A stretch of DNA of 4,579 nt, taken from the IMG/VR virus record IMGVR_UViG_2778261247_000015, positions 1 to 4,579 of that record. One strand, written 5' to 3'. The notes beneath the pieces are model-generated. The model searched no databases, was not told the DNA's origin, and saw nothing but the letters and a program-made list of their open reading frames with translations. This document shows positions 1 through 4,579 of this stretch, one piece after another (within the stretch, counting starts at the first letter, position 1; each line of letters begins with the position of its first letter). The stretch comes from a virus (taxonomy: Duplodnaviria > Heunggongvirae > Uroviricota > Caudoviricetes). A program made the translations under genes and the position numbers.

Positions 1-420
1 ATGACGGATTATCAGCCATACAGGAAAGGAACTGTGCTTGCCCCAACTGGGCCATGCAATCATCTTCATGTGATTTGTAATGATCCTGTTTATTACCCCG
101 TTAACGATTGTTATTGTGTTTTAGTTGTTAATATTTCTAGTATCAAGGATGGTGTACCCCACGATCCGTCTTGTGTCTTGAATTCTGGTGATCATCGCTT
201 TATCAAGCATCCAAGTTATGTTGTTTACGCTGAAGCTATAATTTGGCGAGTGGATAACATGGTTAGAAAGCAGCGATCGGGTGAGATTTCTGTTCATGAT
301 GATATGCCAGAAGCTACATTCAATAGAATTCTGGACGGTTTTGATATATCTGATGAAGTTACGCCAAAGAACCTTAAATTTAAAAATAAATATTGCGTAT
401 CATCTATTGATGATGAGTAA
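1..420 (+). CDS. Hypothetical Cys/His-rich protein (139 aa), unknown function; first gene of an AT-rich convergent cassette
   Basis: Complete ORF from ATG at 1 to TAA at 418-420; a start further upstream cannot be excluded because the window begins here. GC is visibly lower (about 38-40% by eye) than the roughly 50% of the minus-strand operon. Six Cys and several His (NHLHVICNDP, HDPSCV, DCYCV). No family recognised. Confidence 0.5.
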   Translation: MTDYQPYRKGTVLAPTGPCNHLHVICNDPVYYPVNDCYCVLVVNISSIKDGVPHDPSCVLNSGDHRFIKHPSYVVYAEAIIWRVDNMVRKQRSGEISVHDDMPEATFNRILDGFDISDEVTPKNLKFKNKYCVSSIDDE

Positions 421-459
421 ACAACAGGAATTGTTTCGGTATAACTTCTGGAGTTTTCT

Positions 460-633
460 ATGGAAGATCAAAAAGCAACCAAGCCACAGGTTAAGTTCGA
501 CACAATGAAAGCATTCGCAGGTATGGGGGCTGCTGTTGAAGTTCTGATGAAGGCTGCTCCTAATGCGTTCACTCACGCTACTGTCTCTGGTAAAGAGCAG
601 CAGGGTAAGCTTCGTCGTCGCAAAGCAGCATGA
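460..633 (+). CDS. Small hypothetical protein (57 aa, MEDQKATKPQVKFDTMKAFAGMGAAVEVLMKAAPNAFTHATVSGKEQQGKLRRRKAA), basic C-terminal tail
   Basis: Absent from the supplied ORF track; found by manual translation. ATG at 460 is preceded by GGAG (450-453) at 6-nt spacing; TGA at 631-633; a strong intrinsic terminator follows 24 nt downstream. Begins 40 nt after the stop of the 1-420 gene, so probably co-transcribed. Confidence 0.5.
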   Translation: MEDQKATKPQVKFDTMKAFAGMGAAVEVLMKAAPNAFTHATVSGKEQQGKLRRRKAA

Positions 634-652
634 TCATAGCTGGTGCTTTTTG

Positions 653-682
653 AAAACCCGCCTTCAGGCGGGTTTTTTCTTT
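653..682. terminator. Bidirectional rho-independent terminator between convergent transcription units
   Basis: AAAA-CCCGCC(657-662)-TTCA-GGCGGG(667-672)-TTTTTTCTTT. Perfect 6-bp GC-rich stem with 4-nt loop; T-run on the plus strand and A-run (T-run for minus-strand transcripts) on the other side. Sits 24 nt after the 460-633 stop and immediately after the minus-strand stop at 681-683. Confidence 0.75.
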
Positions 683-962
683 AGTGATGTTCTTTGTCCT
701 TCTGTTTGACTGTTCTGACCTGTTCCCACTCGATACGTCCTTCTTCTCGCCTTTTGTCTATGTATTCCGCAAGATCTTGAATATTGATGCAACGTTTTGC
801 TTTTTGTGATGTGCCGATGCGATATGTTGGAACGGGCAACTTACAAGCGTTTGCTTTTGCCTCTGCCGTGGCTGGACTCATACCAAAGTACTTTTGGCTA
901 ACTGCTGAGAGTTCAATGTTTGGGGTATTGAATTCAGCCATCAGTAAAAACAAGGTGTTCAT
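681..962 (-). CDS. Excisionase-like / PrtN-family DNA-binding protein (93 aa from MNTLFLLMAEF...)
   Basis: ORF 681-989; the GTG at 989 and ATG at 974 lack an SD, whereas ATG at 962 is preceded by GGAG at 6 nt, so 962 is the preferred start. Sequence ...SAVSQKYFGMSPATAEAKANACKLPVPTYRIGTSQKAKRCINIQDLAEYIDKRR resembles PrtN/excisionase-like small DNA-binding proteins of enterobacterial prophages (recalled similarity, not searched). Last gene of the leftward operon, ending at the terminator. Confidence 0.55.
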   Translation of the reverse strand: MNTLFLLMAEFNTPNIELSAVSQKYFGMSPATAEAKANACKLPVPTYRIGTSQKAKRCINIQDLAEYIDKRREEGRIEWEQVRTVKQKDKEHH

Positions 963-998
963 AATTTTCTCCATCAAAACCGGCTGCACCCGGGAAAA

Positions 999-1571
999 TC
1001 ATAATTCTGTGCTGGTGGCAGGAATTAATTTCTGCCAGATAGCGGAAACATATTTTGCCTGATGACGGGCATCAGCCAGGGCGTTGTGCCGTTCGCCATC
1101 GAAAGGCATGTCCATTTTGGGGTCGAATCCGATGGAACGCCCAAGCGTAACGATCGTGCGCACATCGTGATCATTCCAGTACGCCCACGGGCAGATTTGT
1201 CCTGCTCGCTCGTAAGCTCCACGTAAAATTACGTTGTCGAAGTTGGCTCCGTTACCCCAGACTTTTAAATATTTCGTATTGTCTGCGTGCCGATTGATGA
1301 AATGGCTCAGTTCAGAGAGTGCATCGCTGATCGACAAAGTATCATCAATGCAGATTGCAGCTCGTGCTTCAGGGCTTTGTTTCAACCACCACAGGATGGT
1401 ATCGCCGTCAGGTGTAGCTCCTTGCTTCATAGCACTGTCCAGGCTGACAACCGCATAGAATTCTTGTCCGATGTCTCCGGTTTCTGGGGTGAAGAACACC
1501 GCGCCAATAGAAACGATCGGCGCATCCTTATTTTTCCCCATCGTCTCAAGGTCGATCATTAAGTTGTTCAT
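999..1571 (-). CDS. DEDDh-family 3'-5' exonuclease (DnaQ-like fold, phage-type)
   Basis: Translation carries Exo I (MIDLETMG, D-x-E), Exo II (WGNGANFDNVIL) and Exo III (HNALADARH, H-x4-D) motifs. ATG at 1571 overlaps the upstream TGA by 1 nt (TGATG) with AGGAGG 7 nt upstream; the track's GTG at 1574 is a less likely start. Confidence 0.8.
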   Translation of the reverse strand: MNNLMIDLETMGKNKDAPIVSIGAVFFTPETGDIGQEFYAVVSLDSAMKQGATPDGDTILWWLKQSPEARAAICIDDTLSISDALSELSHFINRHADNTKYLKVWGNGANFDNVILRGAYERAGQICPWAYWNDHDVRTIVTLGRSIGFDPKMDMPFDGERHNALADARHQAKYVSAIWQKLIPATSTEL

Positions 1572-2167
1572 CACTTCACCTCCTGCGGCGGTTCCGGTAG
1601 CGGCATCCAGTGAGTTGCTTGCTCAATACCATTACCCGGCTTAATCGTTGCATCTCCGCGCCGAAAAGTGCTTCCGGTATAGCGTGCGGAGCATATTAGC
1701 GGTTCAACCAGAGAGCTATCGAAATTCACCGAAATGAGCACGTTCTGATTCTTCTCAGGCATTCGCTCACTACAGCTTATCCAACTATCCGGAGTTACCG
1801 GAGAGTTGGTTGACGTTTCCGAGGTTTCCCGAAAATTATTGGTTGACGAATCCTTATTTTCCCGAAAGTTTCCAGCCTGAAGCATGGCGGCGCGGTGACA
1901 CCAGATAATCCAGCCAAGCGCCATATCCCATGCCATGTATTCGCTATCGCCATTTTTTGCCCTGCGACGATCTACAGATTCCCCGAAACGCTTCTCCATA
2001 AATAATTCATAGGCTGCCCGTTCATCCGATACTGCTTCCAGCGATGCCAGCGCAATCCGTGCCAGCTCTTCCGCTTCTTCTGCTGGCAGTACAACGTTGC
2101 TACCAGGTCCGTATGTTTTGCGCCACTCCTTGATTGTCAGCAGTCGCTCTTTGGTAATAGTGGTCAT
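1571..2167 (-). CDS. DUF551-domain prophage protein (198 aa) with an internal 11-aa tandem repeat linker
   Basis: ATG at 2167 with AGAGGA 7 nt upstream. C-terminal region (...GNGIEQATHWMPLPEPP) resembles the DUF551 domain common in lambdoid early regions (recalled). The central linker FRENKDSSTNN/FRETSETSTNS is encoded by a 33-bp tandem repeat. Confidence 0.7.
   Translation of the reverse strand: MTTITKERLLTIKEWRKTYGPGSNVVLPAEEAEELARIALASLEAVSDERAAYELFMEKRFGESVDRRRAKNGDSEYMAWDMALGWIIWCHRAAMLQAGNFRENKDSSTNNFRETSETSTNSPVTPDSWISCSERMPEKNQNVLISVNFDSSLVEPLICSARYTGSTFRRGDATIKPGNGIEQATHWMPLPEPPQEVK
1806..1871. repeat. 33-bp imperfect tandem direct repeat (2 copies) inside the DUF551 gene
   Basis: Copy A 1806-1838 TTGGTTGACGtttccgaggTTTCCCGAAAatta; copy B 1839-1871 TTGGTTGACGaatccttatTTTCCCGAAAgttt; about 25 of 33 positions identical by manual alignment, in frame (11 codons). 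Confidence 0.7.
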
Positions 2168-2170
2168 GTG

Positions 2171-2320
2171 TTAGTCCTCTGTAGCAGGTGATACGCCGTA
2201 GTTGCATTCTTCATAGAATATGTCTCTGCCTATTTCTTCGGCATCCTCTGGCGTGTCTGCTTCAAACTCAACAACCTTGCAATCATTAAATCCTTCGATA
2301 GTCACGATGTACTTAGCCAT
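2171..2320 (-). CDS. Small highly acidic hypothetical protein (49 aa, MAKYIVTIEGFNDCKVVEFEADTPEDAEEIGRDIFYEECNYGVSPATED)
   Basis: The track gives a 76-aa ORF from 2401, but that would overlap the upstream gene by 80 nt. The internal ATG at 2320 has GGAG about 7 nt upstream and sits 1 nt after the upstream TGA (2322-2324). 14 Asp/Glu against 3 Lys/Arg. Stop TAA at 2171-2173 lies 3 nt before the next start. Confidence 0.45.
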   Translation of the reverse strand: MAKYIVTIEGFNDCKVVEFEADTPEDAEEIGRDIFYEECNYGVSPATED

Positions 2321-2321
2321 A

Positions 2322-2921
2322 TCACTCTCCTTTGATGCGAATGCCTGCGGCGCGTGGCACATTAACTTCCACGATGCGCACAGTTGGTTTGTACATCTCA
2401 ATCGCTGTCAGCCAGTCAGCGCCGGTCATATGCTTTTCTGCATCGCCATTAGTCCATTGAACCGGCACACCAATAGCTTTCATCGCAATTTCTATTTCCC
2501 CGGCAATGGCGCTTTTCCCGCAACCAGTAAAACCAGAGACAACGACAAGAACTTCGCCTTTGGCTGGTTTTATTTCCCGTGCTTCCAGTTCAGCAATACG
2601 CTTACTCCCATCCGAGATAACACCTTCGTAATACTCACGCTGCTCGTTGAGTTTTGATTTTGCTGCCTCCAGTTCGTCCAGTAGTGCAATCACATCAGGG
2701 TCACTGTCATCAACTACTGTTACGCGTGATTTTTCATAATGCTCGTCGGCAAGTGTTCGACCAATTTTGAAATCTCCATCACCACCATAACTGGAGCAGG
2801 CATAAGTGACATGTGCTCCAGATATACGCTGTATTGACATTTCCTCGCCACAAACAGAGCATTCAGGTACTGGCTTAGGTGAATAACGTTCCCGTAGCGC
2901 CTGATAATCAATCTCGCTCAC
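2322..2921 (-). CDS. Ea22-like prophage early-region protein (putative); N-terminal Cys cluster and central coiled-coil-like segment
   Basis: GTG start at 2921 overlaps the upstream TGA (GTGA) with AGGAGG 7 nt upstream. N-terminus MSEIDYQALRE... and overall architecture recall ead/Ea22-like proteins; CSVCGEEM...YACSSYGG suggests a zinc-ribbon-like element; LLDELEAAKSKLNEQREYYE...IAELEARE is coiled-coil-like. Family assignment is low confidence. Confidence 0.5.
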   Translation of the reverse strand: MSEIDYQALRERYSPKPVPECSVCGEEMSIQRISGAHVTYACSSYGGDGDFKIGRTLADEHYEKSRVTVVDDSDPDVIALLDELEAAKSKLNEQREYYEGVISDGSKRIAELEAREIKPAKGEVLVVVSGFTGCGKSAIAGEIEIAMKAIGVPVQWTNGDAEKHMTGADWLTAIEMYKPTVRIVEVNVPRAAGIRIKGE

Positions 2922-3403
2922 TGGTTGCCCTCCTTCATAAAAATAATCCAGTGGGTCTTGTCACCCTTTCCTGTTCGTTGACCGATAACAGGCTTTCTGT
3001 CGGTCAGTGCCAATATCTGGCGAACAGGTATTTGCGTTTCATTCCATTTAAAAATCAGAACGCCGTATGGCCACAACACACGAAAGGCTTCTTTGAATCC
3101 CTGCCGTAAATCATCACGCCAGGTATCTTTATTCAGCCGTCCATATTTCTTTCCCATCCAGGCGTTATCACCAACACGCTCAAGATGCGGAGGGTCGAAT
3201 ACAACCATCGAAAAGGATGCGTCTGCAAATGGTAGTGCACGAAAATCAGCTATCAGGTCAGGACTGATAATCAGGCGTCGTCCATCACACAATGTGTGCT
3301 CTTCCTTTCTGATATCGCTAAATATCGCCCGGTCGTCATTCTTATCGAACCAGAACATGCGACTGCCACAGCACATGTCGAGGATTGCTGCATGTCCAGT
3401 CAC
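2918..3403 (-). CDS. Small SAM-dependent methyltransferase-like protein (putative phage N6-adenine/N4-cytosine DNA methyltransferase, about 161 aa)
   Basis: ILDMCCGSRMFWF resembles SAM-binding motif I and VVFDPPH resembles the (D/N)PP(Y/F/H) catalytic motif IV of amino-methyltransferases. Preferred start is GTG at 3403, overlapping the upstream TGA (GTGA) with AAAGGAGG 6 nt upstream; the track's ATG at 3436 would overlap the upstream gene by 37 nt. Confidence 0.55.
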   Translation of the reverse strand: MTGHAAILDMCCGSRMFWFDKNDDRAIFSDIRKEEHTLCDGRRLIISPDLIADFRALPFADASFSMVVFDPPHLERVGDNAWMGKKYGRLNKDTWRDDLRQGFKEAFRVLWPYGVLIFKWNETQIPVRQILALTDRKPVIGQRTGKGDKTHWIIFMKEGNQ

Positions 3404-3750
3404 TGGCTGCCTCCTTTGCGAAGCCGTTCCGCCCATTCTTCAAGGGATTTCTCTGCATATTCACCGGACAGGCCATCAATCGGATGCGATTCATTAGCTA
3501 ACTCTTCTTTTGCTGACAGAATCATGCGTGTAACGTCGAAAACTTCAGCCAAAGGCTTATTGATAAATCCGTGATTGAAAGCAGCAGCAAGACGGCTTGC
3601 GGTATAGTTAATACCCTCGTTGCGAGCCTCAGCACGTACTTCATCGAATTTACGCACCAGATACTCAGCATTTGTTTCATTCACTTTCAGATCTCGCGGT
3701 ACACATTTCCCGCGAAGAAACCCTTCCATTTCGAAAACATTCATGCGCAT
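3400..3750 (-). CDS. Hypothetical protein (116 aa), unknown function
   Basis: ATG at 3750 with GGAG about 8 nt upstream; overlaps the HD gene stop (3741-3743) by 10 nt. No recognisable motif; predicted helix-rich, acidic C-terminus (EEWAERLRKGG). Confidence 0.55.
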   Translation of the reverse strand: MRMNVFEMEGFLRGKCVPRDLKVNETNAEYLVRKFDEVRAEARNEGINYTASRLAAAFNHGFINKPLAEVFDVTRMILSAKEELANESHPIDGLSGEYAEKSLEEWAERLRKGGSQ

Positions 3751-4277
3751 TTGCGTAACTCCGATAACTCGTTAAAACGTTCCATAAACATCCCATAGGC
3801 ATGGCCTGGCGACAGTGGAATAACTTTGAACATCTCTGTTGCCGGGATACCTTCCAGAACAGGCCAGAAAGAGCCATCATCAAGCCCGAGATCACGGCGT
3901 TCGGTTGCCAGCATAATGAGATCGGCATATTTCACTGGCGTGCTCATAACAGGAGGTAACCCGTATTTCTCACGGATTACGGCGTCTATTTTTTCTTCCA
4001 TCCGTTTATAGTCAGGAAGAAGTCGTTTCAGTGGCGCGGGGATGTCCTGGCAATATGCTTCTGTTGCATCATGCATTAACGCTTCAAAAGCAAATTCCTG
4101 CGGCACCAGCTGGCTGCAAAGCACCGCATGCTGGGCGACACTGTAGAAGTGTGAAAGATGTCCTGCAAAGCGACAGATATTTGAAAGGGAAACTGCGATA
4201 TCGTTAATCACGATGTCGTCTTTATTTATCTTGTCATAATAAAAATGCTTCCCGGAAAAAGTTTTAATAAATGACAT
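3741..4277 (-). CDS. HD-domain phosphohydrolase (YfbR-like 5'-deoxynucleotidase family, putative)
   Basis: Metal-binding pattern H...H...HD...D: NICRFAGHLSHFYSVAQHAV then LMHDATEAYCQDIPAPLK, closely matching the HD-domain signature of YfbR-type nucleotidases. The track start at 4289 is GTG; ATG at 4277 has GGAG 6 nt upstream and is preferred. Confidence 0.8.
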   Translation of the reverse strand: MSFIKTFSGKHFYYDKINKDDIVINDIAVSLSNICRFAGHLSHFYSVAQHAVLCSQLVPQEFAFEALMHDATEAYCQDIPAPLKRLLPDYKRMEEKIDAVIREKYGLPPVMSTPVKYADLIMLATERRDLGLDDGSFWPVLEGIPATEMFKVIPLSPGHAYGMFMERFNELSELRKCA

Positions 4278-4371
4278 TTCGTTCTCCACTTTATATGCGC
4301 TGCACCGCGCTGAATTCTGCTAAAAGGAAGCTCTCACCATCCGGTGATTATTGAGTTAATTACGTTTCCAT

Positions 4372-4393
4372 AAATGCCCCCGCAGGGGCATTT
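4372..4393. promoter_or_regulatory. Perfect 9-bp inverted repeat (AAATGCCCC-cgca-GGGGCATTT) in the intergenic region upstream of the HD gene
   Basis: Positions 4372-4380 are the exact reverse complement of 4385-4393 with a 4-nt loop. No U-tract on either strand, so not a canonical intrinsic terminator; could be an operator, an RNA stability or processing hairpin, or a weak terminator. Confidence 0.4.
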
Positions 4394-4405
4394 GCAGTAA
4401 TGAAA

Positions 4406-4579
4406 TCAGGCGGTGAAAGTACCAATAAAGGTTTCTACTTTGCTGTCTTTGAATTTCTCAACAAGCAGATCACGAAATTCGTTAGCCATTTCTTCCTGCA
4501 TCGCTTCCAGCTGAATAATGCGCAGAACCAGTACAGGACGATCGCCAGTGATAATGCTGAGGCGTAATTTAAACGGACG
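4406..4579 (-). CDS. 5'-truncated hypothetical CDS (C-terminal 57 aa ...[56 protein letters not shown])
   Basis: Open minus-strand frame runs from the window edge (4579) to TGA at 4406-4408 with no internal stop. Missed by the track because its start lies outside the window. Function unknown. Confidence 0.4.

Follow-up and report, generated by a model that had tools for sequence, protein, structure and literature searches.

A probable PanAT toxin gene in the exchangeable att-xis slot of dusA-integrating lambdoid prophages of Escherichia coli

Two small plus-strand genes converge on the early operon of a lambdoid prophage at one end of a 4,579-nucleotide stretch of viral DNA (IMG/VR record IMGVR_UViG_2778261247_000015, positions 1 to 4,579; hereafter the window). 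Their products have 139 and 57 amino acids. What do these genes encode, and do they belong together? An earlier sequence-only reading had taken them for a single AT-rich cassette of unrecognised function. The analysis presented here gives a different answer. The first gene, panT (1-420), is very probably the toxin gene of a type II PanAT toxin-antitoxin system whose antitoxin gene, panA, lies just upstream, and the 57-amino-acid gene is outside that module.

Layout of the plus-strand genes

The panT reading frame occupies positions 1-420 (+) and encodes 139 amino acids, including six Cys and six His. Its start codon forms an ATGA overlap (1-4, +) with the preceding gene, the TGA at 2-4 being the stop codon of panA (190 amino acids, PF13274), which lies off the window. 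The second gene (460-633, +) follows on the same strand after an intergenic spacing of 39 nt. A GGAG ribosome-binding site was read from the sequence at 450-453 (+), with the ATG 6 nt further on, and the 57-amino-acid product, which ends in the tail GKLRRRKAA, matches phrog_2741 (E 8e-36). The terminator scan placed an intrinsic terminator at 652-677 (+), consisting of a hairpin with an 11-bp stem, 6 G-C pairs and a TTCA loop followed by a T-tract. It closes the plus-strand genes. The stop codon of xis lies 4 nt past the terminator on the opposite strand. This excisionase gene (681-989, -) is of the PrtN/pyocin-activator family (PF11112, E 4e-23; phrog_1300, E 8e-40). It is the final gene of the minus-strand early operon, convergent to both plus-strand ORFs, and serves here as context outside the module. 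From position 681 onward all genes are on the minus strand and form, by Pfam, a typical lambdoid early region encoding the excisionase, an Rv2179c-like 3'-5' exonuclease, DUF551, Ead/Ea22, a SAM methyltransferase and a YfdR-like HD hydrolase.

Both plus-strand ORFs are genuine genes, and the arrangement first described, in which they converge on the minus-strand operon, was confirmed together with the hairpin and T-tract at 652-677. The terminator had been called bidirectional. This holds for the plus strand, where hairpin and T-tract are strong and which is the only strand on which the scan called a terminator, but in the minus-strand direction the stem is followed by just four T, and termination there is unproven. 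Alignment showed that the GGAG ribosome-binding site is kept in mEp460 and Salmonella, and that the Enterobacter copy of the terminator has a different hairpin sequence with the apparent stem and T-run kept. Low GC had been ascribed to both genes. The 139-amino-acid gene is indeed low (37.9%, with a GC3 of 29%), but the 57-amino-acid gene is not, at 48.9% versus 47.3% in the remaining window sequence. No sigma-70 promoter was found in window positions 1-1000 by promoter scan, and the single sigma-70 candidate upstream of panA in phage Lys8385Vzw scored no better than shuffled sequences.

The RefSeq/PGAP annotation starts panT at a GTG at position 34, giving a 128-amino-acid product. The conservation of P6 and G10 in the N-terminus of the 139-amino-acid family places the start codon of panT at position 1 (ATG). 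The start of the toxin gene used by RefSeq is corrected by this result.

Pairing of panT with a Panacea gene

In phages Lys8385Vzw and SKA5 a 190-amino-acid gene (573 nt) precedes the 139-amino-acid gene by the same 4-nt ATGA overlap. On Lys8385Vzw, panA (4432-5004) overlaps panT (5001-5420), and window position 1 falls exactly on this overlap. The Lys8385Vzw PanA, a standalone Panacea/DUF4065 domain, matches Pfam SocA_Panacea (PF13274) with E 2.2e-19 and contains the GPV motif as KFGPVMS. RefSeq names the panA product 'Panacea domain-containing protein' and that of the 139-amino-acid gene 'hypothetical'.

The neighborhood of panT was then compared among 53 loci with a 139-amino-acid homologue, comprising phage records, an Enterobacter prophage, a Shewanella integrative island and 43 genome contigs from Gamma- and Alphaproteobacteria. 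52/53 loci have a PanA homologue directly upstream, the exception being a contig of 277 nt. The upstream antitoxin gene encodes about 190 amino acids across related loci, and the two genes overlap by 4 nt in 18/42 genome loci, with gaps of -10 to +33 nt in the others. In the Enterobacter prophage the panA-panT pair is inserted between tail genes. PanA and PanT diverge in step, with identity pairs of 86/82, 73/73, 63/54, 53/42 and about 36/31%. Among 5,426 complete E. coli genomes, panT and panA were each found in 208, and panA accompanies the 139-amino-acid gene in 208/208. The pairing of PanA and PanT is obligate. A partner role had been considered for the 57-amino-acid protein, and was not borne out: the partner in 52/53 loci is the Panacea antitoxin gene upstream. 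The window itself holds only the stop codon of panA, and the 208/208 co-occurrence suggests that the remainder of the gene is present in the genome from which the window derives. The ATGA overlap of panA and panT implies translational coupling, which would set the ratio of antitoxin to toxin.

Kurata et al. (2022; PMC8832971, Dataset S1) describe a toxin cluster, T6, with the antitoxin gene first, overlaps of -4 or -1 and a spread over the Proteobacteria. Chimaeribacter coloradensis 2016-Iso4 encodes a homologue with 55% identity to the window protein. This homologue is WP_101821906.1, which Dataset S1 gives as the T6 toxin of that strain, and the spacing is -1 both in our locus and in Dataset S1. 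For Pantoea septica LMG 5345 the strain and the -4 spacing likewise agree with its T6 row (PMC8832971). Judged by sequence, the 139-amino-acid protein of the window belongs to T6, a link that runs via WP_101821906.1 and not via the sequence of the validated Pseudomonas moraviensis toxin. Toxin-antitoxin had been among the guessed functions, and this guess fits the 139-amino-acid gene as the putative toxin half of PanAT. The accompanying proposal of an undescribed family does not survive, as the protein groups with T6 and RefSeq already names its Panacea neighbor.

The experimental evidence on T6 comes from the P. moraviensis pair PanT WP_083201923.1 and PanA WP_083354365.1 (PMC8832971). This PanT causes growth arrest, is rescued by its PanA and co-purifies with it. 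It selectively stops incorporation of 35S-methionine, that is, protein synthesis, and HHpred put it among the EndoA/PemK/MazF RNases. In the tested PanAT pairs PanA binds the toxin directly, the GPV motif is reported to be critical for neutralisation, and PanA also partners toxSAS toxins (PMC8832971). Later work from the same group concluded that standalone Panacea antitoxins neutralise directly via the Panacea domain. The pair studied here and the P. moraviensis pair share the T6 cluster, the antitoxin-first order, overlapping or abutting genes, the predicted MazF/PemK-like toxin fold, a PanA without an extra N-terminal domain and similar PanA N-termini (MIFSEQKVAQ vs MFCEEKVAQ). They differ in that the P. 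moraviensis pair is scored 'NotPhage' (PMC8832971), whereas the window copy lies in a lambdoid E. coli prophage by the attachment site. By analogy with this other T6 member, PanT would halt growth through a specific block of protein synthesis, and direct binding by PanA would neutralise it.

The type VI system SocAB of Caulobacter crescentus also has an antitoxin with the Panacea/SocA domain PF13274. SocA is a ClpXP adaptor degrading SocB, and SocB blocks the replication clamp. Unlike SocA, which acts through degradation, PanA of the tested pairs acts by direct binding (PMC8832971). The NCBIfam SocA equivalog scored 14 bits for the PanA studied here versus a cutoff of 190.

The att-xis slot and the 57-amino-acid gene

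Window positions 1-700 were compared with related phages by megablast. Lys8385Vzw and SKA5 match at about 99% over the full length, but mEp460 matches only from position 447. In a blastn comparison of Lys8385Vzw with mEp460, homology ends at Lys8385Vzw position 4238 and resumes at 5447, which is window position 447. The exchanged blocks are Lys8385Vzw 4239-5446 (1,208 bp, PanAT) and mEp460 3198-4000 (803 bp, a GNAT-fold gene). Window positions 1-446 (+) are the right-hand 446 bases of the 1,208-bp replaceable block, which consists of leader, panA and panT, and the right junction at 446/447 precedes the start codon of the 57-amino-acid gene by 13 nt. The chromosomal order is dusA' (attL), panA, the 139-amino-acid gene, the 57-amino-acid gene and convergent xis. 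The 139-amino-acid gene is separately acquired cargo in the att-xis slot of a dusA-integrating lambdoid prophage. Because homology resumes at window position 447, the 57-amino-acid gene and the terminator are backbone and a likely right-hand arm of the recombination. Of the idea that both genes form a separately acquired moron, the half that concerns the 139-amino-acid gene stands and the half that concerns the 57-amino-acid gene falls; the real cassette is panA-panT, and the left end of the window cuts through it.

The same picture emerged from the 5,426 complete E. coli genomes, in which the 57-amino-acid gene was found in 562 and the GNAT gene in 358. The presence of a two-gene cassette in related prophages had been proposed as a check, and the two genes turned out not to be linked (562 genomes versus 208). 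Since the 208 genomes with PanAT and the 358 with the GNAT gene add up to about 562, the att-xis slot is essentially two-allelic, holding either PanAT or GNAT. The GNAT block is the commoner of the two in the slot of E. coli dusA prophages.

The 57-amino-acid gene is conserved in its own right. Comparison with the mEp460, Salmonella and Enterobacter copies gave dN/dS values of 0.09-0.14, and 24/57 positions do not vary among 13 homologues with identities as low as 67%. The protein was found in Enterobacterales only, and its family, phrog_2741, is of unknown function. It is absent from 48/48 panT loci outside E. coli dusA prophages. In 13/13 loci without PanAT, a GNAT-fold gene (177-179 amino acids) precedes it with a gap of 140-200 nt. 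These loci represent three contexts: the att-xis interval in mEp460, O157:H7 and Salmonella; the interval between the Q antiterminator and holin genes in Hafnia; and, in Enterobacter, the stretch that separates RusA/DUF968 from the lysis genes. The GNAT-fold partner diverges to 55-65% identity across them. A RelA_SpoT gene was observed beside the GNAT/57-amino-acid module in Hafnia. The 57-amino-acid gene is part of the conserved backbone and the usual downstream companion of a GNAT-fold gene; in the lineage of the window this partner has been lost and PanAT is in its place.

What the 57-amino-acid protein does can be read in two ways. It may be an independent small phage protein, kept with the terminator as the right-hand homology arm and functionally unrelated to GNAT, and we give this reading considerable weight, though somewhat short of an even chance. 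The gene has its own ribosome-binding site, lies 140-200 nt from the GNAT gene and remains intact at a level of at least 95% identity in the 208 PanAT-allele genomes despite loss of GNAT. Searches with its product gave no Pfam or NCBIfam match and no antitoxin-family match (Pfam, NCBIfam, PADLOC). However, it travels with the GNAT gene in all three contexts, even where the partner has diverged to the extent given above. The second reading, held with low confidence, is that the protein could be a labile one that regulates the GNAT protein or acts as its antitoxin-like partner. The C-terminus GKLRRRKAA is reminiscent of ClpX-type C-terminal degrons. The arrangement differs from that of GNAT toxin systems (TacAT, AtaRT, KacAT) in that the 57-amino-acid gene is downstream of the GNAT gene and separated from it by the gap. 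GNAT/RHH systems require an adjoining GNAT-fold toxin and an upstream RHH-type antitoxin, and neither was found for the 57-amino-acid gene of the window. When the PDB was searched with a profile of the GNAT-like family, the sole matches were spurious ones to gp41 coiled coils.

Predicted fold, candidate active site and role of PanT

The PanT family is large and has no Pfam model. An exhaustive HMM search (E <=1e-3) recovered 2,706 representatives at 50% identity. An AlphaFold2 model built with 30 homologues had a pLDDT of 92.8 and a pTM of 0.86, and the best 48 Foldseek matches to it were all MazF, with a probability of about 1. PanT is predicted to be an SH3-like barrel of the CcdB/MazF superfamily, similar to MazF and Kid. 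Sequence comparison was silent. Pfam gave no match to PemK_toxin or any other family at E <=1, and the toxin-family profile (A2) gave none against all PDB sequences at E <=10. When the family profile was aligned by hhalign with one MazF and one Kid sequence of E. coli, the probability was 0.2%, which is not significant. The sole piece aligned was VVNISS with VVPVTS, a hint and not evidence. Matches to ICMT and DapC in the Pfam, NCBIfam and PADLOC scans of the 139- and 57-amino-acid proteins were far below the cutoffs and were dismissed. Because Pfam, the PDB profile and hhalign were all empty, membership of the MazF family proper is argued by the fold only. The profile and structure searches that had been suggested for the 139-amino-acid protein were therefore productive in one respect, the MazF-like fold from AlphaFold2 and Foldseek, and empty in the other (Pfam, NCBIfam, PADLOC and the PDB profile).

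Conservation was examined in 126 representatives sharing 25-50% identity with the window protein. Of these, 98-99% retain H21, D55, C58, H65 and Y76, and at least 90% retain G63, F67, S72, G113 and S117. The window PanT carries all family signature residues intact. It had been called Cys/His-rich; the compact H/D/C/H/Y signature is real, but the family is not generally rich in these residues. A structural Zn site formed by H21, H23, C26, C58 and H65 was considered as a family feature and rejected, since H23 and C26 are invariant among close relatives only.

MazEF and PemIK (Kid-Kis) differ from the PanAT of the window in several respects. The window toxin lacks a sequence-profile match, is 25-30 residues longer, and has a conserved 24-residue loop (48-71) and three C-terminal helices. 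Its partner is a Panacea domain protein and not an AbrB- or RHH-type antitoxin such as MazE or PemI. The catalytic residues are Arg and Thr in MazF, and Arg, Asp and His in Kid. From the alignment, the conserved polar set H21/D55/C58/H65/Y76 appears to differ from the Arg/Thr pair of MazF. We suggest that PanT may be an endoribonuclease in which H21 and H65 would act as acid and base, with D55, C58, H65 and Y76 completing the site. Judging from strand order, H21 would occupy the position of the MazF catalytic Arg29, on the strand preceding the core VxxxS strand.

It is also possible, though we consider it unlikely, that PanT has a MazF-like scaffold without being a MazF-type RNase, that H21, D55, C58 and H65 form a metal site or a Cys-His-Asp-type center, and that the toxin acts by a different chemistry, for example by modification or cleavage of tRNA, a translation factor or some other target. 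The near-invariance of the five residues and the failure of canonical MazF/PemK profiles to match would suit such an activity. Published support for the validated relative consists of translation inhibition and the HHpred fold match, and the available passages of PMC8832971 report no cleavage assay for it. However, the best structural neighbors are all RNase toxins, and selective arrest of translation is typical of MazF-type RNases. Furthermore, His is a common general acid/base group in metal-independent RNases. An endoribonuclease remains our preferred reading of PanT.

PanAT may be of use to the prophage by providing abortive-infection defence when other phages attack, or it may act as an addiction module. 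It resembles the CapRel-type toxSAS morons of prophages in that the cargo of a variable prophage slot is a small toxic effector together with its neutraliser, and differs from them in having no PADLOC match: PADLOC-DB 2.0 gave no match at E <=1 for PanT, PanA, the 57-amino-acid protein or the GNAT protein. A literature search found no paper in which T6 PanAT or the E. coli pair studied here was tested for phage defence. A bolder proposal joins the strands above. T6 PanT would reuse the MazF scaffold for a different chemistry with an invariant His-Asp-Cys-His-Tyr center, and PanAT in dusA prophages would be an abortive-infection defence that alternates with a GNAT enzyme and its labile 57-amino-acid partner. 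We regard this combination as speculative and doubtful.

That the PanAT pair rides along as a passenger, inert or in decay, with a PanT that is non-toxic in E. coli or of no role for the prophage, seems improbable. Kurata et al. saw no toxicity in E. coli for 8 of the 25 PanTs that they assayed (PMC8832971), and in E. coli dusA prophages GNAT occupies the slot more frequently than PanAT does. However, the signature residues of the window PanT are all intact, panT is at least 99% identical in 189/208 E. coli genomes with panA never lost, and the pairing is kept across two proteobacterial classes. Least tenable is the view that the 139- and 57-amino-acid genes were acquired together as one unit, for example as toxin plus antitoxin, which we dismiss as very improbable: the genes are adjacent on one strand, share a terminator and include a protein with a basic C-terminal tail such as labile proteins have, but they differ in GC and in genome counts, a recombination junction separates them, the 57-amino-acid gene is missing from every panT locus outside E. 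coli dusA prophages, and it is found in 13 loci without the 139-amino-acid gene.

The reading of panT as the toxin gene of a PanAT system makes a modest gain, because the system type, the mode of neutralisation and the predicted toxin fold were already published. Any novelty would lie in the chemistry behind the unusual conserved H/D/C/H/Y set of the toxin, the role of the module and the alternating GNAT/57-amino-acid module. Two 'hypothetical proteins' that recur in hundreds of prophages of pathogenic E. coli, O103, O111, O121 and O157 lineages among them, become defined, one as the probable toxin of a published PanAT family and the other as the leftover companion of a GNAT-fold module. The two-allelic att-xis slot of dusA prophages provides a handy natural experiment on cargo function.

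The PanT family and the start of panT

PanT, the toxin encoded at window 1-420 (+), belongs to PanAT cluster T6. The T6-like family comprises 2,706 representatives at 50% identity, 924 of them at E ≤1e-10, yet neither Pfam-A nor NCBIfam has a model for it and no member's structure has been solved. RefSeq/PGAP places the panT start at a GTG at window 34, giving the 128-aa protein WP_014640052.1 (window 1-36; also 3534-3920 of comparison locus L055). This deposited start is probably wrong, because P6 and G10, which precede codon 12 of the 139-aa toxin, are conserved or invariant family-wide and an ATG at window 1 overlaps the stop codon of the antitoxin gene panA.

Minus-strand genes of the window

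The Ead/Ea22 protein (199 aa; window 2322-2921, -) has weak P-loop-like matches in its C-terminal half, to APS_kinase and AAA_16 (E about 0.03-0.04). No Pfam match whatsoever was found for the 116-aa minus-strand protein (window 3400-3750). The linker of the DUF551 protein carries a short internal repeat, …NFRENKDSSTNNFRETSETSTN…, which shows up at the DNA level as recurring TTCCCGAAA-like units (window 1795-1880, -). A G+C-rich palindrome, TGCCCCCGCAGGGGCA, at window about 4372-4395 separates the HD-hydrolase gene from the minus-strand ORF that comes next, and could serve as a terminator or as a processing site.

Mobility of panA-panT and further cargo

A PanA-PanT pair, 73% identical, was found within the tail module of Enterobacter and related prophages (3432-4453 of comparison loci L004-L007), between a gpK-like (Prok-JAB/NlpC_P60) gene and gpI/gpJ-like genes. 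Thus panA-panT travels as a two-gene moron among widely differing sites in prophages. In some prophages an extra gene, annotated 'competence protein CoiA', is inserted between the 57-aa gene and the excisionase gene xis, as in ETEC H10407 (L054, 3826-4860) and likewise in strain NR3736 (hit H7). Thus the slot between the attachment site and xis takes additional cargo downstream of the terminator.

The GNAT and 57-aa gene module

The 57-aa gene follows the GNAT gene after a spacer of 140-200 nt (about 3820-4000 of the phage mEp460 locus; columns 40-190 of the intergenic alignment), which contains three short palindromes conserved across E. coli, Salmonella and Enterobacter. These palindromes, CTACAAATTGTAG, TACCTTAAAGGTA and CCAATCG-N7-CGATTGG, could be RNA hairpins or operators. 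In Hafnia prophages the GNAT/57-aa pair is immediately preceded by a RelA_SpoT-domain gene of 319-352 aa, possibly toxSAS or CapRel-like, which sits between antiterminator and holin genes (L056, 1150-2109; L057, 1051-2109). This adjacency suggests that the RelA_SpoT-domain gene and the GNAT/57-aa genes constitute a small cargo or defence gene cluster.

Follow-up and report, generated by a model that had tools for sequence, protein, structure and literature searches.

A 57-amino-acid protein gene of enterobacterial phages accompanies a GNAT-fold protein gene and is very probably orphaned where a PanA cassette lies upstream

Does the short open reading frame at positions 460 to 633 (plus strand) encode a real protein, and if so, with which gene does it belong? 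The window, i. e. the whole stretch of 4,579 nucleotides of viral DNA that was analysed, reads like the early-left region of a lambdoid prophage. The small frame lies between a gene for a 139-aa protein (1 to 420, plus strand) and a convergent gene for a PrtN-family excisionase (xis; 681 to 989, minus strand; PF11112; phrog_1300, annotated as excisionase). The initial annotation had decided for a real but unannotated protein and had proposed it as an antitoxin-like or anti-defence partner of the upstream gene.

The translation and transcription signals on which that annotation relied are indeed present. The Shine-Dalgarno sequence GGAG at 450 to 453 is followed after six nucleotides (ttttct) by the ATG at 460, and since an in-frame TAA is found at 442 to 444 there is no alternative start further upstream. 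The initiation region (421 to 500) has no significant structure (z = +0.9 against shuffles), and a purine-rich Shine-Dalgarno sequence occurs at equal distance from the ATG in all homologous loci. Downstream of the frame, an intrinsic terminator at 652 to 677 (plus strand) consists of an 11-bp stem with 6 G-C pairs, a 4-nt loop and a T6 tail, that is the G+C-rich stem-loop directly followed by a U-run which characterizes rho-independent terminators. Its folding energy is -17.3 kcal/mol (z = -5.2 relative to shuffles), and it ranks first among the terminator-like sites in the window, as had been claimed. The minus strand also folds here (-16.2 kcal/mol, z = -4.2) and the stop codon of xis adjoins the structure; therefore the terminator may serve both strands. 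Nearly every homologous locus has a terminator behind the small ORF; the Photorhabdus loci L038-L040 show no more than a weak, GC-poor hairpin at this place.

The strongest argument for a protein comes from the homologues. In 26 distinct coding sequences of 53-61 aa there was no stop and no frameshift, whose presence had been named beforehand as speaking against a gene, and the frame is kept down to about 40% identity. The dN/dS values (NG86) were 0.07-0.3 for pairs with dS 0.3-1, so that the codon-level comparison across homologous loci, which had been suggested as a check, reveals purifying selection. A chance ORF does not behave like this, and it is almost certain that 460 to 633 is a real gene. 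The label "unannotated", by contrast, was wrong. RefSeq contains exactly this coding sequence as WP_000390072.1 (hypothetical protein), phage records name it Lys8385Vzw_30 and mEp460 gp24, and the 57-aa protein matches phrog_2741 (annotated as function unknown) with E = 8.4e-36, its residues 1-57 covering profile positions 1-57 of 57. The absence of the ORF may have been limited to the ORF track of the earlier reader. The gene is thus already in the databases, and the existence of the 57-aa ORF is not new. A literature search by accession and topic found no publication on the small protein or its GNAT partner described below.

Homologues of the small protein are found in Escherichia, Salmonella, Enterobacter, Atlantibacter, Franconibacter, Cronobacter and Hafnia, and a profile search adds Photorhabdus, Xenorhabdus and phage Eeyore. 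They share the conserved core FDT..F..MGAAV[DE].L.KAAP ... QG[KR].R...AA-COOH, and in all but one member (L029, which ends ...PRNTEN) the C-terminus consists of a basic stretch with -AA or -VA at its end. An exhaustive profile search, run over 1.84 billion representative proteins, returned only 11 genuine clusters, all of them standalone proteins of 54-61 aa; no fusion or other domain context was present among these representatives. One further cluster in this search was a spurious repeat protein and was rejected. The family is small, narrow and standalone, and belongs to phages of Enterobacterales. In phage Eeyore (PP925821.1; L059 3295-3456) the member has 53 aa (MEMKKERLFDTIQTYRKAGEALDFLMKVGPALEESAQAPSQERQGRRRVREAA) and its own terminator; the deposited record does not contain it and calls short ORFs in other frames there instead.

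The product of the window's gene (MEDQKATKPQVKFDTMKAFAGMGAAVEVLMKAAPNAFTHATVSGKEQQGKLRRRKAA) is basic (pI 10.2) and ends in an RRRKAA tail (LRRRKAA). A helical body had been predicted for it, and the AF2 model, although of low confidence (pLDDT 65), agrees: a single helix is predicted for residues 15-32, amphipathic, with disordered basic tails on either side. A reading as membrane peptide, holin-like protein or type I toxin was ruled out by hydropathy, as the protein has a GRAVY of -0.55 and its most hydrophobic stretch (residues 13-33, mean hydropathy 0.86) includes K17, E27 and K31 and does not qualify as a transmembrane segment. Sequence searches of the 57-aa protein against Pfam, NCBIfam and PDB gave no match. 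The defence HMMs of PADLOC-DB 2.0 matched neither this protein nor the 139-aa, PanA or GNAT proteins.

With which gene does the small ORF belong? Usually it follows the gene of an acidic GNAT-fold protein of 177-179 aa (mEp460 gp23, phrog_4350), from which it is separated by a structured spacer of 93-196 nt. The order GNAT-fold gene, spacer, small basic-protein gene and terminator was found in Salmonella, mEp460, Enterobacter, Franconibacter, Hafnia and Atlantibacter and in one locus adjacent to cas3. The pair occupies three kinds of site: the slot between attP and xis in mEp460 and Salmonella, the slot between the Q antiterminator and the holin in Enterobacter, Franconibacter, Hafnia, Atlantibacter and Eeyore, and a site adjoining a type I-E cas3 gene. 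The only exceptions to the rule of an upstream GNAT gene among the located homologues are the lineage of the window and L029. The AF2 model of the GNAT partner (pLDDT 77) has GCN5, AtaT, KacT and Naa50 as its top Foldseek matches; its structural neighbours are protein N-terminal acetyltransferases as much as toxins. The isoelectric points of the two proteins are 4.8-5.5 (GNAT) and 9.4-10.2 (small protein), i. e. their charges are complementary.

Seen from the side of the GNAT gene, the association is without exception. The small ORF lies downstream in 16/16 species-representative genomes (with GNAT identity down to 40%), in 80/80 IMG/VR loci and in phage Eeyore; thus the pair is kept at 97 of 97 GNAT-side loci, in three genomic slots and over a range of GNAT identities of 40-99%. 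Among complete E.coli genomes 358 carry the GNAT gene, and the full pair is present in each of them (358/358). A GNAT gene lacking the small ORF was never found in the 16 species representatives, the 80 IMG/VR loci or the 358 E.coli genomes. The reverse is not true: the small ORF occurs alone in about 200 further E.coli genomes, the type of the window included, and in 37 of the best 80 IMG/VR loci. This asymmetry of co-occurrence rests on two independent losses of the GNAT gene, one in the PanA lineage and one in L029.

The spacer was inspected in mEp460 (L003 3815-4013) and at the equivalent positions of L004, L012, L017, L021, L030 and L034-36. A TAGAC(G) motif sits at or beside the GNAT stop codon and is followed after 16-18 nt by a TAG[GT]AT box; together they form a weak -35/-10 candidate (TAGACG ... 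TAG[GT]AT). Two hairpins, TTACCTTAAAGGTAA and CCAATCG...CGATTGG, both show compensatory changes. A GAGAC...GTCTC hairpin adjoins the Shine-Dalgarno sequence, and RNAalifold pairs the 5' AGAC of the spacer with the GTCT ahead of it. No Rfam family was found in the spacer of six related loci. The whole element is absent from the window.

Some of the loci have neighbours of their own interest. In L004-L010 (Hafnia and metagenomic contigs; e. g. L004 4150-5109) the pair in the Q-holin slot is directly preceded by the gene of a RelA_SpoT (toxSAS-like) protein of 319-352 aa. The Hafnia protein matches the PADLOC candidate system PDC-S33 (E = 1e-112), and the grouping of RelA_SpoT, GNAT and small ORF looks like a small defence island. 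In the metagenomic contigs L027 (224-1112) and L028 (68-956) the pair lies directly beside type I-E cas3 and Cascade genes, in a setting that is not obviously prophage. A prophage remnant on the dusA side of E.coli O157:H7 JEONG-1266 (L220) has an intact GNAT gene and an intact small ORF, with neighbouring exonuclease, methyltransferase and DUF2303 genes that are annotated as truncated or as having internal stops. Here the module outlives the decaying prophage around it. The variant in L029 (5001-5165) has 54 aa, lacks the basic -KAA tail and is not accompanied by a GNAT gene; its gene lies behind a Phage_gp49_66 (PF13876) gene, between head genes and terminase genes, in a phage of another type.

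The window contains no GNAT gene. How the small ORF came to stand behind the 139-aa gene is seen when Lys8385Vzw, which has the arrangement of the window, is compared with mEp460. The two phages are collinear across int and attP as far as a point some 87 bp ahead of the GNAT start (left junction, L002 4238 / L003 3197) and again from 13 nt before the ATG of the small ORF (right junction, where Lys8385Vzw L002 5447 aligns with mEp460 L003 4001). Between these junctions mEp460 has 803 bp with a promoter region, the GNAT gene and the spacer; the lineage of the window has 1208 bp with a promoter region, the PanA gene and the 139-aa gene. In the window the right-hand junction falls at 447 to 450, where the homology with GNAT-type mEp460 begins 10-13 nt before the ATG, and partial matches start at the same place (query 718/721, corresponding to window 447/450). 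This shows that the PanA + 139-aa pair was brought in by a cassette exchange, in place of promoter region, GNAT gene and spacer, and that the Shine-Dalgarno sequence, the small ORF and the terminator were kept. Because the swap ended 10-13 nt before the ATG, the small ORF is alone in this lineage, and its position beside the 139-aa gene is a recombination product. It follows the 139-aa gene on the same strand at a distance of 39 nt with no terminator between, so it is presumably co-transcribed as the third and last cistron of the PanA operon, which presumably now borrows its terminator. We therefore hold it very probable that the small ORF is orphaned from a GNAT module and is not a partner of the upstream gene.

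What would the small protein do? With its GNAT neighbour swapped out, the gene in the window is probably a leftover regulator or "antidote". As the conserved partner is the GNAT protein, "antitoxin-like" is possible only relative to the missing GNAT gene. To our mind there is about an even chance that the best overall explanation, an orphaned small partner that binds the GNAT protein as neutralizer or regulator, is correct. Its more specific form, an antitoxin-like neutralizer, is drawn by analogy and is put forward tentatively. In its normal setting the small gene comes second in a mobile accessory ("moron") module of two genes. The small protein would bind the GNAT protein and neutralize or gate it, like the antitoxin of a toxin-first (reversed-order) type II module, and its C-terminal tail of basic residues and Ala-Ala might keep it short-lived in the manner of a ClpXP degron. 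In the window it would then be an orphan, harmless alone and possibly still useful against incoming GNAT modules, and would have been retained along with its terminator, at which the PanA operon now ends.

Several observations favour a neutralizer. The GNAT gene never occurs without the small ORF and the small ORF is found alone, which is the asymmetry expected of a toxin and its neutralizer. The charges of the two proteins are complementary, one helix within disordered tails is typical of inhibitors that fold on binding, the tail LRRRKAA resembles ClpXP degrons, and the pair has stayed intact in the decaying O157:H7 prophage. On the other hand, the small protein lacks a DNA-binding domain of the RHH or any other type, and its gene comes after that of the GNAT protein. 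The GNAT protein itself is acidic, in contrast to the tRNA-acetylating toxins, it resembles N-terminal acetyltransferases as much as toxins, and only two independent GNAT losses stand behind the asymmetry. A more far-reaching version, which we regard as doubtful, would make the pair a module of lambdoid phages that has so far gone unrecognized and that acts, with reversed gene order, in toxin-antitoxin or abortive-infection fashion. Its acidic GNAT enzyme would be checked by a ClpXP-labile single-helix partner of 57 aa with its own promoter behind a structured leader, and the orphan in the window would confer an anti-addiction immunity, by which the PanAT cassette was able to take the place of the GNAT gene.

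The roles could also be reversed. The small basic protein would then be a substrate or effector, which the GNAT protein modifies and neutralizes in a way similar to TopAI-YjhQ, or whose lysine-rich chain it acetylates as an on/off switch. However, the small ORF is intact in about 200 E.coli genomes devoid of the GNAT gene, with a good Shine-Dalgarno sequence and an unstructured initiation region, which is hard to reconcile with a toxin that depends on the GNAT protein for its control. The gene order is also opposite to that of topAI-yjhQ. We consider this explanation unlikely.

Still less likely, in our judgement, is an autonomous accessory (moron) protein, e. g. a regulator that binds nucleic acids or ribosomes or an anti-defence factor, for which the linkage to the GNAT gene would be a matter of co-transfer only. 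The small ORF has its own Shine-Dalgarno sequence and terminator everywhere, the -35/-10-like boxes of the GNAT-type spacers (TAGACG, 16-18 nt, TAG[GT]AT) are conserved just upstream of it, it stands alone and intact in both the PanA lineage and L029, and a basic protein is compatible with nucleic-acid binding. Yet a pair that is kept at 97 of 97 GNAT-side loci is linked far more tightly than casual association would predict. Selection on the orphan copies speaks less clearly. All 40 of 40 are intact, which could equally mean that the small protein has a function of its own. Their polymorphic codons are nonsynonymous to synonymous at 5:3, compared with 3:9 in the GNAT-linked copies, which points away from an autonomous function but is not significant (Fisher p = 0.17); relaxed selection, of which this is a hint only, was accordingly not accepted.

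The reading with which the locus was introduced would make the ORF a third member of the PanA + 139-aa module upstream, with an antitoxin-like or anti-defence role; it has to be judged by what this module looks like elsewhere. The PanA (Panacea) gene lies just upstream of the window (L001 5432-6004; PF13274, E = 2e-18). Its TGA stop overlaps the ATG of the 139-aa gene (ATGA), and the window starts there; RefSeq places the start of the second gene 11 codons later (128 aa) than this overlapping ATG in the phage record. The 139-aa protein (phrog_19071), the putative toxin of the pair, has no match in Pfam, PDB or PADLOC. Its homologues in Enterobacter and Proteus prophages always lie directly behind a Panacea gene, among tail genes. 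In 10/10 of these Enterobacter and Proteus loci the pair of PanA and a 135-150-aa protein has its own terminator directly after the second gene and no homologue of the small ORF (hmmsearch --max, best E = 6.2). PanA and the 139-aa protein therefore form a self-contained toxin-antitoxin-like pair, probably an uncharacterized PanAT toxin-antitoxin pair. Conserved presence beside homologous PanA-PanT pairs, as expected of an accessory component, was found for the small ORF in 0/10 other loci.

A third component could be argued from the short distance of 39 nt on the same strand, with no terminator between, and from the fact that some PanAT loci do have accessory third genes. These occur sporadically, though, and probably have no general role in neutralization (PMC8832971), a pattern into which the small ORF behind the 139-aa gene fits. 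Given also the pairs that stand alone elsewhere and the junction at 447 to 450, partnership with the upstream gene is largely excluded by synteny, and a role as third component of the PanA module is very improbable.

Two RNA structures overlap or follow the 3' end of the small ORF. Besides the terminator, a weaker hairpin AAAGCAGCA ... TGGTGCTTT at 622 to 649 (plus strand) encloses the stop codon (MFE of 612 to 684, z = -3.3). Its 3' arm is conserved in the Enterobacteriaceae homologues (AGCTGGTGCTTTTTG after the stop), and the hairpin could be the source of part of the codon conservation at the C-terminus. In Rfam, positions 1 to 1100 of the window gave only sub-threshold matches, all driven by the terminator hairpin. 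A small RNA has been published for this type of prophage: sRNA-17, a 193-nt ArcA-regulated sRNA of E.coli K1 RS218 in mEp460-like prophages, whose deletion is reported to de-repress yfdR and yfdP (PMC7719688). A yfdR homologue is present in the window (3741 to 4289, minus strand). sRNA-17 itself maps to L001 12035-12055, between yfdP and the gene of an HTH repressor, outside the window. Its length is similar to that of the 193-196-nt spacers, and an identity of the two was ruled out because primer and sequence data map about 5.4 kb off. That the region is a conserved RNA element (terminator leader, sRNA or retroregulation signal for xis/int) rather than a protein gene can be dismissed as extremely improbable, in spite of the two hairpins, the weak Rfam matches and the published sRNA, since dS is far above dN, frame and length are kept at 40% divergence, the small ORF travels with the GNAT gene to loci without xis, no Rfam family reaches the gathering score, and sRNA-17 lies about 5.4 kb away.

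The partner of a GNAT protein is the preferred reading of the small gene. What is new is that the ORF is half of a strictly conserved, uncharacterized two-gene module of a GNAT-fold enzyme and a 57-aa basic protein, and that this module is found in enterobacterial prophages, among them those of E.coli O157:H7 and Salmonella, at classic hot spots for accessory and defence genes. Should the pair prove to work in toxin-antitoxin or defence fashion, both the kind of partner and the gene order would be new for a GNAT system, and the window would document a clean cassette swap between two such modules in which the "antidote" was left behind. The locus is also a caution that partnership should not be inferred from adjacency alone.

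Among known systems the closest kind is the family of GNAT/RHH type II toxin-antitoxin modules (TacAT, AtaRT, KacAT, ItaRT). These likewise combine a GNAT-fold enzyme of about 175 aa in strict pairing with a small protein on mobile elements, and the best structural matches of the GNAT partner include AtaT, KacT and TacT. Their antitoxins (TacA/AtaR/KacA, DUF1778) carry an N-terminal ribbon-helix-helix DNA-binding domain and are encoded immediately upstream of the toxin gene, usually overlapping it. The pair described here does not fit the family in either respect: the small protein is a single predicted helix that lacks an RHH/DUF1778 domain and is without match in Pfam, NCBIfam or PDB, and its gene follows the GNAT gene in all pairs, at a distance of 93-196 nt. 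For the third feature of such antitoxins, neutralization of the cognate GNAT enzyme by direct binding, the evidence here is indirect and consists of the strict co-occurrence and the complementary charges. Further differences are the structured spacer between the genes, the acidic rather than basic GNAT partner and the absence of the GNAT gene from the window. We know of no characterized antitoxin of a GNAT toxin that resembles the small protein in being encoded downstream and lacking a DNA-binding domain.

With regard to gene order the pair is more similar to HigBA and MqsRA, type II systems of reversed order with an extra antitoxin promoter. In both cases the gene of the enzyme or toxin comes first and that of the small partner second, and promoter-like boxes are found between the genes of the GNAT-type loci. 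There is, however, no relation in sequence or fold, the small partner has no DNA-binding domain, and the boxes are a candidate promoter. TopAI (YjhX)-YjhQ of E.coli, in which a small toxin is held by a GNAT-family antitoxin, shares the combination of a small protein with a GNAT-family protein of about 180 aa, as far as a comparison by description goes. It differs in the opposite gene order, and the occurrence of our small protein alone in many genomes argues against a toxin role. The PanA-PanT loci with third genes (PMC8832971) have in common with the window a pair upstream of a third small gene in the same orientation; here the small ORF is not conserved with the PanAT family (0/10) and derives from a different module. 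Finally, the C-terminal degrons recognized by ClpXP include RRKKAI of MuA, ...LAA of ssrA and ...VAA of RseA (PMC8138137), and LRRRKAA, a basic cluster with a terminal Ala-Ala, resembles them at the level of sequence.

Follow-up and report, generated by a model that had tools for sequence, protein, structure and literature searches.

Organization of the DUF551 gene

The window, that is, the whole 4,579-nucleotide stretch of viral DNA that we analyzed, carries on its minus strand an ORF (positions 1571 to 2167, from the ORF list) encoding a 198-amino-acid DUF551-domain prophage protein that bears a short internal repeat. This protein is 100% identical to an E. coli "DUF551 domain-containing protein" (P0001) and matches phrog_60 (E value, 2.6e-55). 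Its N-terminal part (amino acids 1 to 97; window 1877 to 2167, minus strand), delimited by the AF2 model, blastn, and the families phrog_660 and phrog_3323, is predicted to be helical, with helices at residues 5 to 18, 28 to 44, 48 to 60, 64 to 71, and 76 to 97 (pLDDT, 37 to 67). It is followed by an inter-domain linker rich in serine, threonine, and asparagine (amino acids 98 to 127, AGNFRENKDSSTNNFRETSETSTNSPVTPD; window 1787 to 1876, minus strand), which was recognized by AF2 coil and by composition, and by a beta-rich DUF551 domain (amino acids 128 to 195; window 1583 to 1786, minus strand). The latter belongs to Pfam family PF04448, which it matched over profile positions 1 to 68 of 68 (E value, 3.5e-22; 79.5 bits, the curated gathering cut-off being 22), and its strands, between residues 141 and 188, were modeled with a pLDDT of 70 to 83. 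The first motif of the domain, WISCSERMP (columns W128 to P136), is nearly invariant; the remainder is swapped among alleles, with many alternative C-terminal bodies. A PDB sequence search retrieved no solved structure for any relative of the protein, and a Foldseek search of the AF2 model against the PDB gave no significant neighbor (best E value, 0.63).

At window 1569 to 1574 (GTGATGAAC), the DUF551 gene ends in a TGA that shares one base with the ATG of the next gene downstream, which encodes an Rv2179c-like 3'-5' exonuclease; the mEp460 annotation has the same overlap. This arrangement suggests that translation is coupled along the early-left operon. Elsewhere in the window, at about 640 to 680, we noticed by eye a G+C-rich hairpin with a run of T residues after it (AAAACCCGCCTTCAGGCGGGTTTTTTCT), located between the convergent ORFs 460 to 633 (plus strand) and 681 to 989 (minus strand); from its sequence, this element reads like a bidirectional intrinsic terminator.

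The linker contains a diverged in-frame duplication

Within the linker, two 33-nt units lie head to tail, and their length is a multiple of three, as in a tandem coding repeat. Read in codon register on the minus strand, unit 1 (TTTCGGGAAAATAAGGATTCGTCAACCAATAAT) encodes FRENKDSSTNN (amino acids 101 to 111; window 1835 to 1867) and unit 2 (TTTCGGGAAACCTCGGAAACGTCAACCAACTCT) encodes FRETSETSTNS (amino acids 112 to 122; window 1802 to 1834). In the reverse complement of 1806 to 1871, 25 of the 33 bases (75.8%) are identical between the two adjacent units, and a repeat finder returned the pair 1806 to 1837 and 1839 to 1870 with 78% identity at a spacing of exactly 33. The pair is the strongest offset self-match anywhere in the window, and, by the custom offset-match statistics on which we based its significance, its score was reached by none of 1,000 codon-shuffled versions of the ORF and by none of 200 dinucleotide-shuffled versions of the window. 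A sequence-only reading had described an in-frame 33-bp tandem duplication of about 76% identity at this site, and this description is confirmed; the span that it gave, 1806 to 1871, captures the repeat pair and misses the codon phase by 4 nt, which is harmless for a tandem repeat. Tandem Repeats Finder, run at a minimum score of 30, did not call the 33-bp repeat, because there are only two copies and these have diverged.

The eight positions at which the units differ fall into two clusters, a 13-nt core and the last codons. What is left are two perfect 10-nt blocks whose copies lie 33 bp apart on the minus strand: a 5' block, TTTCGGGAAA, found by exact matching (unit 1, 1858 to 1867; twin in unit 2, 1825 to 1834), and a 3' block, CGTCAACCAA, found by the repeat search (unit 1, 1839 to 1848; twin in unit 2, 1806 to 1815). 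Next to unit 2, there is also an inverted repeat with 12-nt arms and a 5-nt loop (1781 to 1792, CCAACTATCCGG; 1798 to 1809, CCGGAGAGTTGG), which encodes the conserved junction NSPVTPDSW.

As had been proposed from the sequence, the repeat sits between the N-terminal part and the DUF551 domain, the units occupying amino acids 101 to 122 and the Pfam match starting at amino acid 128. Disorder was then assessed on the AF2 model, in which the repeat falls in predicted coil, outside the folded domains. Residues 98 to 128 form the only long predicted coil of the protein, without secondary structure and with the lowest confidence (mean pLDDT, 29 to 31), although this value serves as a proxy for disorder only, because the model, built from a 39-sequence alignment, is poor overall (mean pLDDT, 55.6). 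The composition points in the same direction, since 87% of the 30 linker residues are polar or charged and 10% are hydrophobic, compared to 57% and 33% in the rest of the protein. Coil, very low confidence, and polar composition are what is expected of a disordered linker, here as a prediction from a weak model. The earlier suggestion of a Ser/Thr/Asn-rich disordered tether therefore holds as a reasonable reading, in good agreement with the finding that homologues accept 9-residue linkers to inserted domains. Most likely, as far as the model goes, the linker acts as a passive flexible tether.

Two units predominate among homologues and genomes

The search for homologous proteins retrieved 238 clusters, and 211 of these showed two units side by side; Salmonella proteins are among the 211, which span more than eight different contexts at the N terminus. 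A survey of 5,426 complete genomes of E. coli placed the two-unit segment (116 nt) at 1,289 sites in 649 genomes, which we take as up to about 1,300 two-unit copies in about 645 genomes. Junction-spanning queries detected one-unit alleles in about 30 of the complete genomes, about 17 of the unit-2 type and about 13 of the unit-1 type, and three units were found in a single one, strain SW070917. About 97 to 98% of the linker-bearing copies in complete E. coli genomes thus carry exactly two units, with variation in about 2 to 3%; these census figures are approximate, and the junction queries favor one flank type. Near-identical O157:H7 genomes among the matches listed all carry the two-unit span. 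The comparison of copy number across homologues hence revealed length variation, with one, two, or three units, and not a uniform pair.

The three-unit junction query was non-discriminating against the E. coli genomes, in that two-unit alleles cover it with overlapping pieces, and a synthetic six-unit protein query, which returned proteins of at most 175 amino acids and may miss full-length three-unit forms, was supplemented by DNA pattern scans. When viral contigs (2.9 million) and metagenome records (241 million) were scanned for three copies of CGTCAACCA at 33-bp spacing, only two further relevant sequences emerged. None of the collections scanned yielded an array of four or more units.

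Some candidates turned out to be of a different nature. Length differences among phage homologues, such as the additional 132 bp in mEp460, reflect different modules or inserted domains and not a change in copy number. Likewise, the sole viral contig with three copies of TTTCGGGAAA at 33-bp spacing, L006, matched through an unrelated, non-coding array of five 33-bp units. This array (GTTTCGGGAAACGGGTAGAAAAGGCAATGGTAG; positions 3348 to 3510 of IMGVR_UViG_2675903675_000001, a 99.9-kb viral contig), apparently non-coding, shares the 10-mer of the window repeat; it looks iteron-like, the contig size would fit a phage-plasmid, and it is unrelated to the DUF551 gene. Environmental metagenome contigs contain recurrent 33-bp tandem arrays as well (L226, L228, L231, L233, L237, L239, L241, L242, L246, L247, L252, L255 to L257, L261, L262, and L264), whose unit consists of the palindrome GGTTGA(T/C)GTCC(T/C)CGTCAACC and an A-rich spacer and which were picked up only through a shared CGTCAACCA at 33-bp spacing.

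Unit loss and gain map to the identical blocks

Between the same anchors, alleles with one, two, and three units measure 83, 116, and 148 nt, and the two-unit allele of a broken lineage, with 1 nt missing, measures 115 nt. Copy number hence differs among strains by whole units in exact 33-bp steps, as in VNTR-type loci. The one-unit alleles, each lacking 33 bp, fall into two forms. The first has a unit-2 body (FREISETST..) with its junction in TTTCGGGAAA (L012, L017, L018, and L220), and the second has a unit-1 body and a unit-2 tail (FRENKNSSTSS) with its junction in CGTCAACCA (L011, L219, L221, and L224). One-unit alleles are associated with at least three different N-terminal modules and occur with and without a downstream inserted domain. 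Two of them, L221 (325 to 852) and L224 (160 to 852), from E. coli TUM9812 and DCE7, continue right after WISCSER with an unrelated C-terminal module (TSGKQVIELTMLVKQLVSQLKK...); the DUF551 body being replaced at this point, a mosaic breakpoint lies within the first conserved DUF551 motif.

The three-unit allele, 33 bp longer, consists of unit 1, a hybrid with a unit-2 body and a unit-1 tail, and unit 2, the hybrid middle unit being the product expected from misalignment at CGTCAACCAA. We recovered eight three-unit sequences in all (L007 to L010, L016, L225, and L245), and all eight have in common a CAG-to-TAG stop and a 1-nt deletion just upstream, indicating that a single expansion took place after the gene had been disrupted. 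RefSeq treats the L016 copy, which comes from the only complete genome of the group, as a pseudogene labeled "frameshifted; internal stop". The frameshift in this lineage is due to the separate 1-nt deletion, together with the stop codon, and not to the gain of a 33-bp unit, and a two-unit sibling of the broken lineage exists (L013 to L015). In the broken-lineage alleles L007, L013, and L016, whether with two or three units, a hok/gef-type toxin gene, hokD, lies about 400 bp downstream, and the surroundings, with several other frameshifted genes, look like a decaying prophage.

The linker is one of several exchangeable cassettes

The FRE-repeat linker fills a slot between ...AAMLQxG and NSPVTPDxWISCSERMP in a highly mosaic gene family. 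Blastn of the window ORF against its alleles placed mosaic breakpoints near amino acids 37 to 46, 91 to 98, 120 to 127, 136 to 146, and 181 to 186. The repeat segment is the least-shared piece of the gene, being present in 27 to 28 of 80 related viral loci, and the segment that follows is shared by 75 to 76 of the 80, showing that the repeat linker is one of several alternative fillings of the slot. Indeed, other linkers connect this N-terminal module to the DUF551 domain as well: 9 amino acids (MLQ-SQDSGIKND-W), about 24 amino acids of unrelated sequence, or linkers that hold inserted domains of about 66 amino acids or more. Taken with the unit variants, linkers of 9, 20, 31, and 42 amino acids, unrelated sequences, and inserted domains all occur, and changes in linker length are therefore tolerated. 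Five of the six variable codons in the linker are non-synonymous, which fits weak constraint, although the alleles are too close at the DNA level to gauge selection.

An old duplication with rare whole-unit changes

The explanation that we favor, and hold with considerable confidence, is that of an old in-frame duplication in a disordered linker that is likely a passive tether and one of several cassettes, with rare, misalignment-driven loss or gain of a unit. In this scenario, an 11-codon segment would have been duplicated in frame within the linker of a lambdoid-prophage early-region protein. The units have diverged in the 13-nt core but kept TTTCGGGAAA and CGTCAACCAA perfect and 33 bp apart. 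To judge from the junctions, the units may occasionally misalign at these blocks, either when replication slips or through unequal exchange, and exactly one unit would then be removed or added. Exchange at TTTCGGGAAA would give the single-unit alleles with a unit-2 body, while exchange at CGTCAACCAA could give both the single-unit alleles with a unit-1 body and a unit-2 tail and the three-unit allele. The two-unit state is widespread and the one-unit state restricted, from which we infer that two units are ancestral and one unit derived; one unit could be ancestral in some lineages. The repeat is a stable, old duplication and not a hot spot, with no sign of hypermutability, and it is an ordinary, probably near-neutral feature.

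We considered whether the peptide itself could be what is maintained. The units might be short linear motifs, FRE-x4-STN, for a host or phage partner, or modification sites, two of which are kept for avidity under selection. The residues F, R, and E and S, T, and N are conserved between the units and across almost every allele, with variation in the four residues between them, the two-unit state strongly predominates, and the sole three-unit allele sits in a pseudogene. We nevertheless find this improbable. Intact genes with the same domain pair exist that have no FRE unit at all, including those with the 9-residue linker, unrelated linkers, or inserted domains, and about 30 genomes carry established one-unit alleles that are intact. 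Moreover, the residues in question fall on the two identical 10-nt blocks, and common descent or conversion would account for their conservation just as well; we found no family, structure, or paper tying the FRE-x4-STN peptide to a function. The more specific proposal that the peptide is a docking or modification site, that selection holds the number at two, and that the three-unit form survived only because its gene was dead is somewhat less credible again; if it were true, the motif linker would offer a handle for finding binding partners of DUF551 proteins.

We also asked how far the data support a hypermutable, contingency-type locus in which frequent expansion and contraction tune linker length as an adaptive switch. 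Alleles with one, two, and three units in exact 33-bp steps do exist, and one-unit alleles occur in several sequence contexts. However, one unit equals 11 codons, so that all length variants stay in frame, two units that are 76% identical are a poor substrate for slippage, as also reflected in the missing Tandem Repeats Finder call, nearly all copies are in the two-unit state, a single expansion lineage emerged from the E. coli genomes, viral contigs, and metagenome records scanned, with no array of four or more units, and close isolates agree in state, as seen for the O157:H7 genomes listed. A contingency locus would switch reading frame or promoter spacing and carry a long tract of perfect short repeats; here, the frame stays the same and the units are two and imperfect. 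The locus also lacks the several near-identical, finder-detectable, and often varying units of a VNTR. We therefore disfavor hypermutability and tuning and regard an adaptive switch as very unlikely. The sequence-only reading had called the site a hot spot of expansion and contraction, of which the existence of one-, two-, and three-unit alleles in 33-bp steps stands, while the frequency implied does not, given the predominance of two units, the one expansion lineage, and the absence of arrays of four or more units from the collections scanned. Its further idea that the repeat may tune linker length finds no support: the steps keep the frame, the three-unit form is known only from an already broken gene, and nothing suggests that the length is tuned.

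Finally, we give hardly any credence to a DNA- or RNA-level element, be it a pair of protein-binding sites spaced by 33 bp (the quasi-palindrome TTTCCCGAAA) or a structured RNA that includes the adjoining inverted repeat. In its favor, TTTC-NN-GAAA has 4-nt palindromic arms and four matches with at most one mismatch in the window (0.28 expected), and the inverted repeat abutting unit 2 is complementary at 11 of 12 positions and forms a hairpin in the MFE fold. Against it, two of the four 10-mer matches are the duplication itself, and natural alleles have a changed 10-mer, reading CGGAAA in AU5Stx1 and TTTGGG in the broken lineage. The region folds no better than shuffles (z = -1.35; 13 of 200 as good), and scans of it gave neither an Rfam match nor a terminator-like site. 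In one-unit alleles, moreover, the symmetry of the inverted repeat is lost in part, with no compensatory changes. A promoter scan of the repeat region gave two weak consensus matches, both on the opposite strand.

An old duplication with rare misalignment, the reading that we retain, makes the locus a small, clean case of a diverged two-unit coding repeat that has long been stable and in which rare whole-unit changes fall exactly at the leftover identical blocks. In practice, 33-bp length differences at this site should be neither taken for assembly errors nor relied on as a fast-evolving typing marker. In addition, the linker provides domain boundaries for the separate expression of the N-terminal module and the DUF551 domain.

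Comparison with known systems

In the literature, DUF551 is a portable domain of unassigned function, found for example in YfdS and in a Stx-phage Ea22 variant (PMC10834534, PMC4776307), and the papers mentioning it contain nothing on a repeat-bearing linker. YfdS, from the E. coli K-12 cryptic prophage CPS-53, resembles the window protein in being a small early-region prophage protein with a C-terminal DUF551 domain, a likeness by domain. The two regions are also alike in encoding an HD-domain YfdR/YfbR-like protein (window 3741 to 4289; PMC4776307). In the window, this ORF (minus strand) belongs to the same operon as the DUF551 gene at 1571 to 2167 (minus strand), and its Pfam YfbR-like score, 24.3 bits, is just under the cut-off of 25.9. 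By analogy, the HD protein and the DUF551 protein of the window echo the yfdR-yfdS pairing of CPS-53. Overexpression of the CPS-53 yfdR-yfdS pair inhibits replication initiation (PMC4776307), but the phenotypes that belong to yfdS, namely H2O2 sensitivity and a part in yfdQRST replication inhibition, are not transferable to the window protein.

The mosaic Ea22 variants of lambda and Stx phages, among them Ea22 V2 with its DUF551 C terminus, share with the window gene the exo-xis, early-left neighborhood (PMC10834534). Like the DUF551 gene, they show block mosaicism, with portable C-terminal domains on shared N-terminal segments; unlike it, they are described without a tandem-repeat linker (PMC10834534). 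The Ead/Ea22-like protein of the window is encoded by a separate gene (2322 to 2921), and the DUF551 protein has no Ead_Ea22 signature.

Bacterial and phage proteins can carry VNTR-like coding repeats in inter-domain linkers that are of low complexity and rich in Ser and Thr, and classical VNTR linkers have many near-identical units that vary frequently. The DUF551 linker is similar to these in its in-frame units, its polar, disordered composition, and its whole-unit differences between strains. It departs from the classical cases in having two units that are 76% identical, variation in about 2 to 3% of copies, and a range of one to three.

Deletion and duplication between short direct repeats arise by replication slippage or misalignment, as at lacI-type hot spots and in RecA-independent short-homology rearrangements. 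Unlike in the lacI-type cases, the mechanism here is read from junctions alone, in which slippage and unequal homologous exchange between prophages look the same. Nevertheless, the end-points of the 33-bp losses and gains lie within perfect 9- to 10-nt direct repeats 33 bp apart, just as short-repeat slippage predicts. Overall, the locus is a fresh instance of a well-known kind of feature.

Follow-up and report, generated by a model that had tools for sequence, protein, structure and literature searches.

A methyltransferase gene as a single-gene cassette near yfdR in a CPS-53-like prophage of Escherichia coli

Introduction

The prophage CPS-53 of Escherichia coli K-12 carries the gene row yfdQ-yfdR-yfdS-yfdT and offers a close counterpart to the locus described here. 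Its product YfdR, a weak 5'-deoxynucleotidase, binds domain I of DnaA in a Phe46-dependent manner and has a nucleotide affinity far below that of YfbR, and the suppression of hda-185 requires both yfdQ and yfdR (PMC4776307, with reference to Zimmerman et al., 2008). A second group of relatives is found in the "ea" region between exo and xis, namely Ea22 of lambda and Stx phages and Ead and Eae of P22. The proteins of this region are tripartite mosaics, in which a coiled coil connects a short N-terminal segment to a C-terminal domain that can be exchanged (PMC10834534; PMC8614690).

Besides, prophages encode orphan DNA amino-methyltransferases which lack a cognate nuclease and feature a (D/N)PP(Y/H)-type motif. 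PamA of the Staphylococcus aureus phage mPhi11, a protein of only 141 aa with an NPPY motif, has no separate target-recognition domain and yet genuinely methylates DNA at GATC (PMC12435837). M.EcoGI and M.EcoGII of E. coli prophages are beta-class enzymes of 349 aa with a DPPY motif, which are non-specific and silent in lysogens; such silence is frequent among the orphan methylases of prophages (PMC5778455; PMC6602927; PMC8597746). A (D/N)PP(Y/F) motif serving exocyclic or amide NH2 groups also occurs in Trm11, TrmN6 (TrmM) and PrmC, which possess substrate-binding domains (THUMP, N-terminal) or rely on the partner Trm112.

Results

Gene layout

Within the window, i.e., the whole stretch of 4,579 nucleotides analysed, the region described here belongs to the early-left (pL-type) operon of a lambdoid E. 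coli prophage that resembles CPS-53, in agreement with the prophage origin assumed in the first-pass annotation. Three minus-strand ORFs span positions 2918-4277/4289. They had been described before as co-translated genes at 2918-4277 for an HD phosphohydrolase, a 116-aa protein without recognisable family and a small methyltransferase with a DPPH motif; this layout was confirmed, the end at 4277 being the ATG that matches the start of K-12 YfdR. The three ORFs are genuine genes and not chance ORFs, because annotated counterparts of the block, 96-99.9% identical, exist in 300 complete E. coli genomes and the homologues of each of the three proteins number in thousands. The operon comprises the following features:

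4406..4579, minus strand: 3' end of yfdQ (DUF2303 family), its translation matching the C-terminus of K-12 YfdQ
4373..4392, minus strand: GC-rich 8-bp hairpin just past the yfdQ stop, inside the 128-nt yfdQ-yfdR spacer (predicted in the MFE and centroid folds)
3741..4277, minus strand: yfdR, HD-domain 5'-deoxynucleotidase and DnaA-binding protein by homology, 178 aa, identified by its K-12 YfdR match; the ORF counted from a GTG covers 3741-4289
4068..4073, minus strand: HD dyad, the His69-Asp70 codons of YfdR, read from the sequence and aligned to the HD of Atu1052/2gz4
3400..3750, minus strand: short Eae/Ea22-family protein, 116 aa, matching phrog_583 (residues 1-42) and phrog_614 (residues 36-116)
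2918..3403, minus strand: single-gene cassette for an orphan (D)PPH amino-methyltransferase of minimal size, 161 aa (PADLOC, PHROG, fold and motifs); the ORF counted from its first ATG covers 2918-3436 (172 aa)
2322..2921, minus strand: Ead/Ea22-like protein, 199 aa, with a Walker-A motif in its C-terminal domain, the next operon gene after the methyltransferase (Pfam Ead_Ea22, 2.5e-25)
681..2320, minus strand: remainder of the coupled operon (Pfam and PHROG matches), with the next four features
2171-2320, minus strand: 49-aa ORF
1571-2167, minus strand: DUF551 protein
999-1571, minus strand: Rv2179c-like 3'-5' exonuclease
681-962, minus strand: PrtN/excisionase-like gene

The overlap amounts to 10 nt between yfdR and the Eae gene (4 nt with the second ATG of the latter) and to 4 nt between the Eae and methyltransferase genes; the first-pass annotation was right about translational coupling. 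From yfdR to the exonuclease, the junctions measure -10, -4, -4, +1, +3 and -1 nt, followed by +36 nt to the PrtN/xis gene. The yfdQ-yfdR spacer region as a whole shows no significant structure (z = -1.56), and zero RNA families were detected by Rfam in the window, hairpin region included. The Walker-A motif of the 199-aa protein reads GFTGCGKS and is accompanied by a weak NCBIfam APS-kinase match.

The likeness to CPS-53 includes the order of yfdQ, a spacer of ~128 nt, yfdR and a following gene that overlaps yfdR by 10 nt and begins with 42 residues 88% identical to YfdS (37/42); in both cases, an excisionase gene is situated at the opposite end of the operon. In contrast, the interval between yfdR and xis holds only yfdS, yfdT and ypdJ in K-12, whereas here it is occupied by the genes for Eae, the methyltransferase, the Ea22-like protein, the 49-aa ORF, the DUF551 protein and the exonuclease.

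YfdR and the Eae-type protein

The HD enzyme, which had been treated as an open question, is YfdR, with 175 of 178 residues (98%) identical to the K-12 protein and the RefSeq label "yfdR: 5'-deoxynucleotidase". The HMM searches suggested by the first-pass annotation assigned it to phrog_318 (4e-111); the Pfam YfbR-like score of 24.3 fell under the cut-off of 25.9. Atu1052 (PDB 2gz4) matched at 1.8e-13, and the alignment pairs the H..HD..D residues of the two proteins; the metal-binding H50, H69-D70 and D119 (YfdR numbering) are also identical in K-12 YfdR. By analogy with the K-12 protein, hydrolysis of dNMPs and binding of DnaA domain I would be expected from the copy described here; nothing points to the earlier suggestion of a degradation of nucleotide second messengers. 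The constant partner of yfdR is yfdQ and not the methyltransferase gene: yfdQ precedes yfdR by a constant ~120 nt in 61 of 73 viral loci.

The 116-aa protein turned out to have a family after all, its homologues being named "Eae protein" in RefSeq. A conserved N-terminal part of ~36 aa is fused straight to a conserved C-terminal domain of ~80 aa; both blocks are shared with Eae/Ea22-like proteins (alignment A2), and the coiled-coil middle of the 166-202-aa relatives is missing. On the basis of these blocks it is assigned, as a short form, to the mosaic Eae/Ea22 family, with which it also shares the genomic region and the tripartite design. It differs from Ea22, Ead and Eae in the lost coiled coil and in its Pfam search, which gave no match, Ead_Ea22 (PF13935) included; moreover, its C-terminal domain is not that of lambda Ea22. 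A PDB sequence search revealed nothing significant, and the AlphaFold prediction from 32 homologues (pLDDT 53) gave no confident fold.

The methyltransferase

The true start of the methyltransferase gene is most likely the GTG at 3403, since an AAGGAGG Shine-Dalgarno sequence lies 6 nt upstream, the GTGA overlaps with the upstream stop, the RefSeq form has 161 aa and homologue alignments start there. Two motifs and two joints characterise the gene:

3362..3382, minus strand: motif I (SAM-binding loop) LDMCCGS, residues 8-14 (alignment A1)
3185..3196, minus strand: motif IV DPPH, residues 70-73 (alignment of 64 homologues)
3400..3417, minus strand: upstream joint AAAGGAGGCAGCCAGTGA, consisting of the Shine-Dalgarno sequence, the GTG start of the methyltransferase and the TGA stop of Eae
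2918..2936, minus strand: downstream joint GAAGGAGGGCAACCAGTGA, consisting of the Shine-Dalgarno sequence, the GTG start of the Ea22-like gene and the TGA stop of the methyltransferase

The DPPH motif reported in the first-pass annotation does not vary among 64 diverse homologues, the most distant of them with 41% identity. The same holds for D30, the acidic residue after strand 2, and for R32, E105, R108 and W120, and D9, C12 and G13 of motif I are nearly invariant in the same alignment (A1). The same core of ~150 aa, with invariant catalytic and SAM-binding residues, recurs in 2021 cluster representatives. The AF2 model (pLDDT 94.7) features a Rossmann class I methyltransferase fold which lacks several canonical helices; the catalytic core fills all 161 residues and leaves no separate target-recognition domain. 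Longer homologues bear only unrelated tails, and no informative domain fusion was found among them. Conserved residues and modelled fold together suggest a likely active enzyme.

Strong matches were obtained with PADLOC (MTase_II, 6e-74; oMTase, 1e-49) and with phrog_954 "DNA methyltransferase" (2e-88); for the HD protein, Eae or neighbouring proteins, PADLOC returned no defence-system model. Pfam yielded only Methyltransf_11 with 18.4 bits, under the cut-off of 21.2, and no DNA-methylase family (N6_N4_Mtase, MethyltransfD12 and N6_Mtase models). Likewise, a PDB sequence search gave nothing significant, and a profile search with alignment A1 returned generic methyltransferases only. In structural comparisons, Bud23, Trm11, TrmM/TrmN6, PrmC/HemK and small-molecule methyltransferases ranked at the top, all at TM ~0.55-0.6. 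Trm11, TrmN6 and PrmC share the Rossmann core with the protein at 15-19% identity, whereas their substrate-binding domains or the partner Trm112 have no equivalent here. The small size and the missing target-recognition domain resemble PamA; nevertheless, the protein belongs to another sequence family than PamA, M.EcoGI and M.EcoGII and carries His as the motif IV aromatic residue. Its motif order, I then IV, is gamma-like and thus differs from that of the beta-class M.EcoGII. M.EcoGI and M.EcoGII, beta-class proteins of 349 aa with DPPY, were rejected as relatives.

The gene is an orphan, as a nuclease partner is absent: its neighbours are the Eae and Ea22-like genes here and DUF977 and Ea22-like genes in O104:H4. 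Members of the family reside in temperate phages that infect Proteobacteria, Firmicutes, Actinobacteria and Bacteroidetes, and those of Streptococcus and E. coli phages are still 45-65% identical. About 16% of the complete E. coli genomes carry the gene, O157:H7 and O104:H4 among them. The setting is always an early replication/recombination module. In a Gordonia phage the gene adjoins a large DNA methyltransferase gene and in a Pseudomonas phage a Lar-like restriction-alleviation gene. Literature searches on the DPPH motif, WP_000145672, WP_001275731, WP_001242740, phage orphan methylases and A118 ORF50 found no characterisation of the family and no report of DNA methylation by it at a defined motif; the remark "methylates cytosine residues" in the A118 record appears to be annotation only.

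A single-gene cassette

The downstream joint GAAGGAGGGCAACCAGTGA repeats the upstream joint AAAGGAGGCAGCCAGTGA in direct orientation, though imperfectly. In three empty sites of related phages (L102, L118 and L158), one joint copy links Eae to the Ea22-like gene and the methyltransferase gene is absent. Because such empty-site alleles exist, the methyltransferase gene is a single-gene cassette which is gained or lost alone. Over all methyltransferase loci, the similarity of the two flanks is higher within than across loci (14.5% vs. 2.9% scoring at least 10). The flanking repeat is thus statistically supported; a strong repeat, however, is confined to about 10 of the 69 distinct junction pairs and is therefore not a universal feature of these loci.

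Discussion

Overall, the locus is probably best explained as an early-left operon of exchangeable accessory genes, in which YfdR functions as in K-12 and is followed by an Eae member and by an orphan DNA amino-methyltransferase cassette. The accessory genes would be independently exchangeable and strung along the operon by overlapping stop/start joints. YfdR would combine weak 5'-dNMP hydrolysis with binding of DnaA domain I, like its 98%-identical counterpart, and together with its functional partner yfdQ it is likely to damp the initiation of host replication or to adjust nucleotide metabolism early in lytic growth. The methyltransferase gene, whose timing is deduced, would probably be transcribed only after prophage induction or infection; its product would then most likely methylate the exocyclic amino group of adenine or cytosine (N6-adenine or N4-cytosine) in replicating phage DNA and thereby blunt host restriction during lytic growth.

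The first-pass annotation had instead read the three genes as one co-translated module, which could, e.g., counter host defence through the breakdown of signalling nucleotides and the methylation of DNA. The overlapping stops and starts of the three genes are in line with such a unit, as are the recurrence of the intact block in 300 E. coli genomes and the Eae C-terminal domain that precedes the methyltransferase in all 11 copies downstream of yfdR. Tight or overlapping junctions, however, join every gene from yfdR to the exonuclease, and co-occurrence is low in both directions. In viral genomes, yfdR lies within 6 kb of the methyltransferase gene in 6 of 80 loci (absent in 74), and the latter follows yfdR in 11 of 75 loci (absent in 64). 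Among E. coli genomes, any part of the block is present in 3413, the methyltransferase gene in 855 and all three genes in 300, which corresponds to 300 of the 855 methyltransferase-bearing and 300 of the ~3400 yfdR-bearing genomes. Moreover, the same methyltransferase gene belongs to a different operon in O104:H4, where it sits in the early-right operon after the DUF977 gene, and in the sampled neighbourhoods of phages from other phyla neither partner is annotated. Considering also the empty-site alleles and the lack of PADLOC defence models for the HD and Eae proteins, a common module is very unlikely. Owing to the low co-occurrence both ways and to joints that run beyond the three genes, HD, Eae and methyltransferase genes are unrelated early-operon neighbours and not a functional module, and the arrangement is largely ordinary lambdoid mosaicism.

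For the methyltransferase itself, protection of phage DNA from restriction is plausible and the most likely reading, with DNA as the presumed substrate on account of the PADLOC MTase_II/oMTase and phrog_954 matches, the early replication/recombination and anti-restriction neighbours and the precedent of PamA. The enzyme could also act on a target other than DNA, i.e., a conserved host RNA (N2-G or N6-A of tRNA or rRNA), a glutamine residue of a protein or a small molecule, by which it would reprogramme the host in lytic growth. The top structural neighbours, among them Bud23, the DPPY-type m2G10 enzyme Trm11, TrmM/TrmN6 and PrmC/HemK, as well as the absent target-recognition domain agree with this, and the unusually high conservation across phyla would fit a universally conserved target. 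Still, such a role is unlikely, considering that the structural matches are all generic, that models built from DNA methylases match strongly and that a bona fide GATC methylase such as PamA manages without a target-recognition domain. A decayed, passively carried remnant might be suspected from the very short sequence with its missing class I helices, the sub-threshold Pfam match and the frequent silence of orphan prophage methylases in lysogens cited above. The latter, however, reflects repression and not inactivity, and with an intact gene, a perfect Shine-Dalgarno sequence, a coupled start, a highly confident model and invariant catalytic residues throughout the family, inactivity is highly improbable. 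Within the favoured DNA-directed reading, it is conceivable, if somewhat doubtful, that the DPPH mini-methyltransferases form a cross-phylum phage family which, free of a target-recognition domain, methylates DNA with little or no specificity, or only replicating or single-stranded DNA.

As a three-gene module, the locus has little significance, and yfdR is already characterised. The duplicated SD-GTGA joint and the empty-site alleles neatly illustrate the insertion of single genes into translationally coupled phage operons. If the low-specificity reading were true, a plug-in cassette of ~480 nt would be enough to protect temperate phages broadly from many restriction systems. The methyltransferase family is very compact and widespread, with no assigned specificity found, and defining its target would fill a gap in the annotation of phage and pathogen methylomes.

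Prophage origin and operon layout

The window belongs to a lambdoid prophage of Escherichia coli. By megablast, it is matched piecewise in 488 phage records, most of them from Stx-converting and mEp460-like phages, and the block 2918–4289 shares 96–99.9% identity with sequence annotated in 300 complete E. coli genomes. Its minus strand features a gene chain without break from the yfdQ end to a PrtN/excisionase-like gene:

4406–4579, minus: yfdQ 3' end
3741–4277, minus: yfdR
3400–3750, minus: 116-aa gene (Eae type)
2918–3403, minus: methyltransferase
2322–2921, minus: Ead/Ea22-like gene
2171–2320, minus: 49-aa ORF
1571–2167, minus: DUF551 gene
999–1571, minus: Rv2179c-like 3'-5' exonuclease
681–962, minus: PrtN/excisionase-like gene

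In the near-identical genome of E. coli strain C311, the chain extends upstream via yfdP and a ParA gene to an XRE-type repressor, which identifies it as the early-left operon of a prophage resembling CPS-53. The K-12 prophage CPS-53 has the same backbone (yfdP-yfdQ-yfdR-yfdS-yfdT-torI). Beside the methyltransferase, the Ea22-like protein (2322–2921, minus) contains GFTGCGKS, a Walker A motif, within its last ~85 residues, and it weakly matches the NCBIfam model of adenylyl-sulfate kinase (E = 0.0028). Possibly, it is a variant of Ea22 in which a small P-loop domain forms the exchangeable C-terminal part.

The opposite end carries cargo genes. A 139-aa ORF opens the window (1–420, plus; 38% GC, phrog_19071; no Pfam or PADLOC match). 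In phage Lys8385Vzw (L001 2432–3420), this ORF is overlapped by 4 nt behind a SocA/Panacea antitoxin-domain gene (PF13274, 2e-19) which makes it a candidate for the toxin in a toxin-antitoxin pair of PanA type, located between int and xis. At the same place, the Panacea gene of C311 has another protein, of 182 aa, as its partner. Downstream of a 57-aa ORF (460–633, plus; phrog_2741, 8e-36) lies a strong 11-bp hairpin with a T-run (652–677), which looks like a terminator between the convergent plus-strand cargo genes and the operon's xis end on the minus strand.

Three neighbors, not a system

The first-pass annotation had grouped the HD, 116-aa and methyltransferase genes as a coupled, co-translated module. 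All three genes are genuine and were typed correctly, yet they are mere neighbors and do not form a system. Their overlaps (-10 and -4 nt) are present but not specific to them, as coupling is operon-wide: the junctions from yfdR to the exonuclease measure, in order, -10, -4, -4, +1, +3, and -1 nt. Co-inheritance is weak both ways, with yfdR lying within 6 kb of the methyltransferase in 6 of 80 methyltransferase-bearing viral contigs and the methyltransferase occurring in 11 of the 75 yfdR-bearing contigs with room downstream. Among complete E. coli genomes, 855 contain the methyltransferase, 300 the full block and 3413 some part, mostly yfdR. In the O104:H4 outbreak lineage, the same cassette resides in an early-right operon, downstream of replication genes and a DUF977 gene.

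The HD gene is the already known yfdR, with 175 of 178 residues identical to K-12 YfdR and the proposed end coordinate 4277 being the ATG that matches the K-12 start. The HD dyad was located at 4068–4073, and the metal-binding residues (H50, H69-D70, D119) are retained in the alignment to Atu1052, a homologue of solved structure (2gz4, E = 1.8e-13). Its substrate had been considered unassignable; this question is largely answered, since YfdR was already studied and described as structurally homologous to the 5'-deoxynucleotidase YfbR but far lower in nucleotide affinity (Noguchi and Katayama, PMC4776307). The real companion of yfdR is yfdQ, which precedes it at a constant distance of ~120 nt in 61 of 73 viral loci. 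The 128-nt spacer between them, equal in size in K-12, contains an 8-bp GC-rich hairpin directly after the yfdQ stop (AAUGCCCC-UGCG-GGGGCAUU, 4373–4392, minus) with neither U-tract nor Rfam match; the spacer fold energy is not significant (z = -1.56).

The 116-aa protein, previously regarded as lacking a recognizable family, is placed by PHROG models, alignment and thousands of relatives named Eae protein, ead/Ea22-like or DUF4752 in the known mosaic Eae/Ea22 family. Residues 1–42 match phrog_583 and residues 36–116 phrog_614 and others. In relatives of 166–202 aa, its first ~36 and last ~80 residues are almost invariant and separated by a variable alanine-rich coiled-coil insert, whereas both blocks are joined directly in the window's protein. 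This pattern corresponds to the tripartite, mosaic design reported for Ea22 proteins (PMC10834534, PMC8614690). The AlphaFold model reached a pLDDT of only 53. K-12 YfdS starts with the same N-terminal block (37/42 identical), which is all that the gene downstream of yfdR has in common in 51 of 75 yfdR loci. In the large majority of yfdR loci (L082–L161), the first ~36–42 codons of this gene are 81–100% identical. As this start (window 3741–3750, minus) is conserved independently of the C-terminal part (YfdS/DUF551, Eae or Ea22-like), a recombination boundary lies within the coding sequence and not at the gene border.

The mini-methyltransferase and its mobility

The DPPH motif ascribed to the small methyltransferase is present at 3185–3196. 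The gene most likely starts at GTG 3403 and not ATG 3436, because a perfect AAGGAGG precedes this codon by 6 nt, the codon overlaps the preceding stop as GTGA, the RefSeq product has 161 aa (P0001), and homologues align from this position onward only. The gene is bordered by imperfect direct repeats, an 18-nt joint before (AAAGGAGGCAGCCAGTGA) and a 19-nt joint after it (GAAGGAGGGCAACCAGTGA), each supplying a Shine-Dalgarno sequence, a GTG start and the preceding TGA stop. Three related loci (L102, L118, L158) represent empty sites, since a single joint copy links the Eae gene straight to an Ea22-like gene (VSEINYQ... / VSKIDYQ...). Elsewhere, lineage-specific repeats flank the methyltransferase (18 nt in L029 and L071, 14 nt in L024). 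Flank similarity scores ≥10 were obtained for 14.5% of same-locus vs. 2.9% of cross-locus comparisons and 0.2% of shuffles (69 distinct junction pairs); same-locus flanks were more alike (Mann-Whitney p = 4e-7, a significance inflated by locus relatedness), with a strong effect in only about ten lineages. Recombination at such short joints probably inserts or deletes the methyltransferase gene alone while translational coupling is kept.

The family was found in 256 deposited phages (45–65% identity) of Streptococcus, Vibrio, Acinetobacter, Porphyromonas, Listeria (A118 ORF50), Gordonia, Enterococcus, and others, and lies within the early replication/recombination block in all four annotated phages examined. 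Its overlapping neighbor is a large DNA methylase gene in Gordonia phage RavenCo17 and a Lar-like restriction-alleviation gene in a Pseudomonas phage. As no cognate nuclease was found in the O104:H4 and C311 neighborhoods, the methyltransferase, which is already annotated, is an orphan enzyme. The O104:H4 copy (L163 4988–5482) shares 95% nucleotide identity. Next to yfdN, the C311 prophage carries a second, frameshifted "phage N-6-adenine-methyltransferase" (L164 18320–18977), just as yfdM adjoins yfdN in K-12 CPS-53.

Putative restriction evasion via DNA amino-methylation during lytic growth is the most probable function and somewhat favored overall, while an RNA, protein or small-molecule target appears rather unlikely. 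Small size is no argument against DNA, since PamA, a 141-aa S. aureus prophage enzyme with NPPY at residues 64–67, methylates GATC (PMC12435837). Orphan methylases of prophages usually stay silent in lysogens (PMC5778455, PMC6602927, PMC8597746), so that lysogen methylomes would not show the motif of this enzyme. No experimental characterization of the family was found in the literature. Within the three-gene block, only one element merits experiment, namely the specificity of this family of DPPH mini-methyltransferases.

What the first reader, a model, noticed from the sequence alone, without database searches (positions are those of the whole stretch)
4290..4405. Intergenic perfect 9-bp palindrome hairpin upstream of the HD gene
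AAATGCCCC-cgca-GGGGCATTT (4372-4393) is a perfect inverted repeat in a 115-nt gap between two minus-strand genes, the only sizeable intergenic gap in the operon. It has no U-tract, so it is more likely a protein-binding operator or an RNA processing/stability hairpin than a terminator. A weak TATAAA-like element lies about 10-15 nt upstream of the HD SD on the minus strand.
Basis: seen in the sequence. Interest (0 to 1): 0.4.

Follow-up and report, generated by a model that had tools for sequence, protein, structure and literature searches.

The report
Conserved structured RNA in prophage operon
The palindrome is real, but it is the tip of a longer RNA hairpin that opens a ~115-nt, three-hairpin RNA element conserved in the early-left operon of many enterobacterial lambda-like prophages (including CPS-53 of E. 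coli K-12); no match to it was found in Rfam, and it most likely controls expression of the downstream genes after transcription.

Summary
The 9+4+9 palindrome (4372-4393) is confirmed. The window is the early-left operon of an mEp460/SfV/CPS-53-type lambdoid prophage, and the gap lies between yfdQ (DUF2303) and yfdR (HD 5'-deoxynucleotidase).

The palindrome is the apical stem of a longer irregular hairpin, H1 (4359-4401). H1 is followed by a second hairpin H2 (4334-4347), a conserved single-stranded stretch, and a third hairpin H3 (4297-4310) with a near-invariant NUGCAG hexaloop (GUGCAG in the window) just before the yfdR Shine-Dalgarno.

All three helices covary across about 40 species. 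G·U pairs place the fold on the sense (mRNA) strand. The covariance model built here hits once per locus fetched and once in whole mEp460. No Rfam family matches.

The same module also occurs without yfdQ, at the end of a long non-coding pL leader. H3-type hairpins recur before yfdP, xis and antirepressor-like genes, but not in lambda or HK022.

It is not a DNA operator, and it is not a canonical terminator. Best reading: a cis-acting mRNA module with a processing/stability hairpin plus a structured leader and translational operator. Its function is untested.

The parts
4406..4408 (-). Stop codon (UGA) of yfdQ (DUF2303). In longer homologues the model pairs its last two bases in the H1 lower stem; in the window the lower stem starts at 4401.
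   Evidence: RefSeq annotation of identical sequence. Alignment columns 4-6 of A2.
4359..4401 (-). H1, a long irregular hairpin. Lower stem is AUUAC 4397-4401 with GUAAU 4359-4363. Loop is UGCG, 4381-4384.
   Evidence: In A2, 20 pairs are 92% paired and 10 of them show changes on both sides.
4348..4358 (-). A/U-rich single-stranded linker between H1 and H2 (UAACUCAAUAA). Variable in sequence across homologues.
   Evidence: Alignments.
4364..4369 (-). 5' strand of possible helix Px (GGAAAC), which would pair with 4326-4331 and enclose H2. Weak in this E. coli variant.
   Evidence: Duplex energy beats shuffles at p<=0.05 in 61% of 64 distinct sequences, mean z -1.9. For the window and K-12 variants z is about 0.
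4334..4347 (-). H2, the hairpin UCACC-GGAU-GGUGA.
   Evidence: It is 98-99% paired. UCGCC/GGCGA, UCACC/GGUGA and UUGCC/GGCAA are compensatory variants.
4311..4333 (-). Conserved single-stranded stretch. The family consensus is GGGAUUCGUGCAACCAAAAUUCA; here it has diverged to GAGCUUCCUUUUAGCAGAAUUCA. It includes the Px 3' strand GCUUCC at 4326-4331.
4297..4310 (-). H3, a short GC stem (GCG/CGC, or GCGC/GCGC in an alternative register) with the hexaloop GUGCAG (4300-4305). It is one copy of a hairpin motif that recurs next to Shine-Dalgarno sequences.
4290..4295 (-). UAUAAA, part of the A/U-rich spacer between H3 and the SD. Not a promoter element.
4275..4287 (-). Shine-Dalgarno GGAG (4284-4287) and the true start codon AUG (4275-4277) of yfdR.
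980..993 (-). Second H3-type hairpin in the window, CCGG-GUGCAG-CCGG. It lies 7 nt before the SD (969-972) of the excisionase gene (AUG 960-962).
   Evidence: PHROG excisionase assignment.

Best explanation
The palindrome is the apical stem of H1, the first helix of a roughly 115-nt cis-acting structured RNA module carried on the leftward early (pL-type) transcript of N-less lambdoid prophages.

Shown here:
- The fold exists on the sense strand and is under selection.
- It has three helices (H1, H2, H3), probably a fourth (Px), and conserved unpaired bases.
- It is a self-contained module. It sits either directly after the yfdQ stop codon or at the end of a long non-coding pL leader, and it always ends 5-10 nt before the Shine-Dalgarno of whatever gene follows.

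Inferred mechanism (post-transcriptional):
- H1 is a stable barrier and processing hairpin that marks the end of the upstream RNA segment. It would stop 3'-to-5' exonucleases. In its 20-bp enterobacterial form it is a plausible RNase III substrate.
- The A/U-rich linker after H1 is a likely endonuclease entry site.
- Px/H2 and H3 form the structured 5' leader of the downstream cistron.
- H3, with its near-invariant NUGCAG loop about 17 nt before the start codon, acts as a translational operator or stabiliser. The same phages use this hairpin in front of yfdP, xis and antirepressor-like genes.

Expected net effect: expression of yfdR and the distal genes is set independently of yfdP-yfdQ.
For: Context: the window is 98-99% identical to phage mEp460, and the same stretch matches prophages in about half of complete E. 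coli genomes, including K-12 CPS-53. The gap lies between yfdQ and yfdR.

Hairpin conservation: a stable hairpin follows the yfdQ stop in all 74 distinct homologous loci, down to 35% protein identity. Median dG is -16.6 against -10.3 kcal/mol for random windows of the same loci (Mann-Whitney p = 3e-26).

Covariation:
- MAFFT alignment of 34 sequences: 90% of cells paired against 38-47% when partners are slid, 16 pairs with double changes, and 0 of 500 shuffles reach the observed values.
- CM-fitted alignment of 38 sequences: 93% paired, 20 of 30 pairs with double changes.

Strand: 75 G·U cells against 15 A·C in H1. Model R1 scores 98-131 bits on the sense strand and no more than 31 bits on the antisense strand.

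Conservation level: the module is as conserved (72% mean pairwise identity) as the yfdQ coding sequence (70-74%), and more than the start of yfdR (62%).

Modularity: of 68 R1 hits in viral contigs, 33 lie right at the yfdQ stop and 35 have no yfdQ. The 35 sit behind a non-coding leader downstream of the repressor and operator region, and the downstream genes differ. In L003 and L004, similarity to the window breaks off next to or within H1.

H3 as a repeated element: 454 NUGCAG hairpins were found in 2.0 Mb of fetched loci, against 51-146 for control loops. 74% are followed by an SD within 22 nt, against 5-21% for controls. There are 58 distinct stems, and the hairpin-to-start distance peaks at 16-18 nt. 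mEp460 has four copies, all in early operons.

Against a plain terminator: the U's after the GC core are paired inside a covarying lower stem, and the terminator scan does not call H1.
Against: - There is no experimental support. Held supplements of E. coli K-12 3'-end mapping papers list nothing at yfdQ or yfdR, and the RNase III target tables are not held. CPS-53 is probably poorly transcribed in the laboratory.
- A generic barrier or stabiliser role does not explain the near-invariant NUGCAG loop or the conserved unpaired bases (GUGAAGCG, GGGAUUCGUGCAACC). These suggest a specific ligand, and none was identified.
- In the class without yfdQ, H1 has no upstream cistron to protect.
- H1 is too short for RNase III in distant homologues (9-14 bp).
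- In this window and in K-12, Px is weak and the H3 stem is only 3-4 bp. This copy may be a partly decayed version of the module.
- Part of the covariation support comes from an alignment fitted to the model.
Confidence: 0.45

Rival explanations
1. H1 is a leaky intrinsic (Rho-independent) terminator or attenuator. It would reduce transcription of yfdR and the distal early-left genes relative to yfdP-yfdQ.
For: H1 has a GC-rich 5-bp core flanked by an A-run and a U-run (AAAUGCCCC...GGGGCAUUUAU), which resembles a bidirectional terminator. In Enterobacterales, 4-6 of the 8 bases after the GC core are U. Morganella and one Vibrio homologue have full U tracts (GGCGGCAUUUUUAUAUU). These phages have no N homologue (PMC12315714).
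Against: The terminator scan does not call it; only 4 of 8 T follow the stem. The U's are base-paired within a lower stem that covaries for about 11 more pairs, which a terminator does not need. More distant homologues (Psychromonas, Marinobacter, Comamonas, Phytopseudomonas) keep the hairpin with no U tract. The mEp460 depositors annotated five terminators but not this one.
Confidence: 0.2
2. The module is an RNA that acts on RNA polymerase. It would be either a put-like antiterminator RNA or a nut-like site (boxA-like CGCUCAACC, spacer AAAAUUCA, boxB-like H3) for an unrecognised N analogue.
For: These phages lack N, and a put-like mechanism has been suggested for a relative, LLS (PMC12315714). 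H1 and Px/H2 are two adjacent irregular stem-loops, as in put (PMC9378689). Some variants read CGCUCAACC-AAAAUUCA-GCGCG[GUGCAG]CGCGU, which compares with lambda nutL CGCUCUUA-AAAAUUAA-GCCCU[GAAGA]AGGGC.
Against: The module is single-copy, with no rightward-operon copy in mEp460 or in the 12-kb L190. In the leader class it lies downstream of the leader terminator, not upstream of it. No strong terminators follow it in the window. R1 finds nothing in the HK022 early region. Most sequences read CGUGCAACC, which is not boxA. A crude arginine-rich-motif screen recovers lambda N but finds no convincing analogue in mEp460 or L190. H3-type hairpins sit next to SDs, which nut sites do not.
Confidence: 0.1
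3. The hairpins are mainly short conserved 'boundary sequences' kept as recombination joints for module shuffling, with no role in gene expression.
For: Similarity to the window breaks off next to or within H1 in L003, L004 and H72. The same module is joined to different upstream and downstream genes. H3-type hairpins precede the first gene of several exchangeable cassettes. The idea of boundary sequences exists in the literature (PMC3029335).
Against: Recombination joints would be conserved as sequence. Here the stems vary with compensatory changes (58 distinct H3 stems), and G·U asymmetry points to selection on RNA pairing. The fixed distance to the SD and start codon indicates a link with translation. 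The two roles are not mutually exclusive.
Confidence: 0.1
4. The palindrome is a duplex-DNA operator for a phage repressor or Cro-like dimer.
For: It has perfect twofold symmetry with a 4-bp spacer.
Against: The half-site occurs once in the mEp460 genome and lies far from the immunity region. The arms are not conserved in sequence but covary. The G·U excess and the difference in model scores between strands argue for a single-stranded fold. The palindrome lies in the middle of an operon, 14 nt after the stop codon.
Confidence: 0.02

Closest known systems
Intercistronic stabiliser and processing hairpins (REP hairpins in malE-malF; RNase III sites between T7 early genes; lambda sib). Recalled from established knowledge, not tested here.
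   Same: A stable, often irregular stem-loop placed directly after a stop codon inside a polycistronic mRNA, followed by an A/U-rich segment. Such elements uncouple the levels of upstream and downstream cistrons.
   Different: H1 belongs to a larger conserved multi-helix module with conserved unpaired bases. It also occurs with no upstream cistron. It is a single-copy prophage element rather than a dispersed repeat like REP (a median of one place per E. coli genome that has it). No cleavage data exist.
Lambda-type nut sites (boxA, spacer, boxB)
   Same: Lies in the early-left transcript. The 3' part has a boxA-like pentamer in some variants, an AAAAUU spacer, and a 5-bp GC stem-loop with a conserved loop.
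   Different: The loop is a hexaloop, NUGCAG, not a GNRA-like pentaloop. No N-like gene was found. There is one copy only and it is not promoter-proximal. Further copies of the hairpin abut Shine-Dalgarno sequences.
HK022 put RNAs
   Same: A protein-independent candidate for N-less lambdoid phages, with two adjacent irregular stem-loops in an early transcript (PMC9378689).
   Different: The model built here finds no similarity in the HK022 early region. The module is single-copy, longer, and lies after yfdPQ or after a leader terminator.
Translational operators next to the SD (E. coli thrS operator hairpin; MS2/Qbeta coat-protein operators; Mu com/mom). Recalled, not tested here.
   Same: H3 is a short hairpin with a sequence-specific loop placed at the 5' edge of the ribosome binding site, about 17 nt before the start codon, and it is repeated before several genes.
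   Different: No binding protein is known. The loop core UGCA is self-complementary, so loop-loop pairing is an alternative to protein binding.
T4 PeSL cassettes and lambdoid 'boundary sequences'
   Same: Repeated intergenic stem-loop cassettes at gene-module borders in mosaic phage genomes.
   Different: No promoter is included. The stems covary rather than being conserved as sequence.
Rfam STnc100 (RF02076)
   Same: It gave a weak, full-length hit over the gap (14.3 bits). A genuine near-threshold STnc100-like RNA (43.4 bits) lies in the pL leader about 80 nt upstream of the module in L004.
   Different: The hit on the window is at chance level (gathering score 47), and the aligned helices do not correspond. 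STnc100 is a neighbouring leader RNA, not this module.

Membership tests
Intrinsic (Rho-independent) terminator | GC-rich stem-loop | tested here: met
   9-bp stem with a 5 G-C core, dG -15.0 kcal/mol.
Intrinsic (Rho-independent) terminator | Unpaired U-rich tract of about 7-9 nt immediately 3' of the stem | tested here: not met
   The tail is AUUUAUGG, with 4 of 8 U, and the scan does not call it. The U's are paired in a covarying extended stem. The U tract is absent in several distant homologues.
Intrinsic (Rho-independent) terminator | Transcript 3' ends at the site | not testable with these tools
   Held supplements of K-12 3'-end studies list nothing for yfdQ or yfdR.
Lambda-type nut site | boxA consensus (C/U)GCUCUU(U)A upstream of boxB | tested here: inconclusive
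   A minority of sequences read CGCUCAACC. The majority read CGUGCAACC, and the window reads CUUUUAGCAG.
Lambda-type nut site | boxB hairpin with a GNRA-like pentaloop bound by an arginine-rich N protein encoded nearby | tested here: not met
   The loop is the hexaloop NUGCAG. A crude ARM screen finds lambda N but no analogue in mEp460 or L190. The literature states that a relative, LLS, has no N homologue.
Lambda-type nut site | One promoter-proximal copy in each early operon | tested here: not met
   R1 hits once in mEp460 and once per locus fetched. The module lies 1.3 kb into the operon or after a leader terminator.
HK022 put RNA | Sequence and structure similarity to putL/putR | tested here: not met
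   No R1 hit in HK022 positions 20000-32000. No put model was available for the reciprocal test.
HK022 put RNA | Located just downstream of PL and PR, upstream of terminators | tested here: not met
   Single copy, downstream of yfdPQ or of the leader terminator.
RNase III processing site | About 20 bp of (irregular) double-stranded helix | tested here: inconclusive
   In Enterobacteriaceae H1 has about 20 pairs over about 23 helical steps. In the window it has 14 pairs, and in distant homologues 9-14.
RNase III processing site | RNase III-dependent cleavage in vivo | not testable with these tools
   The target tables of the E. coli RNase III study are not held.
Repressor/Cro operator (duplex DNA) | Several related copies at promoters of the immunity region, with conserved half-sites | tested here: not met
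   The half-site is unique in the mEp460 genome, and the arms covary across species.
Any Rfam 15 family | Score at or above the family's gathering threshold | tested here: not met
   Nothing was found in the window or in 20 diverse loci at the gathering threshold. Only chance-level hits were found at E<=10 on the gap alone.

The most novel reading that the evidence does not exclude
The module and the dispersed SD-proximal NUGCAG hairpins (before yfdP, yfdR, excisionase genes of several unrelated families, and Rha/KilA-N antirepressor-like genes) would define an unrecognised post-transcriptional regulon of N-less lambdoid prophages. Under this reading, a loop-specific factor, or loop-loop pairing through the self-complementary UGCA core, co-ordinates translation of excision, antirepression and early-left functions. 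The H1/Px/H2 platform would be its specialised entry or processing site.
Probability: 0.3. Interest if true: 0.75.

Novelty: new variant of a known kind. Interest (0 to 1): 0.6.

Why it matters
The element is present in about half of complete E. coli genomes, including K-12, and in Shiga-toxin-converting phages, yet none of the RefSeq or GenBank records inspected here annotates it.

If it is a real regulatory RNA, it gives a handle on how lambdoid phages without N control their early-left operon. That operon includes the excisionase gene, and hence prophage induction and Stx-phage mobilisation.

It also bears on how gene cassettes stay expressible after mosaic exchange. The NUGCAG hairpin is a simple motif that can be mutated to test this.

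It matters for annotation too. Gene callers often extend downstream ORFs through the module.

Tried and rejected
- Rfam at gathering and permissive thresholds on the window, on the gap alone and on 20 diverse loci: no family. The STnc100 hit on the gap is chance. A real STnc100-like RNA lies elsewhere, in the leader of L004 and L005.
- Promoter in the gap: none found by the scan. Antisense-promoter readings by eye had poor hexamers or spacing and were dropped.
- A repeated operator elsewhere in the phage: the half-site is unique in mEp460.
- put similarity: no R1 hit in HK022, and no STnc100 in HK022.
- N-like protein: the crude arginine-rich screen was negative.
- A coding reading of the module (an in-frame GTG ORF in L190) was rejected. 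Loop lengths vary by non-multiples of 3, the stems covary, and in class 1 the region follows a stop codon.
- Experimental data: the yfdQ/yfdR literature (29 papers) says nothing on transcripts or RNA structure. Held supplements of 3'-end and RNase III studies gave nothing.
- Literature searches for DUF2303, boundary sequences and GUGCAG hairpins found no description of the element. The SfV genome paper is not held.
- torI of K-12 has only a degenerate NUGCAG hairpin.
- Column-based counting of helix Px was abandoned because the register shifts between classes. A duplex-energy test against shuffles was used instead.

Full report
**Observation.** The sequence AAATGCCCC-cgca-GGGGCATTT is present at 4372-4393 with perfect 9-bp arms. 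A search allowing up to 3 mismatches finds only this site, against 0.01 expected from shuffles. The repeat finder extends it to imperfect 22-nt arms, 4359-4380 and 4385-4406. All genes around it are on the minus strand, and the gap is the only sizeable one in the operon. The stop codon of the upstream gene is 4406-4408. The conserved start of the downstream gene is the ATG at 4275-4277, because the GTG at 4287-4289 lies inside the Shine-Dalgarno GUGGAG.

**Context.**
- The window is 98-99% identical to phage mEp460 and its relatives, including Stx2-converting phages.
- The gap region occurs in 2994 of 5426 complete E. coli genomes. In K-12 it lies in the CPS-53/KplE1 prophage, between yfdQ (DUF2303) and yfdR (HD 5'-deoxynucleotidase). 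A 60-mer covering H1 is found in 2702 genomes.
- In mEp460 the gene order along the leftward early operon is repressor, yfdP, yfdQ, the gap, yfdR, yfdS and so on, then exonuclease and excisionase.
- A recent survey notes that the yfdP/yfdQ/yfdR cluster is common in early-left operons of lambdoid phages. It also notes that a relative, LLS, has no N homologue and might use an RNA antiterminator (PMC12315714).

**The hairpin is conserved as a structure.**
- Among 83 near-identical viral contigs, the 22-mer changes in only four. Two of these are C-to-U changes in the 5' arm that keep a G·U pair on the transcript, and one is in the loop.
- I built a YfdQ alignment and fetched 80 loci from one genome per species. 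Every one of the 74 distinct loci has a stable hairpin starting 0-25 nt after the yfdQ stop, with many different stem sequences, down to 35% protein identity.
- Median dG is -16.6 kcal/mol against -10.3 for random windows of the same loci (p = 3e-26).

**The whole gap is a structured module.** A MAFFT alignment of 34 enterobacterial gaps and RNAalifold show the following layout.
- H1 is a long irregular helix of about 20 pairs. In the model its base includes the last two bases of the stop codon.
- An A/U-rich linker follows.
- H2 is a 5-bp hairpin.
- A conserved unpaired stretch follows (GGGAUUCGUGCAACCAAAAU).
- H3 has a stem that varies freely around a hexaloop (G/U/A)UGCAG.
- Then come 5-10 nt of A/U-rich spacer, the SD and the start codon.

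Support for these helices:
- On the MAFFT alignment, 90% of cells are paired against 38-47% when partners are slid. 16 pairs show changes on both sides, and no shuffle in 500 reaches the observed values.
- A covariance model (R1) realigned 38 sequences. This gave 93% paired, 20 of 30 pairs with double changes, and all five H3 pairs covarying. That alignment is fitted to the model, so the MAFFT result is the independent one.
- A fourth helix, Px, would pair the 3' flank of H1 with GGGAUUCG and enclose H2. Duplex energies beat shuffles at p<=0.05 in 61% of 64 distinct sequences. It is weak in the E. coli variant of this window.
- The module is as conserved (72% mean pairwise identity) as the yfdQ coding sequence (70-74%).

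**Strand and molecule.** H1 contains 75 G·U cells against 15 A·C. R1 scores 98-131 bits on the sense strand and at most 31 bits on the antisense strand. The fold therefore belongs to the sense strand, that is, to the early-left mRNA. A single-stranded DNA form of the same strand cannot be formally excluded.

**Not a known family.** Rfam gives nothing at gathering thresholds for the window or for 20 diverse loci, and only chance-level hits on the gap alone.

**The module is independent of yfdQ.**
- A scan of viral contigs for TCGCCNNNNGGCGAGGGAT, followed by R1 and tblastn, gave 68 instances.
- 33 abut a yfdQ stop codon. The other 35 (43-80 bits) have no yfdQ.
- In L190 the order is cI-like repressor, two small ORFs, an AT-rich operator-like region, a roughly 480-nt non-coding leader containing a terminator-like hairpin with a U run, the module, and then the first gene.
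- Downstream genes differ between loci: yfdR, a 119-aa protein, and others.
- In E. coli L004 the leader carries an STnc100-like RNA (43.4 bits) ending about 80 nt before the module.
- Similarity to the window breaks off next to or within H1 in L003, L004 and H72.

**H3 is one copy of a dispersed motif.**
- Hairpins with a 4-7 bp stem and an NUGCAG loop occur 454 times in the 2.0 Mb fetched, against 51-146 for control loops of the same composition.
- 74% are followed by an SD within 22 nt, against 5-21% for controls.
- After removing duplicates, 171 SD-linked copies have 58 different stems. The loops are GUGCAG (122) or UUGCAG (44). The hairpin-to-start distance peaks at 16-18 nt.
- They precede yfdP, yfdR, the 119-aa gene, excisionases of several unrelated families, and Rha/KilA-N antirepressor-like genes in the rightward operon.
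- The window has a second copy at 980-993, before its excisionase gene.
- Whole mEp460 has four copies, one R1 module, and a single occurrence of the palindrome half-site.
- The lambda and HK022 early regions have none.

**What it is not.**
- It is not a DNA operator. It is a single copy, its arms covary, and the evidence is strand-asymmetric.
- It is not a promoter.
- It is not a canonical terminator. Only 4 of 8 bases after the stem are U, the scan does not call it, the U's are paired in a covarying lower stem, and distant homologues keep the hairpin without U's. Partial termination cannot be excluded.
- It is not put-like by sequence, copy number or position.
- It resembles a nut site only loosely. 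A boxA-like pentamer is present in a minority of sequences, the AAAAUU spacer matches, but the loop is a hexaloop and no N-like protein was found.

**Most likely mechanism (inferred).** The module acts in cis on the mRNA.
- H1 is a barrier and processing hairpin.
- The A/U linker is an endonuclease entry site.
- Px/H2/H3 form the structured leader of the next cistron.
- H3 acts as a translational operator or stabiliser shared with other key early genes.

No experimental data bear on this. K-12 end-mapping supplements are silent on yfdQ and yfdR, and the yfdQ/yfdR literature concerns protein function only. The near-invariant loop and the conserved unpaired bases point to an unidentified specific partner. 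That is the main open question and the reason for the interest score.

Noticed in passing
window 980-993 (minus strand); SD 969-972; ATG 960-962: A second GUGCAG-loop hairpin (CCGG-GUGCAG-CCGG) lies 7 nt before the SD of the excisionase gene. The listed ORF start (GTG at 989) is probably wrong, and the conserved start is the ATG at 962.
   Followed up: yes
L287 (mEp460) 30803-30818, 29421-29432, 25990-26003, 37119-37134; many other loci: SD-proximal NUGCAG hairpins form a dispersed motif before yfdP, yfdR, xis and KilA-N/Rha genes. The copy before the KilA-N gene overlaps the last codons of rusA. The loop core UGCA is self-complementary. The binding partner is unknown.
   Followed up: partly
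L004 2789-3012 (minus); L005 3791-4006 (minus): An STnc100-like RNA (Rfam RF02076; 43.4 and 39.5 bits, just under the gathering score of 47) with a strong terminator lies in the non-coding pL leader of E. coli prophages. In L004 it is upstream of the module, and in L005 it is upstream of yfdP. RefSeq annotates a 'frameshifted hypothetical protein' over part of it.
   Followed up: partly
L190 6910-7540: In class-2 prophages, an AT-rich region with repeated TTGGTAC motifs (operator-like) is followed by a roughly 480-nt leader with no ORF of 45 aa or more on the sense strand. The leader contains an internal hairpin plus U run at about 7390-7440. How transcription passes this hairpin is unclear.
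   Followed up: no
L002 10634-10822 (mEp460 about 33.4-33.6 kb): IsrK (67 bits) and C4 antisense RNA (83.6 bits) lie side by side, inside the CDS annotated as putative antirepressor (gp41). Together these resemble a P1/P7-type immI-like module in a lambdoid phage.
   Followed up: no
window 652-677: A perfect 11-bp hairpin, AAAACCCGCCT/AGGCGGGTTTT, has T runs on the plus strand and A runs before it. It is a terminator for the plus-strand ORF 1-420 and possibly the end of the leftward operon after xis.
   Followed up: no
L003 2480-2560; L004 2660-2710; hit H72: Similarity to the window breaks off right after or inside H1. In L003, yfdQ plus H1 is joined to an unrelated 783-nt gene. In L004, yfdR plus the module is joined to a leader, and only the GC core of H1 is kept.
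   Followed up: partly
L140, L156, L158 (downstream of yfdQ homologues): In Proteus columbae and an Endozoicomonadaceae MAG, the gene after yfdQ and its hairpin starts like a single-stranded-DNA-binding protein (…VNKVILIGNLG…; judged from the N-terminal sequence only) instead of yfdR. This hints at a DNA-metabolism role for DUF2303.
   Followed up: no
PHROG profiles phrog_318 and phrog_14171; L190 7533-8036: The family profiles for YfdR and for the 119-aa protein are 96 and 32 residues longer at the N terminus than the real proteins. Gene callers often extend these ORFs upstream through the RNA module.
   Followed up: no
Adams et al. 2021 supplement, K-12 coordinate 2473888 (+): An entry at this coordinate is listed as 'internal' to yfdP; I took the table to be the bicyclomycin (Rho-inhibition) comparison but did not check its heading. 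If so, the CPS-53 early-left operon is silenced by Rho upstream of the hairpin under laboratory conditions.
   Followed up: no
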